Source: a virus (lineage: Duplodnaviria > Heunggongvirae > Uroviricota > Caudoviricetes). From it: a stretch of 64,000 bases of DNA. The position numbers and the translations under genes were made by a program. This document shows positions 1 to 64,000 of this stretch, one piece after another. Below the pieces are notes generated by a model, which saw nothing but the letters and a program-made list of their open reading frames with translations, was not told the origin of the DNA and ran no database searches. The stretch is taken from IMG/VR virus record IMGVR_UViG_3300016472_000494; one strand, 5' to 3'. Position 1 is the stretch's first letter. Each line of letters opens with the position of its first letter.

Positions 1-14
1 TTGCGCTATACAGA

Positions 15-1748
15 ATGCAATGGTGGGGTGGTTATCCAGCAGGTAGAAGAAATTTATATACTACAACAGAGTTTGGAAATGCTATATTTCCAGGAACTCT
101 TACTGCAACAGGTTTAGGAGGAAGTTTACTAAGTTCTGCAACACCTCAAGCAATAGGTACTGCTGCTGCAGGAACATCTACTATTCCCGCACGCCAAGAC
201 CACGTTCATCCAACAACAGGTCTTGCATTACTTGCTGGTTCTACATTTACAGGTCAAATTATATCAACACGTGCAAATGATGTAACGACGGGTGCTGCTC
301 AAATTTATTTGAACGGTGCTAGTGGTAACAGAATTGACTTTAATGCAAATGGTACATCTGCGCCAACATTTACAACCAGAAGTACTGGTACTAAAATAGT
401 ATTAAATCCTTCAATAACTACTAACTCTGTAGATACAGCAATTGGCTACTTAAGTGATGCAGGTGGTCCTGCAATGTGGTTTTCAACAGTAAGTAACGTC
501 AGTGGACGTTTTGCTTTCTTTGGTGGTCAAACAGAAGTTTTCAGAATAGCTGCTACAGGGCAAATTCAATTCTCTGCAGGCACAGCGGCATTACCTGTAA
601 TATCTGCAGGTTTGGCAAACAGCGGTGATTCAAATACTGGTATTTATTTTCCAGCTGCAGACACCATAGGTTTTGTTGAAGGAGGCGCTGAAGCAATGCG
701 TTTAGATGCTAATGCAAGATTGAATTTAACTGCTGGCACCGCTGCAAATCCTATTATCAACGCTGGTCTAAATAGTTCTGACACTGACACTGGTATATAT
801 TTTCCAGCTGCAAATTCTGTATCTATTTCTACAGGTGGAACAGAACGTTTCAATGTTAACAGTAGTGGTATTCCTACATTTACTTATGCTGATAATACTT
901 TTCAAGGTGTCAACATTAGAAATACATCAAATACCTCTAATGCACTAAATGGTTTGACCATTTATGATTCTGCCAATACAGCAGTAGGTCAGTTTAATTA
1001 TGTAAACAGTGTTTTTGCAAATGGTGCTTTACAAAATACAGTATTAATCAACAGTGTTGGTGATGTAAAGTTAGGTTTTGTGGCTAGCAACAACATTTCT
1101 GCTAGCACAAATTCTGACATTTACTTTCAAGCAGGGGTAACAACAGCTGGAAGAATGATCTATGTAGCAGGTCAAGCTGCTATGGTAGGCATTGGAATGG
1201 GTGCTACAGTACCTTCTGCAGCAAGATTGCAAGTAAGGGGTTCAGGATCTACTTCATCAACAACGACATTACATGTAGAAAACTCAGCAGCCACTGCTAG
1301 TTTGACAATCATGGATGATGGTCAGATTAGGGTAGGTGCCGGTTCAGTGTCACTTCCAGTAATATCAGCAGGCTTAAACAGTTCTGACACAAATACTGGC
1401 ATATACTTTCCAGCAGCTGATGCAATTGCTTTTGCAACAAATGGAATAAGAAGAGTAAGAATGGACAACACAGGTGTTGGTGTTCATACAGATCCTTCAG
1501 CGCATATACATTTGTCTACAGATCCTGCCACAAGCAAATGGCTCAGAATTGATGCTACAAGAAGCGCGCTGGCTCCAGATGAAAGAAACAACGGTGCACC
1601 TAATACTGGTGTAGGATCACTTGTAAATAATGGTAAGTATCTTGCTGAACCTAATTATTGGATGGAAATATACTTAGGAACAGTCAAAGTGTTAGTACCG
1701 TGCTATACAGAAGGATGTGGCGACTGTTCATTGCCTGGAGATCCATAA
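15..1748 (+). CDS. tail fibre / receptor-binding-like structural protein with internal repeats (upstream start may lie outside the window)
   Basis: 577-aa ORF, Gly/Thr/Ser/Asn/Ala-rich; three ~30-aa repeats P(V/I)I(S/N)AGL(A/N)(N/S)S(G)D(S/T)(N/D)TGIYFPAA(D/N) at nt ~590-690, 740-840, 1350-1440; composition typical of phage fibres. Confidence 0.5.
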   Translation: MQWWGGYPAGRRNLYTTTEFGNAIFPGTLTATGLGGSLLSSATPQAIGTAAAGTSTIPARQDHVHPTTGLALLAGSTFTGQIISTRANDVTTGAAQIYLNGASGNRIDFNANGTSAPTFTTRSTGTKIVLNPSITTNSVDTAIGYLSDAGGPAMWFSTVSNVSGRFAFFGGQTEVFRIAATGQIQFSAGTAALPVISAGLANSGDSNTGIYFPAADTIGFVEGGAEAMRLDANARLNLTAGTAANPIINAGLNSSDTDTGIYFPAANSVSISTGGTERFNVNSSGIPTFTYADNTFQGVNIRNTSNTSNALNGLTIYDSANTAVGQFNYVNSVFANGALQNTVLINSVGDVKLGFVASNNISASTNSDIYFQAGVTTAGRMIYVAGQAAMVGIGMGATVPSAARLQVRGSGSTSSTTTLHVENSAATASLTIMDDGQIRVGAGSVSLPVISAGLNSSDTNTGIYFPAADAIAFATNGIRRVRMDNTGVGVHTDPSAHIHLSTDPATSKWLRIDATRSALAPDERNNGAPNTGVGSLVNNGKYLAEPNYWMEIYLGTVKVLVPCYTEGCGDCSLPGDP

Positions 1749-1780
1749 ACTTTAGTTAATTTTTTAAAGCAAAAAAAAAC

Positions 1781-2113
1781 ATGGCTTTACAAGCAACATC
1801 ATCTCTTAAGTATAATCATGGAACTTATGAGAGCCCATATTTTCGCTTGGTGTTACACCTGAGCATCAACGGTAATGAAACACCTGTAGACTGCATCATG
1901 TACTCTTCTAAAGAAGATTACACAGATAATGCAGTTCCTATTACAGTGTTGCCGTTTTATATTGCAAATCAAGAACTGAGTGCATCAAACAATGCTCACG
2001 GAGTTGTTAACAAGTTTTTGCTTGAAGTAACCAAAAGAACAAAGTTTCTGTTAGAAGAAATGTTTTCAGGTGTAACTTTTGAAATTACAGGAATCCCTTT
2101 AGAAGGAGAGTAA
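1781..2113 (+). CDS. hypothetical protein
   Basis: 110-aa ORF co-oriented with flanking + genes; no recognisable motif. Confidence 0.4.
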   Translation: MALQATSSLKYNHGTYESPYFRLVLHLSINGNETPVDCIMYSSKEDYTDNAVPITVLPFYIANQELSASNNAHGVVNKFLLEVTKRTKFLLEEMFSGVTFEITGIPLEGE

Positions 2114-2129
2114 CTAATCCAATAACTTA

Positions 2130-2270
2130 ATGAAAGCTAAAACATCAACTTTGTCTACTTTTAGCAAACGACCAAAGGTTTCACGTCCTGGTGTTCATGC
2201 AAAGACAAAACAAAGCCGCGGAAAAGGTAGTAGAAACTACAAAAAACCTTATAGAGGTCAAGGAAAATAG
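2130..2270 (+). CDS. small highly basic protein (46 aa), hypothetical
   Basis: ATG 2130 to TAG 2268-2270; MKAKTSTLSTFSKRPKVSRPGVHAKTKQSRGKGSRNYKKPYRGQGK, ~35% K/R; below the 60-aa ORF-track cutoff. Confidence 0.25.
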   Translation: MKAKTSTLSTFSKRPKVSRPGVHAKTKQSRGKGSRNYKKPYRGQGK

Positions 2271-2278
2271 TTGCATGA

Positions 2279-2305
2279 TCTACAAAATGTAGTTATCTTT
2301 GTAGA
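2279..2305. promoter_or_regulatory. palindromic promoter-like element TCTACAAA-N11-TTTGTAGA containing Bacteroidetes-type -7 box TATCTTTG (2294-2301) 23 nt upstream of the ATG at 2324
   Basis: tctacaaaatgtagttatctttgtaga; the two 8-mers are exact reverse complements; TAnnTTTG consensus. Confidence 0.45.
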
Positions 2306-2323
2306 GTTTAAACACTCATTATT

Positions 2324-2773
2324 ATGGCCAAAAATAAAAAAACCAAACTTACAGTTCAACAATTACGTGATATTCATGTAGAACTGAATGGTAATCCTAC
2401 ATCAGGTGTGAAAGGATTGCTTCAAGAAAAACTTCCTTTTGTGCTTAAATTCCACATCACTACTGTTGCAAAAATCGCTTCAGAGGTTTATACTACAACA
2501 GAAGAGATGCGTATTGAACTTGTCAATCAATATGGAAAGCTCAATGCAGGAGGATTCATCAATGTGGAAGCTACTGTTATTGAAAAAGGTAAAAAAGGCG
2601 AACCAGATAAAGAGGTTGTTAACCCTAACTACACCAAATTTGTCAAAGAATGGAATGACGTAGTGCAAGTTGAAAAGGAAGTTGAGCATCATGCGTTTAC
2701 TATTGAAGAGTTTGAGGGTCTGGAAACAGACGCAAACTATCCTGCGTTCTTCAGCTTGTTAGATTTGGGTTAA
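2324..2773 (+). CDS. hypothetical protein
   Basis: 149-aa ORF, preceded by TAnnTTTG element, followed by a hairpin terminator. Confidence 0.5.
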   Translation: MAKNKKTKLTVQQLRDIHVELNGNPTSGVKGLLQEKLPFVLKFHITTVAKIASEVYTTTEEMRIELVNQYGKLNAGGFINVEATVIEKGKKGEPDKEVVNPNYTKFVKEWNDVVQVEKEVEHHAFTIEEFEGLETDANYPAFFSLLDLG

Positions 2774-2796
2774 ATCACATCTGTTAAAAAAAAGAA

Positions 2797-2834
2797 AAGG
2801 GCCAAGAGTTTCTACTCAAGGCCCTTTTTCTTTT
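2797..2834. terminator. bidirectional rho-independent terminator between convergent genes
   Basis: 7-bp stem aagggcc(2797-2803)/ggccctt(2819-2825) followed by tttttctttt; the reverse strand has an A/T run as well. Confidence 0.6.
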
Positions 2835-2852
2835 GCACTTAATTGAACTGTC

Positions 2853-3473
2853 TTAAAGTTCAAACGCCTGGATAGTTTTTGCAAAAGGAGCTCCAGGTAT
2901 CTCCTTTACAAGTTTCAGCATCTGTTGTGCCAGTTCGCGTACTTCTTTCTGAGCATGCTCAGAGTTGCGCAGCTTCAGAAAATGCACAAAAGAACGCCAA
3001 TTAAACATAACATCCATAGTAATTTGAGAGTTCATTGTTTTAAAGAACCTAGCAGATTCTTTTGCTCTCTTTCTACCTAACATAGGAGTCATTACTTCTA
3101 GCGCTCTATGATATAGAGAGTTAGACATTCTAGTAAACTCTTCAAGAGAGTGTTGCCATTCTGCATCCCAATCTTCAGGAATGTATGTTTTATCTTCTTT
3201 TAGTTCTTTGTAACGGGCACTCTCTCCATTAATTGAAACACCAATACGGTGTTTGAGTAAGTGGATATGCGTTGCTTGGTCTACAGTAACCAAAAAGTGT
3301 AAACTAGATTTCTCAAAAGGTGTGTGATGACCTTCACTGGCCAGCATCTTAAGCAGCTTGTCAACCCGTTCCAGTTTTTCTTCAGACAAGTCCCTGGACG
3401 TACTGGTCCACGCTGACTGTGCGTGAACCAGGTCTGTCCCATAGTATCCTAAAAGTTCTACTGTGTTTCTCAT
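2853..3473 (-). CDS. thyX: flavin-dependent thymidylate synthase ThyX-like
   Basis: 206 aa; ThyX signature (R/K)HR-x7-8-S-x-R present as KHRIGVSINGESAR; lies within a nucleotide-metabolism block beside RNR genes. Confidence 0.6.
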   Translation of the reverse strand: MRNTVELLGYYGTDLVHAQSAWTSTSRDLSEEKLERVDKLLKMLASEGHHTPFEKSSLHFLVTVDQATHIHLLKHRIGVSINGESARYKELKEDKTYIPEDWDAEWQHSLEEFTRMSNSLYHRALEVMTPMLGRKRAKESARFFKTMNSQITMDVMFNWRSFVHFLKLRNSEHAQKEVRELAQQMLKLVKEIPGAPFAKTIQAFEL

Positions 3474-3868
3474 GGCAGAGGTATTACAACAGCAGGGATG
3501 TCTTTAAGAAGATCGTAAAAATACTTGAGCTCATCATCTGTCAGGAATCTGACGCGCTTGGTAATTTCTTCTAGAGTCACTGTGCAGTCTGTGCTTTCAC
3601 CGGTTTCTGGGTCAACGCCCAGCATTAGAGCGTTGCCCAGCAGTGGTTGTGAAGGATAGAAATCTGCCCAGAAACCTCCTGGTATATCAGAAATATCTTT
3701 AAGTAGTGCTTCGTCGTCTACAATCAGATCATCTGTAACAGTAGGATCTTGAGAATATGCTACTGTAATGACTCTGACGTCCAGTGTTTTGTACAACTCT
3801 TCAAGACCAGGGTTAATGTCTATTTGTTCAACGCGCTTGTCGCGGGCGTTGATAAAAATTGCTTTCAT
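3470..3868 (-). CDS. hypothetical protein (start trimmed to internal ATG at 3868 to avoid out-of-frame overlap with upstream gene)
   Basis: track ORF 3470..4051 overlaps 3888..4505 in a different frame; the internal Met (MKAIFINARD...) gives a 132-aa product beginning 20 nt after the upstream stop. Confidence 0.4.
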   Translation of the reverse strand: MKAIFINARDKRVEQIDINPGLEELYKTLDVRVITVAYSQDPTVTDDLIVDDEALLKDISDIPGGFWADFYPSQPLLGNALMLGVDPETGESTDCTVTLEEITKRVRFLTDDELKYFYDLLKDIPAVVIPLP

Positions 3869-3887
3869 AAAGTGTTTGTGTTTTTGT

Positions 3888-4505
3888 TTAAGGCCCAAAG
3901 TAATGATAGCCTGAAGAAACTTCAGTGTCATTACCTTCAACAATGTTGTAGCACATTGTGGCCAAGGTTGATGTTGTTGTTTTACTCTTGTCATCTTTTT
4001 TGATGAAGTACTTGGAGGTTTGCATGTAGGTGAACCCTGTAGCTTCATCAAAGGTGCTTACGTATTTTTCTGTGGCCTGGAATACGTGTTCCCAGGTGTA
4101 CTCAGGATACTCTTTAAAGAACCACATAAAGCGATCCATCAGCTCACGCGGATTGGTGCGAAAGCTCACAGAGGAACCTTCTTTCTTGCCTTTAGGAAAC
4201 ATTTCATTGTACCTGACAACATTGTCTTCCCAGTCCTGCAAGTTAATAGCTTTCTTGGCGCGCTTCATTTTTGTCAAAACATGTTCTGCTTCTCTGAGTA
4301 GGTGCAGGCCTTTTTCTGTGACCTTGTAAATGATACTGACACCAGTATTCTCCTTGCGAAGATGACCGGTGATCTCCAGCCTGTACTGCTCATGGTTAAA
4401 GTTGACATAGTTAGGATACATGTACGAGCAGTGCGTACAATGTAGAACAAACAGCCCGTTGGGACTGACCTTGTTCTTTACCAGAAAATCATATAGCTCT
4501 TTCAT
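3888..4505 (-). CDS. hypothetical protein
   Basis: 205-aa ORF in a co-directional gene string; no recognisable motif. Confidence 0.5.
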   Translation of the reverse strand: MKELYDFLVKNKVSPNGLFVLHCTHCSYMYPNYVNFNHEQYRLEITGHLRKENTGVSIIYKVTEKGLHLLREAEHVLTKMKRAKKAINLQDWEDNVVRYNEMFPKGKKEGSSVSFRTNPRELMDRFMWFFKEYPEYTWEHVFQATEKYVSTFDEATGFTYMQTSKYFIKKDDKSKTTTSTLATMCYNIVEGNDTEVSSGYHYFGP

Positions 4506-4526
4506 AGTGTTGGTTTGAATTAAAAC

Positions 4527-6182
4527 TTATCCTGCACAGCTTTCGCAGGACAAAATATCCCTGGCAAACTCCTGGGCTGCGTTTTGACCAAGTTGGTAGT
4601 AAAGGGTCTTTACTCCCAGTTCATGGGCTTTCAACAGCAGCGTGTTTACATCTCTGGTTGCTGTCTGAGGATGTATCATCAGATTCAGACTCTGTCCCTG
4701 GTCAATGTACTTCTGACGGGCGGCAGCCTGGATGATAATCTCCATTTGAGAGATCTCCATGAAGGTTCTGAAAACAGGTTTTTCATGATCGCTCAAGAAA
4801 TCCAGGTGCTGCACAGATCCTGCGCGCTGAAGAATGGACTCCCAGACTTCAAAGTTGTCTTTGCCTTTTTGCTCAAGCAGTTGTTTTAGATAGGGGTTCT
4901 TGACAGCATGCTTGACCTTGGCGGTCTTCTTGATATAGTAGTTAGAGGTATAGGGTTCAACAGACTGTGACTGCTGGCCCATAATAAACGACGACGAGGT
5001 GTTAGGTGCAACAGCTGTAAGTGTTGTGTGTCGTCTTCCATAGCCTGCAAGTATTTCTGGTTCACCAAAGCGTTCTGCCATTTCTTTAGACGCAGCCCAT
5101 GCCTGGGTCTGAATTGTCTTGAAAATCTGCACGTTGATCATCTTGGCTTCCATAGACTCAAAAGGAACCATCTTGCTCTGCAGGTAAGAGTGATAACCAG
5201 AGGCGCCAATGCCAATAGCGCGGTGGCGTCTGGCAAAACGAATGGCGCGCTCAATAAATGGGGTGTCTTTGTAGCGGTTGATAAACTCTTCCAGTACAGC
5301 ATCAGCAATATAGACAGCCACGCCGACCGCGTCAGTGTCTTTCCACTCATCAAACTTTACCAGGTTCATACCTACCAGATCACATACAAAAGTTTCTTGT
5401 TCTGTAGAGGGAAGCAGGATCTCCGTGCACATGTTGGAAGAGTTGACCATCATCTTTTTGTCTTTGTAAACGTCTACAGTATTGTTGTTTACGTTGTCTG
5501 TAAAGAAGATGTATGGGAAACCTGTCCTGTTGCGGGAGTCAAGCACCATGGCCCAAAGCTCACGCTTGTCCATGTCACCAGCTTTCATATCTTCAATCCA
5601 CTTGTCAGAAACACAAACGCCAAAAGGAAAACGCTGCAGTTTGTGTCCTTCACCGTTGATCCTCAAAAAATCTTTAATGTCACCGTGGGTGATGTCAAGA
5701 TAAGCGGCAAACTCTCCTCGTCTGACGTTGCCTTGTGAGATGACATTCTTAGTGATGTCAAACATTTGCATAAAGTGTACAGCCCCGTGGGTCTCCCCGC
5801 CGGTTGAAATAGCAGTACCTGCAGGACGCAGTTCACCAAAGTAGCCAGAGGTGCCTCCGCCAATCTTGCAAAGCATACCTACTTCAGCATTGGCTCTGAC
5901 AATAGACTCAATGCTATCAGAAATATGCGTGTTAAAGCAGGAGATGCCAGAGCCACGGTTGGTGCCAGCGTTGGACCACACTGGTGAAGGCAACACATAG
6001 TAACCGCATCTGATGTAGTCTTTGACTTTTGCTCTGAGTGTTTCATCATTGAACGTATCACCCACCATATTACCTATGGATTCTATTCTGTCTTCAATAC
6101 TTTCATTATTGTGAAAATATCCTCGCCCCATAAATTCTTGACTGAGGGGTGTATACCAGTCCATGTAAGTTGTTGTTGTCAT
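4527..6182 (-). CDS. nrdA: ribonucleotide reductase large (alpha) subunit, short form without N-terminal ATP-cone
   Basis: 551 aa; conserved RNR alpha blocks (NTHISDSIESIVRANAEVGMLCKIGGGTSGYFGELRPAGTAIS...) and a C-terminal CxxC pair (CESCAG); immediately upstream of an NrdB-like gene. Confidence 0.8.
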   Translation of the reverse strand: MTTTTYMDWYTPLSQEFMGRGYFHNNESIEDRIESIGNMVGDTFNDETLRAKVKDYIRCGYYVLPSPVWSNAGTNRGSGISCFNTHISDSIESIVRANAEVGMLCKIGGGTSGYFGELRPAGTAISTGGETHGAVHFMQMFDITKNVISQGNVRRGEFAAYLDITHGDIKDFLRINGEGHKLQRFPFGVCVSDKWIEDMKAGDMDKRELWAMVLDSRNRTGFPYIFFTDNVNNNTVDVYKDKKMMVNSSNMCTEILLPSTEQETFVCDLVGMNLVKFDEWKDTDAVGVAVYIADAVLEEFINRYKDTPFIERAIRFARRHRAIGIGASGYHSYLQSKMVPFESMEAKMINVQIFKTIQTQAWAASKEMAERFGEPEILAGYGRRHTTLTAVAPNTSSSFIMGQQSQSVEPYTSNYYIKKTAKVKHAVKNPYLKQLLEQKGKDNFEVWESILQRAGSVQHLDFLSDHEKPVFRTFMEISQMEIIIQAAARQKYIDQGQSLNLMIHPQTATRDVNTLLLKAHELGVKTLYYQLGQNAAQEFARDILSCESCAG

Positions 6183-6184
6183 GA

Positions 6185-7231
6185 TTAAAAAAGGTCTTTA
6201 CTTGTAATAGATTTTTGAAACTTGGTGTAATTGGTTCCTTGAGTGTTAAAAAAGTCATTGCGTACATAGCCATAGATAGCTTCTACCATCCAGTAAAGTT
6301 CACTAAGCAAGTCCTGGTCAATCTCAAAAAGCTCCTCACCACCAATAGCAACAAGCGATGAGTTGAAACGCGACTTGATAAACTCAATAACAGCAGCCTT
6401 AGAGATAGAGTCTATCTCACCTTGCTCAAAGATCCAGTCAATGATGCGAACCTCGGCGTCAAAAGCTTTGTGACAAGCACGGTAGATCTTCTGATAGAAG
6501 TCTTCATCAAACCACTCAGGGTACTCTTTTTTGATTAGGTTGATCACGTGCATGCCCAGCTGAGCGTGAATGATCTCTTCTTTCATGGTAGCTTCAATGA
6601 CAGTGTCAACTTCTTTGAGCAGATTCTTCTTTTCAATAAAAGACTTGACAATGGCAAATTGTGAAAACAGTGATACGTTCTCAATAAACATGGAGAATAG
6701 GGCCAGGTTCAGGGTGTAAACCTGCTTTGCGTTTTCTCCTGAGTTTTTTAGGTATTTGGTCAAATACTCTACGCGGCCCCCAATGACAGGGTTTTGCAGG
6801 AGCATGTCAAATTCGTCGTTCAGACCCAGTACCTCCAGCAGCTTGCTGTATGCTTCTGAATGAACGACCTCGTTTTCTGCAAAGGTTATCCCTACAGAGT
6901 TAAATTCAGGCTTGGGAATGTGTTCTCCCAGCTTGGCCCAGAATGTTTTTACAGATACTTCTATCTGTGATATAGCCAATAAGGTTCTCTTTATAGCCTC
7001 TTTTTCGCGAGGTCTAAGTTTGTGTTTAAAATCAAAGGCGTCAGAGTCAAAATTGAACTCTTCTACGTCCCAACGACTGTGCTTGATAGCTTCCCTGAAC
7101 TTTATTATTTCAGGGTACTCATATGGCTTGAAAGCCACACGTTTGTCAAAAATTCCCATATATGTTAAATTTAGTTGAATATGTAAGCTGTTACATTTCA
7201 AAGGCTTGTTTTGAAAAAGCGCTAATGGCAA
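6185..7231 (-). CDS. nrdB: ribonucleotide reductase small (beta) subunit, di-iron ferritin-like
   Basis: 348 aa; iron-ligand motifs EVVHSEAYS and EEIIHAQLGMH, ferritin-like helices; adjacent to the RNR alpha gene. Confidence 0.8.
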   Translation of the reverse strand: MPLALFQNKPLKCNSLHIQLNLTYMGIFDKRVAFKPYEYPEIIKFREAIKHSRWDVEEFNFDSDAFDFKHKLRPREKEAIKRTLLAISQIEVSVKTFWAKLGEHIPKPEFNSVGITFAENEVVHSEAYSKLLEVLGLNDEFDMLLQNPVIGGRVEYLTKYLKNSGENAKQVYTLNLALFSMFIENVSLFSQFAIVKSFIEKKNLLKEVDTVIEATMKEEIIHAQLGMHVINLIKKEYPEWFDEDFYQKIYRACHKAFDAEVRIIDWIFEQGEIDSISKAAVIEFIKSRFNSSLVAIGGEELFEIDQDLLSELYWMVEAIYGYVRNDFFNTQGTNYTKFQKSITSKDLF

Positions 7232-7486
7232 AAAAACCTGGTAAAGCTTTCACTTTCCAGGTCATTTAATATGCAGGGCAAGAGAGTTGCCTACCCTAAT
7301 AAGTTACTAAAAACTGTAGCAATTGCCAAGAACTTTAGAACCAAAAAACAGCTCTGAGTAATCAGGGTTACAAATATCGCACAAATGTGTAGACCATCAA
7401 AATAAAATGCAGACTTTTTGGTCACAGATCTACAAAATAGTGTATATTATTAGTGAGGGTGGTAATGATATTGACTGTGCGTTTTT

Positions 7487-7551
7487 TGATATTATCAACT
7501 TATGCAAAATTTACAAGTTTTGATATTTTTAACTTATGCAAAATTTACAAA
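7487..7551 (+). repeat. tandem direct repeat (2 x 31 bp, 4-bp spacer) duplicating the promoter-proximal region and start codon of gene 7536
   Basis: copy 1 tgatattatcaacttatgcaaaatttacaag (7487-7517), copy 2 tgatatttttaacttatgcaaaatttacaaa (7521-7551); copy 2 contains the ATG at 7536, copy 1 creates an out-of-frame 27-codon uORF from 7502. Confidence 0.6.
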
Positions 7552-7880
7552 ATCACCCAAAAGAACAAGTTATTTCAGCCCTTAAGGAGTGGGCAAGCCC
7601 TGTTTTAATAGGAATTGTAGGGATGCTGCTGTGGCGCGATATCACAGAAATGCGGGCAGATATAAAGCTTCTGCTGACACAACAAAGCGCTGACAGAGTC
7701 AAGATAGAACAGCTGGAATATGACGTTAAATTACTTAAAGAACTGTATATGACAAGCGCTCGCACTGACGGTACATCCAGGACACCTTTTCAAGAACTGC
7801 CGTTGTTAGAACGACAACCTGCGTTTATTCAAAGAGATGAGGAACTGTATGTAAATAACAAGCACAAAAACAAAAAATGA
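7536..7880 (+). CDS. type-II membrane protein with periplasmic coiled coil (i-spanin-like or holin-associated), first gene of lysis cassette
   Basis: 114 aa; single TM VLIGIVGMLLW then heptad-like DIKLLLTQQSADRVKIEQLEYDVKLLKEL; basic C-terminus; ATGA overlap with the next gene. Confidence 0.4.
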   Translation: MQNLQNHPKEQVISALKEWASPVLIGIVGMLLWRDITEMRADIKLLLTQQSADRVKIEQLEYDVKLLKELYMTSARTDGTSRTPFQELPLLERQPAFIQRDEELYVNNKHKNKK

Positions 7881-8152
7881 ATAAGTTTATCAATTGGCTA
7901 CATGACTTGACAAAAGACGAGCGAGAAAACGTGTCTGTCAAGCCTGTAATCGCCATTATGGGTGCTGTGTTTCTCTGCGCAATAATGACTATCAACTGTA
8001 TTATAGATCCTGCTATCAAACCTGCGGATGTTCTTGTTGACGCCGTGGTTATTATTACAGCTATAGGAATGGGTGCTGACTCTTTTGACAAGTTTTCTCT
8101 CAGAGGAAAAGCATCTTTGACAAAAAAACCAAAATCAACTTCAGAAGAATGA
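7877..8152 (+). CDS. holin-like small membrane protein (2 TM)
   Basis: 91 aa; two hydrophobic helices (VIAIMGAVFLCAIMTINCII, VLVDAVVIITAIGMGA) and a charged C-terminal tail; start and stop overlap neighbouring genes. Confidence 0.45.
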   Translation: MNKFINWLHDLTKDERENVSVKPVIAIMGAVFLCAIMTINCIIDPAIKPADVLVDAVVIITAIGMGADSFDKFSLRGKASLTKKPKSTSEE

Positions 8153-8760
8153 ACAAATATAGCTTTGGCATCATTGTTTTTTTAATACTCATTATTTTTC
8201 TTCAGCGCAGCTGTAGACCAAAACAAAGTCCTTGCCCAGACACAGAACCATATACAGAAGTAATTGTTGACACACAGTATGTTTATAGGGACACTGTGAT
8301 CATCAAGTATGTTACTCTAATAAAAAGGGACACTATTCCTGTACCAGGTGATACAGTATTTCTTCCAGACAGCTGCTACGACTCTTTAAAGCTGCAGTTT
8401 GAATCTCTTGCCAGAAACTATGTTGCCAGAAATATTTACAGAGATACGCTGACACTTGACTCCATTGGACATGTGATACTTTATGATACTATACAATACA
8501 ACAGGTTAAGACAACACACTTACAAACTTTCATATGTAATTCCAACAATTACAAAAACGGTAGCTCTTCCTCCAAAAAGACAACTCTATGCCGGTGGAGG
8601 TCTTTCTGTAAACACAGCTCTTGATGATTTAAGCATTCAGGCAGGTCTTATGTACAAGAATAAGAAAGACCAGATGTACGGTGTGTATATTCTTTCTGAC
8701 GGTAAAAGACCTGCACAGGTTGGTGTTTCAAGTTACTGGAAAATTTCCTTAAAAAAATAA
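8149..8760 (+). CDS. secreted / lipoprotein-like protein (o-spanin or lysis accessory candidate)
   Basis: 203 aa; N-terminal signal peptide MNKYSFGIIVFLILIIFLQRSC with Cys at the end of the hydrophobic core; between holin-like and endolysin genes. Confidence 0.35.
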   Translation: MNKYSFGIIVFLILIIFLQRSCRPKQSPCPDTEPYTEVIVDTQYVYRDTVIIKYVTLIKRDTIPVPGDTVFLPDSCYDSLKLQFESLARNYVARNIYRDTLTLDSIGHVILYDTIQYNRLRQHTYKLSYVIPTITKTVALPPKRQLYAGGGLSVNTALDDLSIQAGLMYKNKKDQMYGVYILSDGKRPAQVGVSSYWKISLKK

Positions 8761-8763
8761 TCT

Positions 8764-9297
8764 ATGAAACTTCCTAAAAATCTTTCATGGCTTAGTCAAG
8801 AACCTGCACCAAGACACTTACTTAAAGCTGTAGAGCTATATGGTACTGAAGAAATTGTAGGGCCTAAGCACAATCCTGTAATAATGGGTTGGGCTAAAGA
8901 AACAGGTCTTCAAAGCATGTATACCAGTGATGAAGTTGCTTGGTGTGGTTTATTTATGGCAGTTGTGATGCACAGAGCTGGAAGGCCAGTTCCCTCTATA
9001 CCTCTCAGAGCACTTGCCTGGAATAGTTTTGGTGTGCAAGTAGATCCACAAAATGCAATGCTTGCAGATGTTTTGACGTTTACTCGCAAAGGCGGCGGGC
9101 ATGTTGGCATTTATATTGGTGAGGATACTAGCGCGTATCATGTGCTAGGTGGAAACCAAGGAAACAAGGTATCTATAGTGCGTATAGACAAAGCAAGACT
9201 CTCACAAGTCAGACGTCCTTTATACAACAGTATTCCTGAGAATATCAGAAAAATACACCTTGCTTCTAATGGCAGCTTGTCTGTCAATGAAGCATAA
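8764..9297 (+). CDS. endolysin, CHAP / NlpC-P60-like peptidoglycan hydrolase (phage TIGR02594-type)
   Basis: 177 aa; catalytic Cys context AWCGLFM and His context GGGHVGIYIG, HVLGGNQGN block; position at the end of the lysis cassette. Confidence 0.7.
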   Translation: MKLPKNLSWLSQEPAPRHLLKAVELYGTEEIVGPKHNPVIMGWAKETGLQSMYTSDEVAWCGLFMAVVMHRAGRPVPSIPLRALAWNSFGVQVDPQNAMLADVLTFTRKGGGHVGIYIGEDTSAYHVLGGNQGNKVSIVRIDKARLSQVRRPLYNSIPENIRKIHLASNGSLSVNEA

Positions 9298-9344
9298 AGA
9301 TATACTACCAGAGGTAGTTGGTTATTTCTTTCTTCTGTTCAGAA

Positions 9345-9375
9345 AGGCCCCCTTATTCAGGGGGCTTTTCGTTTT
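9345..9375. terminator. hairpin terminator between convergent genes
   Basis: gccccc(9347-9352) ttattca gggggc(9360-9365) followed by ttttcgtttt. Confidence 0.5.
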
Positions 9376-9691
9376 ACAGCAATTGGCGCAGGTTAATGAC
9401 ATTCACCATCTGATACTCCAAAGGGTTTTTGTCTTTCTTTTCAAGAAAATTAAGCAGCAGTGTGAGTTCTGCAGCTGCACTATAGTCCATTACTCTTGCA
9501 GGTTTTTCTTCCCAGTCAATTTTGTAACCTTCACCGGTGTCTGTAATAGACAAAATCTTTGAGTAGTGAACGTTTTCAGACCATGTTTTTGAGTTGGATC
9601 TTCTGAGCACGTGACAATCATCATTGCTTTCTATGATGTACTCTATATCCATAGTGTCATTGTTGATGACAAGATATCTTTCTGTGCTCAT
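9374..9691 (-). CDS. hypothetical protein
   Basis: 105-aa ORF, ATGA-type overlap with the upstream kinase-like gene. Confidence 0.45.
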   Translation of the reverse strand: MSTERYLVINNDTMDIEYIIESNDDCHVLRRSNSKTWSENVHYSKILSITDTGEGYKIDWEEKPARVMDYSAAAELTLLLNFLEKKDKNPLEYQMVNVINLRQLL

Positions 9692-10398
9692 GCAGGATTG
9701 GTTTGAAGGTCAATAAGATTTAGAACACGACACACGTATCTGACACTGCTGATTAGATCTTCCATAGTACCATTATTGTCAATGATATAGTCAAAACTAT
9801 AATTGTCAAGCGCTGTCTCACTGGGATGAGTTCCATTGTCAATGTCGCGGTTGATGCGTATCACTACGCCGCCTCGCTTCCTGATAGCTTGTGCTTCATT
9901 AGGAAAGCGTGTGTCAGTAATAATCCATTTGGAGGCCATTTCTTCATACTCACTACCTCTTGCTGAATAGGGAATAAACTCAGACATAAGCGCATTTACC
10001 CATGTGTCAGGATGCAATCCGTTACGCATGGCTTCAGTGCCCAACTTTTGTAAGAGTTTACGCACGGTCATAGGTGCCATGTAAATTTGTCCAGGAGCTA
10101 CTTCAACAGGATAGTCCCACATTGCAGGTAGCGTTTGTTTTTTAAACTCCTGGTCTTCAAATCTGTACATAGGAATGCCTGTCAAAGCTGAAGCTACTTC
10201 TTTAAGTTTTCCTGCAAACTTTTTAATAGCCCAGTGACTTAGATCAATACTAGCTGGAGTGTTTTTAAGAAAATGCAACACAAGACCGTCAGAATAATGG
10301 TGCTTGTGTGTAAGCAGTTGTATAATTTTTCCAACAGTGTCTTTGCCAGAACCAATCTTGCCAGAAATACCAATAAGGTTGACGGGTGTTGTTATCAT
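9688..10398 (-). CDS. deoxynucleoside monophosphate kinase-like P-loop protein
   Basis: 236 aa; N-terminal Walker A GISGKIGSGKDT as in phage dNMP kinases. Confidence 0.5.
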   Translation of the reverse strand: MITTPVNLIGISGKIGSGKDTVGKIIQLLTHKHHYSDGLVLHFLKNTPASIDLSHWAIKKFAGKLKEVASALTGIPMYRFEDQEFKKQTLPAMWDYPVEVAPGQIYMAPMTVRKLLQKLGTEAMRNGLHPDTWVNALMSEFIPYSARGSEYEEMASKWIITDTRFPNEAQAIRKRGGVVIRINRDIDNGTHPSETALDNYSFDYIIDNNGTMEDLISSVRYVCRVLNLIDLQTNPA

Positions 10399-10562
10399 GT
10401 TGTTTTAGAATAAGTTTTTATGCGGTTAAACAAACAGTTTTTGGAAATTTCCAGCCTGTATTTGAGACGCAGGTAGCGTTTTAGAATGTAAAACTTGCTA
10501 ATACGCGTCTTCTTTTTGTGAAGTTTGCGAAAAGCATCTTCAATAATGTCAGGGGTTTGCAT
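10395..10562 (-). CDS. small basic protein (55 aa), translationally coupled to the kinase-like gene
   Basis: ATG at 10562; MQTPDIIEDAFRKLHKKKTRISKFYILKRYLRLKYRLEISKNCLFNRIKTYSKTT; its TGA stop overlaps the ATG of gene 9688..10398 (ATGA); not in the ORF track (<60 aa). Confidence 0.3.
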   Translation of the reverse strand: MQTPDIIEDAFRKLHKKKTRISKFYILKRYLRLKYRLEISKNCLFNRIKTYSKTT

Positions 10563-10571
10563 AGTAATTGG

Positions 10572-10619
10572 TGGTTAAAAAAGATAGAGAGAGGACAATG
10601 CCTCTCTCTTTTCTTTTTG
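10572..10619 (-). terminator. rho-independent terminator (usable in both orientations) downstream of gene 10629..11459
   Basis: 9-bp stem agagagagg(10586-10594)/cctctctct(10601-10609), loop acaatg; A-run 10576-10581 (T-run on the minus strand), T-run 10610-10618 on the plus strand. Confidence 0.55.
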
Positions 10620-10628
10620 TATTACAGA

Positions 10629-11459
10629 TTAAAAAGGAAACGTTGACATATCTTCTACTACTTCTGATTCTTTTTCTTCTTCATAAAGCACTTCTGCTTC
10701 AGTTTCAGTTTCAGTAGATGAATCGTCGTCCTCACCTAAGCCAAGCATTTTTTCAAAAAGCTCATGAACCATAACCTGATGATTCATCCAGTCTGAAGGA
10801 TGCGAGTCTTTCAGTGCAATGGTAATGTGATTATACAAGGCCCAAGCAGAGTCGTTGTCAACCTTGTAGTCAAAGCTGGGATTGACCATTTCTGCACGAA
10901 TGGTGTTGAGCTGCATAGTGTTCAGAAGTTTCTTTCTGAAAAACAGCTCACCTAATATGTCATGTTGCGCGGTGCTTGGCAGAAGCACTTCTTTAAGTTG
11001 GTCTTTGTGCTGAACAAGCGTGCTCCAGTAAACATCAGAGTCGTTGATAAACTCTGAGATCTTGCCTTCTGCCAGCATTCCTGCGGCACCTGTGTGCACA
11101 CGCTTGTAGCTGCCAAACTTGTTATTGGACAGCATCATGCCGTTATTGCAAATCTTTACAAGACCGCCCAGGCTAAAGCGAAACGCGTACTGTTTGTTGT
11201 AAGAGTTCAAAAAGCTTGCGCTTAGTTCTATGTCTGGGTCAGTTTTGTAGTTCATGCGAAATGTACCAATGGCTATTTGACCGTCGTTGGTGGCGCGGTA
11301 CTCTTCACCAGTGATAATATAGCCTGCTGATGTGATTTCACTTCTCACACGGTTGATTACTGCTGTGTGAGCAATCGGTGTGTATGTAGCTGTTTTTGCT
11401 GGCAATGGTGAACCAATCATCTTGGAGTAAGCCATCATGCCGTTTATGGTTCTTTTCAT
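10629..11459 (-). CDS. hypothetical protein with poly-acidic C-terminal tail (DUF932-like size and context, unverified)
   Basis: 276 aa; C-terminus DDDSSTETETEAEVLYEEEKESEVVEDM; immediately downstream of the DNA polymerase gene. Confidence 0.4.
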   Translation of the reverse strand: MKRTINGMMAYSKMIGSPLPAKTATYTPIAHTAVINRVRSEITSAGYIITGEEYRATNDGQIAIGTFRMNYKTDPDIELSASFLNSYNKQYAFRFSLGGLVKICNNGMMLSNNKFGSYKRVHTGAAGMLAEGKISEFINDSDVYWSTLVQHKDQLKEVLLPSTAQHDILGELFFRKKLLNTMQLNTIRAEMVNPSFDYKVDNDSAWALYNHITIALKDSHPSDWMNHQVMVHELFEKMLGLGEDDDSSTETETEAEVLYEEEKESEVVEDMSTFPF

Positions 11460-11460
11460 C

Positions 11461-13443
11461 TTAAAAAAATGTTAGTTGAATGTGTTGTTCTTTACGTGGT
11501 AATACAGGAGAAGACTTTTCTATCTTCTTGATCTCTTCATAGATCTTGTCCAAATAAAACTGTTCATTGACGTTGTACTCAGACCAGGGCTTGTTTTCAT
11601 GTCTGTTGAAAATGGTCTGAAGAGATCTACCACTTTCAAGTTGTATTTCCCTGCCATCAGGGTTGCACTTAATGATCTTGCATCCTTGGTTGGATATGTA
11701 GTAACGAACTAGTTTCTGCAGTTTTTCTTTGATAAAGGATGTGTTTTCAATACTGTGTTTCATAAAGTACCAGTCACCTCTGAGCTTGGCACCAGCGCAA
11801 TAGTCATAGATGTTGCGGTTGGCTTGTAAAAACTCAGCAGGATCAATGCCATGTACAAAGTAGGCATACCAGGCCTTAGGAATAATCAGCATAGACTTGT
11901 TTTTGTGCAGTGGGAGCTCTTCAAACTCAAAACGTCCTTTGCACTTGGTCTTGCCAGAAGTATCTATGGCAATGTAGTTATTGACATCACCAATGATCAT
12001 CTTCTTATACTCTACTGTTTCCAGCTGCAGCTGTGTCATTGCTTCCCATTCTTTGCAAATCTGGTAAAACAATTCTTCGTATTGCTCATCAATAAGAAAC
12101 TCCAAACCATCTGTGTTCTGCATCAGTGGCTGTGCTCCTGGAATGCGTGTGGCAATCATCTCATAGAGCATGGTAAGCAGCAACTGGCCGTTGATTGTAA
12201 TCCTGAAAGTAAACTCAGGGTCATACAGGAACGAATACTTGTTCTTGCTCAAACCATAGGTAGAGTTCAGGATAATCTTGAACAGATAGTTCAGAGGAGA
12301 AGACTTAGGGTACTTTTTGCGCTCTTCAAAAAACCACTCATACAGCTCACAGAAATCATCCTTAGGGATGTGTGCAGGAGCCCAGCGGTTCTTGATAGCC
12401 AGGTTAGGATAAAACGACGTCACGTCTGCTGAGAGGATCTTTTTACCTTTGGCTGCAGTGTAGATGCCAGAGGCCGCACAACCGTGTAGTCCTCCCAGAC
12501 CATAGTCTGTGGGAACCTCTTTAAAGATCACACGATGCTTGGGACCTTTGCTTTTTTGAGACTCTTCTGTTTCATCTAGGATCGCTGTATCTACCACCAG
12601 AGATTTAAACCAGTTGTGAACACTGGTAAACTCTGGGGTAGAAAAGCATACATAAGGAAGTATGATGTCTCTCACAGTAACATGGGAGCGTTCTGTGCGC
12701 ATGTTTTTGATGTCGCGCTTATCCCTGTTTAGCTTTTCACTTAAGAAGTGCAAGAACATCTCCTTGCTAATTCTAGGCTCTGAGGCACTGTACAGGGTAA
12801 GATTATAGGTTGCACTAAGTTCAGCACGCAGGTTAATCTGCGAAGCCATAATCTGCTCACCTTTAGCGTTTTTAAGCAAAAAGATCTGCTTGGTGGACGC
12901 CACGTCATTGATACAATACGACACTACTTTTTGCAAAGTGTCATCATCTCTTACGGGTTCATAGTGATGATGCGGCATCTCTTCAACGTTATTCCAGTCC
13001 ATTGAGAACTGAACCCATTTCAGAGAAGTACGCTTGGCATTACTGTCCCAGTGATTGAGTTTGAAGATGTCTACACAAGGTATGCTCAGCTTATATTCTG
13101 GATAGTCAAGAAACTCCTTGCGATCAGTCTTCCCAATGACATATTGGGCGTACTGATAAATTGTTGTGGTAATTTCTTCTGCAGATCTGCCAGTAAAGTA
13201 GCCAGCGTTCTGTATGATGTACTCGGTAATCTGAGCATCAAAGGACAGGTTGTTGTAACCAAAGTGCCAGTCTTTGCGTGCCAAGTTCTGCTTAAGAAAC
13301 TCCAAAAAAGCAGGCATGTCGTTTTTATCGCGATTGACAACAAAAACATGCTGCTCTTCGGAGTCATAAGCACTGAACACAGCAACAAAGCAGTTGACAA
13401 TGGTCTCATAGTCCATTACCCAGAACTTTTGCTGTGGTTGCAT
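11461..13443 (-). CDS. family B DNA polymerase (compact, 660 aa) with N-terminal 3'-5' exonuclease region
   Basis: motif A DVTSFYPNL (Dx2SLYPS-like), motif B KIILNSTYG (Kx3NSxYG), motif C-like QNTDG; N-terminal DYET exo-I-like. Confidence 0.7.
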   Translation of the reverse strand: MQPQQKFWVMDYETIVNCFVAVFSAYDSEEQHVFVVNRDKNDMPAFLEFLKQNLARKDWHFGYNNLSFDAQITEYIIQNAGYFTGRSAEEITTTIYQYAQYVIGKTDRKEFLDYPEYKLSIPCVDIFKLNHWDSNAKRTSLKWVQFSMDWNNVEEMPHHHYEPVRDDDTLQKVVSYCINDVASTKQIFLLKNAKGEQIMASQINLRAELSATYNLTLYSASEPRISKEMFLHFLSEKLNRDKRDIKNMRTERSHVTVRDIILPYVCFSTPEFTSVHNWFKSLVVDTAILDETEESQKSKGPKHRVIFKEVPTDYGLGGLHGCAASGIYTAAKGKKILSADVTSFYPNLAIKNRWAPAHIPKDDFCELYEWFFEERKKYPKSSPLNYLFKIILNSTYGLSKNKYSFLYDPEFTFRITINGQLLLTMLYEMIATRIPGAQPLMQNTDGLEFLIDEQYEELFYQICKEWEAMTQLQLETVEYKKMIIGDVNNYIAIDTSGKTKCKGRFEFEELPLHKNKSMLIIPKAWYAYFVHGIDPAEFLQANRNIYDYCAGAKLRGDWYFMKHSIENTSFIKEKLQKLVRYYISNQGCKIIKCNPDGREIQLESGRSLQTIFNRHENKPWSEYNVNEQFYLDKIYEEIKKIEKSSPVLPRKEQHIQLTFF

Positions 13444-13850
13444 TAGCCTTGTTGTTTAGGTTCTTCGTCTTGCTTACTCTGTTTAATTACTGCAAGTGAT
13501 GGATGGTCTGGGTTAAAGGCAAAAAGCTCTACAAACCGCTCAATGTCTTCCTGGTTGTCCAGGTAGTACTCATAGTAGGTTTCCATCATGCGGCGCTCTT
13601 CAATAAAGCGCGGCTGTGTCGCATCACTGCCAGCTTTTAAAGGAATAGGCATACCTTTGTCGTTGAGCTTGGGCAGCATGTGAGGCTTCTCCTTCTGATC
13701 GCGACTAATGACTGCCAGCACACCAGTGTTGGGGTCAAAGATCACTTCATTAAAAGGACATTCCTCATGCATTGGAAGCATGCGAAAAGACTTACGCCCG
13801 TACCAGTCAGTGCTGTATACAAGCATGTTGTTAGTGGTCAATACACTCAT
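13443..13850 (-). CDS. hypothetical protein
   Basis: 135 aa, start overlaps the polymerase stop by 1 nt. Confidence 0.45.
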   Translation of the reverse strand: MSVLTTNNMLVYSTDWYGRKSFRMLPMHEECPFNEVIFDPNTGVLAVISRDQKEKPHMLPKLNDKGMPIPLKAGSDATQPRFIEERRMMETYYEYYLDNQEDIERFVELFAFNPDHPSLAVIKQSKQDEEPKQQG

Positions 13851-13877
13851 GGATTTTTGTTTGTTAAATTTTAAAAG

Positions 13878-14438
13878 TTAGTGAAGCTGCTCAATGTCAA
13901 TGGGTACCTGAACAGTGCAGGTTTCCTTTGTAATGTCAAGCAGGTCGCAGAGCTCACCCACTTCTCTGAGTACACATTCTTGCATGTTGAGGATGTCTGC
14001 GTATTGCTTGAAATATTTGCTAGGAAATAAAAATGACTCTATGTAGACCCACTCAGGTGTATGGGTTCCATAATAGTCTGTCAGAAGTTTCTTCACCTGA
14101 ACAGAAAACAATGAGTATTTGCCATTGATAAAATTATCATAATCAGCAGCAAAACTGTGCAAATCAAAGATATATACTACAATGCTGTCATCAATAGGAA
14201 CGATCTGCTCCAGCATTTTGTGCGTGACTAAAAAGTTAGCCTCAAAGTTTTTCCATTCTTCTGTGTCTTGTTTTTCAAAAACGCAGATCAGCTTGCGCTT
14301 ATCTGCAGAAAAACCTGTGCCTTGCCAACAGATATATGTCTGCAATGGCCGCGGGTGCTTTGCTCTTTTGAACCCCAACAAGGGGTATAAGAACGTGAAG
14401 GACTTTTGAAAGTACTTCTTATAGATTTCAGATATCAT
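13878..14438 (-). CDS. hypothetical protein
   Basis: 186 aa, 4-nt overlap with the upstream gene. Confidence 0.45.
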   Translation of the reverse strand: MISEIYKKYFQKSFTFLYPLLGFKRAKHPRPLQTYICWQGTGFSADKRKLICVFEKQDTEEWKNFEANFLVTHKMLEQIVPIDDSIVVYIFDLHSFAADYDNFINGKYSLFSVQVKKLLTDYYGTHTPEWVYIESFLFPSKYFKQYADILNMQECVLREVGELCDLLDITKETCTVQVPIDIEQLH

Positions 14439-15490
14439 AGTACTACTTCAGTGTTGATCAAAAATTCATAGGGTAACTCAAAGTCTCTTGTTTCAAAGTG
14501 ATGCACTGCTTGTGCAAGTTTTTCATCCAAGATGTTAAGCCACTCTTGCATTTTTTCATCAGACACGCGAATAGGTGCTATCTGCATATAAGGATCTACT
14601 ACCACAAAGCGAAAGACAATCTTGAAGTCTTTGTACTCAGGACGACTGAGATAAACGTGTTCTACCAGCCGGTGGTAAATAGCAGCCTGCAGGTAGTAAC
14701 GGTAGTACTCAATAGAGTCTTTGAAAGAAGAGATGTCTTTGCTTGACTTTTTAAGGTCATTGACCTTAATAGTCTTTGTGGAAGGATCAATCACCAGGTT
14801 GTCAATAAAACCTCTGATGCCAAAAGGATGATTGTTAGAAAACTTGACCAACTCTACCTCATTTTGCTTAATCACTCCACGCAGTGGATCTTCAAAGAAA
14901 CCCATGACATCAATAACAGCAGGAGTGTCTTTAATTTTTTGCACTACACTTTTTGCAAAATTGTATGTATCATGATCTACAATAGTGCGATTTTGTGATT
15001 GCTTAAGATAGTCCCAGTAAGACACATGCTTTTCAGTAATAATCTTGTCCAGACGCTGCGTGTCAGTCTTCAGTGACTGGTACAGGTTCATGTCTGAAAG
15101 AATGTCAATGATTGCACCTGAAAATTCATGCAGTTCTTCGCGCGTGTCTTCAGGGTTATGCTGCTTGAGTTCTTTGTAGTGATTGAATAACGTCTGCAAA
15201 AGCTGACGTGGATTGTCAGAAGGAATGTCCTGTGCGCTCAGCACAAACTCTTTGTCAAAATTTTCTGGATTGAGCAGCAAACAGTGAATAAGTTTACCTT
15301 CAATCGTGTTGCGGTCTTCTACATCATCGCGCTGACCCAGCACATAATGATTGTAGAAAAGTGCAGGACTGTACAAGAGTCTGTTAAGTCCTGAATATGA
15401 CAATAAAAAGGGTCTAGAAAAAAACTCTTCCTCTTTTTGCATGCGATCTGAAAAAGAGATGTCGGGTGCTATAAACTTGGGTGTTGCCAT
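14435..15490 (-). CDS. putative PD-(D/E)XK-family exonuclease
   Basis: 351 aa; candidate catalytic triad region ...FIDNLVID...IKVNDLKKS (D...D-x-K); replication-module context. Confidence 0.35.
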   Translation of the reverse strand: MATPKFIAPDISFSDRMQKEEEFFSRPFLLSYSGLNRLLYSPALFYNHYVLGQRDDVEDRNTIEGKLIHCLLLNPENFDKEFVLSAQDIPSDNPRQLLQTLFNHYKELKQHNPEDTREELHEFSGAIIDILSDMNLYQSLKTDTQRLDKIITEKHVSYWDYLKQSQNRTIVDHDTYNFAKSVVQKIKDTPAVIDVMGFFEDPLRGVIKQNEVELVKFSNNHPFGIRGFIDNLVIDPSTKTIKVNDLKKSSKDISSFKDSIEYYRYYLQAAIYHRLVEHVYLSRPEYKDFKIVFRFVVVDPYMQIAPIRVSDEKMQEWLNILDEKLAQAVHHFETRDFELPYEFLINTEVVL

Positions 15491-15509
15491 TTACTTTTTT
15501 TTTGTGATG

Positions 15510-15965
15510 TTAACATTTGCAGTTTTCCATGTCTCTGCCATAATACCTTCCTAGGATGTTACCATTGTAGCTGTTTGATTTCAGCACATCATGCTTGATC
15601 TGCCAGGACAACTCGCAAAAGGTCAGGTATTTTTTAGTGCAGCAGAGCTCAAGGATCTCTCGTTTAAAATTCTCAGGTCCCAGTCTTGCTACATCATGTT
15701 TCAGGTCAGCTGAAGAACCATGATATGTAAGCCAATCAGACTCTTTGACAACCTTTTTAAAGATTTTTCTGGTACCTGTAGTTGTCTTTTCTCTTTTTGA
15801 TAGTCTTGTTTTCCTTGAGGAGTGAAGACTTTTTTTACCAATGTAAAACTTGTCAGTTTTTAGATTAGTGATTTTGTAGACAAAACCTACAATTTCATTG
15901 TGGTTAGGCAGATCTTCTAATTGCAGAACAGCTTTGCCTGTAAGAGAATAAATCCAATGGTTCAT
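15510..15965 (-). CDS. free-standing GIY-YIG homing-endonuclease-like protein
   Basis: 151 aa; GFVYKITNLKTDKFYIGKKS matches GIY-x10-YIG; inserted between exonuclease-like and primase genes. Confidence 0.5.
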   Translation of the reverse strand: MNHWIYSLTGKAVLQLEDLPNHNEIVGFVYKITNLKTDKFYIGKKSLHSSRKTRLSKREKTTTGTRKIFKKVVKESDWLTYHGSSADLKHDVARLGPENFKREILELCCTKKYLTFCELSWQIKHDVLKSNSYNGNILGRYYGRDMENCKC

Positions 15966-16008
15966 AGGGTTTTGGGATTAATGAAGCTCTACAAAAGTAG
16001 TTAAAACT

Positions 16009-17073
16009 CTATAATAAACCAAAGTGATCAGGGTCTTCTTCAAGATATTTGCTTACTGCAATGTCCAGGCGAGGTACAAATTCTGCCATCGCTTTCTGCA
16101 CACCATGTATTCTTACCACTTCAGCAATGTCTTTTTCCAATGGTATATAGATAAATGGTAGGCCGTGGCGTTCTTTGTAGTTCTTCATCGCTTGAATACC
16201 TGCCTGGTCACTATCAAAAACAGTGACAATAGCCAAATAAACCTGCTTAAATTCTGTCATTAAGTCATCGCTAAACATGGTGTTTTCGCTGTCAGGAGCA
16301 ATAACATCACAGTTTAGATTCATACTTTTGATAGCAAGACAGTCTTTCAAAGAGGATGCAATTACCAAATAAGGTTTGTCCTCCAACTGGTCATAGCCCT
16401 GGGTGTGATTACAAAGTTTGATAAATTTGCGCTCACGGTTTTTGGGCTGATAGATTTTGTAGAGCTGACCTTCTTGGTTAAAGTAACCATAGATAAACTT
16501 GCTGACCACTTCAAACTCTTGCTCAACATTGTTGTCACCACTTTTTTTCTGCATAATATAGCGCGCTATAGGTACGACATTGTACTTTTCTAAAAGCTTG
16601 CTAGAAATATTGTAAGAGCCCCAAAAAGCAGCGTCATCTTTGGTCCATTGTCTGACTTTGTAGTCAGCCACTTGCCAGCGTGCGTGTTCAATGATCTTGG
16701 TCTCACAGATTTTACCAGAACGCTGATACGCTACATAGTCGGTGATGATTTTTTTAGAAGCTTCTACAAAGCTCACATTCCACAGGTGCATCATCAAATC
16801 CACTGCACTGCCTCCCTTGCCGGTAGAAAAACACTTGTAGCGGTATGATTCTGCCTCTTTGTTGTAGTACAAGTACATGGACGGTGTCTTGTCATTGGGA
16901 TTAAACAAAGAGTTAATGCGTACACGTTGGCCTGTCAAAGGCTCTGGAAGACCCAGGTAGTTTTCAAAGATCCAAGTAACTGGAACATGATTGACATCCT
17001 CAATAAACTGTTTGCTTGAAAACATAACTGCTGGGAAAAGCACAGAAAAAAAGGGATGAGAAATGCTTCCCAC
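16009..17073 (-). CDS. DnaG-like DNA primase (zinc-binding region plus TOPRIM)
   Basis: 354 aa; KCFSTGKGGSAVDLMMHL resembles DnaG HCFGCGAHGNAIDFLM; TOPRIM motif FDSDQAG. Confidence 0.6.
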   Translation of the reverse strand: MGSISHPFFSVLFPAVMFSSKQFIEDVNHVPVTWIFENYLGLPEPLTGQRVRINSLFNPNDKTPSMYLYYNKEAESYRYKCFSTGKGGSAVDLMMHLWNVSFVEASKKIITDYVAYQRSGKICETKIIEHARWQVADYKVRQWTKDDAAFWGSYNISSKLLEKYNVVPIARYIMQKKSGDNNVEQEFEVVSKFIYGYFNQEGQLYKIYQPKNRERKFIKLCNHTQGYDQLEDKPYLVIASSLKDCLAIKSMNLNCDVIAPDSENTMFSDDLMTEFKQVYLAIVTVFDSDQAGIQAMKNYKERHGLPFIYIPLEKDIAEVVRIHGVQKAMAEFVPRLDIAVSKYLEEDPDHFGLL

Positions 17074-17101
17074 CCCTTTAATTCTGTTGCTGGGTTAAAG
17101 A

Positions 17102-17887
17102 TTAGGGAAGTCTCAAATCTGCAATACCTGGGGTAGTAGTTTGAAACTGAACTTGTGTAGTTGTAATCCCATTAGAAGACGAGACATTCAACATGTCCAT
17201 AGGATTTCCTTGTGGCATTTGCTGGCCAGAAAAACTACCCACAGTTTCAGCTACATCTTCTGTTTTTACTACAATGTGCTTGGCACGATCAAAAGTAAGC
17301 AGGTTCAGCGGCTGACCGTTTTCATCTTCCACTCCAGCAAAAGGAAGCAGTTTTCCTTCAGGCTTTGGGTAAAACATGCGGTAGTTAGGCTTGTCATAAC
17401 CTTCAGTGAAGTATTCTTGACCGCCAATGGTGTGATAGGCCCACAATTCTGGGTTAACCACATAGTTTCTGACAGCATCAACATATTCCTCAATAGTAGT
17501 CGCCTCTACGTTGTCAGCATTCATCTTGTCCAGTACACCTAGTTGCTTGGCAAGGTTGTTCACCCAGCGAAAAATCTGGTCATCGCGCTGAATAGTACGA
17601 CCCTCATAGGTGTAGGTGGTAAAAGGATAGCGTCCTGAACGCACGTTGGCAATCTGCCCACGGTAGTTTCCACGTGAAGGGTCATTCTTGTCAATGGCAA
17701 TGCCCTGAAAATCATCACCTAGATCAACACCTTCCAAAGTCAGCACTACAAAGTAGGGCTCTTTTTCTGGAGAGTAGGGTGGCCTGTCAAGCTTCAGGTC
17801 AATGATGCGACAATAATGAGTGCCTGGACTCATAATCTTAGGATAGTTACTTCCTGCGTTGGGGTTGAATTTTTTTGAATTAAACAT
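17102..17887 (-). CDS. hypothetical protein
   Basis: 261 aa in the replication module; no motif recognised. Confidence 0.45.
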   Translation of the reverse strand: MFNSKKFNPNAGSNYPKIMSPGTHYCRIIDLKLDRPPYSPEKEPYFVVLTLEGVDLGDDFQGIAIDKNDPSRGNYRGQIANVRSGRYPFTTYTYEGRTIQRDDQIFRWVNNLAKQLGVLDKMNADNVEATTIEEYVDAVRNYVVNPELWAYHTIGGQEYFTEGYDKPNYRMFYPKPEGKLLPFAGVEDENGQPLNLLTFDRAKHIVVKTEDVAETVGSFSGQQMPQGNPMDMLNVSSSNGITTTQVQFQTTTPGIADLRLP

Positions 17888-17916
17888 AGTTTTTTTGTTT
17901 TTAAGGTTTTAAATGG

Positions 17917-18690
17917 TTAGTCAATAAAAATTTTATTCCAGTTATGTGTCACTGATCCATCTTCATTTACTTCAGAAACAACAATTTCTGCATTGCGAAG
18001 ATGTTCAGGACGAGCACCACAGGCAATGTCATCTGAAGTTTTGAAACTTAGAATGTTTTTGTTGCCTTTGCGGTACAAATAGCCAATTGCATCAGCATTA
18101 GAACTGGTGATGCGTTTTAGTTTACCTGTAAGGTCAAGGTCCAGTGAATTAAATTCTGAACCATTTTTTTCCAGAAGCGTGTCCTTAATGTGTCCTACCA
18201 AAATCACATGTGGAGCAAGACCTTTCAGCATGTTTAGCATAGTTTCAAATGCCTGACGTAACCATGGGTAACCAGCACCATTGGCCATGTTCAGGATAGA
18301 ACCATACTTTTCTTTACCTCCACCAGCTTTGAACCAGTTGGTACCCATAGAGCTTTTAGAATAGTTGTATTCCGCCAGTGGAATACACATTTCTTCTAAC
18401 GCAGTAATTGTGTCAACTGCAATGTACTTATATGGTTTACCTGCTTCTAAAATAGCACGTGCTATATTACTAAGTTCAGTAACATTTGAAGCTTTGATTT
18501 TCATAGCGTCTATGTAATCTGTACCATTCTCAAGATCTATAATCAAGCAGTTCTCAAGTTTGGAAAGCAGTGTGGTTTTACCCACCTTAGGTTTTGAGAA
18601 AATGATTAAGTTTTTGGGACTTTTTACAGCAGACTTTATTACGCTGGTAGGTAGAACTACACCCTGGGGTTTTACTTCTGTTGTTGCCAT
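17917..18690 (-). CDS. RecA-fold ATPase, Sak4/AAA_24-like recombination protein
   Basis: 257 aa; Walker A SKPKVGKTT near the N-terminus, Walker B-like LIIDLENG; typical phage Sak4 size. Confidence 0.5.
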   Translation of the reverse strand: MATTEVKPQGVVLPTSVIKSAVKSPKNLIIFSKPKVGKTTLLSKLENCLIIDLENGTDYIDAMKIKASNVTELSNIARAILEAGKPYKYIAVDTITALEEMCIPLAEYNYSKSSMGTNWFKAGGGKEKYGSILNMANGAGYPWLRQAFETMLNMLKGLAPHVILVGHIKDTLLEKNGSEFNSLDLDLTGKLKRITSSNADAIGYLYRKGNKNILSFKTSDDIACGARPEHLRNAEIVVSEVNEDGSVTHNWNKIFID

Positions 18691-19322
18691 TGTTTACCTT
18701 TTGAAATGAGTTGGTTTAGCCATTTTTTGTTACTCATAGGAACATTCTGCAACATGCAATACAGATCACGAATGGTCATTGAAGAGTAATGATTGTCATC
18801 TTTGTCAACAAAAAGTTCTGACAGTTCTTCTTCCATGTTAAAAAGACCTGTAGCATCGTCATTGTCAATTGCATTTCCTAAAAATGCAGGTTTTGAAGAA
18901 ATTTCAGGAGTCAGTGCTCTTGCGTCAGTTCGGTTTACAAGATCAAAGTCAGACAACTTTACAGCATAAGTAGAAGTTGAAAGCTTGTCAGAAAGAACTT
19001 CAACATATTTGCTAGTTTCTAAACTCCAGTTAGGATTAAACTTTAGCCTGTAAAGTGTGCGATGTTGTGGATCATAATAATTCTGATTCCAGTCAAACAG
19101 TTCTAAGTAATAATCTTGACCACTGTTAAGTTCATTAGGAAAGAAACGTACACAAGGAACACGAGTGCCATCATTGCTGAACTCTATACCCATGTAGCAC
19201 AGCTTAGCGCCAAATTTAGGGTTGCTCAAGCCCATGTTATCAAAGAGCGGTTGCCAAAAAGTACGATACTCTGCTGTAATCACAGGTATTTGTTTTTTTG
19301 GCTTTTCAACACTTGTTGTCAT
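18672..19322 (-). CDS. hypothetical protein
   Basis: 216 aa between the Sak4-like and helicase genes. Confidence 0.45.
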   Translation of the reverse strand: MTTSVEKPKKQIPVITAEYRTFWQPLFDNMGLSNPKFGAKLCYMGIEFSNDGTRVPCVRFFPNELNSGQDYYLELFDWNQNYYDPQHRTLYRLKFNPNWSLETSKYVEVLSDKLSTSTYAVKLSDFDLVNRTDARALTPEISSKPAFLGNAIDNDDATGLFNMEEELSELFVDKDDNHYSSMTIRDLYCMLQNVPMSNKKWLNQLISKGKQWQQQK

Positions 19323-19347
19323 AGAAAATTGTTTTTTTTTTGTTAAG

Positions 19348-20427
19348 TTATTTTTTAGGAATCATTCTTGGTATTGGTGCTTCAGTTATTGTCATAGTTT
19401 CATATTGAGCTTTGTACCAGTGTATTGCAGGTTCACCAAATCGATTTTTAAGCACGTGCATTGCTAATAGGTATTTGTCAGTAATTTCAAAACGCTGTGG
19501 TCCATAAAGAGCCAGGTTATATTTTGCAGGACGGTTGTATGCAATCATAACATCTGCACACTGCAAAAGATAATCACTGCCAAATACATCAGCCTCTGTG
19601 GGATAATTGCTCAGCATTCCTGGTTTTTGACGTTCTGCGTCATCAATGTCACGATTTAGCTGAGTCAAAATCAAAAATGTAACAGGAAGCCTGTTCTTCA
19701 TCTCTGTCAGCATGGTTGCTAAGTTTTGCAAGGTTTGCTGTCTGCTGGTTTCAGAAGCTCCTTGCTTTACAAGCAAAGTATGGTCAAGAGTAACTACCAC
19801 CGGTTTTCTTATCTCAGTGTAAAAACTTATAATTGCAGCTTGCATTTCATTGACAGTAAGCGCTTTGTCAATAATGTACTCCTGTCTTTCTCTTTGAGTA
19901 GAGGCATATCTCTCAAGTTTTTTTAAGTCTTCACTTTTGAGAGGTGGAAGACCATCATCTTGGGCGCTTTGCATGTAGCGAATGTTCAAGTTGGTAGCAC
20001 TTGAAAGTTCTCGCATAGCCATGTTGCGTCCAAGCATTTCAAATTGAAAATGCAACACTGCAAAGTTTTGGTCGTGATTAAGCACCTGAAGCTCTCTAGT
20101 TAAAGATGCTGCTATAAGTGTTTTACCAACACCAGGTCTTGCAGCAATTACGTACAGTGACTGCCACTCAATGCCGTTTAAACCTATCTTGTTAAAAGTA
20201 GGCCATTGAGTTTTCAGTGACTTGAGTGAACCATCAGAACGCCTTGTAAGATAATCAATGCTCTCAGACATAATATCTCCATAGCGTTTCCAGGGTTTTT
20301 TGGTGGTAGCATCAACTGGTGATGCTGAATGTGTCATAGTTAATGGTGGTTTTGAAGCGTTTGAAGATATAGGTGCCTCTGCATTAACAGACTTAAACAT
20401 AAATAGGATACTGGGATAAGAGTTCAA
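19348..20427 (-). CDS. DnaB-like replicative helicase (C-terminal RecA-like domain form)
   Basis: 359 aa; Walker A AARPGVGKT in DnaB-like context (VIAARPGVGKTLIAASLT), Walker B VVTLDHTLLV. Confidence 0.6.
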   Translation of the reverse strand: MNSYPSILFMFKSVNAEAPISSNASKPPLTMTHSASPVDATTKKPWKRYGDIMSESIDYLTRRSDGSLKSLKTQWPTFNKIGLNGIEWQSLYVIAARPGVGKTLIAASLTRELQVLNHDQNFAVLHFQFEMLGRNMAMRELSSATNLNIRYMQSAQDDGLPPLKSEDLKKLERYASTQRERQEYIIDKALTVNEMQAAIISFYTEIRKPVVVTLDHTLLVKQGASETSRQQTLQNLATMLTEMKNRLPVTFLILTQLNRDIDDAERQKPGMLSNYPTEADVFGSDYLLQCADVMIAYNRPAKYNLALYGPQRFEITDKYLLAMHVLKNRFGEPAIHWYKAQYETMTITEAPIPRMIPKK

Positions 20428-20432
20428 ATATA

Positions 20433-20478
20433 CAAATACTGTAGAACATAAACAAGTGAACGTCTACAAAATAGTCAA
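20433..20478 (-). promoter_or_regulatory. Bacteroidetes-type promoter elements upstream of the helicase gene
   Basis: minus-strand TATATTTG (TAnnTTTG) ~10 nt and TATTTTGTAGAC ~35 nt upstream of the ATG at 20427. Confidence 0.4.
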
Positions 20479-20485
20479 ATTGTCA

Positions 20486-21241
20486 TTACTGCCAGTTTAT
20501 TTCAGGTTTTCCCAATGCGCGCAGGTTATTGTTGACTTTGTTGAATATATCCTCACAATTCCAATGTTGTTCTCGCTGGTAAGCTGCAGACGCAGGGTGA
20601 GAAGCATAGAGTTTAATGTGGTGATCTCCAATAAGATCACTATATTCTTGTGCTTTTTTGCCCAAAAACACCCATATTATGTCCTTTTTTTGGGTATTTA
20701 ACATGTCAAACAAATACCCTATTAAACTTTTCCACAATTCTAAGTGTTTACCAATTTTACCTATCTCTGTTGTCAGAGAGGTGTTCAACATAAGAATACC
20801 TTGCCTGGACCAATTGGATAGGTCTGGACTAAGCTCTTTGACAGTTATTTTACCTTCGTAAACAGTGTCAATTATTGCCCTTTGCATGTATCGCAAGGAT
20901 GCTTCAGGTTTCATTGTGTTGCTACAACTAAATGCAATGCCGTCTGCTACACCCATTTGTGGATATGGATCTTGCCCTACAAAAACTACTTTAAGTTCTG
21001 CAATAGGACACTCTTGAAAAGCTCTAAAAACCTGTCTTAAAGGAGGTGTAAAACGCTTATTATCAGCTACATACGTTTTTAAGGTTTTGATAATATTTTC
21101 AAAATCTTCTGATACCAGAAAACCTTTAAGCAAGTTGTGCCAGCCAGATGGTCTTAGCATTTCCTGCAGTTTGTCAATAACTTGCTCATGGTCAAGTGCT
21201 TGCTCATGAGTAAGTGTAGAATTTTCAATTTTATTTTGCAT
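20486..21241 (-). CDS. uracil-DNA glycosylase (family 1-like); start placed at internal Met 21241
   Basis: GQDPYP (GQDPYH motif) and HPS block; the track start 21319 would overlap the divergent + gene and its promoter, so Met at 21241 (MQNKIENS...) is preferred. Confidence 0.55.
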   Translation of the reverse strand: MQNKIENSTLTHEQALDHEQVIDKLQEMLRPSGWHNLLKGFLVSEDFENIIKTLKTYVADNKRFTPPLRQVFRAFQECPIAELKVVFVGQDPYPQMGVADGIAFSCSNTMKPEASLRYMQRAIIDTVYEGKITVKELSPDLSNWSRQGILMLNTSLTTEIGKIGKHLELWKSLIGYLFDMLNTQKKDIIWVFLGKKAQEYSDLIGDHHIKLYASHPASAAYQREQHWNCEDIFNKVNNNLRALGKPEINWQ

Positions 21242-21270
21242 AATGTGTAGAACTTGTGTTTTTTTGATTG

Positions 21271-21290
21271 TATTTTTGTAGACTATAATC
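21271..21290 (+). promoter_or_regulatory. -7 promoter element TATTTTTG plus GTAGAC, 20 nt upstream of the ATG at 21298
   Basis: tatttttgtagactataatc; TAnnTTTG consensus. Confidence 0.4.
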
Positions 21291-21297
21291 AAATCCC

Positions 21298-21624
21298 ATG
21301 GAAAACCAAAACAGCACATCTAGCACAGGTTCTGTAATGATTGATGTCATTAAACCTGAAACTTTGGTCAGTATCTCAATGAGTTCTGGCTATTATAGGA
21401 AAATTCAAAGCGCTCTTGCGTTCTTTATTTCTGGTAAATCAACAGAAGAACTTAATAGCGCACATCAACAGATTTCTTCCCAGGATATTACAGAAGAGTG
21501 GGTAAGTCACTATGAAACACTGTTAATCTTAGCAAAAGAATTTGAAGATGTTGCTAGAAAAGAAGGGTTCATTGTGCAAGTCACACAAGAGAAGGCAGCA
21601 GAAATGCTGAAAGAGTCTCTTTAA
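21298..21624 (+). CDS. hypothetical protein (lone + gene in a - block)
   Basis: 108-aa ORF with its own TAnnTTTG element. Confidence 0.4.
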   Translation: MENQNSTSSTGSVMIDVIKPETLVSISMSSGYYRKIQSALAFFISGKSTEELNSAHQQISSQDITEEWVSHYETLLILAKEFEDVARKEGFIVQVTQEKAAEMLKESL

Positions 21625-22013
21625 ACAAGGTGATGGCCAAGCAAATGACCTATTTCAATGCATGTGTCTATTGCTTTTGACAATTCATTCTTACTGCAAT
21701 CTGCAAAACTTTTGAGCTTCCAGTCCTGAGAGCGGGTCCCTGTAACAACATGGAGACCCGCTTTTCTTTTTACTTCATCTTTGATTTCATCAAAGGTGTG
21801 ACCTGTAAATTCTGCAAGTTCTCTCATCATTGTGTGAATCCTTGCAAGTTGAGGTAGTGTTTTGTCATTTTTTGAAGCTAAAGACATGTACACTTCAATA
21901 GTGCTATTTTCTTTTAAAGCCATCTTAAACTGTTTCAGCTTGCCCATTTCTCTTTCAGAGGCTGGAATAAGCTGCCCATTTTTTTTGACAAATGTAAGAG
22001 TAGTGCTATGCAT
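21621..22013 (-). CDS. hypothetical protein
   Basis: 130 aa. Confidence 0.45.
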   Translation of the reverse strand: MHSTTLTFVKKNGQLIPASEREMGKLKQFKMALKENSTIEVYMSLASKNDKTLPQLARIHTMMRELAEFTGHTFDEIKDEVKRKAGLHVVTGTRSQDWKLKSFADCSKNELSKAIDTCIEIGHLLGHHLV

Positions 22014-22027
22014 CTGTTGATGTTAAT

Positions 22028-23137
22028 TTAAAACATAGGATCCATGTAGATTATTTTTTCAGAGTCTAAGTCTCTGAGCGCTTCACCCACCCACTCTGCG
22101 TCTATTGTGTCTTGATACATTAGGATGTGCACAGTAGCTTTTTTGTCAGGGCTTAAACGCAGAAGCCTGCCCAATCTCTGAGAACTTTTACGCTCATTAC
22201 TGTAAGCGTGCAGAATAATTCCTGCGCCCAGTTCTGGAATATTCACACCTTCGTTTAACTGCTGCACACAAGAAAGCTGCAATACTTTGCCAGTCTTGAA
22301 CATCTCAAGATTGGTTTCGCTCTCAGGGTTTTTGCTGTGATAAGAAAGCGTACACACCCTGTCTGCTTGTTCTGTAGTGTTGCAAAACACCAGGCATTTT
22401 TCATGAATCATGTTTAGCAGCCTTCTTGCATAACGTTCTTTTGATGAAAATTGCATGAGTGCTTGCATGCGCATGATGCGAAAGATTTTTTGCTGGGTGC
22501 TATTAGGGTTTGCACTTAAAATCCTGTCTGTCCAATACTGATAGTTGGCTTGCTCAGAAGTCATAAAATAACCACCTTTTTTAAGCTGTACGCGATGATT
22601 CTTTACAGTGTCTAAAGGAATGGTGTGTACAACAACCCGATAGTCATTGAGGATCTTGTCCTCTACGGCATCATCAGTGATGTAAGTGTAAACGATAGGG
22701 CAGTACTTTGACACCATCTCACCCTTTTCTGATTTTTTGAAACGCGGTGGTGTGCCGGTCAAACCCAGGATCTTGCCTGGAAAAGTTGACAGATAAAAAT
22801 CGTGAGTGTACAGCATACTGTGACACTCATCTAGGTAAACCACATCATAGTCCCTAGTCTTTTTGCTCAAAGACAGGTAAGTGGTAAATTCAATATGTTC
22901 CAGCAAGTGGCTGAGTCCAAACTTTTCAGCATCTTCTTTCCAGGACTCAAAGATGCTGACCTTTGGGGCTACGACCAGAAACTTTCTGTAGCCGTTAGCG
23001 TACTCCTGCTCCATGTGACGCAGCCCTATAAGAGTCTTTCCAACTCCCATACTTATAGCCAACCCAGAACGATACTTGTTGTGTATCGCTCTGAGGGCTT
23101 CTTGCTGAATCAACTCACGTTTGGTTAATTCAGTCAT
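22028..23137 (-). CDS. superfamily-2 DNA/RNA helicase (DEAH-like)
   Basis: 369 aa; Walker A ISMGVGKT, motif II VVYLDECHSM, SAT-like TGTP, C-terminal helicase domain blocks. Confidence 0.6.
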   Translation of the reverse strand: MTELTKRELIQQEALRAIHNKYRSGLAISMGVGKTLIGLRHMEQEYANGYRKFLVVAPKVSIFESWKEDAEKFGLSHLLEHIEFTTYLSLSKKTRDYDVVYLDECHSMLYTHDFYLSTFPGKILGLTGTPPRFKKSEKGEMVSKYCPIVYTYITDDAVEDKILNDYRVVVHTIPLDTVKNHRVQLKKGGYFMTSEQANYQYWTDRILSANPNSTQQKIFRIMRMQALMQFSSKERYARRLLNMIHEKCLVFCNTTEQADRVCTLSYHSKNPESETNLEMFKTGKVLQLSCVQQLNEGVNIPELGAGIILHAYSNERKSSQRLGRLLRLSPDKKATVHILMYQDTIDAEWVGEALRDLDSEKIIYMDPMF

Positions 23138-23149
23138 TATGATTTTGTA

Positions 23150-23467
23150 TTAGTTATCTTTTACTTTACGCGATTTTTGTGGCGCAGGTGTTTTGCGGAC
23201 ACCAGAGGTTTCTTCTGTTTTTACTGGAGAAAGCTTTTGCATTTCTGTTACAGGTTTGTCAGAAACACTTGTTTGACTTTGTGCAGTCTTACCGCGTTCT
23301 TCCAAGATTCTGTCTTTGTCAATCCAGTAGATACCTAACAGCGTTGAACAAAGAAATCTGCGTAGTGCAGAAGGTTTTTTTTCAGTCCATAATAACAGAC
23401 CTTTTTCATCTTGTGCGTCTTGTTTAGTAGTTGCACCAATGATGTAGTAGCCAATGAATTTTTTCAT
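23150..23467 (-). CDS. hypothetical basic protein (start trimmed to Met 23467)
   Basis: the track ORF extends to 23545 and overlaps the next gene by 52 nt; the internal Met MKKFIGYYIIG gives 105 aa without overlap. Confidence 0.35.
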   Translation of the reverse strand: MKKFIGYYIIGATTKQDAQDEKGLLLWTEKKPSALRRFLCSTLLGIYWIDKDRILEERGKTAQSQTSVSDKPVTEMQKLSPVKTEETSGVRKTPAPQKSRKVKDN

Positions 23468-23493
23468 AAAAAGTGTGAAGTGTTTTTTTAGGG

Positions 23494-23841
23494 TTAGAGT
23501 ATAGACCAGTCTTCCGCAAGCATATCTGTCTGAGATGCCAGCCAACCGGTGAGAATTTTCTTGTCAGCAGTAAACATTCTGATGCTGCCAAGTGCCTCAA
23601 AAGTCTCTCCTCCTACCTGCTCTTCAATAACCTGGCGAAGCACGGGGTCATGAATGGCTTTTGTGGGAACAGTTTCTGCTGGAAGCAAAAACAAAAACAT
23701 ATTCTTGCCATTCCAGCCACTGCGTGCAACACGGTGTCCTTGTTTAAGCGCCTCAAGGGCTTCTCCAAAAGTGCCTTTGCCAAGGTGAAGTAGACCTAAA
23801 AGTCCAAAACCAAAAGGTCCAGATGATTCTGATTGTTCCAT
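23494..23841 (-). CDS. DUF2829 / Tad2-like protein (candidate anti-Thoeris cyclic-nucleotide sponge)
   Basis: core TFGEALEALKQGHRVARSGWNGKNMFLFLL matches the DUF2829 N-terminal signature (FxEALxALKxGkkV.R.GWNGK); start is uncertain (Met at 23841 used; the track extends to 23889). Confidence 0.5.
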   Translation of the reverse strand: MEQSESSGPFGFGLLGLLHLGKGTFGEALEALKQGHRVARSGWNGKNMFLFLLPAETVPTKAIHDPVLRQVIEEQVGGETFEALGSIRMFTADKKILTGWLASQTDMLAEDWSIL

Positions 23842-23849
23842 TACGTTTT

Positions 23850-24025
23850 TAAGATTTTGACTTAGAGTAGATAGACCATACAATAGCAATAGAGGCTAAT
23901 ACTGCACCTGTCAGTTCCTGCACCTGATCATCAGAAGCCCACCCATTGGTGGCCAAAATAGCACCAAATGCAGAAAAAAGGTGTCTAACCACACCAAGCC
24001 ATTGTTCAAGAGTTAAGTTTTTCAT
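23850..24025 (-). CDS. small membrane protein (58 aa)
   Basis: MKNLTLEQWLGVVRHLFSAFGAILATNGWASDDQVQELTGAVLASIAIVWSIYSKSKS; two hydrophobic segments; below the track cutoff. Confidence 0.25.
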
Positions 24026-24045
24026 AAGATTATTGTTTAATAAGG

Positions 24046-24462
24046 TTAAACTCTGGATTCTGTGAGAAACATTTCTTTAGCGTCAGCGGGGTGTTCCTCA
24101 ACCCACCGGTGACAGCTTAAACACAAAGGGATCCAGGTAGTACTGTCTAAGTAATACTTACCACGACCACGCATGTGATGTATTGTCAAGTCTTGTCCTG
24201 TGTGATAAGTGCAGACATGCAGCTTGGCCCTACAGGTGCTGTTTTCTGGTTGATCCAGGAACTGTCTTCTAAGTTTGGAGTACAGCTGATCCAATGGCTT
24301 GCGTTTGTCAGAAACAGGCTTGATCAGTTTTGATGTAACTGGCTTTGCATCAGGCCTTTTCTTCATCCAGCAATCTTTACAGAATTTCTGTCCTTCAAAA
24401 TTTTTCCAGATAAGTCTATCCTCCCCACAGCCAGCGCAAGGCTTGAGTTTTGCTTTAATCAT
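24046..24462 (-). CDS. HNH endonuclease
   Basis: 138 aa; N-terminal CxxC...CxxC zinc ribbon, HNH core TIHHMRGRG...LCLSCHRWVEEH. Confidence 0.55.
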   Translation of the reverse strand: MIKAKLKPCAGCGEDRLIWKNFEGQKFCKDCWMKKRPDAKPVTSKLIKPVSDKRKPLDQLYSKLRRQFLDQPENSTCRAKLHVCTYHTGQDLTIHHMRGRGKYYLDSTTWIPLCLSCHRWVEEHPADAKEMFLTESRV

Positions 24463-24489
24463 GACATACGCGCTTACGTTAGCGGCTTC

Positions 24490-24786
24490 TTAAATATCAT
24501 CAGGTCCTGTATAATCAATATCATTAAGCTTTTCCTCAGATGGAATGTCTGTGAGTTCTTTTATGCCAAGCTCTTCTTCAATGCTTGGTTCTTCAAAAAA
24601 ATCAAAGTCATCATAATCAGCTTTTTCGTTGCTTGGACCATGTCTAAGGACACTTAAGGCAAAAGGGTCGTTAACCTCTTCACCAATGTTGTATGCCATA
24701 AACATATTAAGTTCATCATCGCTCATACTGAGGTATTGCTCTAGTGAAATCTCTATACACTTTCCGTTAGGTAGTTGGTATAGCAT
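24490..24786 (-). CDS. acidic hypothetical protein (ATG start at 24786; the track ORF begins at a TTG at 24846)
   Basis: the track ORF start codon is TTG; the first ATG gives 98 aa and leaves two TATATTGTAGAA promoter-like copies (24821-24864) upstream. Confidence 0.4.
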   Translation of the reverse strand: MLYQLPNGKCIEISLEQYLSMSDDELNMFMAYNIGEEVNDPFALSVLRHGPSNEKADYDDFDFFEEPSIEEELGIKELTDIPSEEKLNDIDYTGPDDI

Positions 24787-24889
24787 TTTAAGTAGGCAAA
24801 TAGTTGCCACTAAAATACTATATATTGTAGAAATGCACTTCTGCAAATATACATATTGTAGAAGTATTTTGCACTATATTGCTATGATT

Positions 24890-25258
24890 TTAAATATCAG
24901 CTTTTGATAAAAAGTTTGCAACAAAGTCTTCAAAAGAATTTTTAATTTTATAGTGTTTGTCAGTTGCAGTTTGCAATGATATTTTTTGAGTTATTGTATC
25001 AACTGTGATAAGCAAATTTATATCTGCGTATAGTTGCGTACCTATACCAAAACCAGTATCAGTATTCCAGCACTCAACTGGTACCATTTTACAAAACACC
25101 ATTTTTGCAAGATAATCAGGGTCATCCCAGCGTTGGCGCATTGATAGCACACTGTGTACATCATTAACTAAAGAACCAGCACCACTGTGTGTGTACAGAT
25201 AGACTCGCCCATAGGGTCCTACAATTTCTACCTGGCCGCTGTTTTTGTTGATATTCAT
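24890..25258 (-). CDS. hypothetical protein
   Basis: 122 aa. Confidence 0.45.
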   Translation of the reverse strand: MNINKNSGQVEIVGPYGRVYLYTHSGAGSLVNDVHSVLSMRQRWDDPDYLAKMVFCKMVPVECWNTDTGFGIGTQLYADINLLITVDTITQKISLQTATDKHYKIKNSFEDFVANFLSKADI

Positions 25259-25330
25259 GTCACAAATTTTTTAAATATTTGTGACAAAAGAGCCTTACTT
25301 AAAAAGCTCTTTTGCCATCAAATACTGTTG

Positions 25331-25750
25331 TTAATTTCCTGTAGAACCAAATCCTCCTGCTGATCTTTCTGTGTCAGAAAGAGTATCTGTTTCTTCAAAT
25401 TCCACTTGAGGATAAGGAATGATCATCAGCTGCACGATTCTGTCACCAACCTGGTAGTGGTTTTTATCCATACCTCTCCAGTTGAAAGTAGCCATAATCT
25501 CACCACGGTATCCTGAGTCAATCACCCCTACTGAATTGCTCAGTGAAAGGTTCTTGTTGCGTACAGAGCTGCGTGGGAAGATGAGTCCTACATATCCTTC
25601 AGGGATTTCAACAGCAAGACCAGTTCTGTAGTGCACCTGTTCTTGTTGTATATCAATTGCAATTGCTTGTAGATCCATGCCAGCATCTCCAGGTTTTGCA
25701 TAGCTGGGTATGACAGCGTTAGGATGTAGCTTTTTTATTCTGATTTTCAT
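25331..25750 (-). CDS. dut: dUTP diphosphatase (trimeric dUTPase)
   Basis: 139 aa; five dUTPase motifs: AGMDL, PRSS, GVIDSGYRGEI, GDRIVQL, RSAGGFGSTG. Confidence 0.9.
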   Translation of the reverse strand: MKIRIKKLHPNAVIPSYAKPGDAGMDLQAIAIDIQQEQVHYRTGLAVEIPEGYVGLIFPRSSVRNKNLSLSNSVGVIDSGYRGEIMATFNWRGMDKNHYQVGDRIVQLMIIPYPQVEFEETDTLSDTERSAGGFGSTGN

Positions 25751-25910
25751 TTCTATTATTTATTTCAAGTTGGACAATATGTTTTTTTTCAAAAGCTATT
25801 TTTTTACTTTCTATTCCAAAGTCAGAACACCAGCACATATTTGAATACTCCTGGTGTAATTGTGTAATGCTTAATTTTCTAAGCCATTCAGTATATTGAA
25901 CATTATCCAT
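25719..25910 (-). CDS. small hypothetical protein
   Basis: 63 aa; TATTTTGTAGAC promoter-like element ~35 nt upstream (25941-25952). Confidence 0.25.
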   Translation of the reverse strand: MDNVQYTEWLRKLSITQLHQEYSNMCWCSDFGIESKKIAFEKKHIVQLEINNRNENQNKKATS

Positions 25911-26005
25911 TAGGTACAGTAAAGTTTTACAAATATGATAAAAGTCTACAAAATAAGCAAACTGAAAAGAGGGTTGCCCCTCTCTTCAGTGCTTATCTGT
26001 ATGTT

Positions 26006-26257
26006 TTAGTCAAAAATCCTTGAAACAGAGTTGTCAAAAGGGTTAAACTCTACCTGGTTGGTCTTGTAATAGACACCAGCAGGCAAACGAATAGTACCAT
26101 GTTCTTCATGAGTAACAAGAGCAAACTCGTCCTTAATTTCAAATTTGATCGTTTCTTCACGCATTTCTGAAAAACTGATCTTAGAAGCAGCAATTACTGC
26201 ATGTGTATTGGCGCCCTCACCTGTGGCAAGTACAAGCCGGTCGTGTGTTTTGCTCAT
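26006..26257 (-). CDS. hypothetical protein
   Basis: 83 aa. Confidence 0.4.
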   Translation of the reverse strand: MSKTHDRLVLATGEGANTHAVIAASKISFSEMREETIKFEIKDEFALVTHEEHGTIRLPAGVYYKTNQVEFNPFDNSVSRIFD

Positions 26258-26258
26258 C

Positions 26259-26954
26259 TTAGCTTTGTGATTTTAACAGTTTCAGATACTCTTCTTTTTC
26301 AAGATGATGCAGACTGCATTCTTTAGAGCTTTTAGAAGCTTTGGCGATAATAATATCACCTTGCCTTACAATGTATTCTGGATTTGTAATATTGATTCTA
26401 AATGTCCAGGCGATAGCTTTGATAGCGTCGCGACTTTCACCAATCCACCTTGGAACATATATCCAATACTCGCGTCCTGTGGTAGTACACCAACAACGCA
26501 CCGCGTAAGCATCTGCGTTGGAGCGACGCCAGCCCTCTTTTTCTTCAGGAAAAAGCTTATCACCAGGGATTTTGTACAGTTGATACTTGTCCTGAACAGT
26601 TTCAACATAAGGATTGTCGTTGATGTCTGTCAAATTATTTTGAAACTCAATCACTTGTTCGTCTACAAGTTCTGGCTTAAGTTCTTGAAACACTTTTTCA
26701 ATACCCAGTGCCTTAAAGAAAAGCCTGCGCATCTCAAGATTTGTCTGAGACATTGCTATTGCCACTGTTGCAGGAAGAATGCTGTCCCACTCTTTGGCAC
26801 AATGCTCGCCAAAAGCTTTAAGAGGTTCTTGTGTAATTACTTTTTTTTCAAAGTCGCTGAAGTTTGGGTATGCCGTTTTCCAATACATCAGAGCGTTGTC
26901 ATAAGACACACCTGTGTGTCCTTCTACATGGTAAGTTAATTTTTCAAAGTTCAT
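26259..26954 (-). CDS. hypothetical protein
   Basis: 231 aa. Confidence 0.45.
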   Translation of the reverse strand: MNFEKLTYHVEGHTGVSYDNALMYWKTAYPNFSDFEKKVITQEPLKAFGEHCAKEWDSILPATVAIAMSQTNLEMRRLFFKALGIEKVFQELKPELVDEQVIEFQNNLTDINDNPYVETVQDKYQLYKIPGDKLFPEEKEGWRRSNADAYAVRCWCTTTGREYWIYVPRWIGESRDAIKAIAWTFRINITNPEYIVRQGDIIIAKASKSSKECSLHHLEKEEYLKLLKSQS

Positions 26955-26956
26955 GG

Positions 26957-27646
26957 TTAATCCTCCTCGTTAGTTTCTTCAAGCATTTCTTCAAGACAAA
27001 CATCTATATCACGTGGGTCGTAGACATGTACACTGTAACAGTATTCTTCAATTACACCTACTAAATACTCTCCTTCTTCTGTAAGATTTTCTCTTTCAAA
27101 AGTCACCCACTGATAAGAACTTACAATTTCTTCGTCTGTAGATCCTTCTACTTGTTCTGAAACTGCTTCAAATTCTTTTGTAAGTTGTTCTTCAAGAATT
27201 TTTTGTACAACAACTCTTTCAGGATGGTCAAAACCATTGGCTATTGTCAAGTTAACATTAGATGTATTGCTTTCATTAGCCTCAATCAATACTCTGTCAA
27301 AAGGAATGTGTTTTGGAATTTTAACTGTGATGTGACAGTCAAAAGTTTTTCCTTCTTCTTCAGAATAATTATCTTCACCTTGAAAAGACTTTGTGATAGG
27401 ATCGTAAGTTGCACTGCCTGAAGCACTAAATTCTCCTGCCCACGATCCATAATCTAACTGGCTATGCATCATGTCCACTAAAGCTTCTGCTTCAGGTTTT
27501 GATGTTTGTTTGCCATCAATTTCAAAGTAAACCCAGCCACTATCTCCTCCACCTTCCCACTTAATCTCAAGCAATTTGCCTTCTGCTACTTGTGCATTGC
27601 ACCAGTTCATCAGGTCTTTTATTGTAAAATCTTTTGTTTTACTCAT
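26957..27646 (-). CDS. acidic hypothetical protein
   Basis: 229 aa, Glu/Asp-rich. Confidence 0.45.
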   Translation of the reverse strand: MSKTKDFTIKDLMNWCNAQVAEGKLLEIKWEGGGDSGWVYFEIDGKQTSKPEAEALVDMMHSQLDYGSWAGEFSASGSATYDPITKSFQGEDNYSEEEGKTFDCHITVKIPKHIPFDRVLIEANESNTSNVNLTIANGFDHPERVVVQKILEEQLTKEFEAVSEQVEGSTDEEIVSSYQWVTFERENLTEEGEYLVGVIEEYCYSVHVYDPRDIDVCLEEMLEETNEED

Positions 27647-28041
27647 GGTAATTTAGGTTGTTTATGTGTAACAAAATCAGACTTTTCTTCTGTCATTTGC
27701 TTAAGCATTTTTCTACCGTCTCCTGGCTTATACATCCAGCCTACAATAGTCATGTTGTCAAGGTAGTCTTTGATGGTTGGTATCCATCCTAAGTCTTCTT
27801 TAATGTGTTGTTCACCAATAGCTCTTACAGGGACCATGCGTCCATCAGAGTTGGTGATATAGGTGCCAAATTGTTTTTCACACCAGAAGATACCTTCTGA
27901 GTGATGGCGCAGTGCCCGGTGACGCATGTCTGGGTAGTGCGCTTTGGTTTCATCAAACCAGTTGTGAAGCGGCAGATAGTCATCTACCTGACCGCCCCAC
28001 TGTTTCTGGCTTGAAATAGCATGATGTAATGGATGGCTCAT
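27643..28041 (-). CDS. hypothetical protein
   Basis: 132 aa, His-rich N-terminal half. Confidence 0.45.
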   Translation of the reverse strand: MSHPLHHAISSQKQWGGQVDDYLPLHNWFDETKAHYPDMRHRALRHHSEGIFWCEKQFGTYITNSDGRMVPVRAIGEQHIKEDLGWIPTIKDYLDNMTIVGWMYKPGDGRKMLKQMTEEKSDFVTHKQPKLP

Positions 28042-28472
28042 GTTTTTTGTTTAAATAACTTTTGCATTCTTTGCTCAAGATTTTCCCAGTAACCTGAAGA
28101 GTTCATGTACTTGTAAGCAACTTCAACATGTTCTGGAAGTCCTTTGGCAAGTTTTGCCTGGTTGTGAATGTCAGCACTCATAATACACTTGAACAAGCTT
28201 GTCATAAAACTGCCTGCTGTGTTGTGTATAAAAAAGTAAAGCTGCTGCTCTGCTTCAGACGGTTCTGTGTCATTCAAAGAATTAACAAGTGACTCTGCTA
28301 TATGTAAAGCGTCGTCTCTGTTTTTTGCCATAAAAGGTCCTACAACATGTTTGCAAAATGGAGATTCATTTGCTTCAATGATGTCAAGCGCCTCACGATA
28401 TGGTTTTACTTGATAGGTGCCAGAAACATGCTGATAACCCCACCATTCTTGTTGGTCGCTTAAATCACTCAT
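28038..28472 (-). CDS. hypothetical protein
   Basis: 144 aa. Confidence 0.45.
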   Translation of the reverse strand: MSDLSDQQEWWGYQHVSGTYQVKPYREALDIIEANESPFCKHVVGPFMAKNRDDALHIAESLVNSLNDTEPSEAEQQLYFFIHNTAGSFMTSLFKCIMSADIHNQAKLAKGLPEHVEVAYKYMNSSGYWENLEQRMQKLFKQKT

Positions 28473-28686
28473 CTTTACTCCCAGCTACAAGATCAAACTG
28501 GTCACCAATAGCTCTTACTGTTTTGGCAAGGTGCTTTGCCAGGTGCTTTACAGCGTCAGGATCAAGCGTATTTAACCACTCAGATTGTTTTTCATCTGGG
28601 CAGTCTTCAAAGCAGGTAGGTTCCCTGCGTTCTTCGTCGTCAAATTTGTGGAAGATGTACACTCCACTTAAGTTCCTGCGATTCAT
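28465..28686 (-). CDS. hypothetical protein
   Basis: 73 aa. Confidence 0.35.
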   Translation of the reverse strand: MNRRNLSGVYIFHKFDDEERREPTCFEDCPDEKQSEWLNTLDPDAVKHLAKHLAKTVRAIGDQFDLVAGSKDE

Positions 28687-28698
28687 TTTTTGGTCCTA

Positions 28699-28950
28699 TT
28701 ATTTTGTACCACATAGCTTGGAGATGTAGCTTTCTACTTTAGACGTCTCCTCATTAGTGAGACCTTCACAGTAGAATCTACCCATGCCAAACTTTGACTT
28801 GATCTGACTGTAGCTAAAGCCAGGTTTTTTAATAAACTCCTGGAACTTCTGGTCCAGCCAGGCGGTCAGCTCAGGAATGTCTATTCCCAAGCCATAGTGA
28901 CCTTCTTCTAAGAAGTCTTTGTACTTCTCATTAAACTGTTCTGATGTCAT
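28699..28950 (-). CDS. hypothetical protein
   Basis: 83 aa. Confidence 0.4.
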   Translation of the reverse strand: MTSEQFNEKYKDFLEEGHYGLGIDIPELTAWLDQKFQEFIKKPGFSYSQIKSKFGMGRFYCEGLTNEETSKVESYISKLCGTK

Positions 28951-29204
28951 TCGACGATTTTGTTGAAAAAGTTAGCATTAATCCAATCTTCTGCTTCACC
29001 CACATTAGGTGGAGCCTGGATGACCCAAGTGATCTCCATGATTTCCTCTAATCCATTTTCATGGTCTTCAGACACAATGACTGTAAATTCAAAAGTTTCA
29101 GTCTGAACTTCATCTTCCCACTGAGAACAATCGCAGGTGTACTGTCCACTATAGTATTTGGTAGAGGAAAACGGAGTCTTTTCTATTGTAAACTTTCCTT
29201 TCAT
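28947..29204 (-). CDS. hypothetical protein
   Basis: 85 aa. Confidence 0.4.
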   Translation of the reverse strand: MKGKFTIEKTPFSSTKYYSGQYTCDCSQWEDEVQTETFEFTVIVSEDHENGLEEIMEITWVIQAPPNVGEAEDWINANFFNKIVE

Positions 29205-29209
29205 GGTTA

Positions 29210-29704
29210 TTATTCTTCATTATTAAAGTGAACAGATACAGACACCAGTTCTCCCTGGTCGTCATAGTTGGCAAACACTGGATAAATTCCATCACCACAA
29301 GCAGTGCTGAAAGCAACAGCTACACCGTCATGTCCCAGCTTATAATTAAGCTGACCATGTCCTTTGGCAGACAAAGTAGCTTTACAGCAAGCGTTGTAAC
29401 TGAAATTGTGCATGGAATCAGGACTATCAAGTTTTTTCCATTCACCGGATGCTATTAGCTGGTTCATGGTTTGACCACCATATTTTGAAATTGGTGTATC
29501 ATACTTAGCAAAGTCTACACGATACTGCAGAACATCACCTGTAGTTTTATGCTGATACTTTCTGATGTCCTGAAACTCTTCTTTTTCCCATTCAGAGTCA
29601 ATGTAGCAAGGATCACATAGGACAAGCTGACCTGAGTCAACTCCTACTACTCCAATTTGTACTTTTTTCATTAGTAAGTTTTTTAAGTTCTTCAATTTCA
29701 GCAA
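29210..29704 (-). CDS. hypothetical protein
   Basis: 164 aa; blocks VGVDSGQLVLCDPCY and ACGDGIYPV resemble a conserved DUF but cannot be assigned. Confidence 0.45.
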   Translation of the reverse strand: MLKLKNLKNLLMKKVQIGVVGVDSGQLVLCDPCYIDSEWEKEEFQDIRKYQHKTTGDVLQYRVDFAKYDTPISKYGGQTMNQLIASGEWKKLDSPDSMHNFSYNACCKATLSAKGHGQLNYKLGHDGVAVAFSTACGDGIYPVFANYDDQGELVSVSVHFNNEE

Positions 29705-30053
29705 GCACCCTGTCCATCTTCTCAGAAATTTTCAGGTTTATTTTATTTGTGCTGCCATGTACATAACATTCGCTCAGCTCACGATAAACAGCTTGCAGCT
29801 GTTTCATTTTATCGCTGTTCAATAAGGTTTTTGTTTCTTCTTTGCGATTCTTGTGAATGATTTCTACAGCGTCATCTAAAGAAAAGTCTGCACCTTTCTC
29901 ATGCAGCTTTGCAAAAACATCTTGAATAATTTCTATAATTCTCAAATTGTCAATATGAACCTCAGTCATTGCAAGAGCTGTTCTTACAAGCTCAGGTTTC
30001 AGGGTCAGTAATGGATATGTTGTTTTCATGTCGGTATTGAAGTTCTTTAGCAA
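29637..30053 (-). CDS. hypothetical protein
   Basis: 138 aa; its 3' end overlaps the next gene by 68 nt. Confidence 0.4.
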   Translation of the reverse strand: MLKNFNTDMKTTYPLLTLKPELVRTALAMTEVHIDNLRIIEIIQDVFAKLHEKGADFSLDDAVEIIHKNRKEETKTLLNSDKMKQLQAVYRELSECYVHGSTNKINLKISEKMDRVLAEIEELKKLTNEKSTNWSSRS

Positions 30054-30411
30054 TAAGTTTTAAGTGCCACTCCGCACCACCAAACGCTAAAACAGCTGCC
30101 AAATGTTCATCAGTCATTTCAGCAAGTTTTACCCAGGTGAGTGGTTCTTTGCCACTTTTACCTCTTGAGCCACGTGTAGCATGCTGTCTTACTTTTTCAA
30201 AAGGTTCATCTGCATATACAGTCAAAAGCTCAATTAATTCAAGATCTAATGCACCATAATGCAGATAGCTCATACCTCCATCAACAGAAGCATGATTAGG
30301 ACAACCACAAGTATTGTAATCATGGCGATGACGACTCACAATTGTTTTTGAACAAACTTTGCATAAAACAGCGTTATACACAATCTGTCTTTCAGTTATT
30401 TCTTTACTCAT
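29992..30411 (-). CDS. Cys/His-rich hypothetical protein (possible zinc-binding)
   Basis: 139 aa; CKVCSK...HRHDYNTCGCPNH. Confidence 0.4.
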   Translation of the reverse strand: MSKEITERQIVYNAVLCKVCSKTIVSRHRHDYNTCGCPNHASVDGGMSYLHYGALDLELIELLTVYADEPFEKVRQHATRGSRGKSGKEPLTWVKLAEMTDEHLAAVLAFGGAEWHLKLIAKELQYRHENNISITDPET

Positions 30412-30419
30412 AGGATCAG

Positions 30420-31277
30420 TTAAAAAATGTAACGAATGTAATTCCAGGGGATGATACTTTCATGCAGCTTTCTAAAATCAGCAATGTAACCAGCTTTCAG
30501 AGAACCTTTGTACCTTAGGTTTACACCTCCATATTGAGATACTTTATCTTCTTGTATCTCAGGGTGCCAGATAAGACTCTCACCGGCGGCATTGTTTTTA
30601 AGATTTTGATGATGTCTTTCTGTGTTATGCGTAAGAAAAATAACTTCTGCTTTTACAGCAGGTTTGTACTCATCTTTGACAGCATTGTTCAAGTCTTCAA
30701 ATAATTTCTGATAGTTTTCAAGCCAGTTATCTGTGACAATTACTGGTGAAAAGTTCACATGTACATCATAACCTGCCTCAACAAACATGTTGATAGCATC
30801 AAGACGTTCTTGAATGCTTGATGTTTCAGGCTCAAGCACATCTGCATAGCATTGTGGCATTAAAGAAAACCTGATGCGTATTTTTTTCTGAGGATTGTAT
30901 AACAACAGCTTCTTGTTCACATACTTGGTTGCAAAAGAACCCATAATTTTTTCGTTCATCTTGAAAAAATCAAATATCTGTTGCCAGTTGTGGTACTTCA
31001 GATGCAACGCAAAGTCTTCATTGCAAGAAATGTCGTAAGTGATCAGACTTTCATGTGTCTGATTAGGTTTTTCTACCTGAGCAAACCAGCTATGATTGTT
31101 GATAGCAGTGAGGATCTCTCCTGTGTTTTTGGCAATGTCCAAGCCAGTAGGCTTATGTCGCTTCATATAGCAGTAGACACACTCAAACAGACATCCATGC
31201 CCAAAGCTGGGTGAGATGAAGTCTGTGCTTCTACCACTTTCGCGTATGAGCATGGATTTTCTGTTGACTATTTTCAT
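30420..31277 (-). CDS. radical SAM enzyme, SplB/COG1533-like (spore-photoproduct-lyase family)
   Basis: 285 aa; canonical CX3CX2C cluster GCLFECVYCY (C-x3-C-x-Y-C-Y as in SplB-like proteins). Confidence 0.5.
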   Translation of the reverse strand: MKIVNRKSMLIRESGRSTDFISPSFGHGCLFECVYCYMKRHKPTGLDIAKNTGEILTAINNHSWFAQVEKPNQTHESLITYDISCNEDFALHLKYHNWQQIFDFFKMNEKIMGSFATKYVNKKLLLYNPQKKIRIRFSLMPQCYADVLEPETSSIQERLDAINMFVEAGYDVHVNFSPVIVTDNWLENYQKLFEDLNNAVKDEYKPAVKAEVIFLTHNTERHHQNLKNNAAGESLIWHPEIQEDKVSQYGGVNLRYKGSLKAGYIADFRKLHESIIPWNYIRYIF

Positions 31278-31293
31278 AGCAGATCTTTGTGAT

Positions 31294-31488
31294 TTACAAC
31301 CAACCTGGTTTTAAGTGTTTGATTTCAGTGCGTTGACCGGTGTAACTCTGATAGTCATCCCAATCATCATTGCAGTGATACACCACAAATGCGTGGTAAG
31401 GGTCTTCTGGAAAAGACTTGATGATACCATGTTCTTTAGCTCCTTTGTGCACATATGTGACTTTGGTGCCTTCAGTCATTAATTGCAT
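31294..31488 (-). CDS. small hypothetical protein
   Basis: 64 aa. Confidence 0.3.
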   Translation of the reverse strand: MQLMTEGTKVTYVHKGAKEHGIIKSFPEDPYHAFVVYHCNDDWDDYQSYTGQRTEIKHLKPGWL

Positions 31489-31552
31489 GATTGTGTAAGT
31501 TATAGAAACAAAGAGTCCAGCGCATTAACACTGGACCCTTGTTCTCTACTAA

Positions 31553-32401
31553 TTAATTAACAGGTTTGTAAAGCATGGGTGCTTGACCGTATACAGGTAA
31601 CTTGCCATCCCAACGCTCAATCCATTGCTGTTTAAGCAACATTTCTGTAAGAGTGCGTTGTTTTAATGCATTAGCTTCTGCTTCTGCTTTAGCAGATGTC
31701 AAAAGTGCTTGTGCATTACCTTCAGCAGTAGCAACTTTAATTTTAGCTTGTGCTTCAGCAGATTTAACTTGGTTTTCAGCAGTAAGTGCTGCTTGAACTG
31801 CATTGTTCTTAGCTTCAATAGCTTTCTTGAAAGTTTCTGGATACACAAGGTTAGAAGTAAACTGTGCCAAAACAAATCCTTCAGGATACAACTGTGACTC
31901 TAATACTTTACGCACTTTAACTTCAAACTGCTCACGATTAGAAATAAGTTCATCAGCAGTATAAGAGTTGGCTACAATACGAAAAGCGTCATACACAGCA
32001 GTTTTAAGAAATCCTTCTTCAATAGCGTCAAGAGTTAAGCGATACTTACCAAAAATATAAGGCACACGATCACGTTTGACAGCGTAGTTAACTATTGGAG
32101 AAACATGAAACTCTGAACCATCTTTTGAGTTAACAATAAATGACTCATCAACAGCATCTTCACCGTTGTTTTTATACTCTTTATGCTGTACAAATGTGGG
32201 AAACTCAATAATCTTTGTGCTGAAAGGATTGTAGAAGACCCATCCTGTAACTTCAGTGGCATCGTCCACACCTTTACCATCTCCATAAAGATTTACTTTA
32301 ACACCTACGTGTCCTGCGTCAATACGCTCGCAACAAGACAAAGAAAATATCATTAGTAGCGCCGCAACAGATGATAATAAAATTATTTTAGCTTGGTTCA
32401 T
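31553..32401 (-). CDS. SPFH (stomatin/prohibitin/HflK-C band-7) domain protein with lipoprotein-type signal peptide
   Basis: 282 aa; signal peptide ending LSCC; SPFH N-terminal block AGHVGVKV; long Ala/Glu/Lys coiled-coil tail (AEAQAKIKVATAEGNAQALL...) as in HflC/prohibitins. Confidence 0.55.
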   Translation of the reverse strand: MNQAKIILLSSVAALLMIFSLSCCERIDAGHVGVKVNLYGDGKGVDDATEVTGWVFYNPFSTKIIEFPTFVQHKEYKNNGEDAVDESFIVNSKDGSEFHVSPIVNYAVKRDRVPYIFGKYRLTLDAIEEGFLKTAVYDAFRIVANSYTADELISNREQFEVKVRKVLESQLYPEGFVLAQFTSNLVYPETFKKAIEAKNNAVQAALTAENQVKSAEAQAKIKVATAEGNAQALLTSAKAEAEANALKQRTLTEMLLKQQWIERWDGKLPVYGQAPMLYKPVN

Positions 32402-32639
32402 TGTTTTTTGGTTTTTTGATATTGTTGATAACCTTTTGAAATACTGTCACAATTATCGTGGACAGTGCAATGACAAGGGATAAGGCTATAATAAAACCCA
32501 TGTACACTGCTATATTGCTGTCTTGATTCATCAGCCAAAACGCAAGGCGTGATAGCTCCATAATGAGTGCAAAGACAAACAAATAGACAAAAATTTTAAT
32601 ATAAATGTTTTTGAATTGATTCATAAGCATTGGTAACAA
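32388..32639 (-). CDS. small 2-TM membrane protein
   Basis: 83 aa, two long hydrophobic helices; adjacent to the SPFH gene. Confidence 0.4.
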   Translation of the reverse strand: MLPMLMNQFKNIYIKIFVYLFVFALIMELSRLAFWLMNQDSNIAVYMGFIIALSLVIALSTIIVTVFQKVINNIKKPKNNEPS

Positions 32640-32680
32640 ACCCAGATGCAGAAGTTACTCTGCACCTGGTGTTCATTTTG

Positions 32681-34519
32681 TTAAAGAGTGACCCGTTCTT
32701 TGATAAGCTTGTTTACTTTGCGTGACATATAATTGATCATGTCATTAGGTAGATTTTTGATGTCAGTCATCTTGATAAAGTAGTCAAACATTTGAGCTGA
32801 AGGCACTGATTCTTCAATAGCAATCTGAATTACCTGAAAACCTAAAGCCTGTGCTTTTTGAACTTTAGATTTAGTGTCTTCAATAGCAGATCTACCACTG
32901 TAATCTGAAGCTGCGGGCTGACCATCTGAGAGTACAAACAACAAGCCCTGATTAGGTGTGTTTTTACGTACTCTTTTTGCAAAAGCAAGTATAGCATCAC
33001 CGTCCCGGTTGTTGCCTCTTGCTTCAATAGATCCTAAGGAAAAAGGATCTGTGACATATCCTTTCTCACGGTAAACACGCAAATAAGTTACAGATGTAGA
33101 AGGTGTATCTGCAGTATGACCATACATATACAAGTCTACATCAGGCATATTTTTAAAAACTTCGTTTATGAATATAGCAGCTTGTCTTGCTTTTTCAATT
33201 TTGCTACCTCCCATAGAGCCTGATTCATCAATCAAAACGCCCACACAAATTTTATTTGTAGTGATCCGTCCCATTCTTTCATAGATAGTAGGAACATTCT
33301 GAGCAGCTTCTGCAATTTTGTTGGTATCAAGTCTACCAGAGCGCATTGACTTCATTACAAAAGCCTGGTCTTTACTTTTTCTTGCAAAAAGCTTTTGAAG
33401 TACAGCAGCTTTAGTACTGTCTACTTTGTGCAACGCATTTTTGTATGCAATAGCATTAGTATCAGCTTTTAAGAATACTACAGTACTGTCTTCAGCAAAA
33501 CCTTCTTCATCATAATCTTTAGAATTAGGTATATGATGCGTGCCAGGTATCATGTCCTCAGTAAAATCTTCAAACTCTTTTTTGAAAGATCCTTCTTTGT
33601 TACCTTCTTCAGCATTGATCAAAGATTTGATCATCTCTTTAGCTATCTCATTCAGGTCTGATTTACTCAGCTTTGGTTTTGATTTGCCAGAAGATGACTC
33701 ACCGTCTTCTTCATCATCTCCCTCACCTTCTCCAGGTGGAGGTGGTTCTTCGTCTTCGGTATATTTGACAATGATGTTGGTTAAAGAAGTAGCCATGCTA
33801 GCACATTCTGCAGTTGTATTAGGTATGCCGTCATACTTTTTCAAAAGACGTTCAATAGCTGTTACAGGCTTTTCAAATTCTTCAAGATCACTTTCAGAAA
33901 TATTAGCAGGATAGCGTAACATTTTGACAATAAGATCCATCAAACGCTTTTGAGCAGGTTCTTCTTCCCCTACAACTGGTGCATTTTCATAGCGATGGTT
34001 CTTGAACTTTTGAACAAACTTAAGATAACCTGGCAGACGATCTGCAAGTTTTTTGTCAATACGTTCTGTATTCAACACAGTAAACAAAAGATCTTTCAGA
34101 CCTACGTCTTTAGAGGTGTCTCTTGCTTTCATAGTCTGATAATACTCAGAAGTAGTCTGCATTGTGGCCAGTGCAGCATTTTGAATGGAAGCACCGTAGA
34201 ACGCATCCAGCAGCTCTGTGTCTTTGTCTAGGTAGTTTCCTTTCTTATCGCGCAACATGCTCAATGGAATTTGCACTGAAGGATTACTTGAATTTGCTTC
34301 TACGTTATTGGTGTATTCAAAGTCTTTAGGAACACCAATTACCCTGAATATAGAACCAATCATCTTAGCAGCTACTTTCAGAGAGTCATTATTGCGGACA
34401 AAGAATGAGGAGTAAGAATCTCTGCCTCTGTCCCAGCTGAAAAATCTTTTAGAGTCATCAGCAAATGTGTAGGCATCTTCTGCCCTACGGTTAAACCAGT
34501 CTCTTGACAGTTTACTCAT
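32681..34519 (-). CDS. von Willebrand factor A (VWA) domain protein, CobT-like (mid-protein poly-acidic stretch)
   Basis: 612 aa; MIDAS motif DESGSMGG, later LSDGQP; acidic block EEPPPPGEGEGDDEEDGESSSGKSK; downstream of an AAA+ gene as in CobS/CobT or MoxR/VWA pairs. Confidence 0.6.
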   Translation of the reverse strand: MSKLSRDWFNRRAEDAYTFADDSKRFFSWDRGRDSYSSFFVRNNDSLKVAAKMIGSIFRVIGVPKDFEYTNNVEANSSNPSVQIPLSMLRDKKGNYLDKDTELLDAFYGASIQNAALATMQTTSEYYQTMKARDTSKDVGLKDLLFTVLNTERIDKKLADRLPGYLKFVQKFKNHRYENAPVVGEEEPAQKRLMDLIVKMLRYPANISESDLEEFEKPVTAIERLLKKYDGIPNTTAECASMATSLTNIIVKYTEDEEPPPPGEGEGDDEEDGESSSGKSKPKLSKSDLNEIAKEMIKSLINAEEGNKEGSFKKEFEDFTEDMIPGTHHIPNSKDYDEEGFAEDSTVVFLKADTNAIAYKNALHKVDSTKAAVLQKLFARKSKDQAFVMKSMRSGRLDTNKIAEAAQNVPTIYERMGRITTNKICVGVLIDESGSMGGSKIEKARQAAIFINEVFKNMPDVDLYMYGHTADTPSTSVTYLRVYREKGYVTDPFSLGSIEARGNNRDGDAILAFAKRVRKNTPNQGLLFVLSDGQPAASDYSGRSAIEDTKSKVQKAQALGFQVIQIAIEESVPSAQMFDYFIKMTDIKNLPNDMINYMSRKVNKLIKERVTL

Positions 34520-34635
34520 GGTATTTTAGTTTTAAATTTTTGTCGTACATTTGATAAATATTTGCGACATAAGGAGTGTGAGCAACAATATTGTCACCCA
34601 CACCCTTTCTGTCACAAACCAGCTGATCCTACAGC

Positions 34636-35922
34636 TTAAAACGCAGAAACAATAGACAGCACCTTGCTACGCTCACTCACGCCAATGCTGTCTTCAAACA
34701 GCGGCATAATGGTAGCAAGCAATGCTTTGTCTACTTCAAAACCATCAGAAATCAATGACGCAGCCTGCAAGGTGTGACGAACTGACACAGGAGTAGATAA
34801 CTCCTGTTCTTTGTACTGCTTGCGGATCTCATTAGAGACCCTGACAATAGCAGTAGCAGCCTTTTCGTCTATGCCGGTGCGCAGTTTCAGTACATTAATC
34901 TCATCACGCTCTGAAGGATAGCCCAACTCTACAGGAAAGAACCTGTCAAGCAAAGCGCGGTCAATGCTGTGGGTGCCAGAATACTCTGAACCCAAGTTTG
35001 CAGTAGCAAAGAACACAGTGTTTTCATTCACAGCAATCCTGCGCTCACCATCTTCACATGCAATATCTATGGGTAAGTAACGTCGCTTGTCCAAGCATGG
35101 AAACAAGATATTATTGGCTGCGAGCGGAGAGCGGTTAAGCTCATCAAGCAGTACAATACCACCACTTTGAATGCGAGAAACAAAGGGTGCCTGTTCAAAG
35201 ACAGAGTGACCTTCCTTGTTCAGACGGTGTACACCTAACAGAGCGCTTTGGGCGTCTTGTACAGTACCCATGTCTTGGATGTAAAGTTCTTTTCCCATAG
35301 CAGTTGCCAAGTGGTAAAGAATTTCTGTTTTACCGCTACCAGTAGGTCCTACAAGTAAGGTGTTTTCACCACGCAGCGCGTTACGGCATATCAAAAACCA
35401 GATGTCTGGATCAATGTGAAAGCCAACATCTTCTGTTTTAGGTACAGGATAATGCGCTGCAATCGTGCGACGAATGTTGGTTCCAGCAGGTGTTGTTCCT
35501 GGCTCTTCAGGCTTAGGAGCAATCTTGTCCTCCCAGACATATTCATAGCCGTATGAAGCCATCTGTTCAGCCATTTTCTTGGCGTATTCTACACCATAGT
35601 CAGCGCTGTCCAGGAAATAATCAACAGCAAAGTCACAAAGTTTCTGCAAACGCTCTTTGTTAAGTGATGACAAAGGAAATAGGTTACCTTCAAAGGAAAG
35701 AGCGATGATGTTCTCTTTGCGAATATGCAAGTGATCTGCTTCAGGAAAGTCATAGCCGTCAGAAACAAAAATGGTTTCCAAAGGAAATTTGGCAAAATCA
35801 GCAATAGAAGTTGTAATCTTCAAATCTTCAATACTGCGGGTGAGAGTTTTCTCAAATGCCTGTTTAGGCAATGTTTTAATTTGGTAGCTAGTACCTTGAA
35901 TAAAGCTTTGTAGTAGGATCAT
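34636..35922 (-). CDS. AAA+ ATPase, MoxR/CobS (AAA_5)-like
   Basis: 428 aa; Walker A LLVGPTGSGKTE, Walker B IVLLDELNR, sensor region FFATAN; ~150-aa N-terminal extension. Confidence 0.6.
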   Translation of the reverse strand: MILLQSFIQGTSYQIKTLPKQAFEKTLTRSIEDLKITTSIADFAKFPLETIFVSDGYDFPEADHLHIRKENIIALSFEGNLFPLSSLNKERLQKLCDFAVDYFLDSADYGVEYAKKMAEQMASYGYEYVWEDKIAPKPEEPGTTPAGTNIRRTIAAHYPVPKTEDVGFHIDPDIWFLICRNALRGENTLLVGPTGSGKTEILYHLATAMGKELYIQDMGTVQDAQSALLGVHRLNKEGHSVFEQAPFVSRIQSGGIVLLDELNRSPLAANNILFPCLDKRRYLPIDIACEDGERRIAVNENTVFFATANLGSEYSGTHSIDRALLDRFFPVELGYPSERDEINVLKLRTGIDEKAATAIVRVSNEIRKQYKEQELSTPVSVRHTLQAASLISDGFEVDKALLATIMPLFEDSIGVSERSKVLSIVSAF

Positions 35923-35949
35923 TTTTGTCTTTTTGTTAGAGTTAAATGT

Positions 35950-36543
35950 TTAGTAAATCGCAAAACCATTGCAGTTTTGAAGAAAGAGCGCAAAGTCTCT
36001 CATGTTGTCAGTAGTTGTACCGTGTGAGGTTTGATAAGCAATGCCGTCTAGTTCTGCATCTCCTAAAAAGTATGTGTCGTACTTTTCATTGAGACGCTCA
36101 ATTTTTGTTGGATCATCTAAGAGACAATCAACAATGTTTTCGTGTTCATTTACAGTTTTAAACGTCCAATGACCCATATTCAAGCTAACTGCTTTGTATC
36201 CTGCAGATTCTATTAAAGACGCATGTGATTCAAAAGCTTCAGCTAGCTTTACACAGTGCTCAGGGTCTGAAACACCCTTGCCGTCGTTGCTTCCAAGAGA
36301 CTTGATCTCATTTTTAGGTATGCCTATGTCATATTCTTTGTTGAAGTAACCCACCAGCATTTGCAAGGGTCGCCAGTGCCACCAGTTGTTTCTGAAGTAA
36401 TAACCAGGGTTTTGGTTTTCCCATTTGTCAAGTTTATCGTAATACTCAGTGCGTTCTTCAGCAGAAAGTTCGCTGAAATTGTCAGGATAAGAGGGTTTTT
36501 CGCTTGTCAGCGCAGGCTTTAAGCCATAAATGTCTACTCCCAT
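35950..36543 (-). CDS. hypothetical protein
   Basis: 197 aa. Confidence 0.45.
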   Translation of the reverse strand: MGVDIYGLKPALTSEKPSYPDNFSELSAEERTEYYDKLDKWENQNPGYYFRNNWWHWRPLQMLVGYFNKEYDIGIPKNEIKSLGSNDGKGVSDPEHCVKLAEAFESHASLIESAGYKAVSLNMGHWTFKTVNEHENIVDCLLDDPTKIERLNEKYDTYFLGDAELDGIAYQTSHGTTTDNMRDFALFLQNCNGFAIY

Positions 36544-36563
36544 AAACAGTAAATTTTTATAAG

Positions 36564-36700
36564 GGGGTGGTCACCAGTGACCAGGGGGGTAGTCATGGGT
36601 GACCACACCCCCTAGTCATGGGTGACTAGTAAGGAATAAGAAGAAAGAAAAAGAGAAAGGCGCGCATTTGAGGGGTGGTCATGGGTGACTACCCCCCATG
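36564..36700. repeat. array of four imperfect palindromes GGTCA(Y)(S)(S)(R)GTGAC(C/T) flanked by G5-7/C5-7 runs (operator or iteron candidate)
   Basis: ggtcaccagtgacc (36569-36582), agtcatgggtgacc (36591-36604), agtcatgggtgact (36614-36627), ggtcatgggtgact (36677-36690); arms GGTCA/TGACC are reverse complements. Confidence 0.6.
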
Positions 36701-36701
36701 C

Positions 36702-37190
36702 TTAAAAGCCTTCTTTAAAGTCGTCAATTCTAAACTCTCCAGAGTCAGAAGACCCATCGTTGTCATCGTCATCTTGACCATCACTATTGTTAAATTTTAT
36801 CTCTTTAAGCAGATTAATGAGCTCTATTTTGATTGAGTCTAACTTTTCATTATCACCATTTTCTGCTGCCTTGCGAGCGGCATCTTCAAGTTTTTGCCAA
36901 CGAGCACGGTGTGAAGAAGTAGCTGATTTAAAAGTGTCATTCAGTTTATCAGCTTCATTGAACTTTTTGACAATGTTTTCTCTGATAGCAGAAAGTTGTT
37001 CAGTTATCAGGTCAATCATGCCAAGCAAACCAAAAGGATGTCCTTTGACTTTTATCATTTTGCCGTTAGGTAAGCCGTTTTCATCGCTTTCCAAAACGAT
37101 CATAATGTGGTCATGTATTGACTTTTCATTTAGTTCATCTGAAACATTTTCAAGGATTTTGATCAATGATGTTGAAGTGGGCTTGTTCAT
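36702..37190 (-). CDS. acidic hypothetical protein
   Basis: 162 aa; C-terminus GQDDDDNDGSSDSGEF. Confidence 0.45.
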   Translation of the reverse strand: MNKPTSTSLIKILENVSDELNEKSIHDHIMIVLESDENGLPNGKMIKVKGHPFGLLGMIDLITEQLSAIRENIVKKFNEADKLNDTFKSATSSHRARWQKLEDAARKAAENGDNEKLDSIKIELINLLKEIKFNNSDGQDDDDNDGSSDSGEFRIDDFKEGF

Positions 37191-37497
37191 AGGTGGATTT
37201 GGATTTTTTAGGGTCTAAAAGATTAACAGTAACTGTTTTGTTCAGGGTAGTATTAAAACCACGTGTCACAACGCCTTTCTCAGAAAGTTCTTTAAGGATT
37301 CGCTGCACTGTAGATTTGCTTTTACCTGAAAGCTTTGCCAATTTTAATAAAGAAGGGTAGCAGTAGTCTTTGCTACCGCACATACAACAGATAATTCCAT
37401 AAAGGCCTTTTGCCTCTAAGGACAAATGCTCAGACATTGCAACATGGTTATTGAGTCTACCGTAACTCATTGGCCAGAGATTGCAAAGAGTCATCAC
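37150..37497 (-). CDS. winged-helix (HTH) DNA-binding protein, putative transcriptional regulator / replisome-organiser N-domain-like
   Basis: 115 aa; LSLEAKGLYGIICCMCGSKDYCYPSLLKLAKLSGKSKSTVQRILKELSEKGVV matches the common phage wHTH pattern; alternative start at 37437. Confidence 0.45.
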   Translation of the reverse strand: MMTLCNLWPMSYGRLNNHVAMSEHLSLEAKGLYGIICCMCGSKDYCYPSLLKLAKLSGKSKSTVQRILKELSEKGVVTRGFNTTLNKTVTVNLLDPKKSKSTYEQAHFNIIDQNP

Positions 37498-37783
37498 ACT
37501 CCATGATTACTTCAGCAATAGGTTCAAGTTTTTCAACAACCAGCTTGGTGAGCCTGTAGTATTCTGTTTTTCTGAAACGCTCCACATGTTCTGGAGGAAC
37601 TTTTTTGATAACTACTCCTTTGCCCATTGGAGTGTCAATTGGCTTAGAGATCTGCTGCTGGTCAAGATTGCTGTCCAGGTTTTCTAGGTACTTTTTAAAA
37701 CGAAAGTAGACCAGTAACAGTTCAGCATTGGTGAGACCACCGTACTTGACGATGGCCTCACTGTTTGCAATGGATTCACTCAT
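37457..37783 (-). CDS. hypothetical protein
   Basis: 108 aa. Confidence 0.4.
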   Translation of the reverse strand: MSESIANSEAIVKYGGLTNAELLLVYFRFKKYLENLDSNLDQQQISKPIDTPMGKGVVIKKVPPEHVERFRKTEYYRLTKLVVEKLEPIAEVIMECDDSLQSLANELR

Positions 37784-38343
37784 GGCATGGAAACATTTTC
37801 TGGAGTGATGGTGTAAAAATTCTTAGGAAGAAGCCGGCGTGTGATAAACTCATCAATAACCTCTTTGGTAGAGATTCCTAAGCTGCGTAAAGTAACATGC
37901 TTGGGAACATCTAAATACCAGTCAAAGTCTTTAGTGCCAATTTCCATATCAGGAAAAATAGCATTCAAAAGCTTGGTTTCAGCTTGATAATGACGTTTAG
38001 CTTTTAACACATGCAAAGCGCGTTTGGCTTTTTTGTAGTCTTCTACAATATTTGTAATGGCAGTAAGAGACATTGATGCCATTTGTTCTGGTGTGTATTC
38101 TTTTAATCCATACATGAGTCTTCTGAACATTTGGCGTTGAATCATGTTCAGATGAATTTTCTCAAGATTTTCAGATGTTTCAAGAATATGTTTAGGTTTA
38201 AAATCAGATTTTTTCTGATAAGTATTATCATAACGCTGTATGATTTGTTTACCATTTTTGTCATAGGTTATGATACCTTGTGCTGTGGCAGTAATTGAAG
38301 GGTACTTTTTCATAAAGTAGTATTTTTTATTTTTGATTGTCAA
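37780..38343 (-). CDS. hypothetical protein
   Basis: 187 aa, basic. Confidence 0.45.
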   Translation of the reverse strand: MTIKNKKYYFMKKYPSITATAQGIITYDKNGKQIIQRYDNTYQKKSDFKPKHILETSENLEKIHLNMIQRQMFRRLMYGLKEYTPEQMASMSLTAITNIVEDYKKAKRALHVLKAKRHYQAETKLLNAIFPDMEIGTKDFDWYLDVPKHVTLRSLGISTKEVIDEFITRRLLPKNFYTITPENVSMP

Positions 38344-38406
38344 TGTGGGTTTTAGATGTGATAGATCTCACAATATTTGTCAAAATAACTAGTTCAATAA
38401 AATGAA

Positions 38407-38616
38407 CTAAAATCTGGAACTATTTTTTTTAAAAATAGGCTTGTCAAGGTCAACAACACGACTCAAGATGAACACAGCAAAAATTGGAATTGCTGTAAAA
38501 GGTGCTAATAAAAACATTATAACATCTGACCAAGTAATTTCACCATCTTGTTCGCTAAAACAGCTAGAAAGTATCATTATTGCTGAAACTATATAGGATA
38601 TAATCAAGTAAAGCAT
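38407..38616 (-). CDS. small membrane protein
   Basis: 69 aa, two hydrophobic segments. Confidence 0.35.
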   Translation of the reverse strand: MLYLIISYIVSAIMILSSCFSEQDGEITWSDVIMFLLAPFTAIPIFAVFILSRVVDLDKPIFKKNSSRF

Positions 38617-38621
38617 AATTA

Positions 38622-38888
38622 TTAAAAGAGGTGTTTTATAGGAGACATGATTGTAAACTTTCCTTCAAGATTATGCTTTTTAGCTATGTGCATGATTTCT
38701 TGAGGAGTATTTCCCTGAAGCATTATGAGATCTCCATTTTGATCTGCCATAAAACATACATGGGGTGGTGACATATATTTGTTTTGTATGTAGAGTTGAT
38801 ATTGATAATCATCATCAATGTTATCAAATCCTTCTACATTAGCTTCATGTTCACGCATTTGCATGAACAGTTCTTTCATTTTTCCCAT
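38622..38888 (-). CDS. hypothetical protein
   Basis: 88 aa. Confidence 0.4.
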   Translation of the reverse strand: MGKMKELFMQMREHEANVEGFDNIDDDYQYQLYIQNKYMSPPHVCFMADQNGDLIMLQGNTPQEIMHIAKKHNLEGKFTIMSPIKHLF

Positions 38889-38902
38889 TAAGTAAAAGTG
38901 GT

Positions 38903-39244
38903 TTAATAATCTTCAAAAATGCTTGAATCAGACTCTACTTGAAGTTTTAGGTAGTTACTGCGACCCAAAAACTCTTTGATTATATACTTGTCAGTACTTA
39001 TTAACAAAGGGTTTTGAGAATCTAAATCAATGCTGAAAATCACAGAAATATTTGGTTCATCTGTTACAGGATCTGTAAAATTCAAAGGACTGACAGTGCA
39101 TGTTTTCTTATCAGTGTCATAGTGTAATTCAAGAGATTCAAATTTTTCATCAAGTCCTGGATAAGATACAGGATCACTGAAATTGTACAATTTTATTACG
39201 TTTTGACCTGTGCGATAAGATTCTGAGCTTAGAATTGCATTCAT
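38903..39244 (-). CDS. hypothetical protein
   Basis: 113 aa. Confidence 0.4.
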   Translation of the reverse strand: MNAILSSESYRTGQNVIKLYNFSDPVSYPGLDEKFESLELHYDTDKKTCTVSPLNFTDPVTDEPNISVIFSIDLDSQNPLLISTDKYIIKEFLGRSNYLKLQVESDSSIFEDY

Positions 39245-39545
39245 GGTAGATTTTGTTTAGTCTAATAAAAGAATTGTTTTTTGAGAGTTTGTTGAAAAGC
39301 AAGTATTCATGTTCTTTGTCAAACATTATTTCAGGTGAAACTGATTCAATGGCATCTTTTATAGTGTAAAAGCGTTTAAAATTTGCTTTTCTCGTTTTTT
39401 TACAAACTACCATCAGCTCATAGCAAGGACTATACATCATGGGATTATAGACCATGTTTTTACCATTGTAAAAGTCAATAAACTCCCGCTTTAAGCTTTT
39501 TAGCGACATGTTCAACTTGTGAAGCATATGTTGGAGATTCTGCAT
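39174..39545 (-). CDS. hypothetical protein
   Basis: 123 aa; its 3' end overlaps the downstream gene by 71 nt. Confidence 0.35.
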   Translation of the reverse strand: MQNLQHMLHKLNMSLKSLKREFIDFYNGKNMVYNPMMYSPCYELMVVCKKTRKANFKRFYTIKDAIESVSPEIMFDKEHEYLLFNKLSKNNSFIRLNKIYHECNSKLRILSHRSKRNKIVQFQ

Positions 39546-40038
39546 AGTTTTCTTTTAAATATTGATAATAACTTTCTTCTGTATGTATTTTGCTTAAAAA
39601 AGCGCATTGATATAGTGCGTAATCAAGTACACTTTCACGCCAGTGATAATATACTGCATGACCTAGTTCAGAACCTGAATTAGTAGTTGCACGGCTTCGC
39701 GCTTGCTTCATGCCAAAAAGATTATGGTTGTTTTTGAATATCTGTGATTTGAAATGACCAGATTCAATAACAGCCTGAGCATGAACAATGTGAGGAAATT
39801 TCACATTCAGTTCTACAAGATAATTTTTCAGTTTTTCTTCTGAAAATTTGTCTTCTTCTTTGATTATGAATGCCTTTTCAGCATCTGTTAAACTTTTTGT
39901 TCCTTTTGTATAACCTGCGTTATGGCCCATGTAATATGCCAATGATGCAGATAGTAAAGAAAACAGAACTACAAATTTAATAAAATATTGTAGAGCTGAA
40001 ACATATCTTAAAGTTTTTTTGCAATATTTGTAGAGCAT
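39475..40038 (-). CDS. membrane-anchored N-acetylglucosaminidase (GH73 / FlgJ-type glucosaminidase domain) peptidoglycan hydrolase
   Basis: 187 aa; N-terminal TM FIKFVVLFSLLSASLAYYM; glucosaminidase block AQAVIESGHFKSQIFKNNHNLFGMK. Confidence 0.55.
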   Translation of the reverse strand: MLYKYCKKTLRYVSALQYFIKFVVLFSLLSASLAYYMGHNAGYTKGTKSLTDAEKAFIIKEEDKFSEEKLKNYLVELNVKFPHIVHAQAVIESGHFKSQIFKNNHNLFGMKQARSRATTNSGSELGHAVYYHWRESVLDYALYQCAFLSKIHTEESYYQYLKENYAESPTYASQVEHVAKKLKAGVY

Positions 40039-40675
40039 GGGTCATTTTTTAAAGTGAAACAAATATATGTAGACTCAATTTTTATAATATCGTTTTATAC
40101 ACTATAAAAACTTGAGACTGAATTTGCTTTATAACCAAGAGTTCTTTGTGGGATCTGATGTAAAGTCTTTACCTGAACTACGCTGGCGCTGCATCATGCT
40201 CTTACGTCTAACAGCAATGTGTTGCAACTTTCAAAGAGATACCTTCTGACAAACCCATTTAAAAAGTCAATCCTCTTACCAGTAAGTTGAGGGTATGCGT
40301 GTTCATTTTGTGTTTGGTTTTCATGGTTTTGTTTTAAAAAGTAAAACAAAAAATAGAATCAGCATGATAAATACTGTAGATGTAGCAGGAGAGACTCACG
40401 CTGCTGATGCTTAAACTTGTCTCTGTATTTTTTCATCTTGACAGTATAAACTAAATAACTTGTTATTTAATGACAGACCTGCTTATACTCATGTCATGCC
40501 TAATATGCAGTTTCCTACACATAGGACTTGGCCCCAGTTTTAAAGATGAAACTTCAGGGATATCAAACTTGTTTGGGCTGCTTTTGTTACTAAAAACTGT
40601 GTAATTTCTCTTGGAACTTAACTAGTATTCACCATCTGGAAACTGTGTAGCTTAACTTCACAAAAGCAGCGTTTG

Positions 40676-41125
40676 CTAATAGGTTTTAAGATATTCAATG
40701 TCAAGTGTCCACTCGTGTTGAGAACGATCAATCCATTTCAAAAAACTTTCTTGTAAATACTCTGCTGCTTCTTCAAATGTCATTGAGTTAACTTTTTGAA
40801 GTTGTCTGATAACTGTTTCAAGTTTGCCCTTTGTCGTTGCTAATCCAGGATGTTTAACTGTATGACAGTTGGGGCAAAGTGAAATAAGTCCTGTGAGTTT
40901 CTGTACATGATTTAAATCATCATATTGCCATATTTCATGACATTCAACAGGATGCTTGTGGTTTTGATTAAGACCTGTGTCACCACAGATTTCACAAACA
41001 TAACTAGCGTTTTGATAACTCTTTTTGCGTATGCGGTCCCATTCTTTTTTAGAAACATTGGACCTTACATTTGTATACCACGCAGTTTTAGGCACCAGTT
41101 CTATGGTGAGTGGATAATGTTTCAT
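40676..41125 (-). CDS. HNH-like zinc-finger nuclease (tentative)
   Basis: 149 aa; CEICGDTG...HPVECHEIW...LCPNCHTVKH arrangement (CxxC ... H ... CxxCH). Confidence 0.4.
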   Translation of the reverse strand: MKHYPLTIELVPKTAWYTNVRSNVSKKEWDRIRKKSYQNASYVCEICGDTGLNQNHKHPVECHEIWQYDDLNHVQKLTGLISLCPNCHTVKHPGLATTKGKLETVIRQLQKVNSMTFEEAAEYLQESFLKWIDRSQHEWTLDIEYLKTY

Positions 41126-41292
41126 GTGTCAGTGTTTTGAGATTTAGATTTAGATCTGTCGTACACTTTAGCAGATGGCTTACTACGCGTTATCATTTTG
41201 CGGCGTATGATCTGTGCTATGTGTCTTATAGACAAACCTTGTTGCCAAGTGGATGTGTTTTTTGACATTTGATATGTGAATTAGTTTGTGTG

Positions 41293-41661
41293 TCATTGGT
41301 TTTGTTTTACAATTTCAATTAATTTTCTAAGACAAGCAAGTTCTGCTTCTTCGTAGGTATGAAAGTATGCCGCATACTGAGTGCTAGTATGTTCACCTGA
41401 TAATACCCAACAAAATGTAGATTTATTACCTAACTCAATTGTTATCCAAGAGTACAATCCATACTTCTCTCTAAGCCATCTGAATGCTTGTGAGAATGTC
41501 GGTGCTGAGCATTTTGTAATACCAATCACTTGCTCATCTTCCCATATTTTAAAAAGTTTTTCACTTTTATTGTATGATGTTATACAAGGTTCATCAAATC
41601 CAAGGTCTTTGAGTGCTAATGCTTGTTCGTAGGGGACAAATTCTTTTTCTAAGGTGTTCAT
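41293..41661 (-). CDS. hypothetical protein
   Basis: 122 aa. Confidence 0.45.
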   Translation of the reverse strand: MNTLEKEFVPYEQALALKDLGFDEPCITSYNKSEKLFKIWEDEQVIGITKCSAPTFSQAFRWLREKYGLYSWITIELGNKSTFCWVLSGEHTSTQYAAYFHTYEEAELACLRKLIEIVKQNQ

Positions 41662-41732
41662 AATAAGTTTTTTAAAGTCTACTTGATATCAGTTTTATAA
41701 GCTTCTTTTGTTTACAGTTTCATTGGTTGGTT

Positions 41733-41936
41733 TCAGAAGTTTATGGTTTGAAACAATTTGTACTTATCACAACTTTCATTGATCTTTTTGACTTGTGGAC
41801 CAAAACCATTGCTGCGTGAAAGCACATACTCACAAGTGCTGTCGTTTATGTTACGCACATTTACAACTTTGTAAGGGCGTTTGTTCTCACAACTTGTGAT
41901 AAACAAGCTTGTCAGAAAGATGAAAAGGTTTTTCAT
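41733..41936 (-). CDS. small lipoprotein (start at Met 41936)
   Basis: MKNLFIFLTSLFITSC lipobox-like signal; the track ORF extends to 41984. Confidence 0.35.
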   Translation of the reverse strand: MKNLFIFLTSLFITSCENKRPYKVVNVRNINDSTCEYVLSRSNGFGPQVKKINESCDKYKLFQTINF

Positions 41937-42032
41937 GATAAGTAATATTTTAAGTTTAAACTGTACAAGTTTTAACAACAACAAGTGAGGTGCCTGGGTA
42001 TGATAAGCCAGACACCTTGCACTTGCCGCGTT

Positions 42033-42212
42033 CCCTCTGCACTCAGTTGTTATTGGTTGTACTCAAGACCAATATTCATCACATCTTACCTATCAGGACA
42101 TCCTGTGGTATTATCCACATTACTACCTGCTTTTTATGCAGCACCCATAACTTATGGGTAGTGAGGAGACGCTCTGTGTGATTACAACTGCTCATCCTTG
42201 GGAGGCTGATTA
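42033..42212 (+). repeat. composite structured repeat, unit A (left arm CCCTCTGCACTCAGTTGT ... right arm TTACAACTG plus hairpin)
   Basis: left arm 42033-42056; right arm ttacaactg 42182-42190 then imperfect hairpin tcatcc-ttggga-ggctga 42191-42209. Confidence 0.6.
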
Positions 42213-42427
42213 ACTAGCCGTTAGTGTACATTTCTGTTCCTCATACGGTACGTTTATTAATCAGTGTGGTTTTACATCTTAGCTGAACAGTGTACATACA
42301 AGTGGGTTATCCCTTGCTTGATTGCAATGAGCTGGTCTAAGAAGTCTTCATATCCACGTGAGACTGGTGCATTAAACGCGTGTCTTTCCACGCTGTCACC
42401 ACGTTTCTTGTCTTAGTGTGGTTAACT

Positions 42428-42630
42428 TGGTAGTCAGGACAGGAATCGAACCTGTATGCCATTTGTGGTTTTCTCTTATTACTGTTGCAACAGTACCACC
42501 AGCGTTTTGCAAATTCTGTATGTTGTCCGCTTACTTCTAACATACAATATCAACCTTGCGGGTCAATCTTCGCGTCTACCATATCCAGCACATACTATTA
42601 CTCTTTGTGCCTTCATTCCGCCACCTGACT
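42428..42630 (-). ncRNA. tRNA-like element 1: acceptor stem, T-arm and encoded CCA present, but ~200 nt long with an insertion in the D-region (disrupted or intron-bearing tRNA, or tRNA-derived sRNA)
   Basis: minus strand 5'-AGUCAGG UG GCGG AAU [33-nt insert] UGGUAGACGC ... ACAGG UUCGAUU CCUGU CCUGACU A CCA-3'; acceptor arms exactly complementary; T-loop GGTTCGATTCC seen as ggaatcgaacc at 42441-42451. Confidence 0.45.
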
Positions 42631-42825
42631 AGGTAACACCCTAATTTATCCAACTTACAGGTGTTGTGGCTGTCCTCATCACTGAGTTAGGACTAATCAT
42701 TCGTCCTTACAAGGTCGGGCTGACTTGCCCTGGTGTTCTGCCTATACACCAATGTACGTTCCCATACGGACATCACTCCGTTTCTCATCATGTTGGGCAC
42801 ACTATCCGTTGTATGTTTCGGAACG

Positions 42826-42967
42826 TGTAGTCAGGACAGGATTTGAACCTGTAAGCAGGATTAAGGTCATGCTTTTTCAAGTTTTCCAGTATCCACTTCA
42901 AGTTCCCTTACCTTTGAAGCGATAACTTTCAAATTCACTTGGCGTCTACCAATTCCGCCACCTGACT
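42826..42967 (-). ncRNA. tRNA-like element 2 (paralogue of element 1, 137 nt): canonical acceptor, D-arm and T-arm with a ~60-nt insertion in the anticodon region
   Basis: 5'-AGUCAGG UG GCG GAAUUGGUAGA CGC ... ACAGG UUCAAAU CCUGU CCUGACU A-3'; D-loop with GG; candidate anticodon stem CAAGU...ACUUG split by an insert. Confidence 0.45.
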
Positions 42968-43364
42968 GTGTTGAGGATGAGAAGTCCTCTGTGTTGTAGA
43001 GGTAAGTTGCAGAAGCGACTCTCTTGACATTCCTTTCTCAAGGGAACAACACAATGTCTAAAAACAACTACAGTGCTACGTTTCAAGTGGCTTATTAAGC
43101 CTTCGTAGGTACAATAAGGTGATCAACCCTCGTAAATACCCTTCATGCACTGCAGTTGTTTTAGACAAAGTATAGCACTAAGTTGTAACTGGTTCTGCGT
43201 CATAAATCCCCTATTTAACTCCACAAAGGAGATTACAACAGCTTACCTCGTATTAATACCCTTTGCACTCAGCTGTGCGGTCAGATTGTTAAGGTATAAT
43301 AGAGAATTAGTAAGTTTTCATGCTAAAAGCATACTTTAACCAGTATGCCAGTGGTGGGTCAAAC

Positions 43365-43733
43365 CTAAACTAGGTTTTTGGTTACCTCTGCTCTCTCAGC
43401 AGGAGTAAGTCTTGTGAACAGCGTTCTGACAAATGAAACAAGCTGAATGTTATGCTCAGACATGTTTGTTTGCTTAGTTTTACTACTATTGACTGCTGTT
43501 TTTTTCTGGACATTGACTGAAACTGTTGGTTGCGAGTCAGCGTTTCTCAGATTTGTGTAATAGTGAATGGCAACAGCTTGAGCAGTCCGGTTGGTAGCGC
43601 GTGCTGCTTTATCAAATGCCTTACAAAGTGTTCTGTACTTCCGTCGCTTGTTTACAATAGACATGACAAGAGTTTCTTGTTCTTTTGTCCAGAAGCGCGG
43701 GTGCAATGATTGTGAGCTAGTAGGATTTTTCAC
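43365..43733 (-). CDS. hypothetical basic protein
   Basis: 122 aa within the repeat island. Confidence 0.4.
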   Translation of the reverse strand: MKNPTSSQSLHPRFWTKEQETLVMSIVNKRRKYRTLCKAFDKAARATNRTAQAVAIHYYTNLRNADSQPTVSVNVQKKTAVNSSKTKQTNMSEHNIQLVSFVRTLFTRLTPAERAEVTKNLV

Positions 43734-43747
43734 AGGATTTGAAGATT

Positions 43748-43999
43748 TTAGGGTTGTAAAATAAAAAAGCCAATTTTGTCTAACGCGTCACCTGGGTCGT
43801 TGTCTAAGACAACATACTCATCACCATCAAGGTCCTCAAAAATAGACGCTAAAGTGTAACCATTGTCTTTGTAATGGGTAGCAGTAGAGCATTCTTCAGG
43901 ACAAAAGAGTCTGAAATTGCCAGTTTCAGAGTCATCTTCATGAAGTTTTATCAGTTGAGAACCGTGTTGTTTAAAGAACTCATCAACAGTCATTGTCAT
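43748..43999 (-). CDS. hypothetical acidic protein
   Basis: 83 aa. Confidence 0.35.
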   Translation of the reverse strand: MTMTVDEFFKQHGSQLIKLHEDDSETGNFRLFCPEECSTATHYKDNGYTLASIFEDLDGDEYVVLDNDPGDALDKIGFFILQP

Positions 44000-44252
44000 C
44001 AGGTAAACTTTTAGGTTGTGAATTTTGATCGCGAAGTTTTTTGATGCAAAAATCCAGGTTGAGTTTGTAAGTCTCTAACTTGATGATCATGGATGAATCA
44101 GTGCATTCAGCTATGTCATACTCAACCCACTCTTTCATATCCTCAAGGGTATTAAGAACCTCATAATCAACATAGGCTTTAATACCAAAAGAAGACAAGC
44201 TAATCACACTCACAAAAAGTGTGAGAAATACAAATAGTTTTTTAAGGTTCAT
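43983..44252 (-). CDS. secreted small protein
   Basis: 89 aa; signal peptide MNLKKLFVFLTLFVSVISLSSFG. Confidence 0.4.
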   Translation of the reverse strand: MNLKKLFVFLTLFVSVISLSSFGIKAYVDYEVLNTLEDMKEWVEYDIAECTDSSMIIKLETYKLNLDFCIKKLRDQNSQPKSLPDDNDC

Positions 44253-44515
44253 GTTAATTACAAGATTTTAGTGGTCAAAATAATACAAGTAGAAATTTAG
44301 AGCACCAGCGCCAGACATACCAACGCCGCTCGTTGGTCTGCTTTTATCGTTTGATTGTAGTTTGTACCAGGTCAGAAACATTGGGGTGCTTCTGTGTTAA
44401 AGCGCCTGTACAAACCAGAGGAGAGGAGCGGAAATATTTTTCTCACAGATCTGCCTGGCGCGGGTGACTCTAATGCTTCTACAGGGAGAGAGAGACAAGA
44501 CAACAAGGTCTTCCT

Positions 44516-44640
44516 CTTAGCACTTAGTTGTAACAAGTGGCACCCATTTGCAGGTAGGTGTTCTCCAATGGTTTCCTATTACAGCATACGTTCTGTAATA
44601 TTCCCTGCTTGTTCTTGTTACAACTGCTCACGGTAGTGAG
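44516..44640 (+). repeat. composite structured repeat, unit D
   Basis: left arm cttagcacttagttgtaa 44516-44537; right ttacaactg 44618-44626 plus hairpin ctcac-ggta-gtgag 44627-44640. Confidence 0.55.
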
Positions 44641-44865
44641 TTAGTGCTTTGAGAATAATATAAACAGTTGCAATAGTAAGATTAGTGGCGCTATTGCCCT
44701 TAATACCTTGCTACCAAAATACAACTATGCTGCCTAGCATACAACCTCAAGCCATAAATGAATGGCATAGTCAGGTTTACATAGTACTTAATGTGTAGAC
44801 TTACTAGTAAGATAAGTTAATCTACTATTGCAACTGGTGTTTAAAAAAGATCCCTCTGCACTCAG

Positions 44866-45072
44866 TTATAATGTATAAGAAACACCAAAATGTTGCTCAA
44901 TAGCATATAGAGCTTCCCAATCATTACCTAACATTTTATTGTCTATGCAGACATCAACATTTAATTCTTTAGCTCTTTTCCATACATGAAAAGCTTCTTC
45001 AGGTGTATGTGCTATTGAAAATAGCTGCATATATTCTTCACCTGATTCTTTGTTTTTAATAAATTCCACCAT
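44866..45072 (-). CDS. small hypothetical protein
   Basis: 68 aa; its stop is overlapped by a left-arm repeat copy (44849-44873). Confidence 0.3.
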   Translation of the reverse strand: MVEFIKNKESGEEYMQLFSIAHTPEEAFHVWKRAKELNVDVCIDNKMLGNDWEALYAIEQHFGVSYTL

Positions 45073-45118
45073 ATAGTTAAGTTTTATAGTTAAGTTTTAA
45101 GTTTTACAAATCTATTAA

Positions 45119-45269
45119 CCCCTCTGCACTCAGTTGTAATATAGTTTTCACAAAACATGGCTTTACATAGTCATTATGCTATGAAGGTCTTCACCTCACG
45201 GATGTTTGTCACTTTTATTACAACTGCTCACCCTTGGGAAGTGAGTTATGGTGCATTAAAATTGGTTGA
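45119..45269 (+). repeat. composite structured repeat, unit B (most complete copy)
   Basis: left arm ccctctgcactcagttgtaa 45119-45138; right ttacaactg 45218-45226; hairpin ctcac-ccttgggaa-gtgag 45227-45245; tail ttatggtgcattaaaattggttga 45246-45269. Confidence 0.65.
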
Positions 45270-45397
45270 TAACCCACAACCTTTCTAAAGGGGTTCTAGT
45301 AAAAGCTATAACCAAATGGTTAATACAAGGCAGCTAAACCTAGAAACAATTGCAAGACTGAATCTGCCTATCACATTCTTGCTTTACAATTAATATT

Positions 45398-45549
45398 CCC
45401 TCTGCACTCAGTTGTAACAGGGTCCGGTGGTACCTATTTCAATTACCTTTTTTCAAGGAGCTATTTCAGCCTTACTTTCAACCCTTTACGTACAGGTTAC
45501 TTCAGTAGTGTTATTCACACTGGTAATTATTACAACTGAGTGCAAAGAG
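45398..45549 (+). repeat. composite repeat, unit E: perfect-type terminal inverted repeats (~20 bp) flanking ~110 bp (MITE-like)
   Basis: ccctctgcactcagttgtaa (45398-45417) versus ttacaactgagtgcaaagag (45530-45549), reverse complement with a 2-nt indel. Confidence 0.65.
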
Positions 45550-45792
45550 AATAAGTTAATCAAGAAATGAAAAAGACATTGTATGGCAAAAACTGATAGA
45601 TTATAGCCATTTAGTGTCAAAATTTGAGCGTTCTGAGAGGTTTTTGAGGTGATTAAGAGGATGAGGAGGGGTGTGCTACCACTCACGTAACTTCTTGCTC
45701 ATCAACAACTTACTGAACACTTATGTGTCAAAAAAGCAACTGAGAAAGCGCTGTGTAAATACAGCAACTTTCTCAGAAACTTGTTCAAGTGC

Positions 45793-46284
45793 TTAAAGAC
45801 TTGCGTTTTTAGCACTACGTACAGCGTTGAACTCACGTACAGCGTCTGTATTATTATGCTGTACATAGACGTCGTGGTCTTGACCTGTTGGGTCATACAC
45901 AGAAAACCTGATGATGCGTTCACCGTCTACGCAGAGTTCTATACCGTCTTGTCCTGCGCGTTTGACAAAACTGTCAAGGGCTTGAGAAGCGGGGAGACTC
46001 TTGTTGGCAAACTGCTCAAAGAGACTCTCAGGTACTTCGCTCTCCAGGTACTCTTTGATGACGATGTGTCCTGGAAGCGACAGTGTCTTGTTAGACTGCA
46101 CAAAGCGCTGTAGCACTTCGCACTTAGCGCGTAACAGGGTACTACGCTTGCGTTCTCTAATCCAAGTCCCTTCAGGGATCATAGAGGATTGAGACAGTTG
46201 TAAATAGCCGTACTCAGGTTTGTTTTTAAACGGAGTAATGAGGCTGCCTGTGGTGGAGTTGGGGATGATTTGAACTTGAGACAT
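45793..46284 (-). CDS. hypothetical protein, paralogue 1 of a tandem pair (start at Met 46284)
   Basis: 163 aa from MSQVQIIPNSTTGSLITPF...; ~45% identity by eye with the 46540..47040 product; the track N-terminal extension is low-complexity and lacks homology. Confidence 0.5.
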   Translation of the reverse strand: MSQVQIIPNSTTGSLITPFKNKPEYGYLQLSQSSMIPEGTWIRERKRSTLLRAKCEVLQRFVQSNKTLSLPGHIVIKEYLESEVPESLFEQFANKSLPASQALDSFVKRAGQDGIELCVDGERIIRFSVYDPTGQDHDVYVQHNNTDAVREFNAVRSAKNASL

Positions 46285-46317
46285 AGGTAAAAAGTTTGGT
46301 TTTAAGTGTGAATTGAT

Positions 46318-46400
46318 GGGGGGGTTGAAGGTTGTCTGTACTAAGTCTGTTCTCAGAGTTGTACTCAAAGGGGGTTTGAGGGTTGTGTTGAGGGTTGTAC
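46318..46400. repeat. G-rich degenerate tandem repeats GGGTTGA(A/G)GGTTGT upstream of paralogue 1
   Basis: ggggttgaaggttgt (46321-46335), gggtttgagggttgt (46371-46385), gttgagggttgt (46386-46397); similar ggggggttgcaggttgcag at 47089-47107 upstream of paralogue 2 and gggggttgaaggttgg at 47736-47751. Confidence 0.55.
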
Positions 46401-46539
46401 TTAAGAAAAAAAACAGACGCCCTCGTGAATTGTGAGCAGACACCAGAGCACTTTCTTCACTTGTGGTTTAGAAAAAACTGACCTGACTTGCACCAAGGCT
46501 GGGAGACGAATCTCCCAACCTGGTGTGTCAAGTTCAGCG

Positions 46540-47040
46540 TTACGCAGGCAGTGTGGCACTGTTTGCGTTGACAGCTGCGCGGAACTCTGCGACCTCACTG
46601 ACATTGTCGTGGGCTACAGAGATATCAGCCTGCGTGCCAGAGGCATCGTAGTCTGAGAAACGCAGAATGCGCTGACCGTTTTTGGTGAGCGCAACGCCGT
46701 CTTTGCCTGCGCGTTTCAGGAACGGCTGAACAGCCTGCTCGTAAGAGAGGTTCTTGTTCAGGCGCGTAGCATAGTTTTCAGGGAGTTCGTCTTCAAGGAA
46801 CTCGCGAACAACAATGCGTCCTGGCAGCGTGAGCGTTTTGCCGTGCTGTGCTACAAAGCTCTCCAAGACAGAGGTCTTAGCGCGTAGCAAAGCACTGCGG
46901 CGTTTTTCCTCCAACCAGCCGCCGTCGCGCTGAATCATTTCAACAGACTGCAGTTGGAGGTAGCTGTAGTCTGGGTTGCTGTTAAACGGTGTGATAAGAG
47001 CACCTGTCTGAGCATTGGGGGTGATTTGAACTTTGTTCAT
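46540..47040 (-). CDS. hypothetical protein, paralogue 2 of the tandem pair
   Basis: 166 aa; MNKVQITPNAQTGALITPF...; shared blocks LLRAK, TL(S/T)LPG(H/R)IV(I/V)(K/R)E(Y/F)LE, KRAG(Q/K)DG. Confidence 0.5.
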   Translation of the reverse strand: MNKVQITPNAQTGALITPFNSNPDYSYLQLQSVEMIQRDGGWLEEKRRSALLRAKTSVLESFVAQHGKTLTLPGRIVVREFLEDELPENYATRLNKNLSYEQAVQPFLKRAGKDGVALTKNGQRILRFSDYDASGTQADISVAHDNVSEVAEFRAAVNANSATLPA

Positions 47041-47130
47041 GGTAGTTTGGATTTGGGTTTAGTGAAACAAAATGAACTGAATGAAAAGGGGGGTTGCAGG
47101 TTGCAGTGAGCCACAAAGGCTGTGAGAGGA

Positions 47131-47358
47131 CTAATCCTCCCACAACCATGTGCCTACAGATACCAGAAAGCCTATGAACATAAGTAAACTCATGAACCAC
47201 ATAGGTGCTGCGTCGCTGACGTCTGCAAATGTCACGCTGCTGCTAAGCATGCTGATAGCGCCTGCAAGGAACGCATGCCAGATAACTGTCATAGTACCTG
47301 CAACGAGTAGCCATGCAAGTACCTGGGCAGGCATGACGAAATTTTTGATCTTGTACAT
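47131..47358 (-). CDS. small membrane protein (2-3 TM)
   Basis: 75 aa, hydrophobic. Confidence 0.35.
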   Translation of the reverse strand: MYKIKNFVMPAQVLAWLLVAGTMTVIWHAFLAGAISMLSSSVTFADVSDAAPMWFMSLLMFIGFLVSVGTWLWED

Positions 47359-47586
47359 GAGAATTGGGTTTATTGGTTAATGGTGTATCAGTGTGGTTTC
47401 ACATCTTAGATATTTTACAAGAGTTAAGCCTTGATATAAATCTGGTTTCCTCAAAACTAAGAAGTCTTCATACCCAAAGGTTAGTGCAAAGAGAAATTTG
47501 ATTAACTAGACGAGTCTGCTATCGTCCACCTACGTTTTAGTGCAACCTTTCTTGAGGTGTAGTTTCGGTTAATCAAATGAGTTATC

Positions 47587-47730
47587 TCTTTGCACTTAGT
47601 TGTAAGTCTGCCTGGCAAATATTATTACAGTTTAAATCGTGATCTGATTAGTACACGAAGGCTGTAAACCAGGTATTTCTTACAACTGTCAGCCCTTGGG
47701 AAGCTGAAATGGTGCATTAAAATTGGTTGA
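47587..47730 (+). repeat. composite structured repeat, unit C
   Basis: left arm ctctttgcacttagttgtaag 47587-47607; right ttacaactg 47680-47688; hairpin tcagc-ccttgggaa-gctga 47689-47707; tail aatggtgcattaaaattggttga 47708-47730. Confidence 0.65.
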
Positions 47731-47832
47731 ACACCAATGGGGGTTGAAGGTTGGTCAAACGCTTTAAAGACCAAGAGAGACGCTCCTGTGCAGAGCGTCC
47801 CTCCTGTGTCTGCGTTGCAGGTTGGATAACTT

Positions 47833-48036
47833 TTATCCATTGACATTCACGCAGTAGTCTCTGAAGTAAGCAATGGCTTCCTTCATAGTCTTAGCAATGA
47901 TGTCGTGTCCTGCAATGTGCCATGTTTGATACATAGTGCAAAGGATTTGACCTGCATCACCAGGGGGGTCAAGGGTTGCTGTGTTTGGTGGGGGGATGGT
48001 TGTCATAGGGACTCCTCCCACTCTCATCCTCATCAC
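47833..48036 (-). CDS. small hypothetical protein
   Basis: 67 aa. Confidence 0.25.
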   Translation of the reverse strand: MMRMRVGGVPMTTIPPPNTATLDPPGDAGQILCTMYQTWHIAGHDIIAKTMKEAIAYFRDYCVNVNG

Positions 48037-48160
48037 GTTTTTGCACCCGTGTGGTCAGCAGTTCAGTCAGTATGTTCCTGTGTCAGCTCTCTCTCCCTAG
48101 TGTTTGTTCTCTCTCTCTTTATAGGAGAAGTATGAGAGCGCCCGATTTTTATGCAGTGCG

Positions 48161-48192
48161 CCCAAAAATGCAAAAACCCCCAGGGGGGTACC
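48161..48192 (-). terminator. candidate terminator downstream of gene 48227..48439
   Basis: on the minus strand a C5/G6 hairpin (48177-48188) is followed by TTTTTGCATTTTT. Confidence 0.35.
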
Positions 48193-48226
48193 TGAGGGTT
48201 GCTTAGAGGGAGGGGGATGTTTTTTG

Positions 48227-48439
48227 TCAGTTACTGGTAGTCATCATGACGTCTTTCTCTGCTGAGATTTCCACCTCATAGTGCCAGGTTTCTTCTGTTT
48301 CTTGGCAGAGTCTGTACATGATTGGTGCTGTGCTGTCACCTGCCAGTTGCATGGCGTTGACTAGCCTAGGTAGCTGCATGGTGTCAGACTTTAGATAGAC
48401 AATCTGGCCAAAGTCAAAGTTGTTGTGTAAACGTATCAT
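48227..48439 (-). CDS. small hypothetical protein
   Basis: 70 aa. Confidence 0.35.
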   Translation of the reverse strand: MIRLHNNFDFGQIVYLKSDTMQLPRLVNAMQLAGDSTAPIMYRLCQETEETWHYEVEISAEKDVMMTTSN

Positions 48440-48456
48440 AGTATCTGTCAGGTTGG

Positions 48457-49104
48457 TTAGTTGTACTCAAAGTCAAGGATCTTTCCCACCAGGTCAGAGC
48501 GGTGGTTCTCTTTAAGCTTGATCCACTTGATCTCAGGGATCTTCTTGCTCAGCTCTATAGCATAGGACAGCCCATTGTAATCGTCTCTGATGTCTTTTTG
48601 CTCATTGTCACCATTGACAATAATCTTGCCTGTTTTGCCCAGGCGTGTCAGAATGGCCAGCATCTGCGCCTTGCTCAGGTTCTGTGCTTCTTCTACTACC
48701 AAGACATCGTCAATAGTCTTTCCTCTAATGAACTGCACAGGATAGGCCACGATCTGTTTGTTTTTGACCATCTCCTGTATCTTGGCTTTCTCATAGCACT
48801 TTTCCAGGTTCTCTACAAAAGCTTCTAGGTAAGGGTTGAACTTCTCGTCCAGTGACCCTGGTAGCAAGCCCATGGTGGCACCCACCTCAATGGTGGCGCG
48901 CGTCACATAGATGTTGTCACACTCTTTTTTGAATAAGAAGTCCAGGGCTGTTTGTGCAGAGACTAATGACTTGCCTGAACCTGCGCGCCCTGTGACAATC
49001 ACTATCTGGTTCTCTCTTATTAAACGCTTGGCATCTCTTTGCTCTTCGTTAAGCTCTACTAAATACTTGATTTCTGTCTTGCGTGATCTACTGGCGTCTC
49101 TCAT
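48457..49104 (-). CDS. phoH: PhoH-like ATPase
   Basis: 215 aa; Walker A VTGRAGSGKS, Walker B VVEEAQN, overall PhoH layout. Confidence 0.7.
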   Translation of the reverse strand: MRDASRSRKTEIKYLVELNEEQRDAKRLIRENQIVIVTGRAGSGKSLVSAQTALDFLFKKECDNIYVTRATIEVGATMGLLPGSLDEKFNPYLEAFVENLEKCYEKAKIQEMVKNKQIVAYPVQFIRGKTIDDVLVVEEAQNLSKAQMLAILTRLGKTGKIIVNGDNEQKDIRDDYNGLSYAIELSKKIPEIKWIKLKENHRSDLVGKILDFEYN

Positions 49105-49116
49105 AGTGGGGGGTCA

Positions 49117-49380
49117 CTATAAGTTAATAATAAAATCTGTAAGTATATCACTTGTGAATAACCCAAGCAGACTACCTGTGGTAGCGCCTAAAGAGTACAA
49201 CACCCTATCAGTTATGGTGCCAAAGACAATCTTCTTGATGTTGTAAGACCAGACCATAGAGATCATAAATGCTGCAAAGAAAACCCCTACATAGAGCTCT
49301 TTGCTTAAAAAGACTGTGTTAATGGCCACAAAGTAGACCTGCACCACGCCGGTCATGAACAGTTTCATCCAGGTTTTCAT
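49117..49380 (-). CDS. small membrane protein
   Basis: 87 aa, three hydrophobic helices. Confidence 0.4.
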   Translation of the reverse strand: MKTWMKLFMTGVVQVYFVAINTVFLSKELYVGVFFAAFMISMVWSYNIKKIVFGTITDRVLYSLGATTGSLLGLFTSDILTDFIINL

Positions 49381-49841
49381 TTTCTTCTTGGCAGCCAGAC
49401 CACATCAAGCTCTTGTTTAGGGATATTAAACTCAATGCGTTTTTCAGCACAGCTTTTACAGCAGGTTACAATCCAGCCTTTGGTCCAGGTGCCTACATTA
49501 TCTGTTGACCCACAGGTCTCACAGGTGTTTTCAGACTCATCTTCTGCAGCTTCTATCGCATCCCAGTTCTTATCTAGTGTTCCACCCAAAGGATAGAATC
49601 TCAAGCTGCCATACTTTTCTTTGATGTCAGAAACCTTTGTCACAACCTTGGTTCCATTTTCAAGGTTGTACTGGTCGTCGTTTTCCTTTATGGTAGTGAC
49701 CAGGCGCTTTATGATAGGATACCAACCCAAGTCTACACCCAGACCTGCTGACCAGGGGGTGTAGTTGGGATCTGTGCCCTGGAACATTTCAGGGTAGATC
49801 TTAATGATCTCAGCTGTTAGTCGCTTGGTTTCTGTTTCCAT
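49377..49841 (-). CDS. hypothetical protein with C-terminal zinc ribbon
   Basis: 154 aa; CETCG...CCKSC. Confidence 0.45.
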   Translation of the reverse strand: METETKRLTAEIIKIYPEMFQGTDPNYTPWSAGLGVDLGWYPIIKRLVTTIKENDDQYNLENGTKVVTKVSDIKEKYGSLRFYPLGGTLDKNWDAIEAAEDESENTCETCGSTDNVGTWTKGWIVTCCKSCAEKRIEFNIPKQELDVVWLPRRK

Positions 49842-50263
49842 TGCAGTAGGTAATTAGAGTTTTTGGTAGAAAATCTTATGGAGTCGGGGTTCTGTTCAGT
49901 GATTTTGACAATTTGGGTGGTCATCCAGGTAAAGAACCTGCCGTACTGAGGGTCCAGAATCAAAGATCTCCCTTCAGCTGCCTGGTCATGACCTTTTTCA
50001 AAGGTACCGTCTTCTTTCCATTCAATGAACTTGATCTCTTTTGCAGTCAGTGTCAGGCCATCTTCTGCGCGAACCAACATATAGTCAGGTACTTCTATAC
50101 TAGGTTTGCACTCTTCACAGTATTGTGGTCCTATGACACCTTCTCCTTGGGATGCTGCTAGTTCATCTAAAGTGAACTCATGACCTTTTTTTACAATCTT
50201 TCTACAATTAGAGCACAGCAGCGCCATTTTGCCGCCATTGAACTTAAAGAGGGCCTTTTTCAT
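49817..50263 (-). CDS. hypothetical protein with N-terminal zinc ribbon
   Basis: 148 aa; CSNC...CEEC. Confidence 0.45.
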   Translation of the reverse strand: MKKALFKFNGGKMALLCSNCRKIVKKGHEFTLDELAASQGEGVIGPQYCEECKPSIEVPDYMLVRAEDGLTLTAKEIKFIEWKEDGTFEKGHDQAAEGRSLILDPQYGRFFTWMTTQIVKITEQNPDSIRFSTKNSNYLLQWKQKPSD

Positions 50264-50745
50264 TTCCAGTGATTGTTGTCTTTTTCAAAGTAAAACTCTA
50301 ATGGTTCAACGTTGTGGTCATAGTAAAAACCTACCACATCGCTTTGAAACTTGCTGTGTACGTTCTCAAACAAAGCTGCTGTGACTACTTTAAAGCCCAT
50401 GTCAATAAGGTGGTTGGCAAAAAAGTTATAGTTACCACCGGTGATTACCCCTGCTTCTACCAGGACTACTGTCTCAAAAGGAAAAAACTCAAAGCAGGTG
50501 CGGTTGGCAAACTGCTTGCAGTAAGGTTCAGGATCCTCGTCAGGATAAGGCACCTCCACACACACTATGTCCAACATTTCTCCTCCCTGGCTCAAATGGT
50601 GCGCTATGTGCATGGCTGCTGTAGCGCTGTAGTCTGGACTGACCATGGCTACTGCCGCTTTGCCTGGCACCAGACCTTCTTTGTTTTGAAGCATCTGGCA
50701 GACTTTGACCAGGGCATCCCATTCTTTTTCTCTGGTGACGTACAT
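50260..50745 (-). CDS. hypothetical protein (weak phosphoribosyltransferase-like block)
   Basis: 161 aa; TVVLVEAGVITGG resembles a PRTase PRPP loop, but this is weak. Confidence 0.3.
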   Translation of the reverse strand: MYVTREKEWDALVKVCQMLQNKEGLVPGKAAVAMVSPDYSATAAMHIAHHLSQGGEMLDIVCVEVPYPDEDPEPYCKQFANRTCFEFFPFETVVLVEAGVITGGNYNFFANHLIDMGFKVVTAALFENVHSKFQSDVVGFYYDHNVEPLEFYFEKDNNHWK

Positions 50746-50754
50746 AAATCAAGT

Positions 50755-51129
50755 TTATTTAAGGTGGTTTTTTTGCAGGTACTGGTACAAGGAGCGCACA
50801 GAATAACAGATAGGTTTTCCTTTACTGTCATGCGCTCCATAACCATCGTGTTCTTCAGAAACAACCATGTTTCCTTCATTGTCCAGATGGTACAAAGGCC
50901 CCTTCCACTTTTTCTTGCCCCACTCGTTCTCATAGATAAACCAGCTGATCCACTCTAAACCTTCCTCTGTGTAGTAGCAGCCCATGGAACGCATTAGCAT
51001 CTCTTCAAGGACGCTGCTCAGCTCATAAGGACTTTCTATAAGATCCATGCCTATTTTATCTAAAGCCCTAATGTTCTCAGTGCCCTTTTTATAGATGAGC
51101 AAAATGCTCTTAAAGTTTTGATATTGCAT
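50755..51129 (-). CDS. hypothetical protein
   Basis: 124 aa; last gene of the long minus block. Confidence 0.45.
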   Translation of the reverse strand: MQYQNFKSILLIYKKGTENIRALDKIGMDLIESPYELSSVLEEMLMRSMGCYYTEEGLEWISWFIYENEWGKKKWKGPLYHLDNEGNMVVSEEHDGYGAHDSKGKPICYSVRSLYQYLQKNHLK

Positions 51130-51145
51130 GATGTGGAATAACTTC

Positions 51146-51215
51146 TCTACAAATATACAGACAAATTTGTAGAAGTTAAACTTTTGAAGTATATTTGTAG
51201 TGTAGAAACTCTATA
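51146..51215. promoter_or_regulatory. divergent promoter region with palindrome TCTACAAAT-N9-ATTTGTAGA and repeated TATATTTG -7 boxes
   Basis: palindrome 51146-51173; plus-strand tatatttg at 51190-51197 upstream of the ATG at 51236; minus-strand tatatttg upstream of the ATG at 51129. Confidence 0.45.
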
Positions 51216-51235
51216 AAATGTAAACCCTAACTCCT

Positions 51236-51457
51236 ATGTCACAAAACCAAAAAGACAGAGAACCCACCAAAGAAGAGGTAATTGCCTGGTACAAAGAGCA
51301 AATTGAGCTGGCAAAGCTGCGCCATGAGCTTGCAGAACTTCAGAGCAAAGCTGTACAGGAAGAGGCCAAGCGCCTGCAGGCTATGGCAATCATTGCTCAA
51401 TTCAAGACTCCTCTAAACAGCAACGAGGATGATGCAGAGTCTGAAAACGCACACTGA
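51236..51457 (+). CDS. hypothetical coiled-coil protein
   Basis: 73 aa. Confidence 0.4.
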   Translation: MSQNQKDREPTKEEVIAWYKEQIELAKLRHELAELQSKAVQEEAKRLQAMAIIAQFKTPLNSNEDDAESENAH

Positions 51458-51527
51458 AAAACCAAATAGCAGAAGTTTAACCCCCTTAGATTAAACTTCT
51501 CAGATTTCCATGTTCCTTGAAAACCTA

Positions 51528-51600
51528 GCCACTTTAGCTCAGATGGTAGAGCGACTGATTTGTAATCAGTAGGTCGTGGGTTCAATTCCTACAAGTGGCT
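51528..51600 (+). tRNA. tRNA-Thr (anticodon UGU)
   Basis: 73 nt; acceptor GCCACUU/AAGUGGC, D-arm GCUC-AGAUGGUA-GAGC, anticodon arm ACUGA-UUUGUAA-UCAGU, T-arm GUGGG-UUCAAUU-CCUAC, discriminator U; CCA not encoded. Confidence 0.85.
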
Positions 51601-51629
51601 CTAATTTTTCTTAAACCAACTCCAACCCT

Positions 51630-51920
51630 ATGTCAAAACCCTTTAAAACACTACTTGGAACCAGGATCTTGTTAAACAAACCTGACAAACCAGAGTCTGT
51701 CATTCAGCTTTCACCGGAAGCAGAAGCTGAACTAGAACGTGAAATGATGCAAAAGTGGACTATGCTGGAAGTTTTTGCTACAGGTGATGAAGTCACGCAT
51801 GTAGTTCCTGGCGACAAAGTCTATGTTCCCACCCAATACTTGCAGCATGCAGATGTAGTACAGTTAGATGACAGCATAAAACTCATGATTGCAGAGCGCG
51901 ACATTGCCATTGTATGGTAA
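51630..51920 (+). CDS. GroES / T4 gp31-like co-chaperonin (tentative)
   Basis: 96 aa; pattern RILL(N)KP...V..LS...(mobile-loop-sized insert)...ATGDEV...V.PGDKVYV......DD.IKLMIAERDIAIV resembles the GroES fold layout. Confidence 0.4.
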   Translation: MSKPFKTLLGTRILLNKPDKPESVIQLSPEAEAELEREMMQKWTMLEVFATGDEVTHVVPGDKVYVPTQYLQHADVVQLDDSIKLMIAERDIAIVW

Positions 51921-51953
51921 TTTTTTGTTTAACCCTCAACCCTCCAAAAACCA

Positions 51954-52211
51954 ATGCTTAGATTTTTAATCAACCTGTTCAAAGGCAGTTCCACTTTGGC
52001 CACCCTTGAGCGCAAAAAACATAACATCCTGAGCACTTTTTACAAGATGTCCACAGAGCTAACCGCATTGCATAAAGAGCAGATTATCGCCATTGAAAAT
52101 CTGCAAGTAAAACTTGATGAACTAGAAAATGAAAAAGATGAAGTAGAGCGGATGGCTCTTAGCACAGAAAAAACTGTTGCTCAGATCTCAAAGATCATAG
52201 GACAATCTTGA
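51954..52211 (+). CDS. hypothetical coiled-coil protein
   Basis: 85 aa. Confidence 0.4.
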   Translation: MLRFLINLFKGSSTLATLERKKHNILSTFYKMSTELTALHKEQIIAIENLQVKLDELENEKDEVERMALSTEKTVAQISKIIGQS

Positions 52212-52217
52212 CAACCA

Positions 52218-52292
52218 TGCGGGCAGCCCTGGTGGCAGTCGTGGCTCATAACCACAGATGTGTGGCAGGTTCGACCCCTGCGCCCGCTACCA
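52218..52292 (+). tRNA. tRNA-Met/Ile2-like (anticodon CAU), noncanonical: compact D-arm and U1-U72 mismatch, CCA encoded
   Basis: anticodon loop CUCAUAA (CAT at 52247-52249), T-arm GCAGG-UUCGACC-CCUGC, acceptor 3' strand GCCCGCU, discriminator A, CCA at 52290-52292; D-region only ~15 nt (3-bp stem GCC/GGC). Confidence 0.5.
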
Positions 52293-52294
52293 AA

Positions 52295-52328
52295 GTCCAG
52301 TTTTTAACTCAAAAAACTGGACATTTTA
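52295..52328 (+). terminator. strong rho-independent terminator after the tRNA/small-gene cluster
   Basis: 11-bp stem gtccagttttt(52295-52305)/aaaaactggac(52312-52322), loop aactca, then atttta. Confidence 0.65.
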
Positions 52329-52483
52329 CAACATAAGTGCCTGTACCTCACACTGATGTAAGCGTAGAAAAGCATGTCCTGGCAGTATGGTGGAACTGCA
52401 GCCCACACTCTCGCAAGGGTGTGTAAAGCGGGGGAATGTTCAGGTGAAACTCCTGAGTGTATGGTATCTAATCTTGAAAAACC

Positions 52484-52879
52484 ATGGAAGTAAACAAAGT
52501 TCAAAAAAAAATCAGGGTCACACCTTACGACCTTGTCAAATACCAGATAATTACCAATTTTATCTTCTTTAAGAAAGAACACCTGATTCCTTCAGACATA
52601 GAGATTCTTACAATGCTTGCTCTTTGGGGGCCTGTTGAGCTGAGTAAATTTTGCAATGCTGCTGCAAGAAGACTTTATGGATCTGTAGAACTTGAAGAGT
52701 TTTCTGTGAGAGCGCAACACGTGCGCAATCGCATTTCTAAGCTTGAAAAGCGCAAGATTGTGGTAAAGAGCAAGGATAATAAGAAGCTGATACAAATTAC
52801 ACCCAGCATTGATATCTACCGTAAAGGAAACATTTTACTAGATTATAACCTATTGTCCATTGAATCCAGCAAAGCGTAA
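52484..52879 (+). CDS. hypothetical protein (position compatible with small terminase / DNA-binding protein)
   Basis: 131 aa, first gene of the packaging-module string; no motif. Confidence 0.35.
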   Translation: MEVNKVQKKIRVTPYDLVKYQIITNFIFFKKEHLIPSDIEILTMLALWGPVELSKFCNAAARRLYGSVELEEFSVRAQHVRNRISKLEKRKIVVKSKDNKKLIQITPSIDIYRKGNILLDYNLLSIESSKA

Positions 52880-53258
52880 AGAGTTGTCTTTGCTTACAGC
52901 AAAGAAACTTGACAGAAATTTTCAAGAGGTTGATGACATTGTTGCTTTCTTCTATCGCTATGTGCAAAAACGTCTCAGCAGCGTGGAAAGCATTGCTGTA
53001 AATGTTCCCAATTTGGGAACTTTTGTGCTTAAAAAAAGAAGGGTTCAAAAAAAGATTGAGCGCCACAAAAACTTTATAGACAGTCTTGATGAGACTGCTT
53101 CTATAAAAGCTTTTGAGATTAAGCAGGATGTTAAAAAAGACATTGAAAAATATGAAGCCATCTTAGATATGATGGACCAGGAAGAAGAAAGAAAACTTAA
53201 AGTGCAAACCTTAAAAGAAAAACACCATGCTAATCAAGTTGTGGAAGGATCGCAATAA
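52860..53258 (+). CDS. hypothetical protein
   Basis: 132 aa, Lys/Glu-rich. Confidence 0.4.
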   Translation: MNPAKRKELSLLTAKKLDRNFQEVDDIVAFFYRYVQKRLSSVESIAVNVPNLGTFVLKKRRVQKKIERHKNFIDSLDETASIKAFEIKQDVKKDIEKYEAILDMMDQEEERKLKVQTLKEKHHANQVVEGSQ

Positions 53259-53544
53259 AATTTTAGAAGGAGTCGCCAACAGCGTTTTTAAGACAGAACA
53301 TGTTGAGGAGATTCATGATCACCGCATGGCCATATGCCAGAGTTGTCCATTTTTGCAATCAAAAGGCCAAAAGAACTGCGTTGCACCTGGCACTCATCCA
53401 TGCTGTCCTCAGTGTGGGTGTTCTTTGAAATTTAAGTTGCGTTCTCTCACATCTTCATGCCCTGAGGGCTATTGGGATGCTGTCCTCACGCAGGATGAAG
53501 AGGATGCTGTAAAGAAAAGTATTGATAACCAAAACCCCCTATGA
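53227..53544 (+). CDS. Cys-rich hypothetical protein
   Basis: 105 aa; CQSCPF...CVAPGTHPCCPQCGC...SCPEG. Confidence 0.4.
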   Translation: MLIKLWKDRNKILEGVANSVFKTEHVEEIHDHRMAICQSCPFLQSKGQKNCVAPGTHPCCPQCGCSLKFKLRSLTSSCPEGYWDAVLTQDEEDAVKKSIDNQNPL

Positions 53545-54389
53545 GCATACTCTTTGAACCCTCTACACACAGTTACACATCTTTAGACCCTCAGGATACT
53601 ACTCAATGGGTCAGTGTTACCACCCTTTTGGGCGCACTCAAGCAACCTTTTGATGGTAAGAATGTCGCCACTAAGAGCGCCACTAACAAGCGCTCCAAGT
53701 GGTTTGGCATGACACCAGAGCAGATTCAGCAGATCTGGAAAAAGGAAGCTGATCGTGCTTGTAATTTAGGCAACTGGTACCATGACCAGCGCGAGCGTGA
53801 CATTCTGGGCTGCCAGACCATTGTGCGTTATGATACAGAGTTGCCAGTGATTCGTCCTATGCAAGATGAGACAGGTAAAAAAATAGCACCTTCTCAGAAA
53901 CTTATTGACGGTATTTATCCTGAACACATGGTTTACCTGCGCTCTGCAGGCATCTGTGGACAAAGCGATCTGGTAGAAGTGGCTAATGGCCAGGTGTTTA
54001 TAACAGACTACAAGACCAATAAAGAGATCAAGACAGAAAGCTTTAAGAACTGGGAGGGTGTTTCTAAAAAGATGCACATGCCGGTGTCTCACTTGGATGA
54101 CTGCAATCTGAACCACTACACGCTGCAGCTTTCTATTTACATGTACATGATTCTTAAGCATAATCCTACACTAAAACCAGGCAAGCTTACCATTCATCAC
54201 ATTCTTTTTGAAGAAGAGGACCACAAGGACGAGTATGGATATCCTTTGCTAAAGACCAATACTGATGGTGATTTTATCATCCGCGATATTGTGCCTTATG
54301 AACTGCCTTACCTTAAAGACGAAGTGCTGGCAATCATGACATGGTATAAAGACAATCAGAATAAGGTGCTTAAAACCGAAAAATCATGA
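53541..54389 (+). CDS. PD-(D/E)XK nuclease, Cas4 / RecB-family-like
   Basis: 282 aa; motif II-III ITDYKTNK (D-x-K) and QLSIYMY (QxxxY); upstream of the terminase gene. Confidence 0.45.
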   Translation: MSILFEPSTHSYTSLDPQDTTQWVSVTTLLGALKQPFDGKNVATKSATNKRSKWFGMTPEQIQQIWKKEADRACNLGNWYHDQRERDILGCQTIVRYDTELPVIRPMQDETGKKIAPSQKLIDGIYPEHMVYLRSAGICGQSDLVEVANGQVFITDYKTNKEIKTESFKNWEGVSKKMHMPVSHLDDCNLNHYTLQLSIYMYMILKHNPTLKPGKLTIHHILFEEEDHKDEYGYPLLKTNTDGDFIIRDIVPYELPYLKDEVLAIMTWYKDNQNKVLKTEKS

Positions 54390-54901
54390 TCAAGCTATTT
54401 GACATAGAAAACGGGAGGATTGTTCCCTCTGAACACTGCTTTACGCTTACACTGCTTAAACAGATTATGAAGGACTATCCTGAAGATTACATGGACGTGT
54501 ACGCGTATTTGTTCTACATGAGCTGTCCCAACCCTGACCTGAACCCTTTCTTTGACGTTCCTGAAAACGAAAAAGAAGAGCTGATCCTTTCACAGCTTAA
54601 TGTCACTTTTTCTGTAGAAGACGAGCTAATCTTGCAGGCACTTACTTTTTGCAAGAAGCTGTATGAAACACCCACCTATCGTGCATTTATGGGCATCAAG
54701 CACATGTTGGACCGTCTTGCACGCTACATGGAGACCACCACTATTGAGCATGGTCGCGATGGCAACATTAACTCCTTAGTCAATGCAGCTGCCAAGTTTG
54801 AGCAGATCCGCCTGTCTTTCAAAGGTGCCTACAAAGACCTTATGGAAGAGCAGAAGTCTCAGGTTAGAGGTGGACAGCACATTGCATACGACCAGGGTTA
54901 A
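54386..54901 (+). CDS. hypothetical protein
   Basis: 171 aa. Confidence 0.45.
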   Translation: MIKLFDIENGRIVPSEHCFTLTLLKQIMKDYPEDYMDVYAYLFYMSCPNPDLNPFFDVPENEKEELILSQLNVTFSVEDELILQALTFCKKLYETPTYRAFMGIKHMLDRLARYMETTTIEHGRDGNINSLVNAAAKFEQIRLSFKGAYKDLMEEQKSQVRGGQHIAYDQG

Positions 54902-54919
54902 ACCAAAAACCAAACTATC

Positions 54920-55135
54920 ATGACCGCAGAAATTCTTTACGACTGGGTGTTTCACTACAACCACTTTACCAACCAATGGGCAGCCTACCACCGCGATGAC
55001 CACAGGGCTTACTTCAATGCAGAAACTTCAGTGCATCCCATCTTTAAACACAAGGACGTAAAAGTTCTTGTAAAGCACCTTGTCAAAAGCAATGGTGACC
55101 CTGCGCTGCTTATGAGTTTTTCCCCTAAAAAATAA
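54920..55135 (+). CDS. hypothetical protein
   Basis: 71 aa; its stop overlaps the start of the next gene. Confidence 0.35.
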   Translation: MTAEILYDWVFHYNHFTNQWAAYHRDDHRAYFNAETSVHPIFKHKDVKVLVKHLVKSNGDPALLMSFSPKK

Positions 55136-57333
55136 TGTACATCAAGGTTCCCACATACACTGCTGCTACAGACACATGGTCGCACACTGAGTTTGCGTCC
55201 AGGGATGCGTTTGTGGAGTTTTTGTGGAGTATGTTCAAAGAACCAGGTCAATACAACTTTGACAAGACCTGTGAGATGTTCAATCAGCAGGCCAGGCTTT
55301 TCAACAAGTATAAAGTTTACTGTACAGCGCCCAGTCGCAGCAAAGACTTTGTTTACTACTGGGACACCCAGAAAGAACGCTGCCGCAACGGGGTGATCAT
55401 ACATGGTCCTAAGAACACCTGGTATCTGACCAGATATTACTACATGTGGCTGAACTTTATGCCTATCTACAACAAAGAGGTGGGCAAGTTCACCTTTGCT
55501 GACGTGCGTGATGCGCAGTACCACATGGCCCTGTATGAAGACATTGCCAAGCACAGCTACAAACATTGCGCGATTCTAAAGAAGCGACAGATTGCCTCTT
55601 CTTACTATCACGCTGCCAAGATTATCAATCTGTACTGGTTTGAAGAAGGTGCTGTCAACAAGATGGCAGGTTCTCTAAAAGACTACATCAACGAAAAAGG
55701 TACCTGGAGGTTTTTGGAAGAGTACCGCAACTTCTTGAACAGCCACACTGGTTGGTACCGTCCCTCCAATCCTGACAAAGTACTCAACTGGGAACAGAAA
55801 ATTGAGGTAAACCAAGGTGGCAAGAAGCGTGACGTGGGCTTAAAGTCTGTTGTCTTTGGTCTTGCACTGGAGAAAGACCCTACCAATGGTGTTGGTGGTC
55901 CCTGTACTTTTTTCTTTCATGAGGAAGCAGGTATTGCCCCGCGCATGAATGAGACCATAGAGTACCTGCTACCTGCCATGAAATCAGGTATGATCTATAC
56001 AGGGATGTTTGTGGCGGCAGGTTCTGTGGGTGACCTGGAGCAGTGTGAACCGCTAAAGGAACTAATCTTAAACCCAGACTCTAAAGATGTACTGGCAGTA
56101 GAGACCAACCTAGTCAATGAAGCCGGTGAGATTGCCAAGTGTGGGTTGTTTATACCTGAGCAGTGGAGTATGCAGCCTTGCATTGATGAGTATGGAAACT
56201 CCCAGGTAGAAAAAGCCCTGGAGATGATTCTTGCAGAAAGACTTGAGTGGAAAAAGAAACTTAAGCCTGATGACTATCAGCTCAGGATCTCTCAGAAACC
56301 TATTAATATTGAAGAAGCGTTTGCTTACCGCAAAGTCTCCAAGTTTCCGCTAGCACTGGTCAGTCGCCAGGTACGCAGGATTGAGGATGGCGAATATCAT
56401 AGGGAATTTGTAGAATTGTACAGAGATGATACTGGCAAGGTTACAACACGTGACTCACGCAAGCTGCCTATCTCAGAGTTTCCAGTATCTCCTAAAACCC
56501 AGGACAAAGAAGGTGTGGTGGTCTTGTATGAGCGTCCTGTAAAGGATCCTCAGTTTGGTATGTACTACGCGTCTATTGACCCTGTCAGCGAAGGAAAGAC
56601 TACGACTTCTGAGTCGCTCTGCTCCATATTTGTCTACAAGACCGCGCAGGAGATTACTAAACACAAGATGGACGGCTCCATTGAGCAGCACATTGAGCGC
56701 GATGGTATTGTAGCGTCATGGTGCGGCAGGTTTGATGACCTTACTAAAACCCATGAGCGTCTGGAAATGCTCATTGAATACTACAATGCATGGACCATTG
56801 TAGAGAACAACGTCAGCTTGTTTATACAGTACATGATCTCCAGGCGCAAACAACGCTATCTGGTTCCCAAAAACCAGATCCTGTTTCTAAAAGAGCTGCA
56901 AAGCAACACCAACGTCTTCCAGGAGTATGGTTGGCGCAACGTGGGAACAATCTTTAAAACCAACCTGATCTCCTACGCAATCCAGTTTTTGGAAGAGCAG
57001 TTGGACGTAGAGACCAAGCCTAATGGAGAGATTGTCAAGACTACCTATGGCATTGAGCGCATCCCTGACATCATGCTGCTAAAAGAGATGGCAGCGTATC
57101 GCGATGGACTAAACGTGGACAGACTGGTGGCTTTTTGTGCGCTGGTGGCTTTTGCAAAGGTGCAGGAATCTAATAGAGGATACTCTAAGCGTGTAGAACG
57201 TGAAGATTCTAATTTGGATAACTCTAAAAAACATGCTAAATTAAGAGTGACCCCTTTCCGTCATATGGGAAACGTTCACAACTCCTCTACTATGGTTAAG
57301 GTTCCCAGAAGCCCTTTTAAAAACATGAGGTGA
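55135..57333 (+). CDS. terminase large subunit (candidate; deviant Walker A)
   Basis: 732 aa; ATPase-region KHCAILKKRQIASS (KxRQxxxS in the usual Walker-A position but lacking GK), Walker-B-like CTFFFHEEAG, nuclease-domain start YASIDPVSEGKTTTSESLCSIFVY typical of TerL RNaseH-fold domains. Confidence 0.5.
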   Translation: MYIKVPTYTAATDTWSHTEFASRDAFVEFLWSMFKEPGQYNFDKTCEMFNQQARLFNKYKVYCTAPSRSKDFVYYWDTQKERCRNGVIIHGPKNTWYLTRYYYMWLNFMPIYNKEVGKFTFADVRDAQYHMALYEDIAKHSYKHCAILKKRQIASSYYHAAKIINLYWFEEGAVNKMAGSLKDYINEKGTWRFLEEYRNFLNSHTGWYRPSNPDKVLNWEQKIEVNQGGKKRDVGLKSVVFGLALEKDPTNGVGGPCTFFFHEEAGIAPRMNETIEYLLPAMKSGMIYTGMFVAAGSVGDLEQCEPLKELILNPDSKDVLAVETNLVNEAGEIAKCGLFIPEQWSMQPCIDEYGNSQVEKALEMILAERLEWKKKLKPDDYQLRISQKPINIEEAFAYRKVSKFPLALVSRQVRRIEDGEYHREFVELYRDDTGKVTTRDSRKLPISEFPVSPKTQDKEGVVVLYERPVKDPQFGMYYASIDPVSEGKTTTSESLCSIFVYKTAQEITKHKMDGSIEQHIERDGIVASWCGRFDDLTKTHERLEMLIEYYNAWTIVENNVSLFIQYMISRRKQRYLVPKNQILFLKELQSNTNVFQEYGWRNVGTIFKTNLISYAIQFLEEQLDVETKPNGEIVKTTYGIERIPDIMLLKEMAAYRDGLNVDRLVAFCALVAFAKVQESNRGYSKRVEREDSNLDNSKKHAKLRVTPFRHMGNVHNSSTMVKVPRSPFKNMR

Positions 57334-57353
57334 GGACTTAACTGAAAATAATT

Positions 57354-60083
57354 ATGCCTAAAGTATACAACGCACTACAGCTCAAGAATGGAGCTAAGGT
57401 AGACCATAACAGAATGGGCACCTTGACCCAACCTGTGCAGTTTTTGAACAGAAAAGACAAAGACGAAGCATGGGGCGCGTGGAACATGGACTGGTTGGAA
57501 ATGCAAGGTCTCAAGCAGATTCGCAGAAACGCCCGCCGGCTCTTGAAAAACTACAAGCTGGCTAATGGTATCATTGACAAGACAGACTACATTGTAGAAG
57601 AAGACAATGAAGTAGCAGATTTGATTGACGTGTTGACCAAACAAGATGAGTCAGCTTTTGAACTAAAGTTTTTTCCCATCATTCCCAACGTTATCAACGT
57701 AATGTGTGGGGAGTTTGCTAAGCGCAATGACAAGATCACCTATAGAGCAGTAGATGATCTGTCTTATAATGAAATGATGGAAGCTAAGCGAATGATGGTG
57801 GAGGAAGTTCTGGTGCGCCAGGCGGAGGTCAAGATGCAACAGACCATTGAGGCCATGGGTCTGAACATGGAAGATGAAGAGCAGGCTGCTCAGGCACAGC
57901 AAATGATGTCGCCAGAAAGCCTCAGGTCTCTGCCAGAAATTGAGGAGTTCTTCAAGAAAGATTACCGTTCCATGGTAGAGGAATGGGCTACACACCAGCA
58001 TGAGGTAGACGAAGAGCGTTTTACCATGAAAGAGTTAGAGAACCTTGCTTTTAAAGACATGCTCATTGCTGATCGCGAGTTCTGGCATTTTAAGATGAAT
58101 GAAGATGATTACGAGGTGGAGCTTTGGAACCCAGTGCTTACTTTTTACCACAAGTCTCCTGAGGCCAGGTACATATCACAGTCAAACTGGGTAGGCCGTG
58201 TGGATCTGATGACGATTGCTGACGTCATTGACAAATATGGTTACATGATGACAGACGAGGAGCTTGCTTCTTTAGAGGCGATCTACCCTGTACATTCAGC
58301 GGGTTATCTGATCCCAGGACTGCAAAATGATGGTTCTTTTTATGATGCTACACGTTCTCATGAATGGAATACACAAGGTCCATCTTTAGGAATGCGGCAG
58401 TTTTTAAGTGCGCGTGATTCATTTATGAACACTGGCGATGATATCATCATGAAAATTGTAAATGAGTCTGAAAGTGTTCAAGATTTTCAAGACATCAGTC
58501 TTCTCAGAGTTACGACTTGCTACTGGAAAAGCCAGCGTATGGTGGGTCATCTTTCTAAAGTAGACGAGAATGGTGAGCTTACTGATATGATTGTTAATGA
58601 GAACTACAAGATTACCACTAAACCCCTGTATGACACTTCAGTACTTAAGAAAAAAAGTCGTGAGAACCTTGTTTTTGGTGAACATGTTGATTGGATATGG
58701 ATTAATGAAGTGTGGGGAGGCACTAAGGTTGGCCCCAACAGACCTGCATTCTTTGGCAATAATGACACTTTTGGATTTCAGCCACTGTATCTAAACGTAA
58801 AACCCTTGCGCTTTCAGTTTAAGGGTGACTTTACGTTGTATGGCTGCAAGTTGCCGGTGGAAGGTGCTGTGTTTACAGAACGCAACACCAAGTCTATGTC
58901 ATTGGTAGACAAGATGAAACCCTACCAGATTGGATACAACCTTGTCAACAACCAAATTGCTGACATTTTGATTGACGAGCTTGGCACAGTAATTATGCTG
59001 GATCAGAACGCTTTACCACGTCACTCCATGGGAGAGGACTGGGGCAAAAACAACTACGCTAAAGCGTATGTGGCTATGAAAAACTTTCAGATGTTGCCGC
59101 TAGACACATCTATTACCAACACAGAAAACGCAGTGAACTTTCAGCACTACCAGGTTCTTGACCTTGAGCAGACGAAGCGCCTGATGTCAAGGGTACAACT
59201 GGCTAGCTACTTTAAGAACCAGTGCTTTGAGTCTATAGGTATTTCGCAGCAGCGTCTAGGTGCAGTAAACGCACAGGAAACTGCTCAGGGTATTGAGCAG
59301 GCTATTAACATGAGCTACTCACAGACAGAGGTGTATTTTACGCAGCACTCTGAATACCTAATGCCGCGCGTACATCAGATGCGCACAGATCTTTCACAGT
59401 ACTATCACTCTAATCGTCCTTCACTGCGTTTGCAGTATGTGACATCTATGGATGAAAAGGTAAACTTTCAGATGAATGGCACAGAATTACTGGCCCGCGA
59501 TCTGAATATTTTTATCTCTACCAAGGTTAACCAGCGCCAGGTTATCGAACAGATCAGAAGTCTTGCCATCAACAACAACACTTCTGGTGCTTCTATCTAT
59601 GATTTGGGTAACATTGTCAAGGCTGACTCCATGGCTGAAATTACCCACGTCATGAAAGGTATTGAAGAGAAAACTACCAGGGCCAAGATGCAGGAAACAG
59701 AAGCCTTGCAGCAAACAGAACAGATGCGTCAACAAGCTGAAACAGAGCGTCTTGAAGCTAAGTTACGTTTTGAAGCTGAGCAAAACGCGCTGGATCGTGA
59801 GACTCAAGAGCGCGTTGCAGAAATCAGAGCTGCAGGCTACACTGCAATGAACGATCGCGACATGAACCAGCAGAACGACTACATTGACACTTTGGAATAT
59901 CTTGACAAGAAAAACGCAAAAGAAACTGATCAGGCCATTGCCAGAGATCGCGAGTTAAATCGCACTGTTACAGAACAGAAAAAACTAGAGCTTAAGCGTC
60001 AAGAATTACTCTCTAAAGAGCGCATTGCTGAGAAAGAATTGCAAGTTGCGCGTACTAATAAAAACAAATATGACAAAAAGTAA
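57354..60083 (+). CDS. portal protein candidate (by size and position) with C-terminal coiled coil
   Basis: 909 aa immediately after the TerL candidate; C-terminal ~120 aa Glu/Gln/Arg-rich coiled coil. Confidence 0.4.
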   Translation: MPKVYNALQLKNGAKVDHNRMGTLTQPVQFLNRKDKDEAWGAWNMDWLEMQGLKQIRRNARRLLKNYKLANGIIDKTDYIVEEDNEVADLIDVLTKQDESAFELKFFPIIPNVINVMCGEFAKRNDKITYRAVDDLSYNEMMEAKRMMVEEVLVRQAEVKMQQTIEAMGLNMEDEEQAAQAQQMMSPESLRSLPEIEEFFKKDYRSMVEEWATHQHEVDEERFTMKELENLAFKDMLIADREFWHFKMNEDDYEVELWNPVLTFYHKSPEARYISQSNWVGRVDLMTIADVIDKYGYMMTDEELASLEAIYPVHSAGYLIPGLQNDGSFYDATRSHEWNTQGPSLGMRQFLSARDSFMNTGDDIIMKIVNESESVQDFQDISLLRVTTCYWKSQRMVGHLSKVDENGELTDMIVNENYKITTKPLYDTSVLKKKSRENLVFGEHVDWIWINEVWGGTKVGPNRPAFFGNNDTFGFQPLYLNVKPLRFQFKGDFTLYGCKLPVEGAVFTERNTKSMSLVDKMKPYQIGYNLVNNQIADILIDELGTVIMLDQNALPRHSMGEDWGKNNYAKAYVAMKNFQMLPLDTSITNTENAVNFQHYQVLDLEQTKRLMSRVQLASYFKNQCFESIGISQQRLGAVNAQETAQGIEQAINMSYSQTEVYFTQHSEYLMPRVHQMRTDLSQYYHSNRPSLRLQYVTSMDEKVNFQMNGTELLARDLNIFISTKVNQRQVIEQIRSLAINNNTSGASIYDLGNIVKADSMAEITHVMKGIEEKTTRAKMQETEALQQTEQMRQQAETERLEAKLRFEAEQNALDRETQERVAEIRAAGYTAMNDRDMNQQNDYIDTLEYLDKKNAKETDQAIARDRELNRTVTEQKKLELKRQELLSKERIAEKELQVARTNKNKYDKK

Positions 60084-60202
60084 AAGTACTATAGCGATAT
60101 AGTGCAAAATATTTTATGTCATACATCTGCCAGATGTAAATCTTAGAGGTTTATTTGGTAGATTATATATGAAGAAGAAAAACAACCAACTTAAACCTAC
60201 TT

Positions 60203-61453
60203 ATGGACAGTAACAACCAACAAACATCTGTATCCAGCGTAAGTCTTGACAGTATTGATGATTTTTTACCAATGCCAGGAGCTGAAAGCGTTGTGACCGC
60301 AGATGATGATCAAAGCTCAAAACCAGGATTCTTTTCTAAGGAAGGTTCTCCAGATCTAGGGTTTCTTGATGAAAACCAAAATGATGGTGATGATCCTGAT
60401 GACAAAGAAAAAACCCCAAATGCTGCAACAACTCAAGCAGCCATTGCTGAGTTAGACGCAGATTTGGAAGATGATGACGAGGGTTTTGCTTCTAAGCAGA
60501 AGCCTGGTCGCAAAAAGATTGACAAAAGCGGGCTGGTAGAAACATTCTCCAAGCTTTTTGAAGAAGGCATACTAGTCCCTTTTGAAGATGACAAACCACT
60601 GGAGGAATACTCTGTAAAGGATTGGAAAGAGTTGATCTCTGCCAACCTGGAAGAAAGAGAGAAATCTCTGAGAGAACAGACTCCAAAAGAGTTCTTTGAA
60701 TCGTTACCTCAAGAGTTGCAGTATGCTGCAGAATATGTAGCAAAGGGCGGCACTGACATCAAGGGGTTGTTTAGAGCACTTGCTCAGACTGAGGAAGTGC
60801 GTGAACTTAACCCTGCGGCACCTGAGCACCAGGAACTTATTGTAAGACAATACTTACAAGCCACTGGATTTGGCAATGGTGACGCAGAACTGATGGAAGA
60901 ACAAGTCCAAGAGTGGTTGGAATCAGGGATCATTGCAAAAAAAGCACAGCAGTTCAAGCCAAAACTTGATGCCATGCAGGAAGAAATGATCCAATCCAAG
61001 CTTCAGCAACAAGAGCAGTTCCGTCAGGAGCAGCAGCGTAAAAAGGAAGAGTACATGGAAAACATCTACAACACCTTAAAACCTGCTGAAGTTAACGGTA
61101 TCAAGCTGGACGCTAAGCGTCAGAAGTTCCTCTGGGAGGAGCTGACAACAGCCAAGTACCAAAGCATGACTGGACGCCCTACAAACCTGTTGGGCAAGCT
61201 CTTAGAAGACCACCAATTTGGAAAAACCCCCCGCTATGACCTTATTGCTGAAACTCTGTGGTTGCTATCTGATCCTGATGATTACAAGGAAAATATCAGA
61301 AGGCAAGCTAAAAACGAGGTGACACAGGACACTGTCAGAAAACTAAAAACTGAAGAAGCACGCAAAATTGCGTCTAACGTCAGAGAAGAGGAAGAAGACA
61401 AAGCACCTGTGAGAAAGATTCCACGACCTGCTGCAAACATTTTTAAACGATAA
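60203..61453 (+). CDS. acidic coiled-coil protein, scaffolding-protein candidate
   Basis: 416 aa; Asp/Glu-rich N-terminus, long Gln/Glu/Lys coiled coil, located between portal-sized and capsid-sized genes. Confidence 0.4.
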   Translation: MDSNNQQTSVSSVSLDSIDDFLPMPGAESVVTADDDQSSKPGFFSKEGSPDLGFLDENQNDGDDPDDKEKTPNAATTQAAIAELDADLEDDDEGFASKQKPGRKKIDKSGLVETFSKLFEEGILVPFEDDKPLEEYSVKDWKELISANLEEREKSLREQTPKEFFESLPQELQYAAEYVAKGGTDIKGLFRALAQTEEVRELNPAAPEHQELIVRQYLQATGFGNGDAELMEEQVQEWLESGIIAKKAQQFKPKLDAMQEEMIQSKLQQQEQFRQEQQRKKEEYMENIYNTLKPAEVNGIKLDAKRQKFLWEELTTAKYQSMTGRPTNLLGKLLEDHQFGKTPRYDLIAETLWLLSDPDDYKENIRRQAKNEVTQDTVRKLKTEEARKIASNVREEEEDKAPVRKIPRPAANIFKR

Positions 61454-61500
61454 CCCGCATATACTAACCCTTTAAATTCACTTTTTAACAACAAAATCCT

Positions 61501-63144
61501 ATGAGCACACCAGTTTTAAACAACGGTCTCTTCCTGCGCGACACTAACTACAAGGTTAGTTCGCACGTGGACAGCTACCACTTGGTGAACATGCTGAAGA
61601 GTGCAGAACCCATGGACTTGGGTCCTGTTGATCTTTGGGCCATGACCCAAAAGGTAGAAATGCCTCTTTACCAGATGGCATCTTTCGGTGGCAAGAACAC
61701 CATCACTGTAGACAACCCTCGTGGTGAATACAAGTGGCAAACCCCAATTGTTCAGGACCTTCCCTACATTGTAGAGGACGTGGAGCCTAGCTTAACATCT
61801 CTTGGTCAAGATGGTACAACCTTCAAGATCAAATTGAATAAGCGCAGCTTTGGTCATGGTGACATCATCACCTATGACAAGTACAAAGGTGCTGAACTTT
61901 ACATTACAGCTGAGGACATTCTTCCTTCTGGCGATGGTTTCGTATACACTGTTCAGTTGGTGAACAACGACAATCAGAAGACTTTGAGCAAAGTGTATCT
62001 TAAGCCTGGCACCAAATTCTTCCGCAAAGGTTCTGCCCGCGGGGAGTATGGTGAGCGTTTCTCTGACATTGGAGAACTGAGCGCTGGCTTCCGCGAGTTC
62101 TACAACTTTGTAGGTGGCGCAGAAGCTCACGTTCACTACTCTGTTTCTAGCCGCGCAGAGCTTATGATGAAAGGTGGCATGAACGCTGATGGTACTGTAC
62201 CTGTTACAGAGATCTGGCGCTCATTTGACGCCAACATTGCCAAAGATCCTTCTTTGACCAACATTGACGCTATGGTGTCTAAGATGGGTAAAGAATACAT
62301 CAAGAAGGCTTATGACTCTGGAACCTTGACTCGTTCTTTTGTCACCAAGATGGAAGCTGCTCACTTGACCAAAATTGCTAATGACATTGAAACATACCTC
62401 ATGTGGGGACAAGGTGGACGCATTAAGCAAGATGGTCCAGACGACATTCGCCTGTCTGTAGGTTTGTGGAGCCAGCTTGACAACTCTTTCAAGCGTATCT
62501 ACAACAAGAGCTCTTTCAACCTTGAGTTGTTCCGCTCTGAGATCTTCAACTTCTACAATGGTAAAGTTGAGTTCAAAGGTCCAGATCCTCAGCGTCAGAT
62601 CATTGTTCAAACTGGCATGGCCGGTATGAAGATGGTCAATGAAGCTATCAAGAAAGAAGCCTTCAACACTGTAGGTGCTGGTTTGGTTGCTAACATTGAC
62701 AAGTCTGGTTTGAACGCTATCAGCGGTAGCAACGCCATGGACCTGAACTTTGGTTTTGCTTTCACCAGCTATACTATTCCTTTCTTGGCAAACGTAAAGT
62801 TTGTGTTGAACCCAGCGTTTGACAACGTACATACCAACGACATTGAGAATCCCATCATTGATGGCTTCCCATTGTCTTCTTACAACTTCATCGTGTTTGA
62901 CATCACTGACAACACCAACGACAACATCTTCTTGCTGAAGTTGAAGTGGGACAGTGAGCTCAAATGGTTCTATCAAAACGGTACCATGGATTACATGGGT
63001 CGTACTCAAGGGTTCGCTTCTTCTGGAAACTTTAATGGATACCGCGTATTCATGACCCAGACTATGCCTTCCATCTGGGTGAAAGACCCTACTAAGGTTC
63101 TTAAGATTGTGATGAGGAACCCCATCACTGGCGGCTCGTTCTAA
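61501..63144 (+). CDS. major capsid protein candidate (by position and size)
   Basis: 547 aa following the scaffold-like gene; followed by two hairpins. Confidence 0.45.
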   Translation: MSTPVLNNGLFLRDTNYKVSSHVDSYHLVNMLKSAEPMDLGPVDLWAMTQKVEMPLYQMASFGGKNTITVDNPRGEYKWQTPIVQDLPYIVEDVEPSLTSLGQDGTTFKIKLNKRSFGHGDIITYDKYKGAELYITAEDILPSGDGFVYTVQLVNNDNQKTLSKVYLKPGTKFFRKGSARGEYGERFSDIGELSAGFREFYNFVGGAEAHVHYSVSSRAELMMKGGMNADGTVPVTEIWRSFDANIAKDPSLTNIDAMVSKMGKEYIKKAYDSGTLTRSFVTKMEAAHLTKIANDIETYLMWGQGGRIKQDGPDDIRLSVGLWSQLDNSFKRIYNKSSFNLELFRSEIFNFYNGKVEFKGPDPQRQIIVQTGMAGMKMVNEAIKKEAFNTVGAGLVANIDKSGLNAISGSNAMDLNFGFAFTSYTIPFLANVKFVLNPAFDNVHTNDIENPIIDGFPLSSYNFIVFDITDNTNDNIFLLKLKWDSELKWFYQNGTMDYMGRTQGFASSGNFNGYRVFMTQTMPSIWVKDPTKVLKIVMRNPITGGSF

Positions 63145-63170
63145 AACGACTGCTGAAGGCGCTATGCAAA

Positions 63171-63200
63171 CCAGGGGGTGAGATTCCCCCTGGTCACTGC
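63171..63200 (+). terminator. hairpin downstream of the capsid-protein candidate
   Basis: ccaggggg(63171-63178) tgagatt ccccctgg(63186-63193); second hairpin cacctgg/ccaggtg at ~63259-63280; weak T-tracts. Confidence 0.4.
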
Positions 63201-63372
63201 ATAAAATAGATGCACATTCCACCTCCCTTGTGCCCCTCTGTAGGTAGCACCTGCAGATCCACCTGGTGTAAAAGCCAGGTGTCCTCCTGAGAGCTGACAA
63301 CCTTGACGTGGTTCAGGAGCTTTTAACCAATAGCCAGCAGAACAGAAACCAAAAACCAACCTTTAAAAACCT

Positions 63373-64000
63373 ATGGAAGTATCAATTATTGAAAAGCATC
63401 AAGCTTTTAAAACTAATAGTACGATTGCTGTTAGACCGTTTGTTGACAACACAAACGCCAACATGGGCCTTGAAAAGTATCAAATGGTGCTTTTTGAAGG
63501 TGTGTTCCACGAGGAACAATTAGCATGTCTGGAGTACAATGGCATCAAACGCTATGTCACAGGACTTAATGAGTTTGCTCCTGAAATAAAGCAGATGAAT
63601 GAAGATGAGCGTGAAGCTGCCATCAAGCAGATTCGTATGACAGTATCACAGCTTGAAAAAGAACTTGCAGCAAACATCATTGACCCTGACGACAAGGATT
63701 TTTGGAACAAAGTAAGATTGCTACGTCCTGACAATGATGAGTTTTGGGGTAAGATTGTGATGCGTTTTGGCAATGAGCCAATCTTTTTAGACGCTTCTTC
63801 AGATCCTTATGACTTGATTAAACTCAGAGCAATTGAAGCAGGAGGTTTCTCTATTGTTGCAAAAAGTCTTGAAGAAGCGCGTTCTTCTGCCATTCCTTTC
63901 AAGTTTTATCTTGATCGTTATGAAGAGACAGCTTCTATTCGTACAGAAGTTAAAAAGATGCGTAACAAGGCTTTGGCAGAGCTTCAAAAGCTATTTGACA
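63373..64000 (+). CDS. hypothetical protein, 3'-truncated by the window edge
   Basis: ATG 63373, open to the window end (209 codons, no stop): MEVSIIEKHQAFKTNSTIAVRPFVDN...; not in the ORF track because no stop lies within the window. Confidence 0.45.
   Translation, partial: MEVSIIEKHQAFKTNSTIAVRPFVDNTNANMGLEKYQMVLFEGVFHEEQLACLEYNGIKRYVTGLNEFAPEIKQMNEDEREAAIKQIRMTVSQLEKELAANIIDPDDKDFWNKVRLLRPDNDEFWGKIVMRFGNEPIFLDASSDPYDLIKLRAIEAGGFSIVAKSLEEARSSAIPFKFYLDRYEETASIRTEVKKMRNKALAELQKLFD

Follow-up and report, generated by a model that had tools for sequence, protein, structure and literature searches.

Probable twister-class self-cleaving ribozymes recur among the small genes of a crAss-like phage

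In the 64,000-nucleotide stretch of viral DNA analysed here (the window), a preliminary description had singled out a hairpin with a fixed loop and covarying stems that is followed by a conserved tail, and the question is to what kind of element such a hairpin belongs. Positions 61501-63144 of the window code for a Crassvirus-type major capsid protein (Pfam PF23898, E = 1.9e-32). The hairpin is found between 42 and 48 kb, in a 6-kb region with small ORFs that have no known function, two tRNA-like genes and long non-coding intervals, and the genes from about 38 to 51 kb are on the minus strand. In a PHROGs search of the neighbouring small ORFs, PhoH was the only match.

Much of what had been described can be read directly from the DNA. 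On the plus strand, TTACAACTG leads into the hairpin CTCAC-CCTTGGGAA-GTGAG of unit B (45227-45245) and into the hairpin TCAGC-CCTTGGGAA-GCTGA of unit C (47689-47707), the hairpin of unit D (44627-44640) reads CTCAC-GGTA-GTGAG, a tail ATGGTGCATTAAAATTGGTTGA is common to units B and C (27 nt, 93% identity), and a fragment of it, ACTGGTGCATTAAACG, is present at 42364. The loop is less constant than had been thought, as it is the same in units B and C only and differs by one base in unit A (CCTTGGGAG). Exact TTACAACTG occurs eight times in the 64 kb, always between 42182 and 47688, where 1.18 occurrences are expected and none of 100 shuffles reaches eight. Another repeated motif, CCCTCTGCACTCAGTTGTAA, is found 75-150 nt to the left of each hairpin; its last nine bases complement TTACAACTG, its TGCAC complements GTGCA inside the tail, and in RNAfold the hairpin, the tail and the left-motif pieces join as a three-way junction on either strand. 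The extent originally given to the element (45218-45269) is much too small: the real element is far larger, its partner CUGAGUGCAGAGGG about 100 nt away had been overlooked, and hairpin and tail, which had been taken for a free-standing unit, are both parts of a larger fold, probably a twister.

The element is likely a self-cleaving ribozyme of the twister class that is transcribed from the minus strand, in the same direction as the surrounding genes. It corresponds to twister type P1, the class of Roth et al. 2014 and the twister-P1 of Rfam. Twister ribozymes have three essential helices, P1, P2 and P4, and three optional ones, P0, P3 and P5, they form two pseudoknots, T1 and T2, their approximately ten conserved nucleotides lie in L1 and L4, and their cleavage site consists of a weakly conserved U and a conserved A and adjoins P1 (PMC5408937). 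P1 has also been described as dispensable, P5 is found on the 3' side of L2, and P0 with its loop L0 is a stem-loop directly upstream of the 5' end (PMC11662667). All these parts can be located in unit B, the only fully canonical copy in the window, in which the slash in U/AA marks the predicted scissile bond:

45113-45265, minus strand: unit B, a complete type-P1 twister with P5, which passes the twister descriptor and of which RNAfold recovers P2, P4 and P5
45264-45281, minus strand: hairpin GGUUGUGGGUUAUCAACC followed by AAUUUU, directly upstream of unit B, P0-like or terminator-like
45256-45258, minus strand: L1 5' strand U/AA, with the predicted scissile bond at 45258 (U)/45257 (A), matching U/AA of rice
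45250-45255, minus strand: P2 5' strand UGCA (45255-45252), then CC (45251-45250)
45227-45245, minus strand: P4 CUCAC/GUGAG with L4 UUCCCAAGG, the hairpin of the preliminary description
45131-45226, minus strand: P5, a variable hairpin with the base CAGUUGUAA/UUACAACUG, the 5' strand of which is TTACAACTG
45120-45130, minus strand: 3' core with AG, the P2 3' strand UGCA and the L1 3' strand GAGGG

From 5' to 3', unit B consists of hairpin and U-run (P0-like, with a weak P1 5' strand), U/AA, UGCA, CC, L2 AUAA, P4/L4, the variable P5 hairpin, AG, UGCA, GAGGG and the P1 3' strand, which can be written as uuu-UAA-UGCA-CC-AUAA-CUCAC-UUCCCAAGG-GUGAG-(P5)-AG-UGCA-GAGGG-guu; its P1 is weak. The hairpin at 45264-45281 was also listed as terminator-like in a terminator scan. 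T1 involves the GGG at 45122-45120, the G at 45124 in GAGGG is the candidate catalytic G, and the CC at 45251-45250 is proposed as the T2 partner of the GG in L4. On this reading of the sequence, the hairpin is the P4/L4 of a type-P1 twister ribozyme, and the tail comprises L2, the T2 partner, the P2 5' strand, the cleavage site and the P1/P0 region, whereas TTACAACTG is the base of the variable P5 stem. The loop would then be fixed because it contains the pseudoknot nucleotides, CCC for T1 and GG for T2, and the tail would be conserved because it contains the cleavage site and the 5' strand of P2.

This assignment agrees well with the rice twister, which reads GGTGCC-TAA-CACT-GC-CAATG-CCGG-TCCCAAGC-CCGG-ATAAA-AGTG-GAGGG-GGCA (bioRxiv 10.1101/2020.06.20.162982) and whose P4/L4 is CCGGTCCCAAGCCCGG, i.e. 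CCGG-UCCCAAGC-CCGG (PMC11662667). Of the 17 non-helical core residues, 16 match between unit B and rice, with full identity in the 3' strand (5/5) and the 5' strand (3/3) of L1 and 7/8 identical residues in L4; the identical residues are UAA, the second C of T2, U-CCC-AA-G of L4, and GAGGG. The lone difference in L4, a change of the last base from C to G, is matched by a change from G to C after P2 (in L2), and T2 therefore stays possible. At the level of sequence, type-1 copies have U-A-A directly before UGCA, comparable to CC-UAA-CACU in rice, and UGCA-GAGGG where rice has AGUG-GAGGG. The likeness to type P1 includes the order of elements, the U/AA before P2, the GAGGG after the P2 3' strand, the L4 sequence U-CCC-AA-G-N, a 3-bp T1 between L4 and L1, a 2-nt candidate partner for T2 right after P2, a variable P5, and a hairpin directly upstream. 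There are also differences from the known twisters: T2 would be CC/GG here and is GC/GC in rice, L4 has one extra U at its 5' side, P2 apparently has five pairs and not the four given for twister, P5 can reach an unusual length of about 310 nt, and in one subtype L4 contains a conserved module of two stems with 60-190 nt. HDV-like, pistol, hammerhead and twister-sister topologies were compared by hand and have a strand order to which the element does not fit.

The element is not limited to the window. A twister descriptor written in Python, with which some 50-57 AT-rich false positives were removed by requiring the family-typical T1 and T2 sequences, found at least 132 matches at no fewer than 112 loci in IMG/VR phage contigs, with up to four per locus, and in these as in unit B the order is P1-L1-P2-L2-P4-L4, with P5 on the 3' side of L2. 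Two scans of IMG/VR, the first starting from the left motif and the second from the hairpin side, gave at least 120 loci each. In more than 130 copies the residues of L1 and L4 that are conserved in twisters are near-invariant, including the A of the cleavage site and the G of GAGGG, and the nucleotide 5' of AA is a U in 145 of 189 descriptor hits, a number that still includes about 57 AT-rich false positives. In the minus-strand sense, the general form of the copies is a U-run, UAA, UGCAC, C, an A-rich linker, a 5-bp stem, UUCCCAAGG, the other strand of the stem, CAG, the variable hairpin, CUG, A, GUGCA and GAGGG.

That stems covary had been claimed from a handful of units, and an alignment of 48 copies (A1, with the variable hairpin trimmed) bears this out: all seven scored pairs of the hairpin are 100% paired, five of the seven vary on both sides, and the two loop-proximal U-G pairs are invariant. 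Over the whole alignment, 92.9% of cells are paired as compared to 86.1% in shuffles, none of 500 shuffles reaches the observed value, and pairing falls to 32-52% when the partner columns are slid by 1-3 positions. P4 occurs with at least 26 different stem sequences among the descriptor matches, and P2 has the compensated variants UGCG/CGCA and UGUA/UACA. T1 is paired in 97.9% of cells in the 48 copies, and besides CCC/GGG it occurs in compensatory variants, CCA/UGG in seven of these copies and CAC/GUG in one, and in 8 and 7 copies, respectively, of the wider descriptor search. P5 is 16-312 nt long in the descriptor matches (less the 2-nt 3' strand of L2); in copies sampled from the 5' half, pairing amounts to 91-98% over 8 bp of P5 and the pair types are many, and sampling from the hairpin side yielded compensated variants of the TTACAAC helix, namely CAGAUGUAC/GUACAUCUG, CUAUUGUAC/GUACAAUAG and CAGUCCUGU/ACAGGGCUG. 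P1 is short but significant, with 3.2 of 5 positions paired as compared to 2.51 +/- 0.10 with shuffled partners; its first four pairs are 82, 72, 67 and 60% paired, again with many pair types, and some copies (L185 and unit A) have a P1 of 6-9 bp. T2 varies almost not at all within the copies, in which CC/GG is present at the expected positions, with U-G wobbles in 11-12 copies and one UC/GA. The base after UGCA in P2 covaries with the base before the 3' UGCA (CG 119, UA 11; in unit B the first C with G 45129), which suggests a fifth P2 pair or an alternative to the first T2 pair. With compensatory changes in more than 100 independent copies, the suspected selected RNA structure is well founded. 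The strand has to be corrected, though: among the first nine base pairs of P5 in the minus-strand sense there are 32 G-U pairs and only 7 A-C mismatches, and since G-U pairs are that much more frequent, the folded strand is the gene-sense strand, which points to RNA, whereas the preliminary description had used the non-functional strand.

The twister models of Rfam 15 gave no hit in the window, in the 7-kb region and in several loci, be it at the gathering score or at E <= 10, and likewise none at E <= 10 in 100-140 nt around compact copies (L133, L185). What the Rfam and tRNA searches of window, region and loci detected was tRNA, tmRNA, a GOLLD-like RNA and hatchet. The lack of twister hits may be due to the length of P5, the missing P3, the extra base in L4 or the speed filters, and as the standard Rfam models miss these copies, the annotation of phage genomes probably underestimates the number of such ribozymes. 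Observed directly are the architecture, the agreement with the twister core and the covariation. Because there is no Rfam hit, P2 has an apparent fifth pair and T2 is near-invariant, the call is kept short of proof, and the element is regarded as a twister-class motif that is very probably active.

Other copies in the window differ from unit B to various degrees:

42027-42379, minus strand: unit A, a twister with an insertion in L4 ("type 2") and an intact core
47586-47719, minus strand: unit C, with a canonical 5' half, the predicted cut site at 47719/47718 and P4/L4 at 47707-47689
44514-44653, minus strand: unit D, in which P2 (AGCA/UGCU), P4 and P5 are kept, L4 is a tetraloop UACC, and the L1 3' strand is AAGAG
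45394-45553, no strand assigned: unit E, a 24-nt inverted repeat (92% complementary) with a 112-nt core, without P4/L4 and without UAA
44852-44871, minus strand: orphan 3' half UUAUAACUGAGUGCAGAGGG, overlapping the stop codon of a 68-aa ORF
43256-43276, minus strand: second orphan 3' half, without a twister 5' half

Unit A, about 55 nt downstream of a tRNA-like gene, has an insertion of approximately 150 nt with two conserved stems (42355-42206), located exactly at the point where type 1 has the extra U of L4. Its P1 has 6 bp (CGCGUU/AACGCG, 42378-42373 with 42032-42027, spanning 340 nt) and the predicted cut is between 42372 and 42371; P2 is formed by 42369-42366 and 42041-42038, P4 by 42360-42356 and 42195-42191, the L4 core is at 42205-42196, P5 at 42190-42044 and GAGGG at 42037-42033. 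RNAfold recovers the long-range P1 and P2 in the minimum-energy structure. The sequence UUU/AAUGCACCAGUCUCAC (42374-42356), with the cut site and the 5' strands of P2 and P4, is thus found about 165 nt upstream of the L4 core, and the isolated fragment at 42364 can be explained as the 5' part of unit A that was split off by the L4 insertion. This also resolves the stem TCATC/GCTGA that had been reported for unit A with one mismatch, as the true partner of the AUGAG arm is the distant CUCAC at 42360-42356, about 165 nt away; the loop-closing pair of P4 is a C-A mismatch. The same split layout is present in 11 of 18 such copies, and P4 covaries among them, with CUCAU/AUGAG in L017 and L018.

In the 3' half of unit C, GUGCAAAGAG is found where GUGCAGAGGG is expected, and GAGGG is lost (AAGAG), so that this half lacks the candidate catalytic G and T1. 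Unit C is therefore predicted to be probably inactive, and a close homologue at another locus, L009, retains GAGGG. Units D and E are best understood from their sequences as non-catalytic hairpin derivatives whose catalytic loops are lost; the type of unit D occurs also in L006, L028, L050 and L111, and the repeat of unit E consists of a twister 3' half together with the complementary sequence. In L009, the 5' half and core of unit C are joined to the sequence that follows unit E, with 47586-45417 removed, and as this junction lies between two copies, the repeats are also recombination points. The 3' half occurs also on its own and in plain inverted repeats, as in units D and E and the orphans, and these solitary halves and inverted repeats may reflect some additional role or a frequent decay of copies.

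A structured but non-catalytic RNA is an unlikely alternative to the ribozyme. The three-way junction and pseudoknot would in that case be a protein-binding site, an RNase III-like processing site or a 5' stabiliser, with a twister resemblance that is due to chance or descent, and this would be compatible with the missing score of the Rfam twister models and the apparent fifth P2 pair. Units D, E and type 3 would fit as well, as in them the catalytic loops are gone and a long uninterrupted helix on the same 3' strand persists, and such a helix is what a double-strand-specific nuclease needs. It is, however, difficult to reconcile with the near-invariance of the conserved twister residues in L1 and L4 in more than 130 copies, with a T1 that covaries exactly as in twister, and with the hatchet ribozymes nearby. 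Flavivirus-type exonuclease-resistant RNA has a similar three-way junction with a pseudoknot, but the match to twister is far more specific.

It is also quite improbable that the element functions as DNA. The 20-mer TTACAACTGAGTGCAGAGGG and the adjacent AT-rich stretch would then act as a promoter of the phage, or as a module for recombination in the manner of the promoter-early stem-loops (PeSLs) of T4, and the complementary pieces upstream would be incidental or make up a hairpin promoter in the DNA such as that of phage N4. A position after terminator-like hairpins and 20-60 nt before ORFs would suit a promoter, the 20-mer is found without the ribozyme 5' half at 44871-44852 and 43276-43256, recombination at the repeats has taken place in L009, and single-stranded DNA is the template for the virion RNA polymerase in the crAss-like phage phi14:2, which has no known early promoters (bioRxiv 10.1101/2020.03.07.982082). 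Yet four helices and a pseudoknot covary, and in double-stranded DNA compensatory changes would be unnecessary; the asymmetry of the wobble pairs points to the sense strand and not the template strand, TTACAAC varies freely with its partner when copies are anchored on the 5' half, with only the twister core being fixed, and the AT-rich sequence that follows GAGGG forms P1 together with the U-run upstream. Consensus scans for T7-like and sigma-70-like promoters in TTACAACTGAGTGCAGAGGG and the AT-rich stretch remained at chance level. The hairpin promoters of the N4 type have a stem of 5-7 bp and a 3-nt loop. An N4-like promoter, which is a short DNA hairpin in the template strand, located shortly before the start site (PMC4496689), was rejected in view of the 9-nt loop, the pseudoknot, the helices more than 100 nt apart and the wobble pairs that favour the sense strand.

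It is highly improbable that the copies are miniature mobile elements which have terminal inverted repeats and insert at TTAA. Such an element could account for the 24-nt inverted repeat of unit E, which is flanked by TTAA-like sequences, and for many copies per genome with unrelated cores, but the spacing between GAGGG and TTAA is irregular, from a single nucleotide to over 40 nt, 21 of the 66 copies whose downstream sequence is long enough have no TTAA, the flanking complementarity is P1, and most copies are not simple inverted repeats. As for integron attC sites, the element deviates from their core-site consensus. The mimicry of a host RNA such as a CRISPR repeat, i.e. an RNA anti-CRISPR, which had been proposed as a speculation, is barely conceivable: some type VI-B repeats of Bacteroidota start with GTTG and end with CAAC, as does the base of P5, but P5 covaries freely over lengths of 16-312 nt with no fixed repeat-sized unit, no CRISPR-like array or repeat match was seen, and the twister consensus accounts for every conserved residue, including each one in the fixed loop and tail.

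As to the distribution of the ribozyme candidates, relatives of the major capsid protein of the window are found in several hundred IMG/VR contigs, and in two contigs that carry copies (L002 = L292 and L030 = L295), the capsid protein is about 79-80% identical to that of the window. BLAST searches of GenBank phages with the 6.6-kb region and with the 5' half of the element gave no match. A scan of 185,579 species genomes found real copies only in a few small contigs of metagenome-assembled genomes (MAGs), including Chitinophagaceae and Sediminibacterium bins, the remaining matches being coincidences in coding sequences, and the MAG contigs with copies weakly suggest that the hosts are freshwater Bacteroidota. 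A full-text literature search yielded no paper on self-cleaving ribozymes in crAss-like phages.

The genomic context of the copies gives an idea of their role. About half of them are directly preceded by a stable terminator-like hairpin with a U-run, and this U-run doubles as the 5' strand of P1, while the hairpin fits the description of P0. An ORF starting with ATG begins 20-60 nt downstream of GAGGG in 34 of 118 copies, the 5' end of a tRNA-like sequence lies 6-37 nt downstream of the copy in L097 and L007, and in L015 and L002 a hatchet ribozyme that scores above the Rfam gathering score is found on the same strand about 1 kb upstream of the copies. Bacterial twister and hatchet ribozymes are known from the vicinity of phage genes and may process polycistronic transcripts (PMC8782182, PMC6765202). 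In the crAss-like phages, self-cleavage would take place between U and A and would leave an upstream RNA with a 3' hairpin, a U-run and a 2',3'-cyclic phosphate, and a downstream mRNA that begins with a 5'-OH and the folded ribozyme, 20-60 nt before the start codon in about 30% of copies. The copies would thereby punctuate read-through or polycistronic transcripts of the cassette-like region with its small and tRNA-like genes, and they probably cut long transcripts into single-gene pieces. If termination upstream is efficient, the ribozymes would meet only read-through RNA. The repeated copies would at the same time serve as recombination points.

There are parallels to this in other phages. 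In the early region of T7, RNase III sites cut polycistronic RNA into single-gene messages, and in T4, PeSL cassettes permit a modular shuffling of genes via recombination between repeats. As in both of these systems, the elements are repeated, sequence-related and structured, and they lie between small early genes, but here the RNA itself would cut and not RNase III. The HDV-like theta ribozymes of gut phages (PMC10879173) are also small self-cleaving ribozymes in genomes of tailed phages beside tRNA genes, with self-cleavage being a prediction in the present case, and a role in phage RNA processing is proposed for both; they differ in class and fold, and most copies described here precede protein-coding ORFs and do not follow tRNAs. 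Hatchet (Rfam RF02678) shares the phage contigs, the strand and the intergenic phage setting with the twister copies at a distance of about 1 kb, but has an unrelated fold and cleaves at its own 5' end; none was found in the 64-kb window.

What had been an unexplained hairpin with a tail thus becomes a probable ribozyme whose cut sites are predicted to the single nucleotide (45258/45257 and 42372/42371 on the minus strand). A large group of environmental crAss-like phages would carry several twister ribozymes per genome, sometimes together with hatchet, in a region of small genes and tRNA-like genes. The type-2 architecture may place the cleavage site up to about 200 nt from the catalytic loop, as far as can be predicted from its layout, and its two-stem module might make cleavage dependent on a protein or ligand. 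It is a tentative and rather doubtful idea that type 2 is an undescribed twister architecture and that the twister cassettes are both punctuation and recombination joints by which small early genes are shuffled. The set of cassettes with its intact copies, hairpin derivatives and orphan halves may contribute to gene shuffling among freshwater crAss-like phages, and the intact, L4-expanded, decayed and hairpin-converted copies represent a natural series in which the tolerance of the twister fold and cassette-driven gene shuffling can be followed.

The loop L4 insertion of type-2 twisters, predicted self-cleaving ribozymes of which unit A is the example in the window, is a sequence-conserved module of the form GUGGAUAUGAAGACUUCUUAG ... 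CUAAGAUGUGAAACCAC-A-CUGAUUAA ... UUAAUCAG, for which an Rfam search returned no match. The module is found also in L017, L018, L029, L062, L086, L113 and L204, all of them loci fetched from other contigs by pattern scans, and the window holds an isolated extra copy of its first stem.

42206-42355, minus strand: L4-insert module, within the type-2 twister
47387-47476, minus strand: isolated extra copy of the first stem, just upstream of a 75-aa ORF

In a close relative (L009 7712-7889), the 5' half and core of unit C, a probably inactive twister relative, are joined to the stretch following unit E, a hairpin derivative, in the window. Compared with window positions 47735-47586 and 45398-45350, this junction implies that the 3' halves of two ribozymes were the sites of a deletion or recombination, and the resulting loss relative to the window is about 2.2 kb with three ORFs.

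Other structured RNAs occur in related phage contigs. Two hatchet ribozymes, which exceed the Rfam gathering score of 51, precede twister copies by about 1 kb on the same strand. A GOLLD-like RNA is found directly upstream of two twisters; its 100.8 bits fall short of the gathering score, which is 150. Three contigs contain tmRNA genes.

L015 6387-6553, plus strand: hatchet ribozyme, 79.3 bits
L002 5635-5767, plus strand: hatchet ribozyme, 78.1 bits
L146 4367-4761 (plus), L133 69-403 (minus), L156 7798-8271 (plus), L006 5468-5866 (minus): GOLLD-like RNA or tmRNA regions

The window itself encodes two tRNA-like genes, neither of which was detected by ARAGORN; their acceptor and T-arm ends are near-identical, and the first, which has some 67 extra nucleotides, reaches 33.7 bits with the Rfam tRNA model, whose gathering score is 29.

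42828-42967, minus strand: tRNA-like gene 1, long internal insertion
42425-42630, minus strand: tRNA-like gene 2, long internal insertion

A non-coding interval of some 210 nt (44640-44852, minus strand) separates unit D from an orphan 3' half of the ribozyme and includes a 14-nt perfect inverted repeat (44665-44678/44823-44836); this interval may be another small RNA. A motif CAACC(U/C)NCAACCCCC(C), which may be a separate regulatory signal, recurs between 46 and 48 kb, where the window is richer in GC. Its copies precede gene starts on the minus strand; the distance is about 25-35 nt for the starts at 46293 and 47040, for instance. These two starts belong to paralogous 166-aa ORFs without assigned function or PHROG match, which are 72% identical over 83 nt near their starts.

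46309-46334, 46360-46397, 47078-47103, 47728-47753 (plus coordinates), read on the minus strand: motif
45793-46293 and 46540-47040, minus strand: 166-aa ORFs

A weak match (19 bits) of the covariance model R1 at 30243-30274 on the plus strand (CUAAUGCACCAUA..UGCAGAUAGC) lacks P4/L4, lies in a stretch otherwise full of minus-strand ORFs, and is probably due to chance. Matches of genome contigs to the DNA pattern of the scan (L214-L216, L222-L224, L227, L231, L242, L243, L245, L248) represent a conserved coding sequence (AAAATGCACCAGTGCGGNCTTCCCAAGGAAATGGC) of many unrelated bacteria. They are a coincidence, which has to be kept in mind in short-pattern scans for this twister-type ribozyme.
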